NCBI GenBank assembly: GCA_010093745.1 | Contig: MU005979.1 | Coordinates: 186,001 to 248,841, forward strand | DNA from: Piedraia hortae CBS 480.64 | Taxonomy: Eukaryota | Length of the DNA: 62,841 nucleotides | Direction of reading: 5' to 3' | Part shown: positions 1-62,841 of the stretch, in pieces | How positions within the stretch are numbered: position 1 is the first letter of the stretch | Layout: every line of letters starts with the position of its first letter | The notes under the pieces: model-generated | What the model saw: only the letters and a program-made list of their open reading frames with translations | What the model was told of the DNA's origin: nothing | The model's database searches: none | Position numbers and translations under genes: made by a program

Positions 1-1882
1 TGGCCGGAAAGCGGCGATTCTTGAGGGTCAGTCAACGATTACCAAGGGCTTAGATAACTCACATATCACTTGCTTTCTTCATCCCACCCCGAGTACGGTT
101 GCCGTTGCTTGCGCTGTCGTACGCCTCCATGACCTTGTTGGAAACGACATTCTCCACTCGCTCCCTGCTCAGGACGTTGTGATCATCCAAATAGAGGCGA
201 ACGGCTAAAGCGTAATCTGACGGCCGCCGTCAGCATTCCTAACGTGGCCTCAGCCAGCAACCACCGACGTCCCGACGCTACTTACAGTTGTAATCTAGAA
301 ACACCTTGAGAAGTTCTTCCTCAAGCTGGCCGCGTCCGATCTTCCCCAACACGCCAAAACCGGTCGTGAACTCGTCATCGGTTTCAATGCCCCAGTTCCA
401 TAGCCACAGCAGTCTGGCACGGTTGGCCTGCCAATCGTTGGCATTGCTCTTCGGTCCTGCATTGGCCAACTCTCGTAATATCTTCTTCAAAACCTCCATC
501 TGCTCGGCCGGCTCGCCGTAAAAGTGCAGCAACGCAACATCACGAACCGAAGTTGCGTGACCCAGCCCTGTCAGAAGATAGGCACTGTACACCATCATCT
601 GTAGCAGCATATATGTCTCGTATCGGGGAGTAGTCAGAGGATGTTCCGGCCGAAGCAGAGAATCCTGGGCCAAATCGGCCGTTGTTTGAGACTTCTCCAA
701 CTGCACGGCATGACGTTGGATTTTGGGCAAGGAATCGACCGATGTTGCAAGATCAGGTGGCGGGATAAAGTCCAACAATTCTGATAAGCGAGCCAATATC
801 GCATGCGCACACGACACCGACTCCAACGTCTTTTCAGACGTGATATAACACGAAGCAAACGCCGCCTGGGCGTACTGGAGTTTCAACTTCTCCAACACGT
901 CCTCGTCAAGATAATGTTCACTATCCGGCGCCAAGTTTGCCAGGTCTATGTCGTTTGGGCCGTTCCAGTCTTCAATGCACTGAGCCGATAAAGGTAAATT
1001 GGTGCGTGCAGTATCGACTAGCCATAGGAACATCAGTTCCCATTGGTGGCCAGTCTTGGAGTCGATGTCGACGCCCTTTAGCGGAATCTTCTCAGGCTCA
1101 TCCTGGCCGTGATTGGACTCTTCAAACACCAAATGCTTCTTCTTCCGCTTGTATGTATGGCCATACATCCAAGGGCCAACCAAACCGCGAACGTCACGCC
1201 CGATCGTGCTACAGCTATGTTTGCTAGGACTTTCGACACCAGCCGCCGGCGTCTGTCCCGATTTTGCAAACTGCAGCAGCAGTTCAATCACTTCTGACCC
1301 CTTCATGCCTTCAAACTGGCGTAAACTCACGGGCATCGACAGTTCCCGATCGGAATAGTACTCGCCTTGCAGCCGCAGGATTGGCAGACACACGCTTATG
1401 TACCACGTCCGCAGCCAATTGCTCCTGTCCAGAAACGGCCTGGCTAGGGCCGGAATCAGACTGATGAGGCCAGTCTCGGCGTCTATTCGGTAGGTGCGGT
1501 GGCATACAAAGAGCGTAAAGGGGTCTGTAGGAGCATCAGGGGGAAAAGAGGGCGGAGTGAGAGTTGCAAGTTGCGATTTTATTTTCTTGGCCTTCTTATC
1601 CGCCTCCTTCTCTGAAAGTTCCTTTACCGGCCCAATATCAAGCTCCACATCCTTGCGCGCATGGTTGAGATACAAATGGCTTGCCACCTCTTCTACATAG
1701 CTCGTATATGCCTGCGGATCCGTCGTCTCAGGCAGGTAAGTGAGTAGAATGCGCAGGGCAAGTTCCGTGGGCAGCGCATCGGCTCTAGCGGCCGTGAGGG
1801 TGTGAAGAGCGGGAACATTGGCCTCGGAGGCATATTGAGCGGCCAGGACAGTGCATTGAGAGGCGCTCAGGGCCGCAGCCAT
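1..1882 (-). CDS. SEC39: Secretory pathway protein Sec39 (Dsl1 complex); 5' part only, runs off the window start
   Basis: 534-aa first exon with LRILLTYLPE and RIDAETG motifs. Intron 285..217 (GTAAG..CAG) restores the frame to give AYDSASNGNRTRGGMKKASDI, typical of fungal Sec39. Second intron at about 62..20. Confidence 0.85.
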
Positions 1883-2712
1883 GGTGTTTCTGGTGCAACT
1901 CCCCCACTCCCAGTTTTTCTCTGAACGACTGTGGTTGCCGTGCTTTACCGTGATTTACGTTTAACAGGGTAAGTAACGTTGCACTAACGGAATTTGCTAA
2001 GACCGACCCCCCTAGGACCAAGTAACCCACCAGATGCGCGTCTCAACAGCCACTGCAGCCATGCTCGGTCATTTCACATTCACAAGTAATGCAAGAGCAA
2101 CTATAGACGACCCGTCAGTCTATCGGAAACGCGTCGAAGCGATAACGTCCATTATCAAACATTCTGGAACCCTGTCAACATGGAGATTAGCCTCGGACAA
2201 CGACTGGCGGTGCAAAGCCACATGGGACAGATAGAATCGCACCTCGCATGTCTGTATCATATGCCAAAGGCTCGAGGTGCAACTCCATTTGGACAACACC
2301 GGCAAACTCACGCCACAAGTCCTCCACCGTCCCGCACACTGCAGCGCGCCGCAGACGAGCGTTCAAGCTAGAGAGGGCGTCGACAACCACGTATGCAGTT
2401 CACGACTGGATAATTCCATGCGGCTCGTGCAGGCTGGGATGATGAGCGTAGTCGGCGACCTATAGCTGGGACGAATCGGCAGGCATCTCAACCTTAATCA
2501 AAATAGGCTCAAGCCGCGATCGAGAAGTTGGCAGACGCTCACGCTTCACTGGCAGGCGTTGCAGATGGCGTGCGGGTGCGGGGGCGGGAAGCCGGGGTCT
2601 TACCAGGGCCGACTGGGATCATGACCAGGGCCCCGGTCATCTTGGAAGAAGGTCTTCTAGTCCTTCTCGTCCTTCCCCATCAAAGTCATTCCTTTCGTCC
2701 TTTCAGCCCCAT

Positions 2713-4549
2713 CATGGACGGTGTCAGGCCTCACACCTTTCTCCCAGGAGAGCCCTTTGATCGTGAGGCCGGGGTTCAGATGCGAACTTTTAGTCGAGAT
2801 GACGATGCCTCGCAAAAGGACGAGGAAAAGGCCGAGATCTCAAGCCAGACATCCGGCTCGCCAACGGCAGAATACGCCGAGGAGGACAGTCGACAAGCAC
2901 GGGAAGGAAACCTATACCGCAACGGCAGAATTGTCAAGCAGCCGGCCCCTACCGCCGATCCACGAGATCCGCTGAACCTTAGCCTCACGCGAAAGATTGT
3001 GGCCGTTGTATCAATATGTTTCTATGGTGCACTGGCTGCGGCAGCTGAACTAATTCTGGGCTCCCTGCTGCCGGTGTTCGTGCTGCAATATGCCGGACAA
3101 AATCCGTCCAAGGTTCTGATAACCTTGTCCCATAGCGGAGGGCTTCCCAAAGGTGTCGATCCGCTACGGTCGCTGCAGCTGCTATCGAAAGCCAACGGTG
3201 GCCCTCCGTTATGGAAAATCTATCTGCTTGCTTCGTTGCCCGTCTTGATGATGGGCGTCTGCAATTTGATCTTCATTCCCCTTGCCGTGGCGGTTGGTCG
3301 ACGGCCGGTTATCCTAGGCTGCGGTGTCCTCGCAATTGGAGGCGCTGTGTGGGCGGGTTTCAGTCAATCACTTTCTTCTCATCTCGGTGCAAGATGCGTC
3401 CAGGCCCTCGGCGCTGGTACAGTTGAGAGTCTGATTCCATTCATCATTCAGGATATGGTGTTTGTTCATCAACGAAATACTTGGATATCTTCCATCTTCG
3501 CTGTCCAGGGCATTATAATCGTCGTGCTGGGCGCGGCAACGCCGTACTTGATCGTTCGTACGAGTTGGAGATGGGCGTACTGGGTCACTGCCTCTGGTGC
3601 TGGGTTTTTCTTGCTTTGTGTCGCCCTCACCTTGCCGGAAACGCGCTGGACTCGGTCCTCTGCAGAAATGAGTAAGTTTTTCGTCTTCTGATAAAAGACA
3701 TGCTAACAAATTCTTTCCAGACGGGGTTCCCAGAAGAGATAACGGAGAAAGCTACCCTCGTCGTACATGGCGGTATGATCTTGCCCTCTTCCACGGCCAG
3801 TCCTCGTTCCGCAGGGGTTGGGATGCGCTTCTTGACATTCTCCGCACATTTTTCTACCCCCAAATACTCTTCATTACGCTCCTGAATAGTGTCATGATCG
3901 GCGCCATGCTTGCGGCCGGCTACACGCTCTCGCCGGCCTTGATAAGCGCTCCCTGGAGGTATGCAATGTCCCTCTCCTTAGAAAACCCAATTAACCTCTC
4001 AGCTGGAATTTTCTGCATCTCGGCCTCGCCTTGATCCCCATACTAATTGCTGCCCTATGTGTTGGAGCGTTAACTGGCCGAGTGGCGGATATGGTAGCCA
4101 ACTTCGCCGCCAAGCGTCGTGGTCGTCGCGTGCCCGAGAACCAACTCATCAACCTCATCCTCCCTACCCTTTGCGGCATTACGGGAACGGTTCTCTTTGG
4201 TCTCGCCGGCAGCCACCGGCAGGTATACCCCTGGTCCGTGTTCCTGGTCGGCATGGGACTCATGGCATTTGGTTTCTTGGGCACAAACACGGTCGGTGCC
4301 GTCTACGTCTTGGAGGTGTACCCCCAGCTGGCTGGCCCTGCGCTCGCAAACATTGCATCCTTTCGGTGTCTGATTGCGTTTGTTCTTTCGTTTAGGATCA
4401 GCGAGTGGATGCTTCAGATGGGATACTTGAATTCGATGATGATCTATACGGGCCTCATGGCGGCGTTTGCGGCGTTTGTTCCGGTTATTTATGTGTTTGG
4501 ACCGCGATGGAGGGAGCGGTGGCCGGGAAATAGGAAAGGGGGGTTTTAA
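2713..4549 (+). CDS. MFS transporter
   Basis: ATG at 2713. PAPTADPRDPLN and GRRPV motifs and many hydrophobic helices. Introns 3672-3720 and 3959-4002 (GT..AG) join the two ORFs in frame. Confidence 0.9.
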
Positions 4550-4718
4550 GCATGTGTTCTTAGGTACATCCAGGGGGTGTTTTATCATTTCATTAACTTT
4601 ATCATGAATATACACGTGCCATGGCCCACAGCCTTATCACGACGTGAAGGTATTGTACGAGACAAATAGTCTACGATTCCAGGCCATGTACTTGCAACTG
4701 CTATATTCAACGGTCGCA

Positions 4719-5492
4719 CTACTTCCTATCTAGCTCTGGATAATATCTAAACACACCCATCCCATACTTCAACCTCCTCTCGCTCGCCAAATACTCCTTC
4801 AACCTCACCTCCCCCTTAACACTCTCATAAAACCCCTTCAAAAGCTCCGGAAACTCCTCCTTCCTAGCTTCCATCTCCTTTGGAAACGCAAAAAAGCAAC
4901 CATCAATAACCTGCCACGTCGTCGTATCCGCATACGAAAGCCTATCCCCAATCAGAAACCTCCCCCCATCTCCAACCTTCTTATTAAACTTCAGCGTCCT
5001 CTCAAAATAATCAAAATACTTTGGCAGCCGATTCTCACGCAAATCTCTCGCTTTTTTAAGCGCCTCATCTTTCTGGTCTTCGTAGTACAACGCCCCAGCG
5101 ATGGGATGGTGGGTATCATGGACCTCGTCATTGAGGTCTAGAGCCGTGAGAGCAACTTGGTTGACGTGGTATTTCGCCCCCTCGGACTTGGAGGGTACCA
5201 AACCGAGCCTCTCGCCTAAATAGAGGAGGATGTTGGGGGTCTGGGAGATTATGAGCTCATGGTCGGGGTAGGTTATACGTAACGCAGGAGGGCTGAAAAC
5301 TGGGGGGTTTCCCCCGGGGGTTTCGACGGCAGAGGACATGCAGATTTTTTGAACGGTGCTGTACCCGTCTTTTTGCGTGTTGGCGATGTCGGTGTATGAT
5401 ACTCCCGCGACTTCGAAGACGAGGCGGATGAATTCCCCCCGGCCAGGTATGCCGGGGTGGTAGAGGAGTTCGTACTTTGGGGTGGGGGACAT
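4719..5492 (-). CDS. Glutathione S-transferase
   Basis: Likely start MSPTPKYELLYHPGIPGRGEFIRL. ISQTPNIL (SQT) and LSYAD motifs; C-terminal FRYYPELD. Confidence 0.9.
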   Translation of the reverse strand: MSPTPKYELLYHPGIPGRGEFIRLVFEVAGVSYTDIANTQKDGYSTVQKICMSSAVETPGGNPPVFSPPALRITYPDHELIISQTPNILLYLGERLGLVPSKSEGAKYHVNQVALTALDLNDEVHDTHHPIAGALYYEDQKDEALKKARDLRENRLPKYFDYFERTLKFNKKVGDGGRFLIGDRLSYADTTTWQVIDGCFFAFPKEMEARKEEFPELLKGFYESVKGEVRLKEYLASERRLKYGMGVFRYYPELDRK

Positions 5493-5973
5493 GGTTAGTT
5501 TGCTTGTTGAGGGGTGGTGGGTTTTTGTAGGGAGGCTTTTCGCAGGAGTCGGCTGAAGGAGTTCATGCGATGACGACATCAGGTGGGGGGGGGGAAGGAG
5601 GGGGTCCAGATGCCTGGGGAATTCCTTCTTCCGAATCCCACTGCGGGGCTGGATGGCCACCGATCCGTGAGAATTTGTGTTGAGGTGACTGTCATGTCAT
5701 GGTTTACCTTTTTCCAGAGTGAGAAATGGGGTAGATCGGGGCTGTTGAGATGGCACAGTGGCATGAAGCGTTGTCAGTGTCACAACGCTGGTGTGGGTAA
5801 AGTTCAAATGCAGCAATGTGTAGGATGGGTTTGTTGAACGATAAGCAACGCTTGGCACACGTTGCTTCACTTGTTCATCCACTCCTTTGTGCGTCTTTCT
5901 GGCGGAGCGGCTGCAGCCGTGCGGGGAGTTCCGCCTATATCAGCACTGAAACATCAACATTGCTCATTCGCTC

Positions 5974-7580
5974 ATGAATGTTAGCCGACGTTTGGACAGC
6001 ATAGAGCGACGTCTGGAAGCTCTTGAGGGCTTGGAAGACCGGATAACTGAACGGCTTCTGAAAGCGCTCAAACTACCACTTGAAAATGGGACCGAGGCAG
6101 CCAGCACGAGGCCGCGCGTCCCTGCCGAGATCCAGCGTGCGATTATAGAAAGTGTGGCGGATGAAAATGGCACGCTCTTCAAGCTGATGTTCGTTTGCAA
6201 AGACTGGGCAACTGCAGCAACGGACGTTTTGTGGCGCAAGCCTATTCTGAGACATTTCAAAGCGCTTCCCCAGAGTCGCAAGCAGCATTACGCAAACAAA
6301 TTCAAGACTCTGAGCATTTTCAGCGATGAAGCTCATGACTGGTTACGTGAGACTGGAGGACTGTCTTTTCCACGGCTTAAGGAGCTGAAAGTGAGAAACT
6401 CCGCTCTCGATGAGATCACCAGCAACTCCGATGATGACGAGATGTTTTTTCTCACACCTCCATATTCGAAGATGCAAATGGCAAGACACTTTGAACCATG
6501 CATCCATCGATTTGCCCAATCGAGCTTGACTATATTTGAATACTGCGGCGGCCCACCGTCTGTGGAGACCATGGCTCTCATTTCTGCAAATTGTCGCGGT
6601 CTTAAAGTCTTTGTCATGGAAGACACGCCAAAAGCATTGACTGTGGATAAGTCGCTTGCCATATTCGGCCCGCTCGGGAACCTGAAGGAGTTGGACATTG
6701 ACGCTGGCACCAATAGCCATGTCTATGGAGACAAGTTTTTCTCGCTTCTGTCACAACGTAGCAGTCTCCAGATCTTGAGAATAAACTTCCTCATGGACTC
6801 CACTACGCTTCAGAGACTGGCCTTCCGTTCCGGGACCTCGTTCCCGAACATGAAGGAGCTCTTGCTCCGAACGCACTCATTAGACGTGCGATATATCCCG
6901 CAGATCATGAAAAATCTAACAGAACTCGAACTCTACCTAGTCGACACACCACGCGGTGTTTTCGAAACCCTCCGCGACATGACAAAGTTACGAAAATTGT
7001 GGATCACATTCTGCACCGAATCGAGCATTTGGCCGGTCAATCTTACCGGTCTCAAAAACCTCAAGGACCTGGAAAGTCTTCAGTTCAACGACAATACCAG
7101 GGATGGCATAGTCACCGGCAAGGCCTTGGTAGATAAACATCTTATCGAGCTAGCTGCGGCCTTGCCGAAGCTGCACGGAATCACGCTCCAAATTCAGCAT
7201 GCACGATTCAGCCACCAATCGCTCGAAGAGCTGGGCCAGAGCTGTCGGAAGCTCGAATGGATCGATCTAGGCGGGACCTTTGATCTGCACAGCTTCCGAA
7301 GCCGTACCGTGCCCGCCTTTCCCCGTCTGGACTCCCTAACCCTCAGAGATACTGCAAATAAGATGGCGTCATCGGGGTGAGTCCATCTTTTTCCGTAGCC
7401 CATCTCCATGCTAATCTAGGCAACAGTGTCTTTCAAAAGGCACTCGAGATTGATGCTATTCTGAAGAAACACGCTCCGAAGCTGCAGTACATCTCCCTTA
7501 TAGGAGGGAATCGCATTCTGAACGATGCAATTGAGACGATTGTTCACAAGCGAAAGGGGACGAGGATTGTCTACAATTGA
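5974..7580 (+). CDS. F-box-like/leucine-rich-repeat (RNI-like) protein
   Basis: VPAEIQRAIIE...LMFVCKDW..A...LWR F-box-like segment followed by LxxLxL repeats. Intron 7377-7426 joins the last exon. Confidence 0.7.
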
Positions 7581-8060
7581 TAGAACAAGTTAATGTTCCC
7601 GATCGCATGACTGTGTAAGACTCGGCTCGTACTCGTTCGGACTCTTTCGATCTATCTCCCACGCTCCTCGGGTGTGTGGCTGCTGCTGGGTTAGAGCGTT
7701 GTCTTCCAGCTGGGTGTGCTTGTTCCTAGACTATTTCATTTCTTTTTTGAAGGTTTTAGCTGTGACTGAGAGGTAGGATTCTATCGGTTTTGGTTACGTT
7801 GAGAGGTCTTCAATGGTGTGCATTGTGTGGGGATGGCTACGCTACCAATGGGTGATGGAAAGTAAAGCTAGTGACAACAGTGATGCCTTTCCGAATATAA
7901 ATTGGTGCGAAACTTGCATAGTGTCGGAGCACAAGCTTTCTGAAAATCGGAACCTTCCGCATACGCCATCGCTCGCCCCCTCTTCGTCTGCACAACTTTG
8001 AATCGTTGCACAATACGAATAAAGCCTACTACACTAAACCAACGATGAGCGTAAACGGCC

Positions 8061-8888
8061 ATGGCAAAACCCGCATCACCCAAGCTAGCCTCGACCATCT
8101 ATGAAACCCTTTCAACGACGCCTTCATACAGGTTTCCTTTCAGACAGGCAGATCTCGATGTTGCGCTTCAAGGAGGACTAGTCAGCAGATCCATGATTTG
8201 CATTTCCAGCGAGCTCGGCATAACTTCCAGTCTCTTGCTGTTACTTTTAAGTAACAGTTTGCGAGAAGGACGAGCTACAGTTGTGGATACGGGCTCACCG
8301 TCTGTGGATCTGATAAAGCTACACTCCACCTTGGCCTCTGAACTGGGATCTACGAAGGCGATGGAGGCACTAGACAAGGCTAGGATAATACGGTCATTTG
8401 ACTTTATCGGTGTGGAGCAGAGTCTTGAGGAGATCAGCATGCAGGCTGAAGAGCTAGAGCCTGCAGTGGACGATAGTCAAGAAGAGGAGATGCTGCTTGA
8501 TCCTGTGATCCCTCAGGTACCGGATCTTCTCATATTGACTAATCTGTCCCATGTAGCTGCACCGTTAATTAGGGACAAGGGAGCCGAAGGCAGAACACGC
8601 CTCAACGCTTTTATGCGCAGCCTCTGTCAATTGACGTTGAAGCAGAATCTGTGCACTGTTGTGGGAAACGAAGCTATGAGTCACAATAGGGAGGGCCTGT
8701 CGAGCATCTTCACATCATGTACCCTCCATCCCGCACTGGGCAACTTTACAGACCACTTTGATGTGAACATTCTCGTCCACACCGTTCCGAGCGCCGAGTC
8801 AGCAAACGGCGACGTCATCTTGGAAGTGCTGACCGATCGACATGGAGGACGCGCGGGCAAATGGGCAACCATCCCGGAAGACATATGA
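8061..8888 (+). CDS. Rad51-paralog-like (RAD51D/RecA-fold) protein with degenerate Walker A
   Basis: LDVALQGGL, ATVVDTGS and DLLILTNLS (Walker-B-like) segments; LCTVVGN and HPALG match the RecA-fold order. Confidence 0.55.
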   Translation: MAKPASPKLASTIYETLSTTPSYRFPFRQADLDVALQGGLVSRSMICISSELGITSSLLLLLLSNSLREGRATVVDTGSPSVDLIKLHSTLASELGSTKAMEALDKARIIRSFDFIGVEQSLEEISMQAEELEPAVDDSQEEEMLLDPVIPQVPDLLILTNLSHVAAPLIRDKGAEGRTRLNAFMRSLCQLTLKQNLCTVVGNEAMSHNREGLSSIFTSCTLHPALGNFTDHFDVNILVHTVPSAESANGDVILEVLTDRHGGRAGKWATIPEDI

Positions 8889-8905
8889 GACAAATGCGTA
8901 CAGTT

Positions 8906-9411
8906 CTATCCCTTGACAGCCGCTGGCTGTCTGTTATCCTTTGTGATTCCTTCCAGGAGCTCCTTTGCCTGCTTCCGAGTTTGCAGACTAGGAAGAGGCG
9001 CTCGTCTATCCATACCCTCCTTGTGCTTCTCGATATCAGCCAGGAGAGTTTTGTATTGCTCCACTAGCTGGGACTGTGTAGGGCGATCTTTTAGCGACGC
9101 TAGCTCGCGTTTGCGCAGCTCATTCTGCAATGCCATTGTTTTGATGGCCTAAAACACTTAGCCGGCCGACTCCCAGATCTTACCGATTCGACAAACCTCT
9201 TTCTTGTGATGTAGGCATTCAAAATAGTCTTCCATTGCTGGTCCACAAATGGGCCGGCCCGATTTGTCGACTTCGTTGTTGCTGACCATATAGCAGGCCA
9301 GGAACTCTTGCCAGAAGGGGATGCATCTTGAGGGTCCTGAGTATGATTCAGTGGGTGGTAATTGACAATGGAAGACAACATACCACCGTTCAAGCCGTAA
9401 CCAGAAGACAT
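8906..9411 (-). CDS. NDUFS5: NADH:ubiquinone oxidoreductase subunit NDUFS5 (twin Cx9C), 3 exons
   Basis: Spliced product MSSGYGLNGG|PSRCIPFWQEFLACY...CGPAMEDYFECLHHKKE. Introns at about 9383-9337 and 9197-9150. Confidence 0.88.
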
Positions 9412-9974
9412 TGTTCTGACTGTCGTGGACGAGTGAGGTCGGACGTTTGGCGGGGCAGATCCGCATGACTAACCACTTTCGGCATAGTGCAAATGCAGTG
9501 CTTGGATGTCTTTGAACGTCGAGTCGAGTCGTGGGAGATGTCTGCATCCTCTCCTCCTTTAACAAAGACCTTCACCAGGTTCTGCATATATGACAGTGCT
9601 TGTCCATTTGTCCAGCTATTGGCCCCATCACTTTGGCTTTTCCCCACGCCTCTAGACCTCACATACTTCTGCCATATGTCAGTTTGCATGCCTCGGGAAC
9701 TAGCTTTCCTGATGGCCAGAAAGAGGTTGCAGTAGAAAAAACCCGCTATAGCTCTTGCTGGGCTGTGCAATAGTCATTGGGCCCAAATTACCAATACACG
9801 CCTGTTGCTAAGCGTACGAGCCCAATGATAGCCATGCTATGAACAAACTGACATTTACTTTTCCGCTGGGTCAAAGGATCACGATATGAAAAAAGGGGAA
9901 GGGGCAGAGTGACATACATAAGACAGCCTTCCTCGTCCTTCGCCCAATTCATACGCAAGCCCTGTAAGATCAAG

Positions 9975-10557
9975 ATGTTCCCATCAAGTTTTCTGATAGT
10001 CTTTTCCGTCCTGTTGTCGGCAGCAGCAGCTACTAGAGATGACTCTGCACATATAGCATCCAAATTGCTCGCTAAAGTCTCGGACAAACGTAACACATCC
10101 CACACTCATCCACATTAGCACTAACATCCTAGCATCCGCAATCCAAACCTTCACAACCCTGATCAAACCCCCTTCGCAAGAGCAAAAGCGAGCCATCCCA
10201 AATCTAGCAGCACTGACAACTTTACAAGTCTCATATCAAAAACCAACACCCATCTTGTGTAAAGGAGCGCTGCAACCTTCGTCCGCGCCAACACCCGAAG
10301 TCGCCCCCACGTTCAATCCAGATTTGATGAGAACTACGACGACTGATTACACGACTCCTGAAGTAACTAATGCGCTTGCGGATGACACCTCGTACCTTGG
10401 TCCGGATGTGCACAAGGGTACGACTAATATTGTAACGAATCCATATGTGACTATAACGAGCTTTACGACCATTGTGCAAGGAGGGACAACGATGGTCGAG
10501 GAGGTGCTGTGGTTGACGAAGTATACGCCTGATGCGACTCCTTCTCCGAGTGCTTGA
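9975..10557 (+). CDS. Small secreted Thr/Pro-rich protein, 2 exons
   Basis: Signal peptide MFPSSFLIVFSVLLSAAAA. Intron 10090-10132 (GTAACA, CACTAAC branch, TAG) joins in frame to the 10255-10557 ORF. Confidence 0.65.
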
Positions 10558-11339
10558 TTTGGTTAGGGGGATTGTGATTGTGAGGGGCTTGAAAGTTTTG
10601 TGGTTAGTGCATTTGTCGTATGGCAGTGCCGGACTTGTCAACCTCATAAAACCTGTTTACAATGGATGTGTTTTTGATTTCGAGGAAATTAGGGACGATC
10701 ACATGAGGATGGACAGACTTTGAAAGTGACAGCTCAGCACAGAAAAATTGCCTGATTTATGAGAAGTTTGGACTATTACACTTGCACGCATGCACGCACG
10801 CACCTTGGCCACTTCGGGCCACAGCATTCATTACTGTACTACAGAAACACAATTCTACAAGGTTTGTACCTCGTGGCTGTCCTACTATGATTGCAGGCAC
10901 CTCCCATTAGTAAGATAAGCAGAAGAATTTGAGAAGAAAAAGAGTAGGGGTGCTTCACCATTGAGTCAGGGCAAAGTGCTAAAAGACTCATCCAGCCCCT
11001 TGCCATATTTCAGAAAGAATATAACCTGAGCATCGCTGTGGCGATGTTGCATTCCAGGGATGTTATTGTTTTGGTGCTGCATTCCAGAGTTGTGTCTTAA
11101 GTGTAGTTTGTTCTCTCGTTCTAGATACGATCACTAATCATCCACTCTCGGCACTGCACACTAAGTCTTCTCCTTCGCTCCCTTTCCCACAACGGTTACC
11201 CATTATGTTTTTCTCCTTGCCACCGACTTTCTCCTTTTAACTCCACCACCATTTCATGCTCTTAAACACAAAACTGTTTTCCAAGCAAAAGGCAAAACCT
11301 GCCAATGAAGGCGCCTAATCACAAATCTTCTCGTCTTCC

Positions 11340-11954
11340 TCACCACCATTTTATGTTCTTCCCCTCATGTATATACCTCTCACTCGGAGGCGAACCACCA
11401 TTAACGCAATCGGCCATCGCAGACCACGCCCGGAACCCGGATGTCAGCTCGTTGTCTCCGCACATCTGGTCCATTTGCCCTATTTCTATCCTCAAGTCAA
11501 TACCCAAACGAAAGTGAGAACAAAACAACACCACAAATTCAACCTCCAACATCCCCTCCCCCCTCCAAAAAAAAAAAAAAAAAACCAAAGAAAATCACTC
11601 ACCCCCGGCATAATATTTCCTTCCCTTACACTTTTTAAACTCATAGAGCCAAATCCGACAGTAATCCGCTGTTTGCCACTCCTTCATCATCTTCGCACTA
11701 AACGACACAAGCGGACCTTCCAAATCGTTCACGAAACTATGACATTTTCCGTGAAACACGTACGCATCCACCGCTTGGCGTTTTCCCACGCAGAACCGCT
11801 CGCCGTACCCGTCGATCAATACCCCATAGGGGCTGTCCTTTGGGGGGTGTTTGGGTCGCTTCTCGCGCCGCGGATGGCCGCCTTTGAACAGTTTTCTTGC
11901 GTTGCTGGGGACGAGGCAGAGGAGGAGGGTGAGCAGGAGGGGGGCGATGTGCAT
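11340..11954 (-). CDS. Small secreted Cys-containing protein (effector-like), 2 exons
   Basis: Signal peptide MHIAPLLLTLLLCLVPSNA. Intron 11602..11486 (GTGAGT, TATTGAC branch, TAG) gives ...KYYAGEIGQMDQMCGDN...KWW*. Confidence 0.7.
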
Positions 11955-13096
11955 TTTGATATGATGGGGAGGGATGTTTTGCGGTTGGGGGAGAGGTTAG
12001 GTTAATTGCCTTCTAGGATGATGGTGTGGGATTTTGGGTGTGTGGGATGACGTTAGGTTGTGGCGTGGCGGGAAAAATTTGTGGGTAGGGTGGAATATCT
12101 TTTTTGGGGAGGTTGCGTCATCCCCACAAGCGAGATAGGTTTGCCTGGATGTGTGGTGCACTCGAGTGATGCATGCTCAGACCAGTGGCACAGAGAAATG
12201 CCCCCGGAGGGTAGACAAGCATGATTACTAGCTAGAGGCGTCTTTATGCTTATAACCAACTATGACAAGAGACGTCGACTTAGATAAGCGGTGCTATCTC
12301 AGACAAGCGGAACAATAAGCACTGGGACGACAAATCTGTACACGACATGCACGATCGGGGTCCCGCCATCTCCTCAAGCACCACAAAGCCATGAATTGCG
12401 CAAACCTATTCTCCACCCAGTTAGGGTTCCTTCACCTCCAAAAACCTTTACTATCCCAACCCCCAGCTTCCCCAAACACTGATACATCTGTCAAATTTTC
12501 TGACGCAACTCTTTCCAAACGTTATCCCAATCACAACTTCCCAAAACTCTAAATACTCCTGCCCAATCTTCTGACATAATTCTATTCAAACCTTAATTTT
12601 ACCTCGTGCAAAGGAAATGAAAGTCATCAAGTGGGTGACGAGCAGAGTTACACGACTATAAAAGAACTGGGTGACTCTGCCAATCATGAAGCAGGATAGA
12701 GGGTAGTGATATACTGGCGACCGTTCTGCAACCCGCGCTTGTGGTTTTTCGAATTGCATGGAGGATAGGAAGATGTGATTTCCTACTTACGCATACAACT
12801 TTCACGATGATGTCATCACATTTTCCACGTAGGAGCGGAAGGAAGTGGTCACTCCACTCATAAGACGGGTCATCCGATCACGACCTGGGTTGTTAGAAGT
12901 CTGCTGTCCTCGGGGGTGGACATGGCCAACCGCTCCTACAAACAACGACGACGTAAATGGCTCACGAAAAGTCAGTTTATGAGGACTGTTCGACAACATG
13001 CGGGTTGCGCGATGATCAACAGACCGTCTCCGCCTCTGCCACCCCTCAACCATCACATAAACAAAACCCATCAAAACCACCCCATGCCTACCCTAC

Positions 13097-15469
13097 CTAC
13101 TTACAAACCCTATCCAAAACAACAACAGCAAAATGCCCCCCCACCACAGGCCTCGCAAAGAAGTCCGGACCAGGAAACCCACCACCACCTTCTGTCACAA
13201 AAAGATCGCTCAGCGGCTTATCCGTAACCGTCTCATTGACCCATTTCGCAATTCTATCAAAAATAATGCTCCTCGTCTCGGGCGACGCAACAGCCGCGGC
13301 TTCAAACTGCCAGTCAGACTTCGACAGCAAATGTCGACTGTCCAGCGGGAGGCCGAATTTTTGGATTACGCTCTTGTACCATGTCGACTGCGCGGTGTAG
13401 AGGTCCTCTGGGATGAAGTTTGCAGACTCTCTGTGGACGGGGTTTAGGGGTAATTGGGGTGATTGTTGGTTATGAAGGGGGATATCCGCTTCGCGCGATT
13501 TATGGTGTGGGTGGAAGCACAACAGACTATCCGCGTAGAGGGAGTAGAGCGTTGTCCAGCTTCCGTACCAGTCGTATGCTAGTTTCGCGCGCTTTCCGTC
13601 GCGGCTGATGGCGCGGTTTTGCCAGTGGGCTATGTAGCTTTCGCTGATGTTTTGGTAGTATTTCTCGTCCGCGGGTTGGGAGTTGAGGGCGGAGAGTGTT
13701 GCCATGGCTTTGATCCCAATGATGCCTTTCAATGCGAGGTTGGTTTGAAGGGCTAACCAGCCTGCAAAGTCGTCGGTGCTGAGCTGGTTGTGCGGTTCCA
13801 AGGCGTATTCGACGAGGTAGGAGGTCCATTGTTTTAGGAGGGGATAAGTTCGAGTGAGCCATTTTTTGGATTGTCGACCGGGGTCCCGGGAGGGAAGATC
13901 TATGCCGTTTACGTCGGCCATTAGGGAGAAGGGACTGGTTGGGCCGACCCAGAGGGAGTTTTTTCCGTCGAGGCGCTTGTCCGCACTGAGAGGGAAGAGA
14001 TTTAGGGGGCCGGATGGAGCTGTGCTCCATGGTGATTCTCTTTTCATGAGATTGTTTACTAGTGCCAAGGCGATGATGAGTAGGTTGCCGCTCTCTTCGA
14101 CGGGCATGTACTCGTCTTTGCCGTCTGCGTGGCCGGTCAGGTTGGGGAAATGCGTTCCCAAGTCGTGCATTGCGTAGTCGTTTGGGTATTGACCGGATAA
14201 GGTGTGCTCGATAATGGGCTCTAGAAGGTAGACCAACCAGCGAGGATTCGTGTAAAAGAAGAAGGGCGACGCAGGGAAGATGATATCAACTGTCTGAGCA
14301 TTGCCATTGGATGAGATTTCTTTCAAGAAGATGAGGGGGTTCTGAGGAGTGCCTGAGAAGGAGAGTGCGCCCATGGCTTGGCGAGCCGAGAGGGACAATA
14401 TGTCTGTATGATTCCCTCCATGACGCTCCGAGTCTTTGAAAACTTGAGCTGTGTAGTTTGACGAAAGTGCTAAAGCAGACGGGTAGTCATGGTAATGATA
14501 CTGGATCAGCTCTGCAGAAGAAGAGAAGTAGCTCTGCCACAGAGAACGCATGGCTGTAAGTCCTCGGGCTGAGGCGAATTGCACGACAGGACTCTGAACG
14601 AGCGCCAGCGTGAACAGGGCACTCTGTTCAGCTTTTTGTGTCAGGTTAAAGAATCTGCTAAAGGCAAAGACGGGCTCATCGTCCATGACAGAGCGGAAAC
14701 GGTTATCAATCGTATCATTTACCCTTCCTCCTTTGGCGAACCGATGTCTTATGCCAGCGCTTGTTCCGGCCTCAAAGTGTGCCTCCTCGGGCCCAGTGAA
14801 GTGAAAAGTGCCCCATTCAGCGCGGTCATTGTTCTCCGTGAAGAGTAGCTCATTCTTACGCTTTACACTCCACGTCTTCGTCCCTTTGGCAGTGTTCAGT
14901 TCCCACTCAATCTCTGCGCCGCGATCGCCAGCGGCCCACTCGCCATTGGCATCAATATATACATTCACGTTGCTGCTTCCGCACACATGCACCTGGATGT
15001 ACGATGCAGGAATAGCTTGACGCAGGGTCGAGGTAGGGGTGATTGGCGAGAGAAAAGAAAGCGTCAAATGGATATTATCATTGTCGAGAGAGTAGGTCAG
15101 ATTTGTTGTGGATGGGTCGTATTGAGCGCCTTGATAGCGAGGGAAGGTCACGTTGTAGGCCGAGCTGTTGAGGTCAAGACTATCGTGCGCTCGGCCAAGA
15201 AGGGGATAGACATTGGACGTATGAGGCACAGAAGCAAGAACCGAAAATCCAATCTACACAGGATCAGCAGCTATAGCGAGAGGCATAGACAGCCTTACAG
15301 ATTCCCGGTTGTAGAACATGGGCCACCTACTCCATGGCACATCGCGGGCATTATCGAGCCATGTCGAAAGATACGGGCCGCGCACAATCAGCGGCAGTAT
15401 GGGTGGGGTCAGGGAAGAGGCATGGACAAGAGAAAATGTGAATGCGACAAGTGCGATGGGAAGATGCAT
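13097..15469 (-). CDS. gtaA: Secreted glutaminase A (GtaA family)
   Basis: Signal peptide and PLIVRGPYLSTW. Intron 15298..15254. FLKEISSNGN, MPVEESGN and QLSTDDFAG motifs. Confidence 0.93.
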
Positions 15470-15502
15470 GGTGGTGTTGGTGAAGTGCGGGGTGATAGAG
15501 GG

Positions 15503-15580
15503 AAGTCCGGGGTAAGTCCGGGGATAAGTCTGGGGTAAGTCTGGGGTAAGTCTGGGGTAAGTCTGGGGTAAGTCTGGGGT
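15503..15580 (+). repeat. Minisatellite, 7 copies of AAGTCYGGGGT (one copy with an extra A)
   Basis: Directly visible, 34-111 nt upstream of the gtaA ATG. Confidence 0.95.
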
Positions 15581-16536
15581 ACATCCAACTTAAGCGACCA
15601 GTTCTGGTGGATCACAGGTGGAAGAGCTCCCAGCGCCGGGGAGGTGGCAAGGAGTGAAACAAGACATCTGTTTGCTGTCGTCCAAGCAGGCCCCCGGGGC
15701 AAGGTCGGTTCCCTGGAATCCCAGCCCGATATATCAGAGCAGGTCGCGCGGGAGAAGCAGACCTACTCCGACCGGATCACGAAGCCATTGAAGGCACAAT
15801 TAATCCCATGAATCCACCACCTGGCATGGGATATCACCATCTGCGGCTGCCTGAAGTGGGAGTGCGCTGACATTCAAGACCTCCATGTTGACGAGCGGGG
15901 AGAGATTCAATCATTTAAGCCAGGCCTTGAAGACAAGATGTGGCCAATCTACCTCGCCGTCGGGAAGAGCTTTCTAAAATCCCGCCAAAAGGAGCAAAGT
16001 AGCTCAGTTCCATCACCCACGACGGAAGAACGTTCAGCATCAACGACGAGGGGCGACAAATTCGTATGAAGGAAACTAAGCAGTCATTGCGTTCCAAGGG
16101 GGCTGGCAAGGTAAATATGGCATCTGACTTACGAACTCCCTTTCGAAGGCTGTTCGTCCCTTTATCTCGGATAAGAAACAGGAGGTTATGGACTTCCATG
16201 CCATGCCACGCCACAGAGTTGCTACTGGACTGGCAGAGGCACCAGTCCTGGAACAGGTATACCAGATCCCCCTGATGGACTATCCTCTCAGCCAGTATGA
16301 TGTATGGTGGCAGCCGATCAACGGCATGAATTCTGCTATGCCCGCAAATTCATCGCCTCCCAGCCCCGACCGCAGAAAAGATTATGGGGACTGCTCCGGG
16401 ATGCCGTCAGATCTGGCAGGTATGATGTCGTGGCGATGCAAGGTATCTAATCTGCTTGTTTGCCAAACAAACAGAGACAAAGTTTGCCTGTTCTTCCGGG
16501 TTTCCCTATATAGGTGGATAACCCCCCTATCCCCTT

Positions 16537-16537
<1 letters not shown>

Positions 16538-16570
<33 letters not shown>
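16538..16570 (+). repeat. Poly-C homopolymer (33 nt)
   Basis: Directly visible. Confidence 0.95.
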
Positions 16571-17081
16571 ACAGGATGCAATCTACGGTTCCTACCTCAC
16601 GTTTTTATCACCGACTACCTTCCGCAAGAGGGCACCAGTAAGGAAATATGGCCTTTTTTCTTTTTTTTCAAATTTCACCCGGAACTCAATTGGCTTAAGT
16701 ACTACTGGTGCCATTGCAAGCGCTACGCGCAAGAATTGCGAGTACACCATAGAAGAACAATTCCGGGGGCGCTTGATTCTGGGGCGGCGGAGATCAGCAG
16801 GCGGTACGCTGCAAAGTCTATAAGGACTTTATACAGGCTTTCTAGCTATAGTTCGCGAGGGGTCGCGTTGATGGCAAGTCGAGGATGATGTGCAATACAC
16901 ACAACAAAAGGCGTTTTGATTTGGCACCAGTCTGGATGACAGTGATCACACAGTAGAGTAAAATTCAGCTTGCTATCTACCACGAGTCCAGCACATTGCA
17001 CAACACAACTGGGATGCAAAGAACCCATTAACAGTTATTTCTACAGGACAAACGCCCATCTACACCAAAGTCTAGATGATA

Positions 17082-19697
17082 CTACACAGTCGGTGCGGCT
17101 TCTCCGCCACTTCCGCCCAGTTGAGGGGGTAGATTCCCACCCCGTTTTTCCGGGCCTGCGGGGCCAGGTTCGTTGGGACCGGGGACCGTAGGCCCATGTG
17201 ATCCACCAATCGGGCCGGGTGAGCCAGAAAAGTATTTTGAGAACTCCTCCTTGTCCGGCCAAGGCCTTGGGCCGAGTAGTCTCACGAGGTCGTCTCGTGT
17301 GATTTCTTCCTTTTTCAGCAATTCTTCTGCGATGATGACCAGTTCTTTTCGCTTTTCTTCGAGTAGATCGCGACACCGCGTGCGCGCTTCCGTAACTATT
17401 CGTCGCACTTCTGCGTCGATGGCTTGGGCGGTGAGCTCTGAGAATGGCTTCTGGACTTGCATCTCTGGTGTTTCGCCGGCGTCTGGGTAATAGATGTAGC
17501 CTATTTTTTCGCTCATGCCCCATTTGGTTACCATGGCAGTGGCTAGTCGAGTTACTTTGTTGAAGTCGTCTGATGCCCCTGATGTGACGGTGTCGAAGAA
17601 CATTTCTTCACTGACGCGGCCACCTAGAGTCATGGCCATGCGGTCCATTAACTGGTTTATGCTCATCAGAGCTGGGTCAGATCCACCACCTGGGAGATAC
17701 TGTGCATAGCCTAGAGCGCCTTTGGTGCGGGGAATGATGGACACCTTCAACAACGGGTCGGCATACTGGAAGTACCAACCGCAAATGGCGTGGCCAGCTT
17801 CGTGGTAGGCCACCGTCTTCTTGTCTTCGGGAGAGAGGACGTACGACTTGTTTTCTAGACCACCAATGACCCGCTCGATGGCCTGTTCGAAGTGGGTCAT
17901 CTTTACAGAGCTGCTGTGATTACGAGCAGCGCACAAAGCGGCTTCGTTTACGACATTAGCAATGTCAGCACCGGAGAAGCCTGGAGTCAACGAGGCCAGA
18001 CGCCCTTTGAGATGCTCCATGTCTTCGTGGGTGACCACTTTCTTAAGGTGTACACCAAAGATCTGCTTCCGGCCTTCTAACGTCGGTGGGTCAATGGCAA
18101 TGTGTCTGTCGAATCGTCCGGGCCTCATTAACGCCTTGTCTAGCACATCAGCGCGATTCGTGCCCGCCAGCACGACCACTTGTTCCGCGGTATTGAAGCC
18201 GTCCATCTCTGTTAGGATCTGATTCAGCGTAGACTCTCGCTCATCGTTTCCGCCGCCAAACGACTGCTTTGATCGCGACTTGCCAATGGCATCGATTTCG
18301 TCGATGAAGATGATGCACGGGGCACTTTTCCGTGCATTGGAGAAGAGATCCCTCACACGCGAGGGACCAACGCCGACGAACATTTCTACAAACTCGGAGC
18401 CAGAGACGGAGAAAAAGGGCACACCGGCCTCGCCCGCCGTTGCCTTTGCCAACAACGTTTTGCCCGTACCCGGGGGTCCACTCAGAATAGCGCCTCGTGG
18501 GATCTTGGCGCCAAGCTTTTGGTAAGTTGCAGGATCTTTAAGGAAGGAAACAAACTCCATAATCTCCCGTTTGGCCTCGTCGGCGCCAGCAACGTCCGAG
18601 AACTTGACTTTGATGTCAGTCTCATGGTTGAATTTCTTCGCGCGACTGCGGCCCATGCCGAATATACCGCCCTGGCCTCCACCGGCTGCACCAGTGGCCC
18701 TGCGGGACAGATACATGATGGCACCAATGAAGAGAAGAGTGGGACCAAAGGCAAGCATCGTTTTGAACCACGTGCCTTCTTCGGCATATGAGATGGGGAT
18801 TCGCTCGGACGACGGGATGCCGAGCTCGTTCTGCGCCTGCTCCATTCTGCGCTCAAACGCCTCAACAGAGCCGATGGTAAAGGTATAGTAGAATCCTGGC
18901 TGTGCGGCGGGCGATTCGGGGTACATGTTGGCCACGCTGTCCCGGTACAGATGCGCTTGAACACGGTTGCCGTTGATTACGACCAACTTTTCCACCAGGC
19001 CCTTGTCCAGGAAGGTGTTGCGGAACTCTTGGAATGTAATTTCCTTGCTGTTCTCGCCGGGAACGACCAGCCGGTAGAGCATGTAGGTGACTACGGCGCT
19101 CATCAGGATGTTGCCCATGTCGAGCTTGATGTCGTAGAACTTGGGCGTCTGGCCGTCGTCCTTCTTCTGGTTCTCTTGCCGACTCTTCTGGTCATGTTGC
19201 TGCCGCTGCCCGTCCTGCAATTTGGCGCGAGCCCGGGCCTGCTGCTCGGCTAGTTGTCTCGTCACTTGCGTCGTCAGTCGCCATAGCTTGGCAACTTGGG
19301 CCGGCGTCAGCGGTCCACTCTTGGTCTCACGAATGAGCTCCCGCAGCTCGTCGGACACTCCCTCTCGCTTGATGTATTCCTTGACCTTTTCAACCTCCGA
19401 GGCCATTGACTGTGGCATTCCAGACTGCGCAAAGGCAAAGAAATCATCTATCGCCTTCGCCTCTTCGGCCGTCAGCTTTTGTTCCCGACGCACGTCATGG
19501 CTAGAAGATAATGGAGATCTGGACTTGTATAGATAGTCGAGCGGCCGTTTCCCAGGCTTTTCTGGTGGCGAGCTGTACAGTCGGCTCTGCATGCCATATA
19601 ACAATGGGAGCGGCGGTCGCCGCGGCAGGGCCTTGTGGGAGCTTAATATCCATCGCGACCGAGCCACAGACTGCGGTCGACGAAGGATGGAGGCCAT
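17082..19697 (-). CDS. AFG3: Mitochondrial m-AAA protease (AFG3/YTA12, FtsH family)
   Basis: Presequence, two TM segments, Walker A GPPGTGKT, Walker [22 protein letters not shown] and HEAGH Zn motif. Confidence 0.96.
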
Positions 19698-19919
19698 GAT
19701 CGGGCTGGTGTATGTCGCCGCTAGACTCGCCGCCAGACTTTGGCGGCGGGAGTGTCCGCCCGCGCTTACTAATTCGACAGGACATCACCGGACGTCACTG
19801 GACAACGAAGATAGTCTTGGTGGATGGGAGAGCGTGAATCTGACACGTTGCCTTACGACCCTGTTAAACTCCGTGCCCTTCCCTAGACGTAAAAAGCATC
19901 AGTACGAATCTTACACGAG

Positions 19920-20966
19920 TCAGTCCTCCTCCGCCTCGTCCACGGCGCCCTCATCGTCGACGTTCCTCCGAGACCGTCTCCTGCGCTGTGTGCTGGCCTG
20001 CGTCCGGGTTTCCTGCCGGGACGATGTTTGGTCCATCATGGCCAGACTACGGTCCAGTTTTTTGTCCAGTTCTTGCTCTGCCGCATCCGACAGGTCCCCA
20101 AACACAGTCTTCACCAGTCCTCTGATTCCAGAGTCACCCACTTCCACCTTGCCACGAGGTCCTACCATCCAGTACGTGTCGTCCTCGCCTGCCCCTGTGG
20201 ACTCTTTGATCTTGACAATGTATCCGTCCTTCTCCAGCCTCTTGAACAGGATTTCCGTCTTCTCGTGGCCTGCAACGGGCGTTGCATCATCCAGTCCCAG
20301 ACGACGGAAATAATTGTCGAGTTTGGAATCTGGCAGGGCACCGCCGGAGAGGGTGATGAGCGAGACCAGCATCGTGTAGATGGCAACGTACTTGCTCTCT
20401 TCTTCTTCGGTAGGCACAGCTGACGGCGGGATGAGCTCGGGATCTCTGAACTCGGCTGGAAGGACTGTGACCAGCACCCAGGCCGTGGGCGCCTTGCTCG
20501 ACTGCAATTGCTGTGCTGCTGCGTCTGATTAGCGGCGTTCCTGAACATAGGTGGGAGACGAACCTCTGCGCTGAGCCAGCGTCACCTTCTCCTTGGCTGG
20601 TAGCTCCACCATCTCCATTGCAAATATGTCGCGCAGCTGTTGCTGGGCATTTTTAAAGACTTCCTTGAACTGCCTGCTTGCGCCGGCCAGCACCTTTTCG
20701 CCAACATCCGGCCTTCGGATTGGCCGCCGCTGGAACTGACAGGCCAAGGCATAGCGCACCATCTTGCGCGTCATCTGGCCAAGGTTGCTGTCGGCGGCTG
20801 AGTCCTCATCTTCGTCACGGGCTGCGTCTTCGTCGCTGTCTTCTAGTTGTGCAAGTTGCGTAGAATCTTCCTCTTCGACTTCCTGCAACCGTCATGAGCC
20901 ACTTTGACGCGCAGGTAATACCGCAACACTTACGGCGCGTCTACGCTTTCCGCGGGCAAGAGGCAT
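19920..20966 (-). CDS. NSE3: MAGE-domain Smc5/6 subunit Nse3
   Basis: MPLARGKRRRA exon 1. KMVRYALAC..RRPIRR, FAMEMVELP and YWMVGPRGKVEVG motifs; two introns. Confidence 0.88.
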
Positions 20967-21080
20967 GATCGGTCGTTGAGTTCCCGGCGCGCGTGGTTCG
21001 TTGCGTCGCGTCGCGTCAGGGTCCGCAGATTACCCGCCGCATCCCGATGTGACGCTCTCCCATCGCTTTCCTAAAACAAG

Positions 21081-21387
21081 ATGGTATGTACCCTCATCTG
21101 CAGTGATTGCCCACGTTGTTAATGCTCTGCAGGCAGACAAGCTCCGCGCTCAGCAACAGCTGGAGGCGTTGCAGAACAAATACATTGGCACAGGCCACGC
21201 AGATACGACCAAGCACGAATGGACTTCAAACATAATGCGAGACAGTTACTCGTCTTTCCAGGGACACCCGGCGCTGTTACACTACATGGCCATCGGAACG
21301 GGCATGTCGATGGAGAGGATGCGTATGCATTGCATGGAGAAAATGGTGCTGCCAGTTGGGCCGGCCCCGCCCGTGGATGAGGGGTAG
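21081..21387 (+). CDS. SF3B5: Splicing factor 3B subunit 5 (Ysf3/SF3b10)
   Basis: ATG|GTATGT intron..CAG|ADKLRAQQQLEALQNKYIGTGHADTTKHEW. Confidence 0.95.
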
Positions 21388-21543
21388 AGGGGCATTGTAA
21401 AGCTATCGACGCAAACATCTCGCCGAGCTACATGCATGTGCTGTGCCAATGAGTGCTTTGCTCAGGAAGCGGTCTTCAACATCATCAACAATGCCAGACG
21501 ATGCACTGTACTACGCAAGCTTAAGGAGTACATCATGGCATTA

Positions 21544-22270
21544 CTACCGTCTCACCTTTCCAAACACCTTCCCACCCAGCGTCGAGACCTTCTTGACACT
21601 TCTGAAGGTCAGACTCACTCTCGTTTGTCGGACATTAACCCCTCCATTCTCTTCAATTGACTTCCTCTCTTCCACTCCCAGCAAGTCCCAATTCGCAACA
21701 GTCTCCCTTTCCAGACCCTCATCCCTCAGAACATCCCCAATCCCATGCCTCGTCTCCGTATAAGCCTGCCCCATCGTAACAAGCAACGACCTAGGTTCCT
21801 GTAAAATGTGCCACCGTTTCGCTTCACCACCTTTCTCTGCCACATCAAGAACAATACTTCCCCCCAAACTAACCGTAGCCACCATAGGATGATACGCAGG
21901 CCCATCCTCATGTGCCATTATACCCACCCCAGGAGGATATTCATTAATCAAGCAATGATTGATCTTCTCGAAATCAAAGTCATTGTGCAGGCGGTTAACG
22001 ACGGGATTATAGAGGTACACTGGCAGTTCACGAGTAGTCAAAAGAGTATTGTTTCCACTCAGGGGTGCAGGAACGGCTTGTAGGCGTCTGTGCGAAAGTG
22101 TGATCCATTTATTCTTTGGAATCTAGCTCACATTAGGTGGCGAATACGCAGTTGCAGTAACGTACCTGACTAAGAATCTTCGCCTCCTCTTCTAGGCTAA
22201 TGTAGTCGTGGATGTAGAACATCGACTCTGGGATGTCCGGGATACGATATCTCTCGAGCGCCGCTTCCAT
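21544..22270 (-). CDS. AlkB-family 2OG-Fe(II) dioxygenase, ALKBH6-like
   Basis: FYIHDYISLEEE exon 1. WITLSHRRLQ, NHCLINEYPPGVGIMAHEDG (HxD), HGI and RVSLTFR motifs. Confidence 0.88.
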
Positions 22271-22451
22271 TGTATAACGCAGAACCTATTATCGTCCAAA
22301 AGCATGCCGGTTAACCTCGAAAAAATAAGACTCAAAAGAATCACACTCCAAAGCCCAAATTATGCACAGTGCTAGCTCGGCCCGTCCCTGCCAAAAACGT
22401 CATACCTCCCACCCCATTCCTCATGTGGGGGGATCAACCATTCCCCCAACC

Positions 22452-22992
22452 ATGGCCAAAGGCACCACCACCAAACCTTCCGAGAAGGAAAAAGTCAAAG
22501 GCGCACAAAGCATCAACGTCCGCCACATTCTTTGTTCCAAACACAGCAAGAAAGAAGAAGCTCTCGCCAAACTCCGCGAGGGGGTCAAATTCGATCAGGT
22601 CGCGCACGAATTTTCGGAGGATAAAGCTCGGCAAGGTATGTTTTCCCGTCACTTTTTCCCCTTTCTCTTTTCCCCTTCTTTTCCCTTTCTTGCTCTGTGT
22701 GAGAATATGTTCTCTACTCAAATCATACCGTACAGTGCACAATCCCTTTCCTCCTCAAATCCCACCGTACGTTGTCGAACCTCTTTTCTTCCTCGGCTCC
22801 TGCTTCGTAATTCGAACTTTTCCGCTGACATCTTTAGGGGGCTCACTAGGCTGGAAGACAAAGGGTAGTCTCTTGCCGGAGTTTGAGGCTGTAGCGTTTG
22901 CGTTGGAGGTTTCGACGACCAATAGCCCGAAGTTTGCAGAGTGTAAGACTTCGGAAGGGTATCATATCCTTATGGTCGAGGGGAGGAAGTAG
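22452..22992 (+). CDS. PIN4: Parvulin-type peptidyl-prolyl isomerase (Par14)
   Basis: INVRHILC and [15 protein letters not shown]...[11 protein letters not shown]; one intron at about 22636-22837. Confidence 0.93.
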
Positions 22993-24683
22993 CCCGCTGT
23001 TAAGGATGGGTGGTGGGGGCCCAGGGGGAGGTTGGTTGGAGCTTGTGATGAGGTGAGTGTTAGCAAGCATTGATGCCTGCAGGCTTTATCGGTCAGTCGA
23101 GCGGTGATCTCACATCCTGAGAGCACGAGAGAAGGAATATAGTCGCGCAGAAAACTCTCAGGGCACTCCTAAGCTTGCTACGAATGTTGTTGCTTTCGCT
23201 ATGAGATTGTAGGGACTGGTGGTATTTCCAAGCACATATATGTAGAGTAGTGATCCAGATTTGCCTGGTACGTGTTCCCGCGTATATGAGAAGTTTTTAG
23301 TACATAGACTTTTCTCCAGGTGGTAGGTATGCCGGTTTTTTCAAGATAGTTCTTGAAATTAACGCAACAGGAGAATTGGCCGGAGATCTGACTAAACACG
23401 CGTTAAGTGGTGTCCTCCAATCCGTCTGGCTCAGAATTTACTTTGCACAAACGCGCGTCATTCGCAGAACTTTAAACTTTATTACATGGCATGGACATAA
23501 TCACGTATGAGGCAAGGTCCTCGGAATTATCTTTAGGCAATCAGCAGCGAACGCCAAGCAGCGATTAAGGCGATGTAATATGCCTTGCTGGAATCTTTCA
23601 AAGACATAAGTCGTCGTCCGTAGGGTTTGATGACGTTTGCATCCCGGAAACGGGACCAAAGCTTGCCCTTCACAGACGGTTTGATTGTAGTGGGCTGGAT
23701 GAAAAACACGACGCCGAACTCAGGATGCACGACTGCTTGGGAATAGAGTATGGGGCCGTTTCGTATAATGTTGTAAACGGAGTAGATCATGCCAATATCT
23801 CTACCCTAAGCTTGAACATGTGTGTATCTCATCCTCATGGCCGTCTTACGATGAGACTCATAAATATCACGTATTCCATCAGCCGACTCAACTTTAATTC
23901 CGCCTTCTCCACCTCCATCCCGCAAGAGGCAGGCATGTCGGCTAATCCCCGGCTGCTCCACCGCGCAAGATTAGTATATATACCCCACTTCCCGGGGCTT
24001 AAAGTTGGTTAGTAACCAGATGGGGCAGTGTGATCTAATATACTATTCAACCCCTGATCGTAGGTTCGAATGTGGTGAGCCAAGACTGCCGATGCCCAAG
24101 TTTCAATGATTCGACCATACCCTTTAAGAAGTTTGAAAGAACTGGTTCTTCACTACACCGTCGCAACAGGGGTGGGAAGGGGAAGGCTTGGGAGGCTAAC
24201 AGATTCCTGGGTGCGCGATATTGACGGATTGCACCCGAATTTTTTTTCTTTTTTTTCTTCTTCTTCGTTTTTGCCATGTCCGACCCAGCTTTTGGAAAAA
24301 CTGCATTATTTTTTTCGCTTAATCTCTCTCGTACGCTTAGTCAACAGGAAACAGCAGGTCATTCAATAATTTAGAGTTCAAAGTACAAAGAAGATTATTT
24401 TTAGCAAGAGTCCCGTACAAATCATACCTCTCTACATTGTCATGTAGCCGAGTTGACCTACTCAGGCAGATGACCAAGAGTTTGAACCCTGCGTAGTGTT
24501 ACTAGAAAAATCTGACCTCGACATGACCCGTGACGCCACGCTCCACCCATCCACCCATGCAAACCAGAAATACCCTCGCATCATATCAGTCGTGACAACG
24601 ACACGCGAACATTACTCCACATGCACGCCTCTTCTCTTCTTCCACTTTTCATCCATACCTCTGTCCTCCTCCACCTCCTCCTC

Positions 24684-24684
<1 letters not shown>

Positions 24685-24755
<71 letters not shown>

Positions 24756-24786
24756 GTCGTCGTCGTCGTTGTCGTTGTCGTCGTCG
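24685..24786 (+). repeat. (TCA)~23 microsatellite followed by TCG/TTG repeats
   Basis: Directly visible; lies just upstream of ELF1-like copy 1. Confidence 0.95.
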
Positions 24787-24826
24787 TAACCTCCCCACTC
24801 CAATTATCCATCTTCATTACTTCAAC

Positions 24827-25257
24827 ATGCCTTATTCACCGATTGACCCCCTCCGCAAGACGAAGCGGATGACTCCTACCGGCCGCCGTGCCCGTAAGGC
24901 CAAGGTAACCCCGCCGCCATCCCCTTCGGCAGCAATTAACCATCTCCCAGCGCCCTGCTGGCCCCGTCAAACGCTTCCCATGCATGTTCTGCGAGGGCAA
25001 GAAGGCCGTCGTCGTTGAGCTGAACAAAAAAGATCGCGAGGGCCGCGCCCGCTGCGTCGAGTGTCGTCGTTTCTTTGCTTCGACGAGTAGATTCGGGAAT
25101 CGTGAGGTTGACCTCGTTCTGGGGTATATATTGCTGACTGGATGGAGCGATGGAGCACTGCGATATCTATGCCGACTGGGTCGATGCTTGCCACGCTGGC
25201 AAGGCCGAGTGCGATGAGGACTACATCAAGATGAAGGAGAAGGAAAGCCAAGGATGA
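24827..25257 (+). CDS. ELF1: Divergent transcription elongation factor Elf1-like zinc-ribbon protein, copy 1 (3 exons)
   Basis: Introns 24905-24950 and 25102-25147 give a basic N-terminus plus FPCMFCEGKKAVVVELNKKDREGRARCVECRRFF...DIYADWVDAC, matching the Elf1 pattern FxCxFC..CxxC..DVYxDWxDAC. Confidence 0.8.
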
Positions 25258-25269
25258 GGAGGAGGATAC
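24875..25269 (+). repeat. Left arm of a 395-bp inverted repeat (partner 26911-27305)
   Basis: By-eye comparison found no mismatch with the reverse complement of 26911-27305; the ORF track shows identical 77-aa ORFs on opposite strands. Confidence 0.95.
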
Positions 25270-26910
25270 AAAGATGAAGGTCGCGTACCGTAAGGCACAG
25301 AAGGTGTTGGCTACTGCTAAGAACACGGCTAAGGTGGTCGAGTGAGGGCTGGGTATTGACGCCGATGAGTTGGGTGTATTACAGTCTGTGGTAGGATAGC
25401 TTTTCCTGCCTGTCTAATGTTTCCTGCACATATGGTGACTTATCGGTGTTGGGAATGGACAATATGTGTACAGATTGACTGTCAAAGTACAAGTATTAGT
25501 ATTAGGGTGCCGTAGGAAGGCGATGTATATTAGAACTCCTTTATCCTCAGTCTTCCTTTACTGTGTACAGAGCAATCGAAATGTGCTTTATTAAGTAGTT
25601 CGTTGCAAGCGACGGTGCTTTCCATCTCTGTCGGTGACGGAGCATCGAAAATCTTCCGGGGCCGACGTCTGCGCGTACTCATGAATTTGACGGTCCTGAT
25701 AGATTTTATTGGACTGGAACACAGTAGAGGACAACGGGAGCGTGAGTGGTAATCCTTCAGCTTATGGACATTGATGTGCTTGTCTCTTTCGGAAATAAAT
25801 ACAGCAAATGTTCCCGACATCCTTGATCTTTTGCCTTGATTACTTAGAAAAAATAGCAATTAAAAGCAGTTAACGCTGAAGGAAGAAGCAAGCCCATACG
25901 AGCACTATGTAGACTACAAAGATCCAGACTGATTATCTCGGCTATACCAATCCTCTAGAATCGGGAGTGTGTTTGGACTTGGTGCCAAGTCATTGTTCAT
26001 CACCATTGAATATGGGAGCATCCCTATTTTTCTGTTAGTTTCTGCCGTTGTGAACTTGAGAGTCTTCGGGGCATAAGGAACTGCCTCACAGACGTTTTCA
26101 ATAGAAGATGAAAAGGTACTTGAGTGCACATTCATGCAGAAATACAAGACTGCCGTTAAAGCCCTTAACGGGACACCACCCGCCGCCAGCTACGAACGTT
26201 CCAATTCCCCGACCTTTTCCTGGGTCCTAGACTTACTCTTTTGCTTCATCGCCGAGTTTAGGGAAGGGGGGGGAAATATGGTGAGGGGGGTATACTCCAC
26301 TCTCATCACGCTATATGGTCAAAACCATTGCAGTTCCTTACCCAGATATTGGAGCAAATGATAAAGTTAAGGTTTCAACACCAGGGAACGGTTCATGAAT
26401 CGCGTGGGGCGTGGAGCTTGTTTATGGTTGTCAAATTTATACAGAAGTATGTGGTTTAGTACCCGCAACAATTTTTTCCAGTGGCCCTGCTTACTGAGGC
26501 TACGCTAAGGCTTAGGCTTGGCAAATGTGTTGGACTGCGATCAGCGTCGAGGATGGGGAAGCACATCATCTGCAGTTATGAAGTCGTTGATTTTCATCAG
26601 ACCCAAGCCAGAAAGCCCCACGCTCTATTCCTCTCTACTCTGCCTATTTCATGTAACCTGTCAAGGCTGCCAAAACCATGAGTCCTCAAAAAATGTCTAT
26701 TGTACCATCTACCGCTGCAAAGGGCCTGAAAGAAACATATGCGAGAAAAATTAAGTCAGACAGTTTAATCCTACCGACTGGTACACGCTCTACTCCTCGA
26801 CTCCAGCAGCCTCACCACCATCAGCCGCCTTGTGCGAGTCCTCGATGACAGCATTGGCCTTGGCAGCAGCCAATCCCTTCTGTGCCTTACGATACGTGAC
26901 CTTCATCTTC

Positions 26911-27305
26911 GTATCCTCCTCCTCATCCTTGGCTTTCCTTCTCCTTCATCTTGATGTAGTCCTCATCGCACTCGGCCTTGCCAGCGTGGCAAGCATCGAC
27001 CCAGTCGGCATAGATATCGCAGTGCTCCATCGCTCCATCCAGTCAGCAATATATACCCCAGAACGAGGTCAACCTCACGATTCCCGAATCTACTCGTCGA
27101 AGCAAAGAAACGACGACACTCGACGCAGCGGGCGCGGCCCTCGCGATCTTTTTTGTTCAGCTCAACGACGACGGCCTTCTTGCCCTCGCAGAACATGCAT
27201 GGGAAGCGTTTGACGGGGCCAGCAGGGCGCTGGGAGATGGTTAATTGCTGCCGAAGGGGATGGCGGCGGGGTTACCTTGGCCTTACGGGCACGGCGGCCG
27301 GTAGG
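26911..27305 (-). repeat. Right arm of the 395-bp inverted repeat
   Basis: Reverse complement of 24875-25269. Confidence 0.95.
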
Positions 27306-27352
27306 GACCATGCGCTTGGCCTTGCGGAGGGGTTGGTTGGTTGGTAAGGCAT
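26923..27352 (-). CDS. ELF1: Elf1-like protein, copy 2. The first ATG (27352) is out of frame by a 1-nt deletion; an in-frame ATG lies at 27311.
   Basis: Same exons and introns as copy 1. The N-terminal segment MPYQPTNP.RKAKRMVPT is homologous to copy 1's MPYSPIDPLRKTKRMTPT. Confidence 0.72.
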
Positions 27353-30300
27353 GTGAATAGATAAGAGTGGAGGTATGGAGTGTGAGCAAGGCAGGGTAGG
27401 AGGTAATGATGATGAGGAGGGCAGAGTTGAGGAAGACAAGTAGAGGAAGTGGAGGAGGCGTGCACATAATGGCTGGGTTAAATTTTAGCGCGCATATCGG
27501 GGTGAAGTTGACGCATCGTAGACGCGACTGATGTGAAGCATGGGTGTTGCATTAGTGGGGAGATACAATTGGCTACGGAATTGCTAGCTAGAAGTTGTTC
27601 TTGTAAGCACAGAGTGTGTTGTCCAGATTGCATCTGGGTTTCTGGAGATTTCTTCCGCGATCAGGTACCATGGTGGTGTTTGAAGGCTGGGCAGTAAAAA
27701 ATTCATGGTAAGGCCAGAAGCGACGTGAACAGAAGGGGTATGACTATCGTTATCTGTGGGGAGTAGGCGCAGCTGTCATGCACTGTGGTCCATTCTGTTG
27801 ATCGAAAGGCGGTGCCTCAGTGCGAAGGGTACAGCTTTCAAATCACCGTGGGCATTAAGCTAATATTATAACTCTTGGCCTTATACGGATTGGTTGGTAC
27901 AGTATAGGTATGCAAAGAAGACTTTCCAGAGTTCTTACCTCGCAGAGTTTGATAAGCCTTGGCAAATGCGGCGGGTTGCGGATATGTATCGAGGTAGAAA
28001 CATTTCACTTCGTCTGAGACTGTTCAGTGCGTCATCCTGCCTATAACTCCGCAGTATGTCATCCTTTAATGACCACACAGTATTCCACTTGGATCAATCA
28101 ATGCTAGGAGAAGTCCCTTGGTTTGATACTGATTACGCTCATCTCATATCTTCCTCTTCTTCCAACACCACAACCTCACATCTCTGTTCTCAACCCACCT
28201 CATCATAAACATCAGCAACCATCTCGAGCGACATGCCTTCTCCTTCTGTCACTACAAAAAAAAACGTGGGAAAAAAAAGAAAAGAAAACGCGGCGACAAC
28301 GCGTGGAGATCGCCTTGTTGGACGCACATCACTGACTCTTTGCGGTAAAATTGACTGGTATATCTCGTTGAAATTTGGCAGTTTTATTATAGAATGACAA
28401 GAGTGCCAAGCTGGCTAGTTCCCGAGCGTGCTAGGCTCGGGACGACCTGTCGCCCCTTATTCGATAATTATCAGTTGCGTGATTAGGGACCGTGGGTGAT
28501 ACATATGGCAACAGGTCTCCGGCAAAATTAAGGCTCTACCTAACAATTGGAAGTCTTGGCTTTCGTCGTAAATCGATTGCCAAACGTTTTGCAATTCCTG
28601 ATGATAGGCAAAGTCCGATCCACGATTGACAGAGGCACATTTTTCGGCCACATGCTTAGCGATTTTATCGGAAGTTGAAGCTGCGGTGTGGGCCTGCGAG
28701 TCGTTTTGCCACGGCCCCACTGTGCCACGTGAGACGTGCTGCTTGGTCTGTCTTTGAGACACATATAATCGAAGCACCAGCGCTTGATGTGAAAGGAGGT
28801 GGATTAAGCTGCTAGTGGAGAGCCACAACATTGCACCAGCTTTCCTCGAATGGCGTTGAATGATTTACGTATAAGCCTACAAAGGATCGACTTATTGACA
28901 TGAATGGCTGTTGCACAGGCCACATGCTGTCGCAGATCTGACAACTGTTGATGTTAGCCGGAAGCGAGTCCCGATAGGGCAAGGGTGACTAGTAACCTCA
29001 TCTCCTCTAGAGTCTTAGAAATAGGGTAGCAGCAACAACATTGTTTTTCATGTCACTTCCCATTCCTATATTCACTAACAATACGAAAGGTATGTGGTTC
29101 GTGCGTTTGCGCCTGACACGAGGGTCCCGCACTATTTAAGGTTCTCGATTTGCAACCTCTCTCTAAGATCTCTGGTTATGAACATCCGCTCCCAAGCTGT
29201 GAGTCTCTCGTCTTAGGCTTGCCAGAGTGCGAGAGACCATCCTGGGTGATGGAGTGCCTGTCATTTGGAGATACCTCTTGCCTCCTCTGCTTTTAATCGC
29301 CGGTTCTCTATACGGTTTCATTCGGGACGCGTCGCCATCGTTTGTGGGTCGAAAACAACATAGGCAGTATGCACCCATCAAACGGGCAGCGAGCCTAATG
29401 CTAACGTGCTTTCAGCATCTAGAGTGCCCACCGGGAGTGGCTTTGTTGGCAACGACGAAAACTTCCTCGTCCATGCTGGGCGCATGCTAGTCGTACGAAC
29501 GGGCGAGAAGTACAACGACGTCTATCTGGTTGCAATGCCCACCGTATACGCCTGATGGAAAGGACACACGCAAACAACGGCGTGGATCGCCAAGTGTGGG
29601 TTCGTCAAACGGAGAAAGTCCTCAAGCCACCCGTTCAAGAGGCAGAGGGCTCGGTTGCCAAGACAACTCGCGCCCAAAAGGACACACCGACAAAGCGTAA
29701 GGGCAAGGGCCAGCAGACAGCTGAGAAAGAGGACGAGGCCAGCGAAGAGACGGGACAGAAGGACGGTGTGAATGGCGGAGCGTCCAGTAATCGGCTCAAA
29801 TGGAGCCCGTTCAACCACCAGGGTAAGCTCGTCCTTTACAGCAACGTATGGTCGACAACCTAAAATGCGACCCAGGATTTGCCAGAAAACGCACCACAAC
29901 CACCGCCAAAACCAGCCACTGATCGCGAATCTCCCAACGCATCAGCGAAGCTCCAAACGACGGTATCTGTCAAGCAAAGCCCCTGATAAAGACCTCCAGA
30001 TCGCTGTGGTATAGCGACCGAGGCAATGTATGCTGCCGCATGCTTTCTACGCAAACGCGTCAGACATGCCTCAAGCATAAGAGGTACAACTTTGCTGCAG
30101 GGCAGTCAATGCAGACCTGCTCCCCGTCTCCGCAGATTTTGGCGGTTGGTCCCTGCGAAATTGATGCGGCGGCTGCCAACTAAAGCTAGTCACTCTGGAC
30201 AGTGTCTCCACTTCCCGGCCAACCACGCCGATTGTGGCCCGCCACGGCCGTCCAACATATCCACAAGCCATGATCATAAGCCTGTGGCTCCTGAGAACTT

Positions 30301-31567
30301 CAATTGGACCCGTTCCTGCCGAATCCTGCAACAGGTGGGCTATCACGCCCAGCCAGTGGACCCGTTACCGCCTTCGTAGAGGACATCACTGTGTGCTCGG
30401 CACCGGCTTTATCACTTAAAAGAGTCAAGCAAACATGATGCTCGGCTTGGCAATCTATTTGCCCTCAATAGGGGACAAATATGCCGCCTATGAACAATCG
30501 CTACACGACATTGAACCAATCTGCTACCTCGAAATGCAGTGGACATTCAATCCACAGGGTTAAAGAACGCCGAAAATTGGGCCCCTGATGGGAAAATCAA
30601 GAGGTCGAAGGATATCACAGTAGCTCAGCAAGCTGAGCTACGTTCAAGTCCGACTACGGGCCACCATCAGCTTAATCCGCATTGAGAGCATCTTCTGATT
30701 GGTCCGTTTCCATTCTCAATCCTCTAGCTGCGTCGGCAAGTGGCGTGCCAAGTCGACATACATCCCCGTCGACGAAATGCGCGGTCGATACTACGGATAC
30801 GATACGTGATGAAGCTCGCGCCGCGGGATTGTACCGTAAGCCCGCAAATCAGACCAAGACTGGCTATCGCAGCAAAAACAAGGTCGGCAGCGGGCGCACC
30901 AAGGCCACGATCTCTAATGACAAGAACCGTATCATCACGAAGGGCGACTGCTATTCGTCATGCACCATCTTCATGCCTGCCAAAAAACCTGCCAAGGCTA
31001 TGTCAGCGTCAATTTCCGTGCTTCAGCTGGCCGACGTTGCTGAAAACAAAGAGGTTATGGCAGAAAAGGCGGCAAGGCTTCTATCGCCCATCTTGATCAA
31101 TGTTTGCCCCGCTGGCTAGGTCCGGGACGTGTGGTGGGAGACATTCGAGCTACAAATGGAACTGGAGCCAGATGCGTACCGCTGGGCTCACGGGGTAGAT
31201 ATGGAGGAGTAAACTGCGATATATGGTATTGTTACCATTCTATCACTTTCCCTTTTGACCATGCCAAGATTTTTTTCATCTGCCAAGCCTCCAACATCAC
31301 CATGATTCGCAGAAGGGATTTCCAAAGACCCAGATGCAATCTGAACAACACACTCTGCGGTAGGTCCACTTATCTAGATTTTCTGTGGGTAAAACCTCAT
31401 TATCTCAGTCTTGGCACAGTTTTTGATACAGGAGGGATATAGATTGCACATAAGACTAATCTACAAGAAGCGACTAGTGATACACATCCGAGTAGCCATC
31501 CTACAACACCGCTTCATGCCGGAGGATCAAAAGTCCACCTAAACCTACACGAGACAGCAAAGCGTGT

Positions 31568-34383
31568 CTACCAATTCTTTTTGCCTCTCCGTCCCCTTGA
31601 AGCGGACTGAAAAGGCATGGGGGTATTCTCCTCATCGCCAGCGTCAGATGGGGTGGCAGCTAAACGTTTCGATGAGCGAGTCGTCGGCCCTGGTGTCGAG
31701 ACATCCTTACTCGCGCTCTTGCCTCGGTTAGAGGATTTTGCTCTGCGAGAGGCACAGCCCCGAGGGGGGCGGGTGGAGGGTTTGGACTTTGCTTGAGCAC
31801 CTGGGAGAGGCGGAAAAATCTCATAGCGAGAGGGCGGAATTTCATCGTCAACCTCTGAAGGCGCAAAACCTGCCGGAGTCGTGCTTTGCTTAGAGACGAC
31901 AGGTGGCTTGCTGGTACTGCTTCTGCTGCGCGTGCAGAAAGCAGGAAATGAGTCGGTTTCCGCTTCTGGGGCGGGTGCGGTTTCAGCCGATGGGAGGACA
32001 ACTTCCGGGGCAACAGATTCCTCGATTGGACGCGGAGCAACGGTCTGCATTGGCTGCTGCTGAGCCTCCTGGTCGGCAGCCGCAAAGAGGGACGAAGAGC
32101 GACCCATGACGTACGGCGTCCAGCAAAGCTTGGACGGGTCCAGCCTGACTTGATTGCGCTTCTTTTCGTGCTTGTCGACGTAGTCCTGCATGAAAGCATA
32201 GTCGAGACGGAGGGCATAGGCGCCCGTGACAGGATCGCGCACGATAGACCGCAGCGCTTCGAGCGTAGAGATTACGTCGTCTGGCGTCATGCCTGTCTCG
32301 CGCGAAATGCGATTGATGGAGATGCTGGAAATATTCCCATCACGGTAGTCGAGGAGAAGCTTGCAGAGCGTGTGGCGCCAATACGAACGATACGACACCA
32401 GGCCCATGTCGGACAACGGTTTCTCCGGCGAACCAGTGCGTCTCTCGACTTTGGTGAGGAGGTAGGAAAACTCGATGAGCACGCGACCGAAGCCACGACG
32501 CATATGCACCGGCAGCACTAAGATGCAGCTAACATTGTTGCCCGGATTATTGAGGGCGGCATCAGAGGAATCAACAGGATCATCGGCTGAAGGACTTGCG
32601 CAGCCGCGTTTCTCTTTGGAGAAATAGCCAACAAAGTGGCAGCCATATTCGGTGCTCTCGGTCATGATGTAGAACAAGAATGGCTCCACATCATAGTAGA
32701 GAGTCTTGGAGCCAAGGAAGAGCTTGGCGAGCAGACAGAGGTTTTGGCAGTACAGCGGGTTCTTGCGGCCGTCAACTTCGAAAAAGGACAAGGCACTAAC
32801 TTTGCCCGTTTCCGGGTTGGTCACATTGTCCCGGTAGATCTCATCGCCGGGTGGATGCTTGGATGGGCATTTGAGCTTGTGTCTCCAGGCCACATAGTCC
32901 GAAGCCATGTATTTCAGGCAAAATTCGCAGATATACAGGTTGCGGTTGCGACTGTACTCTTCGGGGTAAGGCGCAGCATGCCACGTATCGATCTCGAATT
33001 CACCAATGTTGGCGCATCTGATCTTGCTTGCGGCATTTGCAATCTTGGAGCGCGTAGGCACCACCGTCTCTCCGGCTGCATCTCTCCTTTCCTTTAGATA
33101 CTGCTCTGCACGGCTGCGGCCGTCTAGCAACATCTGACGATCGAATTCAGTAGGGAAAGTGCGCGATGTGTCAGCCTCATCGTCGTTCAAAATACCGCCA
33201 TACGGTTTGCCCTTGGTTTCATCCGTTTCGCGGTCGGGAAAGGGATAGTAGGGATTCGTGTACATGCTGGTCTGAACCATTGGCATGAAGGTGCCGTCGT
33301 CAGACTCTGCGGTTGCAGCTTGGCGCGCGTTACGTAGTCTGCGCAGCCGATCGCGCTCGCGTCGCTTTTGTTTTCTTAGGACCTCGCGATCAATGTGATT
33401 CCACTGCATGGGAGTAACACTGATACTCATCACAAGACTGCGCGGCGCGTCAGACCGCGAAACCAACCATGCGCCCTTGCGCTTGGGCTTGGGCTGGCGA
33501 AGAGAGCGCCCGGAACGTGACCTGGGCGACGACTCATCAGCATTCAGAGGGTCAGAATCCGTTCGTTCGTTCCGGTTCAGGCTTTCAAGCGTCCCTGACC
33601 GGAGCCTCTTGAGCTCTGGCTGCGAGACGTCATCGTCCTGGGTTGAAGCTTTGCGCTTCCTAAGCGATCTCGACCCGTGGTCGCCCGGAGTGGAAGGCCC
33701 TAGAGCAGATTGAGAATTGGATTCTGCCATGGGCTTCAGGTTCCGCAGCATATTAGGCGTTGAAGGGATAGGCGCAGGAGACGGAGCTCCAGGCCCGGCC
33801 TGATCGGCCTCGAAGTCGTTTGCGACACAATCACGACACCTCCATGGGCGTGCTGGGCCACTGTCAAATTTATTTGTGGTTGGGTGCACCCAATCAAACT
33901 TACCATTGGTCAAAGTCAAAGACCCATTTTCCCGCGCACACTGGCTATGGGCTGCATATTCTGTTAGTGGGACCCTGCCAAGTCTGCTGCACTTACCGTT
34001 GTCTCCGCACACCGAGCACGCCAGATATTCCTCGTATTCTTCACTGGGATCATCGTCCTCTTCTTCATGACAAAATCTGCGAGGGTTAGCGGGGACTTCT
34101 ACATCACACAGTGAACTCACATGCAGCGATTACCGCCTGTCTGGCCAGTCTCGGCTTCGTCGTCGCTGTACCATTTCGAAGCCTCAGAGTCGGATTCCTC
34201 TTCGCTAGCCACACTGGACCCTTCGGACACCGCTCTTTTCCTTCCATACTTCGCTGGCTTTGTCTTTACTCCGCTTACAACCTCGTAATCTTCGTCCTCT
34301 GCGCCGTTTACTGCCTGTTTGGGTAGCCCCACAGGCACATCCTCAGCCGTCTCCGAATCGTGGCCGTCTTCCACACGCAACAT
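31568..34383 (-). CDS. SAS3: MYST-family histone acetyltransferase (Sas3-like) with N-terminal PHD-like finger; start uncertain
   Basis: YICEFCLKY..HKLKC zinc finger, HPPGDEIYR, FVGYFSKEK, GSPEKPLSDMG. An intron-split Cys/His finger near 34120-33820. Confidence 0.9.
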
Positions 34384-34958
34384 GTCGGTGCCGTTTGCTC
34401 GATAGTGCACGCCCCGCCCGCGCAGCCTTGCCTGCTTGGGCGGGCTCTGGTTGATGACCACAGTCGCCACTTTGGCGGACGCTAAGCCCCGGTCGGACTC
34501 CCGCGAGTGCTGGCTCTTCGACGTGGAAGCAAACCGGTCTGTCCGACTTGGATGGCTAGGCGGATTGCTGCTGTACCGTGTCGCGGGTTTGATGTCCTGT
34601 TGTGGCCCATACGCGCGTCAGGACCAGATGGAAATGTGAGTGTAGGTATCGCTTACCTACGGCAAGAGGTACTTCCAGACTATTGAATATGTCGATGCGA
34701 CACCGAAACTGCAGTTTATAGGCTTGTAGCGGTAGGTTGGCGCTGATGAGAGCCCTATTGTGTTGTGCGTTGGGGCATAGGCGCGATATGGGTGCGACAA
34801 AAGTCGTGGTAGGGGTTCCCCGCCAGAATCCCCGTGATGTGCCAAAAGTCGAGCGCATACTGTCACGTCTTTTGTCCGCAACGTTAGACACCCGAGAGCT
34901 ATCTTGGTCCGCAACGACTGTCTCAACTTCACCGACATCCTGCCCTACCAGCGTCATC

Positions 34959-35415
34959 ATGGTTAGTGGCAGCGTGAATCACGTAGTACGATGCTGATGC
35001 TGCGTTCCAGGGTGTGCCTTTCGAAGCGTTACTTCCTTATGGCATCATGGTGGTGTAAGAAAGTCGCTTCAGACTGTGTAATCCAGCGACTGACAGCCTA
35101 GGATGTTTGGGGTTACCGGCGGCGGGCTGTCTGGCATTAGATACATTCAGAATGGCGGCAAAAAGGCGAGGCGGTCAGTAGACCAATGGGACAAGAACAG
35201 TGAGTGCTTGGAGGATGGCAGAGGGCACGCGACAACTAACTACAAGGCAGTGATGGAACGGGACATGCGTCTCACAGGCTATCGCCGCGGCCAAACAGAC
35301 AATGTCAAGGCCCCTTACATGTTCGAATTAACGAATCCTTGGCGGGTATGTTGGTTGGTGAGCTTTGTACAGGCAATTCTAACTGCTTATACAGGTGGAG
35401 CCCGTGTATATGTAG
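34959..35415 (+). CDS. NDUFA1: NADH:ubiquinone oxidoreductase subunit NDUFA1 (MWFE), multi-exon
   Basis: M|GVPFEALLPYGIMV|..MFGVTGGGLS..DQWDK|..MERDMRLTG..NPWR|VEPVYM*; four GT..AG introns. Confidence 0.88.
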
Positions 35416-35654
35416 AGATGTGTCAATTGCGTATCATATTCGAATACCCGTTCAGCGAACCAGCATGTTGTGCTGCACTATCAACTGTGATACATTTCCG
35501 GACCCAAATGGTGCAGTGACTATACATGTACTGGAGTACTATTGTTGACAGGTATGCGTCAGATCTTACGTAGCTGCAGTACACAGAACCATCTTCCTGC
35601 AAACAACTTATGGGGCTTAGATAGCTCCATGATAGCCTAGCAAGTTGTACTGGC

Positions 35655-37601
35655 ATGAGTCCTGCCAATCTATTTTCGTTCCAACTAGCGCCCGCCAAGC
35701 CAACTGACTACCAGCGCAGCGGAAGATTGGCAGACGCCAAGACCGAATGGGGGATTTGCTACGGCGCTGGCCAATTGCAGATGGAGGAACCGACGTATCT
35801 GCGGCCCGACCGGTACAGCGGTGGGCGCCACAAGGCGGTGATGCGCGACGAATGGGTTGACAATGACATGGTCTCCCAAGAGATGCGCACCTTTTACACA
35901 CCGGCCGAGGAGCTGAACGGGTACAGCTTCGGCCCCGAGCCGACCGAATCGCCGCTGGCAAGTCCCAAGGAGGCTCCAGTCACGGGAGAAGTGCAGCAGG
36001 ACGCCGTCGGCCGTCATCTGTTGCACGAGAGTGCACTGGCGGACGTCCAAGGCTTCCAGGTGCTGAACATGGACCAGGTGGACGATCTGAAGAAGGAAAA
36101 GTCACGTCTTGAAACGAGAATCGAAGCTACGAGACGCAAACTGGTGCTGGAGTCCAAGGTCAGGGACGCCGCCAACAACCTGCAGCGCCTGTATTCCGCA
36201 AGCAGCCCCAAAGCCAGAATAGGCAGCGGCGTACCCCCGAGTCCAGACAGTCCTCGACGGTCTCGTGATAGCCTTCTCCTGCGGCGGAGCAGCATCCGGG
36301 ACTCTACGTTGTCCAAAGCCGAGGACGATGCGGCGAGCGAGGCAGCAGCGAGTTCCAAGAAGCTGGAGGAGCTCCATGCCGACCTTGATACCCTCCGAGA
36401 CCAGCAGCAGGAAGTAGAGAGGAAGCTGTTGAGGCACACGGCCGCCGTTCTGGCCAAGCCATGGCATCAAACGACCCATAGTCCAATGCCGTGGAATACC
36501 AGCCCCGAGGACGATTTGACGGCCGAATTTGACCTCATCCGGGACATCAGTCCTTCAGGTAGAAGCCTCAAAGACGAGCTCCGAGCACAACACGAGCAAC
36601 AAATCAGCCAGATCCAAAGCCGTGTTGACCGTCTTAACTCCCAACTCCGACTAATATTAAACCAACCGAGCCCCCAATCACCCACTGGTGAAATCTCCGA
36701 CCACCTAACCCAACTCGAAACCCACCTCTCAGCCCTCCAAACCGAATTCCAAACCCTCCAAACCCAATCCCAAGCCATCAACACCCGCCTTCAAGACCTA
36801 AACTCCCGCTTCCCCGAATCAGAAATCCCTCCGGACCCCTCACCCGAGTCCCAACTCTCTGCTCTAACCATAAACCTCCTCTCCCTCCAACAATCCTCCC
36901 AAGCAACAAGCTCCACCCTCCACGGGCACGAAACCCACCTCCAAACCCTCTGGTTGAATCTCAACCCCGACGAAACAACCAAAGGCTCATTCACCCTCCC
37001 GGAACTAACCTCCCAAATCCTCACCCTCCAAAACGATCACACAACCCTCCAGAGTACCCACCAATCCCTCACAGAAGAACACACCACAGCCCTCCAAACT
37101 CTCCAATCCCACGAATCAGAACTCATCCGCCTAACCTCCGAACTAGCAATAACAAAAGCCGAGCTCGACGCCGCGCACGGAAGTCGATCCGAGCGCGCCG
37201 CCCGCGAAGCAGCCCTCGCCCAACCAACCCAGGATATCAATGAATGGAAATCCCGCGCCACAAATCTCGAGTCCGAACTAAACGGCATGACGTCCGCGTT
37301 TGAGGATCTCATGCGCGAAGCAATCCGTCTGGAGCGCGAGCGCGGTCAGCTAGAGGATGTGATTGATGAGTGGAGGGCTCGGTGTGAGGCTTCGGAGGTG
37401 AAGTTGGGGGATTGGAGGCTTGATTCGGTCGCTGGGATGAAGTTGTTGAGAGAGGAGTTTAAGAAATTAGTTAGGGAGAGTAGAGCTGAAAGTGTCAAGG
37501 TTTTGAGAAGGGAGAGGGAGTTGAGACGCTTCGCGGAGGAGGAGGTTAGGAGGTTGAAGAAGGGGGTTGGGGTTAATGGGGTCATTGATGAGGAGGGCTG
37601 A
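35655..37601 (+). CDS. Coiled-coil protein with 'up-regulated during septation' (Uds1) domain
   Basis: VDDLKKE..RIEATRRKLVLESKVRDAA and KLLRHTAAVL motifs; long coiled coil. Confidence 0.8.
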   Translation: MSPANLFSFQLAPAKPTDYQRSGRLADAKTEWGICYGAGQLQMEEPTYLRPDRYSGGRHKAVMRDEWVDNDMVSQEMRTFYTPAEELNGYSFGPEPTESPLASPKEAPVTGEVQQDAVGRHLLHESALADVQGFQVLNMDQVDDLKKEKSRLETRIEATRRKLVLESKVRDAANNLQRLYSASSPKARIGSGVPPSPDSPRRSRDSLLLRRSSIRDSTLSKAEDDAASEAAASSKKLEELHADLDTLRDQQQEVERKLLRHTAAVLAKPWHQTTHSPMPWNTSPEDDLTAEFDLIRDISPSGRSLKDELRAQHEQQISQIQSRVDRLNSQLRLILNQPSPQSPTGEISDHLTQLETHLSALQTEFQTLQTQSQAINTRLQDLNSRFPESEIPPDPSPESQLSALTINLLSLQQSSQATSSTLHGHETHLQTLWLNLNPDETTKGSFTLPELTSQILTLQNDHTTLQSTHQSLTEEHTTALQTLQSHESELIRLTSELAITKAELDAAHGSRSERAAREAALAQPTQDINEWKSRATNLESELNGMTSAFEDLMREAIRLERERGQLEDVIDEWRARCEASEVKLGDWRLDSVAGMKLLREEFKKLVRESRAESVKVLRRERELRRFAEEEVRRLKKGVGVNGVIDEEG

Positions 37602-37656
37602 TGGGGAGGGCTGATGGGGAGGGCTGATGGGGAGGGCTGATGGGGAGGGTTGATGG
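37592..37656 (+). repeat. Five copies of the 13-mer GGAGGGCTGATGG spanning the Uds1 stop codon
   Basis: Directly visible; the last copy has one substitution. Confidence 0.95.
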
Positions 37657-40584
37657 GCGAGACTTTTTGGGATTCTAATGCGATGTACAAGTCTTTTTAT
37701 GTATGATGTTGATAGGTTTGAGGTCTTAGTGGGGATCGTGTGTTTGTGTTCTTTGCTATGCTGGCTATCGTCGCTATGCTATGCAGTCTTCGAGTTTGAT
37801 CAAACGGAAAAGTTTTGGTAAACTCTTACATTGTTGCTCCATGGGGTTCCGAGAGGGGGGATATATATCTGTTGTTGATGTTCTTGTGGTGGCTGTTCGT
37901 GAGTTGGAGAGTGGGCTGTGCTGCCATAGCCCGGCACGGCAAACTCGTAGCTCCATTGCGTGTTGCCGCTGGATCGCTGCCGTTTCATACATGAACCGTG
38001 TGCCGCTTGTTGCTGCGGTTCCATGTCTTTGCGCTTCCTGGAACTTCATTAGATTCGTCCTATGTTGCGGTATAGAGACATACTGGCTTCTACTGCCTTT
38101 GCTGATTTTCAGTTTTACCCCTTGGTCCGCAAATGCTCGCGAGAGATGAGTCGACTCCCGAAGACCTTCAAAGTCTTTCCGTGCTAGCACTATTCGATTG
38201 TCTTAGTGGAATATCAAGCAGGGGAGTGTCTGATTACCGTTGAAAGGCTGCGAGTCGACCCAGGCCAACAGCTGCGCCATGCCCAGTGGTCTGTTCACCC
38301 GTCAGATTTGCAGGAAGGTGATAGCGAGAAGACCACACCTGTTTGCATCAAATAGGTGGAAACGTAGACGATATCTCCCGACTTTGCGAACGGACAAATC
38401 ACCAAAAACGAAGAATCCACCATCTGGAAAGATATCAGCAACGACCATCCATGGAGACCAACATTGCTAACCGCAGTTGTTTACGTCTTTGAGCTTGTGA
38501 AGTGACGACGTGGTCTGCCCGAGTAACTGATCTGACTCGAGCTTTTTGTTGCCTTGCAAGTTCTCGTCTATCAAGATAGCCATGACGAAGTAGTAAGGGC
38601 TAACAAGCCATTGGCTGGCATTGAATTAGTCAAACCAAGGAGGAAGCTGTCTGGATGACACTTACAATGTTGGATCAGCCTCATGATTGACCTTCATCTC
38701 TAGAATGGGCGGTGGGTCGACCGGCTTCCTATCTTTGCACACCATCAGGAGCAAGGATCATGCAATCTGGAACAGACATACTATTCACCTTTCCGTCTGG
38801 AGTAGCCAACGCTTGCTCCGGTTGTTGCCGAATCACAAGGCTGTAGCCGTTACTGCTGCCATTGCTCTTAGCAAGACTGCAAGTGTTCACGCCATAAGAC
38901 TTACTTAGTGGGAAGTAACGACGTTTCTCCGTGAGACATGTTGTGGTTGGAGTGGAAAGAAGAGAATGCAAGGGATGCAAGGTTTAAAAAAAAAAGTCCG
39001 CTCGTGGATCAGTTCGGTGTCATGGGTGCTGACCGGGCGATCCCAACTGACCGGTCGGTATGACTCTGTATCCCGGTCTGTATTGAAGGGGTAACCTGGG
39101 CGAAGACTTTTGAGCAGCGTAGCTATCTGGGAATATTTCAGTAGGCCTTTTACAAGGGCCAAAAGATTTTGGATACGTTGAGGCAGATTCTGTCGGGACA
39201 ATGTGTTTGTGTAGATCGTGGTAATACAACATCAACACAATGACGAGTGTCAAGTCAAAGTCTCTTTCCAACTCCTAACCATTTCCAGCAACTGGCATGC
39301 AGGTCGCCGCCAACCCTGGCTCGGAAGAGGCCGTGAGGGTCCGGGAAAATGAGTGTAAGACAGTGAGAATTGTGGGGCATGTCACGAGTCAGACACGACA
39401 TGATCTGCCTGTTGACTTCTTTTTGGGAGAAGAGGGGTGGGGAAAGCTGAGGGGAGCAACCTGGCAACCCGTCCGGGTTTCCGGATGATCAGTGGTGCCG
39501 TGTGATGGATTTAGTGAAGAAAATAGAATGCCCGGGGAGGTACTCATAGCGTCCAGGGTATGGACCCGCGGAGAAGGCTCCTGGTTACGATAGCGTCGCG
39601 TTGTGATGAGGCTTTTTCCCAAGCCTCGCAGCCGGGCCCCCACAACCGTTGGTGCGCCGTTAGGGCTCGCGCCGTGCCGTGCCTACACATCTGCACTCTG
39701 CACATATGATCTGCTTTCTTGGGCCGCGCTGCTGCCATCGTACGGCCGTTGAGATGGGGGACAAAGAGCTATGATGCTCAAGATGCATTTGTCACACCTC
39801 CACCCCCCATCGTGAGCAGAATGATGGCATATGCCGACGTCGAGTCAGAAATAGCCGGGCCGCGCCGATGGCTTAGCGCTTCCAGGCCCCAGCCAGCCCC
39901 CGTTGCGGCCGTTGACGGGCACGCCATGGCGATCTGACGCCATGTTTCCCATATTTTGACATGTGATGAGAAGTAGACGAGTCTGGCTCGTGGGATGGGT
40001 CAACACGTGGCGGAGCATTTTCATTTCGCTCTGTCTCACCTGTCTACCCCTCTTTCTTCTTCCGCTCTTTGGGACATGACAAATGTCACCCCCACGCAAG
40101 ACGGCAAGTTTTCCCCAACGAGCAGACATAAGGCGGCTCGGTCCGCGCCGATATGCTCCTGTCGTCAAGAGCTTCGCCAAATCGCTGGCGCTGTCAGAAG
40201 CTTTGGCAGGGCCCTAGCTTGACGCTATTTTGCGCGCTAGGGTGAAGCACTTTAGACCTGCTTGATGTAGATTTCTTTCTCATGCCAATTTCGCGGCTTT
40301 GGCAGGTGTCAAAGGACCCACCACCAGCTCGCGGAACCTAGCCGCGGGTTGCGTGAGGAGTGGCGTGATGTTCACGTAGGGCTGCCTTTGACCAAGAACT
40401 GATATGAGATATCTCCTGATACTCCCCACAACTTCCTCGACTGTCTCTTGCGTAAATCCACATGCCTGGGATACTTGATCTGACGGCGTGATGCCTTTTT
40501 CTTCAACCGCTACCGAACCTAACCGTGTGTGCTAATCATCTCTCACATGACAAGTGCTGACTCCGTTCAGAGCCCAAACGCAAG

Positions 40585-41373
40585 GTGGGCCGGTTTACTT
40601 GCGACCCTTCCCGGCTACAGAATTGTCCTGTATCCGTATTCTGCGGAACCCTACAGTCACGTGGGAGCGACGGATGCGACGCCGACCAGACGCGCCGTTC
40701 GAGTTGCGCCTCAGTAGCATGTTCCGCGTCGTCAGCGGTCACGTCTCCCAATTTCGTTAGTTCGGCCTCGTCGTGGGCTTCCACATCGCCTGAAGGGCCG
40801 GCCCCGATGGAGAATTGCTTCAGAACAGCGGCGACTGCTAGAATGGAGCCGCCACCTCAGCCAGTTTCGAGGCGACCTGGCACCATAACGTTTGACACGC
40901 TGCCGCAAGAGGACCCATCCAGAAGAAGTTCTGTGGCTTCAGATCGACAGTCGTTGTCAGCAAACAAAGCCGAGACACCTTCCCGATCGGTCGCGGGCCG
41001 GCAGGGTCGTCTGCCGCATAGCGTCATCGAGCGGCGGTACCGGGATAACCTCAACCGGCAGCTCGAGATGTTGCGTACTAAGCTGCCGACATTAAAAGAC
41101 GGCAGCACCCCGGGGCCCAGTGAAATCGAGGATAGTGCGGTGCCTCCAAAGTTTCCAACAAAGGCCGTCATCATTGGCGCGGCCATTCGCTACATTGAGC
41201 AACTGGAGGCGGAACGTGATCGACAGAATAGCCGCGTGCGGTCACTGCATGATCAGGTGGAGGGGCTTCAGAAATTAGTACGTTGCGAGGACTGTGCCAT
41301 CCTCAAATACCTCGAGGGCATGGAGGGCTTGCAGGTCTCGCCCGATTCTCAGTTGGGCATGTCAGATATGTGA
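40585..41373 (+). CDS. bHLH-zipper transcription factor; true start uncertain
   Basis: HSVIERRYRDNLN..L...LP basic helix, KAVIIGAAIRYIEQLE helix 2, then a zipper and CEDC. Confidence 0.88.
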   Translation: MGRFTCDPSRLQNCPVSVFCGTLQSRGSDGCDADQTRRSSCASVACSASSAVTSPNFVSSASSWASTSPEGPAPMENCFRTAATARMEPPPQPVSRRPGTITFDTLPQEDPSRRSSVASDRQSLSANKAETPSRSVAGRQGRLPHSVIERRYRDNLNRQLEMLRTKLPTLKDGSTPGPSEIEDSAVPPKFPTKAVIIGAAIRYIEQLEAERDRQNSRVRSLHDQVEGLQKLVRCEDCAILKYLEGMEGLQVSPDSQLGMSDM

Positions 41374-41490
41374 TAGCTATCGGTAGAATAGGCGTTTAGC
41401 CCTGGTGTTGCATCCCGTGTTGCTATCTTGACATATGCAGCTGACTAAGCGGACCGGGTGCAGTGCGAAGCCAAAGCCGAAACGTCGAAC

Positions 41491-43479
41491 ATGTTTGCAG
41501 CCAATCCTACAGCCCGCAGACGATGTCACCTTCGTCATCTGCTAGCTACATTCAGCGCTCGCCGTGCTTCAGTCCGTTCGAGCCACAATGTGACATATCG
41601 TTACATCCACCCAAACGGTGAAGTTGTCGGCAAGCCTGGTCGTAGACGCCGTCATTCGGTTCAGCAGCTCAAGAGACCTTCACTGGGACAGCCTTCTAGC
41701 GTTGTTGTCATTCGCCCAGTTGAAGACGACCAACCAGAGCCGCCACGCGTGGTTGATCCCAAGGAACTGGGAGACGAGTCTCAGAAACCAAGTCTCTCAG
41801 CACAGGAAATTGAAGATGCAGTTCTAAAGAGAAGCAAGAAAGCTCCGCGGCAAAAAGAGGTCAATGCCTCTATAGAAGCCCTGAGACCACAGCAGGATAT
41901 TGTGGAAGAGGCAGAAATCAAACGGCTAGAGCAAGCACTAGCTGAGGGATACAACACGCGCCAGTTGGCTTCGTACGCATTCAGTCCTAAACATCTGGCT
42001 TCTGGGAAGTCTACCAACATCCGTTCATGGAGGGTTGGTCGAACAGCTCTTGAACAGCGACTAGCAGAGGAGAAAGATACCGATGACCGAGCTCACATAA
42101 CCAAACCTCAGGTGATTAACCGAATCCTAAGCCGAATATGGTGTATCGTCAATCCCTCAGATATGCAGAATATTGGTGAGATGGAGTTGCTCTTGGAGCC
42201 GTGGCAAGTGCAGGTGCTTTCAAACAGTCGCTTCGTAGATCGATTGATCAAGTCGCCGCTACTTATGCGCTCTACTTTGGTGCAGTCTTACCAGCCCGAC
42301 AACGTCGTGCGCATCACAGCCCCCCGACACGACGCACAGGAGGTTGCTCGACGACTACTCCACAAACTGAGCAGCATCGATCGCCTCAATGTCGACCTAA
42401 GGGCACTCCACCGGCAGAAACTACGTGACGACGATTTGGCAGATATCAGCAACCAAACCGGCACTCATATCGCCTATAACCCAGACGGAACGCTGACAAT
42501 CTGCGGCCAAGGATCAAGCCGAAAACTCGAAGCGCGCCGTCTTCTTCTATCCCTCATAAACCTCCCCTCGCCCTGCTTACAGCACAAATCAATCAACCTC
42601 GTCTCAGAAACAGAAGCAGAGATGCAAGAATATCCCACAGCATACCTCCCGCGTCGTCTACAAGGCGAGCCTTTATCCCGCCTAACAACCTCTCTCTCAC
42701 TCAACCCAACCATCGAAACCCTCTCTCGAAACCAACAACGTCTTATCCGTCGTAGTCTCGAAGAATTTCCTCCCCTCCCCACCGAAACCAACACCCACAA
42801 ACCATTCAACAAGCCCATAACCCCCACCCCCTGGAACGCACAATTTTGCATCCTCCTCCACCGATCCCAACCCACAGAACCCCCAGAAATCTACAACACA
42901 ATCCCCAAAATACCCCCACTCCTCCGCCATCTCAAACCGCGAAGCGACTCTCCTCCCCCCATCCAGCTAATCGCAAAATTCATCCCCTCACCCTTCAACA
43001 TCCCCTCCACCCCCCTCCCAGCGATCACAATTCCATATACTCTCACCCAAGACGGAATCCAAAACCCCGAGTCCGTAACCCTGCACTTCGCAACCCAGAG
43101 GTTGGCCGTCCAGGTCCCAACCCACGCAGTGGATCTTGTATTCACGCGCTCTGCGGTTGCGGAGCTGCCCTACCCCTCTCTCGAGGGTGTTAAAGGGATG
43201 GGAGAGTTTCGGGATAGGTTGGGAGAGGTGCTGCTTCCGAAGCCGAGGGTTCCGAACCTGGGATTGGGGTTTGAGCAAGGGGAGTTTGTGCTTCTTGGGG
43301 TTGAGAGGGTGCAGAGGGTGGAGTTTGAGGGGCTGGGGGACGGGTGGGGTTTAGGTGTTGACGAGAGGGAGGAAGTGGGGGGGAGGAAGTGGATGGGGTA
43401 TAGGGGGATGAGGGTTGAGTTGGTTGGGGATGCGAGGGGGTTGGTGAGGAGGGCGTGTGAGGTTGTTGGGGTTTTGTGA
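41491..43479 (+). CDS. Probable mitochondrial protein, Sls1-like
   Basis: Arg-rich presequence. GYNTRQLASY, ILSRIW and GEMELLL segments recall fungal SLS1 family proteins (recognition from memory). Confidence 0.55.
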   Translation: MFAANPTARRRCHLRHLLATFSARRASVRSSHNVTYRYIHPNGEVVGKPGRRRRHSVQQLKRPSLGQPSSVVVIRPVEDDQPEPPRVVDPKELGDESQKPSLSAQEIEDAVLKRSKKAPRQKEVNASIEALRPQQDIVEEAEIKRLEQALAEGYNTRQLASYAFSPKHLASGKSTNIRSWRVGRTALEQRLAEEKDTDDRAHITKPQVINRILSRIWCIVNPSDMQNIGEMELLLEPWQVQVLSNSRFVDRLIKSPLLMRSTLVQSYQPDNVVRITAPRHDAQEVARRLLHKLSSIDRLNVDLRALHRQKLRDDDLADISNQTGTHIAYNPDGTLTICGQGSSRKLEARRLLLSLINLPSPCLQHKSINLVSETEAEMQEYPTAYLPRRLQGEPLSRLTTSLSLNPTIETLSRNQQRLIRRSLEEFPPLPTETNTHKPFNKPITPTPWNAQFCILLHRSQPTEPPEIYNTIPKIPPLLRHLKPRSDSPPPIQLIAKFIPSPFNIPSTPLPAITIPYTLTQDGIQNPESVTLHFATQRLAVQVPTHAVDLVFTRSAVAELPYPSLEGVKGMGEFRDRLGEVLLPKPRVPNLGLGFEQGEFVLLGVERVQRVEFEGLGDGWGLGVDEREEVGGRKWMGYRGMRVELVGDARGLVRRACEVVGVL

Positions 43480-43659
43480 AGTTACATATGGTCACGGGGT
43501 AGAGTTTCTTTTGGGGAGAGATGCCTTGCATGGATGAGAGAATTGCTTTGCAAAGCTGTCAAGGTTACTTTGCATGGAAGGGAGGAGGAGCTTGGGAACG
43601 CGAGTGCTGCCCGAGTTGGAACATGTATATTTACAAAAGGTATCATAACATGAGACTGA

Positions 43660-46600
43660 TCATTCGCTACTTGGCGGGTTAAGCCATTCATGCGCAAGTA
43701 CGCCCTCGATATCTATTCTGCGGGCCACGTCGCGGTCAAGCATCTTCCTGATGAGCGTTATGCACGCTTCTGAGGTGACGTACGGCACTCGCAGGTCTTG
43801 GTCCATGATCTCGTCAATCGAGTAAAACGGGTTCTCTTTGTAGATGATCGTGTAGAGCAGAATGCCCAGCGCCCAAACGTCTTGTTCTTTGCCCCGATAC
43901 GGTTCCCCGCGAAGGACTTCGGGGGCTGCGTAGTCTTTGATCATGTTAGTCTCAAGAGGGAAGGGGGGAGGGGGGTTGAGTAAGAAGTCGGAGGATGGCA
44001 TACCGATAGTACCGACAAAGACATCAAAAGGGCCGCTCTTGATGTACGCAGCGCTGCCAAAGTCGGCAAGCTTGACCTTACCCTCGCCGTCAAGGATGAC
44101 GTTTTCATCCTTGATGTCGCGGTGGACAACTTTGGCGCGCACGTGTAGGTGCCAGATGGCTTCTACTACCTGACGGAAGATTCTGCGGCATTCGTCCTCA
44201 TCCATGGACATGCGCAGCTCAATGTAGTCAAAAAGGTCCATGCCGGGCAGCCCGTGGGGGACCATTTCAATGTAGTAGTTGACGTCGTCTTCGAAAAAGT
44301 CTACCATCTCGACAATGTTGGGATGCTGCATTCCCTCGCGGCGGAGGTAGTCCAATACGTGGATCTCAAGCGGCACCGTGCCCAGCCGCCGGTCGCGATG
44401 CCAGGTGTCGACAAGGATGCGTCGCTTGGTCACGTATTTGATGACCATCTTCTTGGCGCCCTCAACCCGATACCGTACCAGTTTGACTTGCCCATAGGCT
44501 CCCTGGCCCATCTCCTCGAGGATCTTGAAGCCTTCAATTTGCTTTCTAGCCACCCGCCGCACGCCGGCCTTGATCATCTCTGGCGCCGGATGCTCAAACG
44601 GCTCGCTCTCACCATCTGCGTCTTCTTCTGCGCCGACCACCGTCTCGTCTTCGGGTTTTTCTGATACGACTGGAAGCGCCATGTCTGTGCCGGGAGGAGG
44701 TTGTCGTGGGGGAGTTCCGGGACGACTTATAGCGGAGTTGACAGACCCCACACCATGATTAACGGCATGAAATTGGCGACTGTACGTAACCCACAGGGCA
44801 TACACCAGCTTGTTGCCGATTTCTTCCCCAATGTCGTTCTCACGGCAGACGGGGTCCCAGTCTGATTCCACCACACGCATCTGCACATCGACCATAATTT
44901 GCCTGCCGTCGCGGTGCACGGCTGGAAGGCCGCTCGGCCGCAGGAACAAGGCTGCCGCATCGGCTGAACCCTCTCGCAGGGCCAGCGTTGACCGAGCTTG
45001 CCGGAAGCTGTGTTCGGGAATGACAATGCCGTCCACGAGGGTTATGTTGTTTTCTTCTGTCATGATCTGCAAAACACGGTCGAAGGCGGGTATGAGTTTT
45101 GTGATGGGTGTGTCTTGGGGAGCGTCGTAGCCGAAGAGGGCGGTGGAGAAGGCATGGTTCGAGGCGCTGATACGCATCGTGGCGGGGTCCACGACGATTA
45201 TGCCGGCAATGTGCGGGAAACTGGACACGCGGATTGTGTTCTGGCCGGGCAGCTGCTCCACCGTGGCCGGAATGGAGATGGAGTTTGCTGTCTGCGCCGT
45301 AAAGTACCGCAGCCGGGCCACGGCTTCGTAGTCCAGCGCTCCTGTGTTGGTGCCCTCCAGTCTGGGAAAGGCAGGAATCAGCCGCGTCACGTCCTTGCCG
45401 GCCCTCAGTCGATCCATGCCCCAGATGGCCTCCACTGCACCACGGCCATTGACGACGGAGCCGATTTCGTCCAGAGTGATGAACGCAACGTCCTCTGCGA
45501 TCTCCTCAACCACCCAGATCAGCGTATCGCCCTTCTCCTTGACCCACAGCGATGCGCTGCCGGTCGAGCCGTTCATCTTCTTGATGGCAACCACGTCGCC
45601 GCAGATGATGACGCCTCGACCTCTGGGCGAGTGTCTGCTGGCTTCCTTTGGAGGAGTTGGGATGCCGTTTTCCGTTCTGCTGCGGCGGCTCTGATATGTT
45701 TGCCAAGCAGGTGGCTTAGCCAACAGCCGTGCCGTGACACCTTTACCCAAAGCGCGCCGAGGTGACGGTTTAACTGTACCCGCGCAAAGTTTTCCCTCCA
45801 GCCACTGCCGTGACCTGAGATCCATTACCTTCATGATCCCAAGCTTCCTCACCTCAGCACGCGTGACGCCAAAGATGAGGCAGGCAAGGTCGTTGGCCGC
45901 CGTGATGGTCCACGGCTCCGCAGACTCGGTGGTGAAGATGGCCTGCGTCTGGTTGCGGTGGCCATGCGGAGCCCGTTCGCTGGCCGTACCGGTGCGAGGC
46001 AGCGGCGGAGCCCAGGCGGACAGAAGCCCAGTCATGGAGGCCGAGCGAGGCGGCGGCTCTGCCTGATACGGCCGGGCCATGGCCTCGGTCAGCTTATGCT
46101 GCAGGGAGTAGCCGGCCACATCGGTAAAGGTTCGCTTCAACGACGTCCGCCGGGGCGGCGTGGGGTCATCCGACTCATCCAGTGGTGTCGGGCTCTCGCG
46201 GCCGACTGCGACGGGCGAAGCCACTAGCGGCGAGCTGCCCTCCTGCTTGGCCGACTCGGGGGTGAAACTTCGGTCAAAGACGTTCCCAAACTCCATTTGT
46301 GCGGGGCCCGTCAGCGGTCCGCAGCCAAGGTCACCGCCGCCCTCTGCACCGTCGCCTCCGCCGAAACTTCGTAGATCCGGCACGTTGGCTTTTTGCAGTA
46401 GCTCCATAATGCTCAGCAGCTCCTCGTCACCGTTGAGCTTGGCCTGGGCGTTGGCTATACGTGGCGATGATGCGGCCCAGCCGATCTTGTCACGCATAAA
46501 GTCGATGCTCCGCCGCAGCACGTTTTGGCGCGTGTGCAACGACTCGCCTGCCTGTAGGGCAAAGGAGAATGAGTGCAGAGACTCGAGCGGGAAGCGGTGG

Positions 46601-47089
46601 ATGTCCTCGCTGGCCGGCCAAGTGGGCGAGCTAGGCAAATTCCACGACGCCTTGCGTGGCTCATCCGGGCCCGTGACCGACACCAGCTTACTGGCCGACG
46701 TCGGTTTCCCCGCGAACTGGTGCGGGCGGATCCGGCTGAGGCCCGTCGTGGCATCGCCAGAGAGAATCGACAGCCTGACACGGCCGTCAGTCAGCTATTC
46801 GGTGACTATCATATTTGTGCTCTATCTCCTGCTCCCCCGCTTTTTTCGCCTTGTGACGCCACTGCCCCCTCCCTTCCCAGACTCACCTCTTCAGCCCGTC
46901 GCACCCGTCCGGTCCAATGACGCTGTCAATGGACGTTCGCTCGCGCAGCGATTGTTCCAGGTGGCTATGGCCATGACGGGCCGGGCCCATGGACGAGATG
47001 TTGCTGGCCGAGCGGGTCTTGGGCAACGAAATACGGAGGGACCATCGCTTCTCGTCTGTCCCTTCATGCCGGTCAGAGTCCGTCGGCAT
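43660..47089 (-). CDS. PAS-domain Ser/Thr kinase (Psk1/Ppk6-like)
   Basis: GQGAYG, HRDIKDEN, DFG and YAAPE kinase motifs; PAS segment ANDLACLIFG. In-frame intron 44003..43935. The upstream exon 47089..46887 splices in frame. Confidence 0.92.
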
Positions 47090-47395
47090 CGCAGGATGCC
47101 TCGCTCTTGGAACCGCTGTCGTCAGAGTTCTGTAAGCGCAGGCGGAATTGATTCCGTCAATGGTGGCACCGTATCGTCCCCGCCCTGCGGCAGCAGATTC
47201 CCCATTCGGATGAACGTCGTTCTGGGAATAGAAATGCTGACAGCTGAAGGGTCAGAAGAAACCGAGTATAAAATTTCACCGAGTCTCGGCTTGCTCGATT
47301 AGGAAGCTCTACCCAGGCTCAGGTGCCAATCACCGACTGCGTCGTCAGACCACGGAAACGCGTACCACTTCAGCTACTCTACATACGTGCAGCCT

Positions 47396-48166
47396 CTAGC
47401 CAGAGTACTCGGATCCGCTCTGAGGGAACTCAAAGTGCACATTCTTGCCCGTGAGACGCTTGTACACTTCGGCGTACGAGTCCAGTCTGTAGTCCACTCC
47501 GCCGCGCTCCTTTTCGTCGAGGATAACCTTCAACAGCTTGCTGCCGTCTGTATGTGTGCGGATGCGCTTGCCAACGATCTCCACCGGGTAGACGAGGTCG
47601 CCGAGGATTGCGTCGTGCACAGCGGTCAACGTACGCGAGCGAGGGCGCTTCTGTGTCTGCGTCGTGCGCGAACGGTTGCTGCGCTTCGGACGGGGCAGAA
47701 TGCGGCGGGAAGCGACGATAATGACGTGACGGTCCGAAAACTTCTTCTCGAGCTCGCGTGTCAGGCTGGTAGGTTGTCAGCGGATTGGGAGCATCCCTAT
47801 GGATCATGCATTACCGTTGCTGCGAGCGGTGCCAGGCCCCAAGCAGGATAACGGGCACGAAAATGACAATCGCCTTGCGACCATGACCAACCTCAACCTG
47901 TAAGAATCCTGGTGTCAGCGAGAAGCTGCCCAGTGCCCACCGCCTCTTCTTGATTGACAGGTCCTCTTCCCCCAAATGTGCTGTGACCAATCTCATCTTC
48001 TTACCTCACGCGCAGAGATAAACTGCAGAGGCCTCAAGGCCGCACGCATGTCGGGGATGTTGTTCTCGAGCTCGAACAAGGCATTGGCCACGCTGGTCTC
48101 AACCGCCGAGGGCTTGGCCCTGGACGGGCTGTTGGGCGCAATCTTGCGAAGAGACTGTTGCGACAT
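47396..48166 (-). CDS. RPS7: 40S ribosomal protein S7
   Basis: [26 protein letters not shown]..|[24 protein letters not shown]; two introns. Confidence 0.97.
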
Positions 48167-48235
48167 GTCGACGTGGTGGTTGGAGTGCGTGGAAAATTGA
48201 GCTGGTGCACGAGGCTTGGCACGGAGGTGCATAAT

Positions 48236-48246
48236 CCTAACCCTAG
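48236..48246 (+). promoter_or_regulatory. CCTAACCCTAG telobox/Tbf1-like motif in the RPS7-ankyrin divergent promoter
   Basis: TTAGGG-related motif about 70 nt upstream of the RPS7 ATG; such motifs are known at ribosomal protein promoters in some ascomycetes. Confidence 0.35.
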
Positions 48247-48426
48247 TGCCCTGCCTTCCAAGGCCATTACGAGAACCACTTTCTAGATGAGCTCATCTCG
48301 TTTACTACAGTATCATTGCAAAGCCATCCCTCCTGGGAGCAGCTCAAAGAAATCTCCGCCACTTTCATCCAACTCTTCTCTTGTTGTGGAGAGGAAGTTT
48401 GATCTGGACAGCCACGACTACCCGAA

Positions 48427-51264
48427 ATGTCAGACGAGACGGACGTCCAAGTGAAAGATGCTTCACCCAACCCTCCAGAAATCCTGCCGCTGTCGAAGTC
48501 TGTAAATTTAGCTGCGGGAGAGAAAGAACCGGAGCTCAATCTGCGAGACGGTGGTATCGAGAAGATCAGAGAAGATCAGTCTGAGGCCGGATCGTTGATG
48601 CGATCGCTTATTCAAAGAGAAGAGACGCCAAAGGAATTTGTACAGGCTAGGGCAGAGACGGAGCTCTTAAACACAGCCATTGAAGAGCATAACACTGTGG
48701 AAAAGACCGATATTAAGGAAGATGATTCAAAGCCTTTGAACATCAGCGCCAGGAATACGGTCGAAACTAGTGACGGCGACAACGACAGCGCCATCAGCAG
48801 CTCTTCACGCTCATCTCTTTCACGCAGAGCCATCAGAGCGTCCTCGCAACCATATGAGCCTTCGGAGCCTTCCGACACTGATCCAGTTCCCGCAAACCCA
48901 CGGAAGCGTCGATGCTCTGCTTCTTCGCCCAATAATCATCGAAAGCAACGAGTTTATCGCTCTGATGATTGTCCGCCCTCGCAAAAAAGGGCATCCTCAC
49001 TTCAGGCTGGAACTGGACGAAGACGAACGCTATCCATGCAGGGCTCTATCTCTGCAAAGCCAACAGGCAGACGTCCAGGTAGACCCCCAGGGAGCGGTGC
49101 AAAGAAAAAACGAGAGAGCATGCCGCCAGTACGTGATGCCAAGACAATCCGCGCACCGCGGGAATCTGATGCGTCGTCGGAGACGGCTTCGAATGGCCAG
49201 GTAGAGAGCAACGCCACTCTTCGTGGTAATCCAAGGTCTACTTCAACGCCAGGACGGCCATCGGGCCGCGAACTGAAGAGACATGTCAACAAATATGGCT
49301 TCACGCGGCTGGCTGAAGCGTGTGAAGACGGCAACTTGGAGCAGGTCAAGGAATGGCTTGCAAAAGATCGAGAACAGCTGGAGATTCCTGAATTTGCGGA
49401 GAACAAGCCGCTCCAGATTGCAGCTTTGAATGGCACCGCAGAGGTAGTGGCTTACCTCATCGAGCAAGGCTGTCAAATTGACTGTGCCAACGTCGACTTG
49501 GACACTCCGCTGATTGATGCCGCGGAAAATGGCCATCTTGATGTTGTTGAACTCCTCCTCGAAGCCGGGGTGAACCCGCTGAGGCAGAATAGAAAGGGCC
49601 AACAAGCGCTAGACGTCGTCAAGGAGGATGCCAAGGATGCTGACGGAATCAGAGACGCGCTAAAAGAGGCAATGAGGAAGTGGAACAGTGCCAATGCGAG
49701 ACAAGAAAGTGAGACGCTGGACGAGGTAAAGCACCACGCTGTAGGAACCAGCAAAGCGCTGCATTTCATGGCGCGTACATATGAGAACCTGCAACGCCTG
49801 GTCAAGGTTAATGACCGCGATGGCGTCCGCGAATTCCTCTCTTCGCATGTGCCGGTCGATAATAACATCATCGCCGACGCAGCCAAGACGGGCGATCAAT
49901 ATCTTGTCAACATGCTCTTGGCGGACATGACTGAGCAGAAGGCCCACCAAAAAGCAGAGAAGCCGTTGCTGGCTGTGCTCGGGACGAGCCAATTCGAGAT
50001 GGTCAAGCTTCTGACATCTCTGGATCAGTTCGATCCTTTGTTCCGTGACAAGGCGGGCAAGTCCTGGTGTGAGATTGCCGAGACTCTCAATGGACCGCAT
50101 GTGAAACAGGAGATGGAACTTTTGCGGCGTCTGCATGATAAACACGTGAATGGTACGCCGCCTGGAGACAGCCCAAGTCCTCGGACAAAGAAAGATGGCT
50201 CTTCACCTACTCTAGCAGGACGCGAGGTAGCACGTCGGAGGAGTGGCCGACGTTTGATGTCCCGAAAGGACATACAGGCCCAAGATGCTGAACATCTGGA
50301 GCTGGAAGCAACGGCATCGGCTTCAGAACACGAAGCAGAGGAACGTAAGCCAGCAAAGACCGTTATTTTCCCTACTCCGCCGCCAACCAATGGCGCACAG
50401 GCATCTGAAGGTACAGAAGTTCCCAGCACTGCACGCCAAGCGATGCCAGAGAACAGAGCGGAATTCGATGCTCAGCGAACACAGGAACCTCTAGATAACG
50501 CAGCTCCCATTTCTCCCAAGACCAAGGTCCAAAATCCTGCGAAAGAAGAAAATGGATTGTCGGCAAAAGAGGCTGACCAAGCCAACGGCGAGCGAGCACC
50601 AAGCGTAATTTTTAATGTGACTCAACAAGACCCCTGGGCTCAGCGGTGGCAGGACATAGCCTCGTCACTACCTACTGCCTTCCGGACCGCATTCGACACC
50701 GTACCCGCTACCAAAGGCGCATTCAAGGCCGCCATATCCTCTTGCCTACCGCTGCGCATCATCCGCGAGGAGCCATCTACATTTTGGGTTCTCAATATCC
50801 AAGCGGCGCCCCTCCTCGGTGCTAGAGGATGGGAGTTGTTTCTCACGCCTGTGAACCATGGTCCAAATCCCGCTGGGCTGCTCTCTCGCAGCTGGCCCAT
50901 CATCAACACCTTCTCCGCATCGGAGCGGACACGGATCAATCATGCGATTGAATCTCTTGTTTCGAGTGAACAGGAGCCACCGGAATCAGAACATATGTCA
51001 TCTTTCGATCGCATGCTCGCCCGCGCGAACAACATGCGCAACGCGAAAGACAGATGCACAAAAGTCCCACTCTTCTGCGTCAGACTGCAGGATATTGCGC
51101 CGCTGTTTGACAACGATGCTGATGTCCTCATCACCGCACAGCTCCCTTCGCCACTGCCTCCCGCGTGTCCAAAGGATTATTGCGGGAGTGGGAGAAAGAT
51201 TTTTGTGAATTATACAGAACTGTTAAGTGGTGTGAACTGTGGGACTAACGGTAACTACAGTTAA
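48427..51264 (+). CDS. Ankyrin-repeat protein, Hos4/Set3C-subunit-like
   Basis: Ankyrin repeats KPLQIAALNG and TPLIDAAENGHLDVVELLL; AT-hook-like RRPGRPP; low-complexity flanks. Confidence 0.8.
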   Translation: MSDETDVQVKDASPNPPEILPLSKSVNLAAGEKEPELNLRDGGIEKIREDQSEAGSLMRSLIQREETPKEFVQARAETELLNTAIEEHNTVEKTDIKEDDSKPLNISARNTVETSDGDNDSAISSSSRSSLSRRAIRASSQPYEPSEPSDTDPVPANPRKRRCSASSPNNHRKQRVYRSDDCPPSQKRASSLQAGTGRRRTLSMQGSISAKPTGRRPGRPPGSGAKKKRESMPPVRDAKTIRAPRESDASSETASNGQVESNATLRGNPRSTSTPGRPSGRELKRHVNKYGFTRLAEACEDGNLEQVKEWLAKDREQLEIPEFAENKPLQIAALNGTAEVVAYLIEQGCQIDCANVDLDTPLIDAAENGHLDVVELLLEAGVNPLRQNRKGQQALDVVKEDAKDADGIRDALKEAMRKWNSANARQESETLDEVKHHAVGTSKALHFMARTYENLQRLVKVNDRDGVREFLSSHVPVDNNIIADAAKTGDQYLVNMLLADMTEQKAHQKAEKPLLAVLGTSQFEMVKLLTSLDQFDPLFRDKAGKSWCEIAETLNGPHVKQEMELLRRLHDKHVNGTPPGDSPSPRTKKDGSSPTLAGREVARRRSGRRLMSRKDIQAQDAEHLELEATASASEHEAEERKPAKTVIFPTPPPTNGAQASEGTEVPSTARQAMPENRAEFDAQRTQEPLDNAAPISPKTKVQNPAKEENGLSAKEADQANGERAPSVIFNVTQQDPWAQRWQDIASSLPTAFRTAFDTVPATKGAFKAAISSCLPLRIIREEPSTFWVLNIQAAPLLGARGWELFLTPVNHGPNPAGLLSRSWPIINTFSASERTRINHAIESLVSSEQEPPESEHMSSFDRMLARANNMRNAKDRCTKVPLFCVRLQDIAPLFDNDADVLITAQLPSPLPPACPKDYCGSGRKIFVNYTELLSGVNCGTNGNYS

Positions 51265-51767
51265 GGGGAAGGGGGTCGAGTTTTTTCCTTGTCTTTATGA
51301 TACCCAATGAACTTGTGTCACTATCGACCATGACAAGCTCTGCTCATTTTGCGAACGATTTTAGTTCATATACCCCGAAGCCGACTAACGGTATACCGCG
51401 TCCAATTTTCTAAATAGGGATGCATCTCCAATGTTCCTCAATGTCGCGAAGTCCGTGTTCACTGTGATTGTCTTCTAGATCACCAACTCGAGCATGGCAC
51501 AAGATTTCCAAATGCCCACGACTCCACAGTCACGCCCCTGATGGAAGTGCCTTTCGGTTTGGGCTTTATCGTAGCACCAAAGAACACAGGTATATTTCTT
51601 GCAGTAACGCGCAGTTCTGCGGTAGGAGTTGCGTAGACTGCTGACACTAGTGGTGTATTATCTGACCATATTTATGTACCATTACCAGTTAATAAAGACA
51701 ATGCGCTCCGTGCTCGCGCCTCAGGCAAAAAACACGCGCCAAACACCTGCGAGACTAAGCGCAATCC

Positions 51768-51980
51768 GCCAAGACATTTGATAATTGAGCAGCGTGAGAA
51801 GAGAATCTTCGCCTTTCGACTGCCTCGTGATCGACAAGTGAACTATACCTGTCGCACGCGTGCGGCCGCCTGCCACGGCCTGTCACTGTTGGTTTTTCTT
51901 TCCCTCCAACTTTCCATCCGCCGAGTTTTACTTTGCCAAGATATCGCCAAGACTTTGTATCGCCAAGACATTCGGCCAAG
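51768..51980 (+). promoter_or_regulatory. Cluster of five PacC consensus sites (GCCARG)
   Basis: GCCAAG at 51768, 51935, 51946, 51962 and 51975, directly upstream of the pacC-like ATG. Confidence 0.65.
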
Positions 51981-51984
51981 GAAA

Positions 51985-53073
51985 ATGAGCGGGACACTGC
52001 AGACACTATCGGAAGCCGTAGATGCGGCCGCCGCACAGCAAGAGCAACAAGCTCAACAGGCACAACAGGTACAGGCTCACCATGCGCAATTGTCCCTGGC
52101 CATCAACGTCGGCGACAACCTTGTGTGTCTCTGGAATGCGTGTGGTGTTCGGCGCGACTCTCCTAAATCGCTTTATGTATGTCTCTGCCTTCTCCACCCC
52201 CCACTTCAGCTGACAAGGCTACAGGATCACGTCTGCTTAGACCACATCGGACGCAAATCAACTAACAACCTCTCTCTTAACTGTCACTGGGGTAATTGCG
52301 ATGTTACCACAGTGAAGCGTGACCACATTACTTCGCACATTCGCGTGCACATTCCGTTAAAACCATACAAGTGCGATCAATGCACCAAAACATTCAAACG
52401 ACCACAGGACCTCAAAAAACACACGAGGACTCACACTGAGGATCACCATTCAGTAGCTAACCGCGGCAGCAGTGTTCACCCAGGTCGTAAGTCTTTTGGG
52501 GGATGGATTGCCGTCGATCCAGCATTGACATGGGATGCAGATGCTCAGGCTGCTCAGGCTCAAGCTCAAGCTCAAGCCCAAGCAATATACTACGCTCAAC
52601 CGCCGCATACTGCTATAGACACTTACCCAGCATACACAGCCTCCATGTCTGCACCTACAGATGGTTATCCCGCCGCTCCCTTTCACCCGCCACAGTACGC
52701 GACCTACGACTCTCAAGGGTACGCAGCTTATGATCAAATGGAGCGAGGCAGTGAATATCCCAGCCATGAGCAACTGGTAAGCCATAACTATTCCGGCCAC
52801 GAGGAAACCAACGGCTACGCCGGCCCTGAACAAATGGAGCCAGCCACCGAGTATCCCGGTCACGAGCAATTAGTAGAACACAACAGCTATCACAGACAGG
52901 AGCACGATGCATATTCCGCACAGGAGCAAAGCAGCAGTTATACCGGGCAGGAGCACAACGACTATGCCGCACAAGAACAAGCTAACAGCTATCCTGAACA
53001 GGAGCACAGTGGCTATTCTGGGCCGGAGCAAAGCAGCGGCTACCCGGCACATGATCTGGCGGCTGGTTGTTGA
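51985..53073 (+). CDS. pacC: PacC/Rim101-type C2H2 transcription factor, C-terminally short
   Basis: [43 protein letters not shown] signature. Introns 52177-52224 and 52487-52540. About 328 aa. Confidence 0.88.
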
Positions 53074-53324
53074 GGTAGGCAATGTTTTGACGTCTTGAGA
53101 TAGTTTCCTTAGATACGATACCTCATCTCTTACCATTCTTTTGTAATCACTTTGGGTATACAAGGTTGCGAGAATCGTCTGTGGTCAAGGCCGACCTGGA
53201 AGCGATGTGATGCGTGTGACATAATGTGACACTTGTAAAGAGTCTCGAGACTGTGAAGGGTTAGGTTTCTCCCCACGTCCGCCTGTCAACTGTCCCCCGC
53301 ACGTTAGCGATCAAATGTCGCAAA

Positions 53325-54279
53325 ATGTCAAATCCTTCGGGGAGTAGCAATTTTCGCTATCGTACAATCCTCGAAGTGGGCATTTTCGCTGCTGCACTTT
53401 ATTTCTTTTTTGGTCCTTCTCTTACTTCTTCTTCTTCTGTTCCAGACAGATCTGTAAGAACAAGCAGTCATCGAAAGGTGCCGGATAACCTCATCCGTCC
53501 AGCGCCAGATCTCAAATGTCCTGAAAGGAACTACTCTATAAAGATTTTCAGCTACGAACCGCTTGTGGTTATTGTAGATGGGTTTCTTGGGGAAGAGGAG
53601 AGTGAGACGCTGATGGACATGAGGTTAGTTGCTTTATCCATACGCTGCCATGTTGTCTTGTGGGTATAGTGAAGCTGGGCTGACGAGTCCAATCAGCGAA
53701 GAGTCTTTCAAACCCGCTACAATTCACAACGCGGACGAAGAAGTCTTTGATCCATCCGTCAGAAACTCGTTCATTGCGCCTCTGTCGCAGCTCGCTCGAC
53801 AGGACAGCATAGTCGGTAAGACGGTACAATGTCTTGAATCACGCGCTCTTTCTTTCCAGGGCTGGCCCGCTCACTCTTATATCGAACCGCTCTATACCCA
53901 GAAATATGTTCCTGGAGGACACTACTCCCTCCACTACGACTGGGGAAGCGCAAATAAAAATGCGCGCCGGGAGAGTACCTTTATGGTTTACGTGTCCGCT
54001 TCGGGCGATGGGGGTTTTGAAGGTGGTGGGACGTGGTTCCCCCGTCTTTCCTCGCCTGTGAGTGAGGAATGTGGTAATGACTCGCAATGGTGCGAGTACA
54101 TTGAATGTGGCGGTCAGAGGGAAGGTGTTACATTTAGACCGAAAGCTGGTCGGGCGGTTTTTTGGAGGAACTTTGACGCCAACGGAATGGGTTACAAGGA
54201 GCTAATTCATGCGGGCTTAGAGGTTAAAAAAGGCGTGAAAGTGGGACTAAATATTTGGACGTGGTACTATAGGAGTTAG
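53325..54279 (+). CDS. Prolyl 4-hydroxylase-like 2OG-Fe(II) oxygenase with N-terminal anchor
   Basis: FSYEPLVVIVDGFL, HYDW (HxD), FEGGGTWFP and HAGLEV..GVKVGLNIW motifs; intron 53624-53669. Confidence 0.87.
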
Positions 54280-54615
54280 CTGAAGTTCAGCCCAGATGTC
54301 AACAGCGAGCATCATTCCCCTGGCGTAAAGCGGGGAAGCGGGGTTGGTGTGCGGGGAACATTACGTAATTGCCAACCTCCTGCGACGAAAGCCAGAGCTT
54401 CTTTTGCGAGTTCATCTGGACTCGACCCTATAGAATGTTCCCTGCTTTTACAACGTGGCGTTGGCCGGCTTGCTGCTTTGAACAAATCCAGGCTTCTTGG
54501 CAGTGTTTGCTTATTTGGTGTATACAGCATTCTGAGGTCATCATGCACGTAGCAAGTGAGTCTGGGCGGGAGTGTAGATACATGAAATGCCCTGCTTCTC
54601 TTCGTCTGCACAATC

Positions 54616-56589
54616 ATGCATTCTCTCCTTGCCATTGTAACTGCTGCAACATTTGTGTCAGCTTGGAGCAATTCTGTCCAGGATGAAACCCCCAAGTATG
54701 GCGTTGGCCCACCTGGATATCCTGGTAGACACTGCTCAACTCTTACGACAGATGATGTCCTGAGCATGGGAAATAACTCCCTCTTCACTAGATGGCGTCC
54801 AGTCTCTCGCTTTATGCCTCCATCTGGCTGGGTGAATGACCCTTGCGGTGCCATGTACGATCCACTTCGAGGCAACTACCACTTGTTCTACCAATGGCAT
54901 AACAACCATGTCAACTGGGGCAATATGACTTGGGGACATGCCATCAGCAAAAATTTGGTTACATGGACCGACGTGGGCGGATGGCGGGATGGCCAAGCCG
55001 CCGCTATTGCTCCATCAACTTTTGGCGACTATGATGGTCTAGGCATTTGGACCGGATCAGGTCAGCCAGTGAACCTTCACGGCGAAGCCGACGGAACTCT
55101 TACGGTCATGTACACCACCATATCTGACTTGCCCACTGGCTGGGCATTGGAATATATCCCATTCACAGAGACGCAAAGCCTTGCTACTAGCAAAGATGGC
55201 GGTCTGACTTGGCAGAAATATGGAGGTAATCCAGTGATGAATACTACGAAGAATATGGCGCCCATGGATTGGAATATCACTGGTTTCCGTGATCCCCATT
55301 TCCAGCCTTTGCCTGCCATGGACGCGTTGCTTGGTGTATCTGAACCACATTATTACGCAGTTTTCGGATCCGGAATCCACGGCGTTGGTCCCCGCATGCC
55401 ACTATGGACTGCACCCGCGAGGGACTTGACCGATTGGAAGTTCTTGGGTGCATTGTGGGAGCCAACAGGCAACTCTTCCCTTGGCCCTGTACTGGCCTCT
55501 GGGAGTCTTGGGTATAACTTTGAGTGTTCAAATTTTTTCATCCTACCTGACAGCAAAGGAAAGCTGCATTACTTCATCACTGCCGGGACCGAAGGTGGAA
55601 ACACCACTTTCCATGAGAACCCTCACTGGTCCATTTGGCAAGAAGGTACAATGAGCCGCCGAGCAAACGGTAGCGCGCAATTCACTCCCATTGCTGGAGG
55701 ACAAGCAGATAGCGAGATTAGCTATGCACTGGCTACATTCAATGACACCAAGCACGACCGTCGCGTGCAGTGGGCATGGATCAGCGAAGACATTGCTGCC
55801 AATAGTGGACGGTTTGGTGGTTCGTTTAGCATTACCCAGCAAGGTTTCCAGGGCGCCTACGCTCTGCCTCGCGAGGTCTTTGTCCATGAGATGGACAATG
55901 TCGTTGATGAAGATGGATCTCTAGCAAAAGCCAAAATCAGCGTCCTCGACAACGACGGCCACGCACACACACTCGGCGTGCGGCCACTGCCCGATGTTGT
56001 GGCTGCCATCAACGCAAAAGCCCACCACCGCACCTTTGCCAAGAAACAATACACATCTACACAGATGCTCCAGAAATGGGGAGATTCTCACATGGAGTTC
56101 AAAGCGACATTTGGAGCTTCCAAGGGTGCCTTTGGTGTCGTCGTCGCCGCATCACCAGACATGAAAGAATTCACCACCATTAGCTATGAGCCATCCAATA
56201 ACACCATTCTCATTGACCGCTCCCACAGCAGCATCATCGAAGGCTTCAACAAGGCTACAGTCACGGGATACTTCCAGCCCAACACCCTTCGCAAGGATGG
56301 GAAAACTGAGAGAGAAGACATCACCATGGACGTTTTCATCGATGGTTCACTATTGGAGGTGTATATCAATGATCGCTTTGTCTCCATCGGTAGAATATAC
56401 CCTGGCCAATCGTGCAGTACCGGGTTCGGCGTGTACGTTGCGCCTGGCGCCGAAGTCGATGTCCTGAAAATGGATGCCTGGTTGGGCACGCTGGATGTCT
56501 GGCCGGAGCGCCCTGCGAACAGCAGTTCGAAGCTTGTCTACGATACCCCTGAGCAGTCTGGTAATGGGACCTGGTGGCAGGGGAATTAG
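54616..56589 (+). CDS. Secreted GH32 beta-fructofuranosidase/inulinase
   Basis: Signal peptide; catalytic motifs WVNDP, FRDP and FEC; C-terminal beta-sandwich (DGSLLEVYIND). Confidence 0.95.
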   Translation: MHSLLAIVTAATFVSAWSNSVQDETPKYGVGPPGYPGRHCSTLTTDDVLSMGNNSLFTRWRPVSRFMPPSGWVNDPCGAMYDPLRGNYHLFYQWHNNHVNWGNMTWGHAISKNLVTWTDVGGWRDGQAAAIAPSTFGDYDGLGIWTGSGQPVNLHGEADGTLTVMYTTISDLPTGWALEYIPFTETQSLATSKDGGLTWQKYGGNPVMNTTKNMAPMDWNITGFRDPHFQPLPAMDALLGVSEPHYYAVFGSGIHGVGPRMPLWTAPARDLTDWKFLGALWEPTGNSSLGPVLASGSLGYNFECSNFFILPDSKGKLHYFITAGTEGGNTTFHENPHWSIWQEGTMSRRANGSAQFTPIAGGQADSEISYALATFNDTKHDRRVQWAWISEDIAANSGRFGGSFSITQQGFQGAYALPREVFVHEMDNVVDEDGSLAKAKISVLDNDGHAHTLGVRPLPDVVAAINAKAHHRTFAKKQYTSTQMLQKWGDSHMEFKATFGASKGAFGVVVAASPDMKEFTTISYEPSNNTILIDRSHSSIIEGFNKATVTGYFQPNTLRKDGKTEREDITMDVFIDGSLLEVYINDRFVSIGRIYPGQSCSTGFGVYVAPGAEVDVLKMDAWLGTLDVWPERPANSSSKLVYDTPEQSGNGTWWQGN

Positions 56590-56897
56590 TGTACAATATA
56601 TGCACCAATCATATTGAAACCGTGATTACCCAAATGTTCCTTCCAGACTCCACAGGCGACGTGTGAGTAAAGTGCCCAAGCGTATCTCCCTCTGGAGAAA
56701 ATACAACCTTTCCTTTCAACAGTCCCACACACTCACGCACAAGTCATTAAAATTCACCATGAACTTTCTCTTCACAAAGTACTTTCCCCTTCCCTACCAT
56801 CAATCTTCCCCTTGTAAATGCTTCCCCCCTCACCCCCCCCCCCCCCCTTCCAAACCTTTCTTCTTTCAAAACACACCCCTTTTGTTGAAAATAGAAA

Positions 56898-57470
56898 ATG
56901 GCCGATAAAGCAATCCTCTACATCAAGCGCGCACAGCGCTATATTGACCTTGAAAAGCTGCCTATCCGAGACATGCCAGTTTCAGTCTTTGATATCGATG
57001 AAATCAGGCAGCGTAAAGAACACAACCTCGAAATGGCTATTAAGGTTTTCAAGGGGGTTTTGTGTAGTGAACATGAGAGGGAGGGTGGTCAAGTTGAGAA
57101 GGAGTGGGAGGGAGAGGGAGAGGAGCAGGGGGGGAAGCACCAGGACAGGCCAGAGGGTAAGTATCAGAGCAACTGCGAGGTTAAAAAGCCCGCAAAAGAA
57201 CAGGAGGGTGAGCAGACTAGCCCCATAGAGGGATGCGGCGGTGAGTGTTTTAAGGGTAAGGAGGGATGTGTGAAACATTGGGGTGAGTGGCGGGATGGGT
57301 GGGGGGTTGGACAACACAAAGAAGGATGGGTGAAGGGGGGTAAGGGTAGGCATGCTCCGCCGCATGCACGTGTCGAGACGGGTGAGGATTTTGATGAAGT
57401 GGTTCACCCATATTGTGGGCCTAGTAGGCACAGGAAGAAACCGGTTTGTATGTTGCATGGATGGGATTAG
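56898..57470 (+). CDS. Hypothetical protein (orphan A), charged with a His/Cys tail
   Basis: 190-aa ORF with AAAATG context; N-terminal similarity to the next ORF. Confidence 0.55.
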   Translation: MADKAILYIKRAQRYIDLEKLPIRDMPVSVFDIDEIRQRKEHNLEMAIKVFKGVLCSEHEREGGQVEKEWEGEGEEQGGKHQDRPEGKYQSNCEVKKPAKEQEGEQTSPIEGCGGECFKGKEGCVKHWGEWRDGWGVGQHKEGWVKGGKGRHAPPHARVETGEDFDEVVHPYCGPSRHRKKPVCMLHGWD

Positions 57471-57954
57471 GTGGGTTAGATCTGGGGAGGGGAAATGTGT
57501 AGTTAGGTGGGGTTTATAATGGTTTTTCTGTGAATTTGTCTTCTTGTGTCCCTTTTCCAAGTAGGTGATCTTATCAATTAAATTGAAGATGAAGAGAAAT
57601 GCCTGCGGCTCATCATGATTAACATATGCCGCTGCCAAATTCATCTGTGCAGCGTTTCTGCTTCAGTTCGTGCCAAGCGACGGATACCAAATTTCTTCCG
57701 CACGCACAAGTCTCAGCAGCCCCCGTCTCTCTGCACAGCTCCCATCTTCAAAACACCCATGTTCACATTTTCATATCCACGAACCAACCCTCCACAACTT
57801 ACCCCTTCAGGATACCAGACTTGGTGCACATGCTTCCTCATTGAAAAAACTCACCCTCCACCACGCTCCTCCCTTGACCCAATCCCTCCTCCCTAAAGTC
57901 CTGGCTCCCCTATAGAAACCCACCCCTCCCCTCTTAACAAAGCCAACAACAAAA

Positions 57955-58467
57955 ATGTCCGCCGAAGCAATCTGCCTCAACAAGCGCGCAGAGCGCGCCT
58001 GCGAGCTCGACCGCATGGCGACCGAGGAGAACTGGTCCGAATCCGTAATTAACCGTTCGGAAGTCAGGAATGCAGGAGATATGTTCATTGCCCGAGCGCT
58101 TCAGGTCCTAGAGAACAAGCAGCAGGAGACTGAAGAGAAAGCAAGCAAGAAAAGTCTCAACGAGGGCGATCTCGAGATGGAGACTCGGAGAAAGACTGCG
58201 TGTGTCGAAGATTGGCTTGGGAATGAGCAAGGTTTCGAGGAGGGGTTTAAGGAGGATACGAAGAATCTGAAGGAGGGAAAGAAGGGTAAGGGAGTCGGTA
58301 TGGATGCTTCGCACGGTTATATGCGACACCACTGTCTTGGGCCGACGTGCATTCCTGAGGATGGAGAGGAGAAGAGGTTTCGTACTCGTGAGGGTCGGCA
58401 TGGTCTTGGGTGTCATTGCTGCCACCACCCGTGCCTGTTGTGTGCGTCGGGGGTTAGTGCACTTTGA
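57955..58467 (+). CDS. Hypothetical protein (orphan B) with a Cys/His-rich tail
   Basis: 170-aa ORF with AAAATG context; CHCCHHPCLLC tail. Confidence 0.55.
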   Translation: MSAEAICLNKRAERACELDRMATEENWSESVINRSEVRNAGDMFIARALQVLENKQQETEEKASKKSLNEGDLEMETRRKTACVEDWLGNEQGFEEGFKEDTKNLKEGKKGKGVGMDASHGYMRHHCLGPTCIPEDGEEKRFRTREGRHGLGCHCCHHPCLLCASGVSAL

Positions 58468-60914
58468 AGGGGATGATGTTAGGTGAGTAGGTAGGTAATG
58501 TAACGTGTGGTAAGGTTGTGGTGAGCAAACTTTATGTCGAGATGGGTATACATATCTGCATAGTTTGTGCTTTCAGGTGACACGTCGGTTCACTGTCTGT
58601 GGGGACGGGTATGTTCAGCTGGTAGTGAACTAGACATGCTCAATTAGTTTTCCATGAAGGTTTAATGTCTTGTAGGATTGCAATTCTCGTTTAGTGGTTA
58701 CTCAAACTGATGATCCAACTTACCCATTTACAGCTTAATATCTAGAGGAACCGATGAGGGTCAAGGAGCAAATATGTTCAATTTCCTCGAGGGAGCTGAG
58801 CGTGACCTTGCAGCCTCTCAAACATTAGGTAGATTGTACAACTTGACGTACATACGTCTAAATTCTGGAGCATGCGTTCAGTCCCGTCCAATTTTCGCCA
58901 AAACCCAATTGGGGTAGAAAGTGGGGCGTTCAGTGCCCACGCCGACTTTTCTGGGGTGGTTTCTCCGCGACAAGTTGACTTGTCACCTGTCTGCCCCAGG
59001 CCATCCAATTTTTGCATTCTCTGGGGTAAAAAGTTAGCGCACACGTCGAATTAGGGTCTATGCCAGTCTACCTTAATCAGAGCAAACATTCTACACAAAT
59101 TTGATCACACTCTCGACCTCCGCACAACACATCATTTCTAACGACCTTTTGACACTTCCACTGCCGGAAGAGTAAGCTAATCATGATTCAGAGGTTGTGA
59201 CAGACGTCTTTGGTGAGAGAGATGATGGCGGCATTTATTACGCAGCTTGAGCAGGTGATCATACAGGAAAATATCATCCAATTTCCGCTACTATATGGTC
59301 TACATTGCCGAAACCATGTTACAACCGTATTAACGACAAATAAGGTCGCCCATGCCCTGACAAACCCCGAATCAACAGCAAATGTCTTATTCTTGTATGA
59401 ATTTCTTACATCCAAACTGGCAAGGTTCAACATAGCTAGGGAAAAAATGGCACAGGCCACGAAAGGGAAGCCCCCAACGTCAGGGAGGCTATCTGGCTTG
59501 TGCAGAAGGAGTTCAGTGAGATAGAGACGCCGCCGACCACAGAACAGAAGACTGCGAACACGATCTGGAGCTGACGGCCGAGTACAACGCAGCCAGAGGT
59601 ACGGTCCAGGGCTTGCGCTACGCTTCGTACATGTGCTGAATCCCGCAAAATAATTGGACACATCAGGTGGCATAAACGGTAAGGCGATTGCGCAGGGAAG
59701 GATTCTACCGAAACTGATCGCACAACGCAAATCTCGCAAAGTGGAACTGGCCATAGGGTTTAGCCAACATCATCCTTCATGGAATCGTCATGGACGAACC
59801 AGCCCTGGCGCAGAATTACTCCTCCAACTTGCTGTACACTGTGAATTGCAGCTCCTCACGCCCTGGGAGAATCGACAACACGGACTATCAGGAGCCTTGT
59901 ATCGGCGTTTCTGATAAGCCACCTAAGGAAATGCCCCTCCGGAGAAAAGCTTTGAAAACTCGTGGTGTGCAGATAATCGCACGACAACTGCACCAAATTC
60001 CATAAGAAGTTCAGCCACCATCACCTATCTCTGTTAGGGAAAGACACCCCGCTGTGCTAAGTCGCGTACGGCAGGAAGCAATTGGAGAGAGAAAGATAGA
60101 AAAGATTCAATGGAAGCAGACCACCTCTGCCCGCTGGTACCGATACCCCCATATACACATCTTCCACAAGCCTAACATGCCTGTACAACGGGACAACAAT
60201 ACAAGGTCAGGCGGGATCACAAAAACCAGGGTTCGCACTTCGATCCAGCAAACTGGCCTTTCATTCGATCCATGGCCAATTCTGGCTGATGCCTCTCACC
60301 ACATTGAGAACAGGTTCCAGTCAAAGGCACGGAAATGCAAAAGCCCCCTCCAGGTGTTATACAGCTGGCTTCGGTCTTTCCGGAAAGATATATGTGATCC
60401 ACACAACACATTAGAGTCATCACCCTCACAAACTTCAGCCCCGGGCGTCAAGGAAATGGCAATTTGAAGGAATTCAAGTTTCATCGCAGGTCAGTGCCAT
60501 CGCTTACGTTCCTGAGAGCGTGGCTCGACTCCAAGCTTACCATATCATGCAAGTCCAAACGTACAACGACGACGCAAATAGGGTCCACAAACTCCCTATG
60601 TTTCGGAGGGGTGAACCTCCGAGGACTAAAGTGGAGCGGATATCGACTACAAAAGATTTCACTCAACTTTAACTGGAGAAGTGAAATGTGGATCTCTATC
60701 TCTATGAGGTCAGGTTCGAAACCTCCCCCCACACTACCTCAGTCTAACCGCATTTGCCAGGACAACGTCAGCGAACCATGCCCTTAAGAATGAACGAGAA
60801 AATGACCCGTCTCAGGGAAAACTTTCTATAGAGGTAAAAACCCTGAGAAGTTTCGACTTCTATCTATAGTTCTGGTCATGGTGGGTGCCACATCCTTCTG
60901 ACACTATGCAAATC

Positions 60915-61140
60915 CACCTGGGGAGCATCATTTGGGGAAACTCGGCCTTTATACTCCGTCATCGATCAACCTACACTGGCATATGGCTGCCCGTGCCCGT
61001 TACCACGCCGAGGCACAAGAAAGGAACAATCAAGAAGCTGGGCCAAGCTCTACGTGTCATAAACGCCGCCTACAAGTCGTCTCCAACGGCGATATAGCAG
61101 CACGAGGCTAGCATTTCCCCCATTAACATCGGCCTGCGCT
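60915..61140 (+). mobile_element. Degenerate LINE (Tad1-like) post-RT fragment
   Basis: TWGASFGETRPLY..PTLAYG then ALRVINAAYKSSP..*QHEASISP, with a frameshift and a stop. Confidence 0.65.
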
Positions 61141-62052
61141 TCAGCCAAGACTTTTGATGTAAAGGTCACAGCAGATCACGCAGAGATGCAATGAGGCACG
61201 CTATGCCGTCCTGTCTTGACCACTTAGTCGTGGACACAAGCCATGCGCGCCACGGGGACGCCTTGAGTCTGTGTCTCACTACCAGCGGTGGTGTATTTTT
61301 TCGTAGCCCAGCTGTTGTGTAGCGCTTTTGTCTTTGATAGATTTTGAAACATATGGTATGTGCGAGTGAGAACGATGGATGGAGAGCAGAGGTGTGTGTA
61401 CAAGTGAATACAAGTGTATCTACGAGGGGATATCAGAGAATATATTCTGGGCCAGTAGGCCAGTGCGTAGCCACGAATAAAGAGTCATCAATCGTATGAC
61501 CGTAAACAAGTGGTCATACATGCAGTAGGACCGTCAGCATGCAGTCTTTCTCACCTCAAACAGTAGCAGGGCGCATTCGCCATGTCGCGTGCGACATGAC
61601 CTTAAGGGAAACCTCTGCGAGACCAAAACCTAGGGTGCAGCTGCTGGAGTAAAAGGTGTCGCGCAGTGGCATCGTACACTAATAGCAACGAGACTTCATG
61701 CCAACAGATTTTTTTATTAAGGTTAGGTGTTTACTCTTTTATCAGGTAGCACTACGGAGCTAAAGGGACTACGCAAATTCCGCGAACAGAGCGGATGATA
61801 ACAAATGTACACAGCCAACCCCCCGGTATGATGCTGCGTCACGCAACCTTCCCCGCTTGATACGGAGCCATACCGGAGGGGTTGGCTGTGTAAGGGTAAG
61901 TTACAGGGGACGAACTGATAGTGTGAGTACACTAAGACGTGAATAATTGTATGGTTTTATATACTGCATACACGAGGGGACGTTGTTCATAGTCATCACG
62001 TGACACATCCTTCAACTGGGTACATATCGGTCGTTCACTCCACACGAAGTAC

Positions 62053-62690
62053 TAGACATTCGATGGACAGCTGACACCAGAGAACCTCCTTCCTGCTGGC
62101 GTCTCCCTGAGCTCGCCCCTATCTCTCATTCTCTTCCTCCTGTGCATCGCAACCCTGTATGGAGACCTAAGACCAGTGCAAGGGGTGGTCGTAGTCGGGT
62201 TTGCCGACGACACTAACCTGCTCAGCTGCGGCAAGAACACGCTGTCAAACTGCCGGCGACTCGAAGCAGCACTCGAGATATGCACAAGATGGGCGCACGT
62301 GAGAGGGATGCAATTTGCTCCAGCGAAGAGTGAACTTCTTCACTTCACACGGACCCGATGACCGAGCACAAAGACCGTCTGCTTCGACGGGTACATTATA
62401 CGACCGGTAGAGGAAGCAAGGTTCCTCGGCGTCTGGTTGGACCGCAAGCTGTCCTTCCGGGCGCATCTGGATGCTACGAAAAAGAAGCTTGCAAGACAGA
62501 CTATTGCGCTGACCCGCCTAGCGGTGAAGACCTGGGGGGTGATTTTTGCCAGAGTCAGGCAGATTTACACAGCGGTTATCAGACCCGCGATAGCGTATGG
62601 TGCCTCCGCGTGGCATTTGCCGACCAAGTCCGACGGCGCACCGAGGGCGTATGCAAAGGCCTTGGCTAATGAGCAGAACAAGTGCCTACA
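62053..62690 (+). mobile_element. Truncated LINE (Tad1-like) reverse transcriptase remnant
   Basis: SPLSLILF, GFADD, FAPAKSEL, RFLGVWLDRKLSF and IRPAIAYGASAW motifs; one in-frame TGA at 62359-62361. Confidence 0.92.
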
Positions 62691-62841
62691 CTGCCAACCC
62701 TCTTACATCATGTCACATCATTTTCTCACTTTTTTCACGTCATGTAGCGAGATTGTGTACATCACGTGCCATGATGTAGGATGTGACGCAGCAAGATTAT
62801 TATAATTGTGAGCAGATGTGTACCTGCATACAAATCTCTAC

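Follow-up and report, generated by a model that had tools for sequence, protein, structure and literature searches.

Elf1 is a small, well conserved protein and normally a single elongation factor. Gene conversion between inverted duplicates is a form of concerted evolution, for which the palindromes of Y chromosomes are the textbook case. Both subjects bear on a pair of genes in Piedraia hortae, a fungus that colonises hair, which we analyzed within a window of 62,841 nucleotides (the whole stretch of DNA under study, from contig MU005979.1 of strain CBS 480.64; all positions refer to it). In human ELOF1, S72 and D73 are described as the Pol II-binding pair (PMC11645862), and NHE is presented as the CSA-docking motif, required for repair and not for elongation (PMC10948364). 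Yeast Elf1 is reported to bind TFIIH via an aromatic residue among acidic ones (PMC11266705). Additionally, Paramecium Spt5m has been described as a specialised paralog of a Pol II elongation factor (PMC5416832), and a divergent Elf1-like protein has been cited for Toxoplasma (in PMC13289920).

The two Piedraia genes share with canonical fungal Elf1 (S. cerevisiae; Komagataella, 5xog_M; Pezizomycotina such as Hortaea werneckii) and with human ELOF1 (8b3d_M) the C4 ribbon with its 20-residue spacing, the D-x-Y-x-D-W-x-D-A-C motif, a basic N-terminus and, in the structure model, the three-strand sheet and C-terminal helix. Two introns agree with canonical ones in phase, each with an offset of about one codon. 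In contrast to canonical Elf1, the Piedraia copies have neither the MGKR start nor the intron after the ATG, they number two, and they are situated away from the conserved locus. The acidic F-I tail pattern present in 62 of 116 reference sequences has no match in them; their tail carries a Tyr after E-D residues, but basic residues come next. Among the papers listed by our literature search, which covered journals available without subscription, none dealt with this locus or with paralogs of Elf1 in fungi.

Two three-exon genes of the Elf1 family

A first-pass annotation had proposed two genes of Elf1 type at this position, invisible in the track of open reading frames. We found that both are already present in NCBI as KAF2860723.1 and KAF2860724.1, identical partial hypothetical proteins of 65 aa from P. 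hortae with a precomputed PF05129 match. The proposed three exons, C4 ribbon and DIYADWVDAC motif are all present, and the family assignment was confirmed by exon 2 alone, which matched Pfam PF05129 with 34.7 bits (cut-off 29.8, E 2e-08), as well as by structure databases: the best 12 matches of a PDB sequence search and the best eight Foldseek matches (TM 0.67-0.79, none reaching E 0.001) were all Elf1/ELOF1. Exon 3 gave a weak match of 13.7 bits, under the cut-off, to profile positions 65-78, and the AlphaFold model of NCBI's partial protein has a pLDDT of 77.5. The CxxC-x20-CxxC spacing equals that of 116 of 116 parsed references. Moreover, of 28 columns conserved to 90% or more in 30 references, 18 are retained, including the four Cys and D-Y-D-W-D-A-C, and both introns are phase-matched to canonical ELF1 introns, each about one codon off, which together points to long selection on the spliced gene. 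The Asp equivalent to human D73 is kept, and the product, if made, may bind Pol II like Elf1.

Copy A lies on the plus strand. Its exon 1 (24827..24904) encodes the basic N-terminal stretch, the first ATG at 24827 (A at -3) being in frame with a second at 24869. Intron 1 (24905..24950; 46 nt, GT..CAG) is in phase 0, eight codons ahead of the first Phe of the ribbon, and its canonical counterpart is in phase 0 seven codons before that Phe. Exon 2 (24951..25101) encodes the zinc ribbon, with EGK in place of NHE. Our preferred model puts intron 2 at 25102..25147; it is 46 nt long and in phase 1, as is the canonical intron, with GTGAGG as donor, a branch-like CTGAC and GAG as acceptor. The NCBI model has it at 25107-25155. 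Of the proposed splice structure, the three exons stand, but intron 2 has no unique solution, since four GT-AG models, all using the GAG acceptor, preserve the domain with scores within 1.6 bits. Exon 3 (25148..25257) encodes the DIYADWVDAC helix and a 21-residue tail up to the stop TGA at 25255-25257, and the spliced product is 112 aa long. Copy B, on the minus strand, comprises exon 1 (27276..27352, with a first ATG at 27352 and a second at 27311), intron 1 (27230..27275), exon 2 with the zinc ribbon (27079..27229), intron 2 (27033..27078) and exon 3 with the stop (26923..27032).

An exact inverted repeat and its proposed history

The two genes are convergent (tail-to-tail), an arrangement that the contigs of a sequencing run confirm. 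The longest exact run on the inverted diagonal comprises 395 nt and pairs 24875..25269 on the plus strand with 26911..27305 on the minus strand, precisely the identical core that had been claimed, with both 46-nt introns inside. The left arm holds most of exon 1 past the second ATG, both introns, exons 2 and 3 and a frame break discussed below. A repeat finder delimited arms of 483 nt with 96% identity. The cores enclose a spacer of 1641 bp (25270..26910), which includes both diverged 3' ends and is spanned by one run contig; short-read contigs cannot orient it across the 395-bp repeat. Upstream of the copy A core, diverged homology covering promoter and 5' leader (24570..24874, plus strand) pairs with 27306-27550; in copy A, a TCA/TCG microsatellite at ~24683-24788 breaks it up. 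Overall, weaker gapped homology reaches ~24570/27550 and ~25430/26750.

That the flanks had diverged, as the first pass also stated, is evident from their ungapped parts (24848-24874 and 25270-25330), in which 17 of 88 positions differ from the other copy (11 transitions, 6 transversions). Comparing neutral sites as in tests of converted duplicates, we found no difference in 92 intron bases and none in all 395 positions against these 17 of 88; at the flank rate, which is slightly overstated because the flanks begin at the first mismatch, the probabilities of these zeros are ~3e-9 and ~1e-37, respectively. The 95% upper bound for core divergence is 0.8%, and the corrected flank distance is 22%. 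RIP as the cause of the flank differences was ruled out by the share of transversions and an arm TpA/ApT index of 0.46. The exact core, the diverged flanks and the run contigs thus support the earlier proposal of an old inverted duplication followed by recent homogenisation, and recent gene conversion between the arms is very probably the best reading of the exact core.

The complete history that we propose, to which we give slightly less than even chances, would begin with an extra ELF1 copy that left the ancestral locus and diverged fast while it retained the zinc ribbon and the helix that binds Pol II. An inverted duplication of ~0.85 kb, including promoter and 3' end, may have followed, and the two copies would have drifted to ~19% difference before a recent non-reciprocal recombination copied 395 bp from one arm onto the other. 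RIP is reported to affect 0.02% of the P. hortae genome, with no large RIP regions (PMC11412873), and this near absence may let such repeats persist. The copied tract carries a +1 frame break beyond the domain, the timing of which we infer, so that both copies stop 21 residues past the last conserved Cys and would leave an older tail unread. Copy A could still yield the short-tailed Elf1 variant, and copy B would depend on leaky scanning past an out-of-frame ATG. If made, the protein would sit on elongating Pol II like Elf1. As its NHE docking motif is lost and no long acidic tail remains, its role would lie in elongation and not in transcription-coupled repair.

Lesions, divergence and competing explanations

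The frame break is common to both copies and lies inside the identical core, between 25235 and 25254 in copy A. It severs from each gene a coding-like stretch in the +1 frame, amounting to 33 open codons in copy A (25244..25345, plus strand) and 48 in copy B (26790..26936, minus strand). The severed tails score 0.35 and 0.39 bits per codon, compared with 99th percentiles of 0.18 in stop-free intergenic windows and 0.19-0.20 in off-frame coding windows, on a home-made score that K/E/A-rich sequence inflates. Tail differences between the copies fall on third codon positions in 5 of 11 cases, without significant bias, and therefore do not establish that the break is younger than the duplication. 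A third intron rescuing the tail was ruled out, as the GT at 25209 would need a purine-rich intron of 34 nt without a branch site. The second lesion is the GAG acceptor of intron 2, which occurs in 0 of 32 homologous introns (16 TAG, 13 CAG, 3 AAG). Third, the ATG of copy B at 27352 precedes that at 27311 by 41 nt and is hence out of frame, giving a junk product of 49 aa; a 98-aa Elf1 product arises from the second ATG only. The first-pass annotation had overlooked all three lesions.

In view of these lesions, partial or complete pseudogenisation has to be considered seriously. It is unlikely, yet not negligibly so, that the history is the same and both copies are dead, the conversion having spread a lesioned allele without functional product. 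The three defects are independent, and the public NCBI models are partial. The residue has changed in 10 of the 28 conserved columns, one of them being the Glu of NHE, which all 116 parsed references possess (105 of them have the complete NHE after the second Cys). However, the four Cys are all intact, as are the C-terminal motif, the two donors and the branch-like site, the domain has acquired neither stop nor frame break despite ~60-70% amino-acid divergence, and the break falls after the domain, where animal ELOF1 chains (83-85 aa) also end. A present-day function of the pair appears about evenly balanced.

The strong divergence suggested by the first pass is clear from the core identity to 30 fungal Elf1 proteins, which is 27-42%, compared with 47-100% among the references themselves. 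The C-terminal tail counts 21 residues versus 43-102 in 116 references. In a tree of 31 cores, the Piedraia protein sits on a terminal branch of 6.45 (median 0.1) and is not placed by the tree. We considered that the pair might be the sole ELF1 of the fungus, an ortholog that changed its location, diverged rapidly in a reduced genome as selection relaxed, and was duplicated where it lay, and regard this as rather improbable. P. hortae is described as having the smallest genome and fewest genes of 101 Dothideomycetes (16.95 Mb, 7,572 genes; PMC7082219), and no Piedraia protein is among the best 120 of 2172 PF05129 matches listed, a list that favours less diverged proteins and has Hortaea in 99th place. 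Word-index protein searches with the window frames and NCBI's partial protein returned only the Piedraia protein itself, and phmmer with exon 2 against 1.84 billion representatives yielded three matches at E 0.001, namely this protein and two weak, unrelated-looking ones. The linker of 17 residues in our preferred splice model, a length found in 4 of 116 references (the Hortaea/Meristemomyces group only; 15 residues in 105), fits descent from the local ortholog, but a lineage-specific duplicate as well.

Against a sole ELF1, the protein is no closer to its Hortaea and Meristemomyces counterparts (33-40% identity) than to those of distant fungi. The AFG3-like gene next to the pair has remained highly conserved (630 bits versus human AFG3L2), so that extreme divergence is not window-wide, as far as one gene serves as a rough control. 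In addition, all 29 Pezizomycotina-type ELF1 loci examined, which include several near-duplicates and none known to be from the closest family, lie beside a gene for GTP cyclohydrolase (22 loci) or UPRTase (24 loci), and tblastn at E 0.01 found neither in the 62.8-kb window. Because these ancestral-locus neighbours are missing from the window, the copies are probably extra paralogs, as the first pass had it, and not the sole ortholog.

We also asked whether the perfect identity could be a consensus artefact, in which two similar copies were given one core. The assembly is described as short-read, built with AllPaths-LG from 270-bp and 4.5-kb libraries (PMC7082219), and the core is longer than the fragments. 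Our check used short-read contigs from one DNA sequencing run; such contigs drop rare variants, and the run may equal the source sample. The search of sequencing runs, made with a 3.3-kb query of a length that hides small RNAs, listed this DNA run and no RNA run, which has no bearing on expression. A single contig (25240-26940) holds the two diverged 3' ends, convergently oriented, and stops exactly 30 nt inside each core, as expected of a 31-mer graph at an exact repeat. One contig covers the right core, and the listed contigs show no differences or gaps over the core; none of them bridges the junction of left flank and left core, and most of the left core is uncovered. The core contig has a depth of 14.4, compared with 14.2 expected for a two-copy core and 11.9-12.3 for the outer contigs; with a spacer contig at 13.6, the depth signal for two copies is weak. 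Mis-joined heterozygous alleles were ruled out, given that both 3' ends lie on one contig and the long contigs are free of alternative letters. Two copies that differ by 19% have hardly any 31-mers in common and would stay separate, which means that near identity of the cores must have existed beforehand. The run contigs branch precisely where the core ends on its inner side and list no core difference. An artefact is thus very improbable; at most a few hidden core differences are possible, which would leave the conversion reading unchanged.

It is scarcely credible that the arms are a working device, flipping the spacer to swap 3' ends between promoters or forming hairpin dsRNA. Recombination is possible between perfect 395-bp inverted arms that lie 1.64 kb from each other, and the two copies do have different promoters, start contexts and 3' ends. 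But both stop inside the core so that a flip would leave the protein unchanged, a hairpin would need 1.6 kb of read-through, and no recombinase or other Pfam family scored above cut-off (two matches below) in 96 reading frames of at least 45 aa at 22990-31560, those of the spacer included (110 listed, minus 14 that overlap the microsatellite or either Elf1 gene). ARAGORN and Rfam gave nothing at gathering score and only chance-level matches in 23800-31500, and a tRNA-like stretch at 24010-24110 was rejected as it folds no better than shuffles (z 0.66).

Comparison with specialised paralogs and converted duplicates

Under the favoured history of a relocated, duplicated and recently converted extra ELF1, a copy with 27-42% identity in which the Pol II-side motif is kept but neither the repair-docking motif nor the long tail survives would represent a natural separation-of-function variant; if the copies are dead, it would be an ordinary decaying duplicate. 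A more far-reaching idea, which we regard as quite doubtful, is that copy A is a live specialised Elf1 in a second, fast-evolving Pol II toolkit of P. hortae. If true, copy A would keep Pol II binding, shed its repair-docking surfaces and serve stage-specific or non-coding transcription like Spt5m, and the toolkit genes would stand in mirror-image pairs maintained by gene conversion in a genome without RIP. We found no parallel Pol II machinery in fungi in the literature searched. Like Paramecium Spt5m and the Toxoplasma Elf1-like protein, the candidate would add a further copy, much changed, to a conserved elongation factor that is normally present once; in contrast to these, the Piedraia copies are known from their sequence and carry lesions.

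With regard to concerted evolution, the locus appears to be a clear case of conversion through which two inverted duplicates lying close together, in a filamentous fungus almost free of RIP, came to share a truncating lesion. It shares with other such duplicates a perfect tract extending over introns and silent sites, closely spaced arms and graded divergence outside the tract. Unlike the Y-palindrome type, it involves a haploid fungus, a pair of two genes and a single short tract, and this tract would also have spread the truncating frame break.

Structure of the Elf1-like pair and its exact core

The two Elf1-like genes are convergent, copy A on the + and copy B on the - strand, and their cores (24875-25269 and 26911-27305) lie 1641 bp apart. 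These 395 nt are the longest exact match on the inverted diagonal, within arms of 483 nt at 96% identity according to a repeat finder, by far the largest among the nine inverted pairs of the window. In the ungapped core flanks, 17 of 88 positions differ (11 transitions, 6 transversions). At this rate, the probability of zero differences is ~1e-37 for the 395 nt and ~3e-9 for the 92 intron bases; core divergence is at most 0.8% (95% upper bound) compared to a corrected flank distance of 22%. An identical core including the introns, with diverged flanks, had been described in the first-pass annotation, and this description holds. Weaker homology extends to ~24570/27550 upstream and ~25430/26750 downstream, which suggests a duplicated unit of ~0.85 kb. 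A TCA and then TCG microsatellite (24683-24788), ~85 bp outside the core, is long upstream of copy A only, with a short remnant at copy B. A second, older inverted pair (27610-27723 and 31249-31357; 116 bp, 76% identical, with 3.5 kb between the arms) adjoins copy B on the upstream side; a search for a coding match to it found none.

Exon 2 reaches 34.7 bits against PF05129, the Pfam family of Elf1/ELOF1 (cut-off 29.8), confirming the family membership proposed earlier, and exon 3 weakly matches the end of the profile. Elf1/ELOF1 chains were the top 12 of 14 matches in a PDB sequence search. Both copies are already annotated in NCBI as hypothetical proteins with a PF05129 match: a partial 65-aa protein of Piedraia hortae CBS 480.64, 100% identical to the exon 2 frame, is deposited there twice, with the consecutive accession numbers KAF2860723.1 and KAF2860724.1. 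Its AlphaFold model predicts a three-strand sheet and a helix (pLDDT 77.5), and the top eight Foldseek matches of this model were all Elf1/ELOF1 (TM 0.67-0.79, best E 1.4e-3).

Copy A would be translated from ATG 24827 to the stop codon at 25255-25257 (+), giving a spliced product of 112 aa after removal of intron 1 (24905-24950, +) and intron 2 (25102-25147, +, in the preferred model). Four models of intron 2 preserve the domain (53.4-55.0 bits each, on a profile built from 120 Elf1 proteins, the best 120 of 2172 matches). We prefer 25102-25147 because of its GTGAGG donor, its canonical-like phase 1 after an Asn codon, and the resulting 17-residue linker, a length otherwise confined to the group of Hortaea and Meristemomyces (4 of the 116 proteins parsed; 15 residues in 105, 32-34 in seven). 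Elf1 proteins of this group (P0101, P0102, P0112, P0117) have in common two residues inserted ahead of the C-terminal helix, and they form a well-supported clade with longer branches. Gene structure was compared with 41 loci resembling filamentous ascomycetes, out of at least 119 metagenomic ELF1 loci retrieved with a pattern blind to proteins with Glu before Trp, such as that of Hortaea. A phase 0 acceptor lies seven codons ahead of the first Phe in 35 of the 41 (eight codons in the window genes), and a phase 1 intron is present in 32 and absent from nine. The two window introns thus probably match those of canonical genes, with an offset of ~1 codon each.

Proposed history and coding lesions

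In the history that we consider most likely, an extra ELF1 would have relocated from the ancestral site and diverged fast, with selection retaining the ribbon, the helix, and the splice donors. The gene would next have been duplicated in inverted orientation, and the copies would have drifted apart. Recently, gene conversion would have made 395 bp identical and, with them, fixed a frame break in the two genes. From copy A, an Elf1 with a short tail may still be produced, which would travel with Pol II but lack the repair-related surfaces. Taken with this product, the reading is plausible from sequence, if somewhat short of probable.

That both copies are dead is the strongest rival and in itself unlikely; the preserved domain speaks against it, and three lesions that had escaped the first-pass annotation speak for it. 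The frame break lies between 25235 and 25254 in the identical core, where a run contig shows no gap. Beyond the stop, the +1 frame is open for 33 codons in copy A and 48 in copy B. A codon model built from 12 ORFs of the window (7706 codons) assigns the two tails 0.35 (A) and 0.39 (B) bits per codon, and their parts outside the core 0.26 and 0.32, compared to 99th percentiles of 0.18 (1003 stop-free intergenic windows) and 0.19-0.20 (off-frame coding windows). The severed tail was probably once translated. A 37-nt unit of the Elf1 frame reappears 43 nt on, now in the +1 frame and matching at 26 positions. Tail differences fall at third codon positions in 5 of 11 cases, which gives no firm date for the break. 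Every intron 2 model uses a GAG acceptor; among 32 homologous introns, the acceptor is TAG in 16, CAG in 13, and AAG in 3. In copy B, the first ATG lies 41 rather than 42 nt before the second and is thus out of frame, opening a 49-aa off-frame product, so that a 98-aa protein could arise only from the second ATG.

Genomic context and sequencing support

Neighbouring genes were compared in those 29 of the 41 loci that have longer flanks, several of them near-duplicates and none known from the closest family. A GTP cyclohydrolase gene lies upstream of ELF1 in 22, a UPRTase gene downstream in 24, both in 17, and at least one in all 29; neither was found in the window. The microsynteny block (GTP cyclohydrolase head-to-head, UPRTase tail-to-tail, frequently then WAPL) reaches from ~2.3 kb upstream of ELF1 to 1.4 kb beyond its downstream side in widely different filamentous ascomycetes (L009, L020, L022, L023, L036, L038, L042, and others), and five loci (L010, L026, L031, L052, L056) have the upstream neighbour only. 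The AFG3-like neighbour gene of the window is well conserved, which suggests, as a rough control, that Elf1 rather than the whole neighbourhood has diverged. Divergence, missing ancestral neighbours, and this conserved gene together favour relocated extra copies. The extra paralogs of the first-pass annotation thus gain from divergence and a non-canonical locus, but no conserved ELF1 of Piedraia, nor any Piedraia protein, was among the best 120 of 2172 profile matches. This would suit the improbable alternative that the two copies are the sole ELF1 ortholog of the species. P. hortae is reported to have the smallest genome and gene set among 101 Dothideomycetes (PMC7082219), and its RIP-affected sequence is given as 0.02%, compared to 0.78% in Baudoinia and 7.49% in Teratosphaeria nubilosa (PMC11412873).

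A consensus artefact as the source of the perfect identity is highly improbable. The assembly is described as built from Illumina 270-bp and 4.5-kb libraries (PMC7082219), and read support comes from contigs of one public DNA run (X1), possibly of the source sample itself. One contig (25240-26940) includes the two diverged 3' ends, which face each other, and stops exactly 30 nt into each core, as expected of a 31-mer graph at an exact repeat. Another (26911-29011) covers the entire core with zero alternative letters and zero gaps; its depth is 14.4 (expected 14.2 for a two-copy core versus 12.1 for one copy), weak support given a spacer contig depth of 13.6. No listed contig bridges the left flank-left core junction, and such contigs omit rare variants and are compatible with either spacer orientation. 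We infer that copies 19% apart would not merge in such graphs, so that recent homogenisation would be required even with a few hidden differences. Exact core, diverged flanks, and run contigs together bear out the homogenisation suggested earlier. That the arms, exact as they are, serve as a working switch or hairpin-RNA source is hardly credible: both copies stop within the core, and a spacer flip would therefore alter only 3' untranslated ends.

Other features of the window include a multi-copy element (23955-24274) with a B-box-like GTTCGAAT and a T-rich end, resembling a SINE-type element. Alignments of further run X1 contigs to it show many differences (19 substitutions and 3 gaps in one over 24045-24234), and ARAGORN, Rfam, and folding gave no tRNA support. 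A high-copy repeat of ~130 bp (28945-29081), bounded by TGTTAG and CTAACA, resembles a solo LTR; summed contig depth reaches ~680, with numerous loose contig ends at either edge, and a target-site duplication sought by eye was not found. Two lysine-rich reading frames (29375-29863 and 30676-31119, both +), matching no Pfam family, are possibly orphan or decayed genes, the first preceded by an intron-like stretch (GTATGC..GCTAAC..CAG). The 277-aa frame at 8055-8888 (+) has zero Pfam matches at E 0.1 and by eye resembles what we take to be a putative degenerate RecA/Rad51-paralog fold.

Divergence of the window protein from known Elf1

Core-domain identity of the window protein to 30 named references, picked from 120 listed Elf1 proteins (best 120 of 2172), is 27-42%, compared to 47-100% among the references (median 71%, 435 pairs), in agreement with the fast divergence first proposed. 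Among 28 columns conserved at ≥90% in the references, 18 are kept and 10 lost. The terminal branch is 6.45 versus a median of 0.1, and the tree of cores gave no supported placement. No paper on this P. hortae locus was among those listed in our literature searches. Inverted duplicates are known to undergo gene conversion, and the unusual element here is the strongly remodelled Elf1. Elf1 paralogs are not discussed in main-text parts of a survey of ten elongation factors over 227 eukaryotic proteomes (PMC13289920); Paramecium Spt5m is described as a specialised elongation-factor paralog (PMC5416832).

At 21 residues, the tail is shorter than in the 116 parsed references (43-102), and the acidic F-I pattern present in 62 of these is missing from it; in yeast Elf1, an aromatic residue amid acidic ones in the tail is reported to bind TFIIH (PMC11266705). 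The Asp corresponding to D73, which belongs to a Pol II-binding pair (PMC11645862), is retained. After the second ribbon Cys, the references carry NHE (105/116; Glu in 116/116). The window protein has EGK at these positions. In human ELOF1, the NHE residues are reported to dock CSA and to be required for transcription-coupled repair and dispensable for elongation (PMC10948364).
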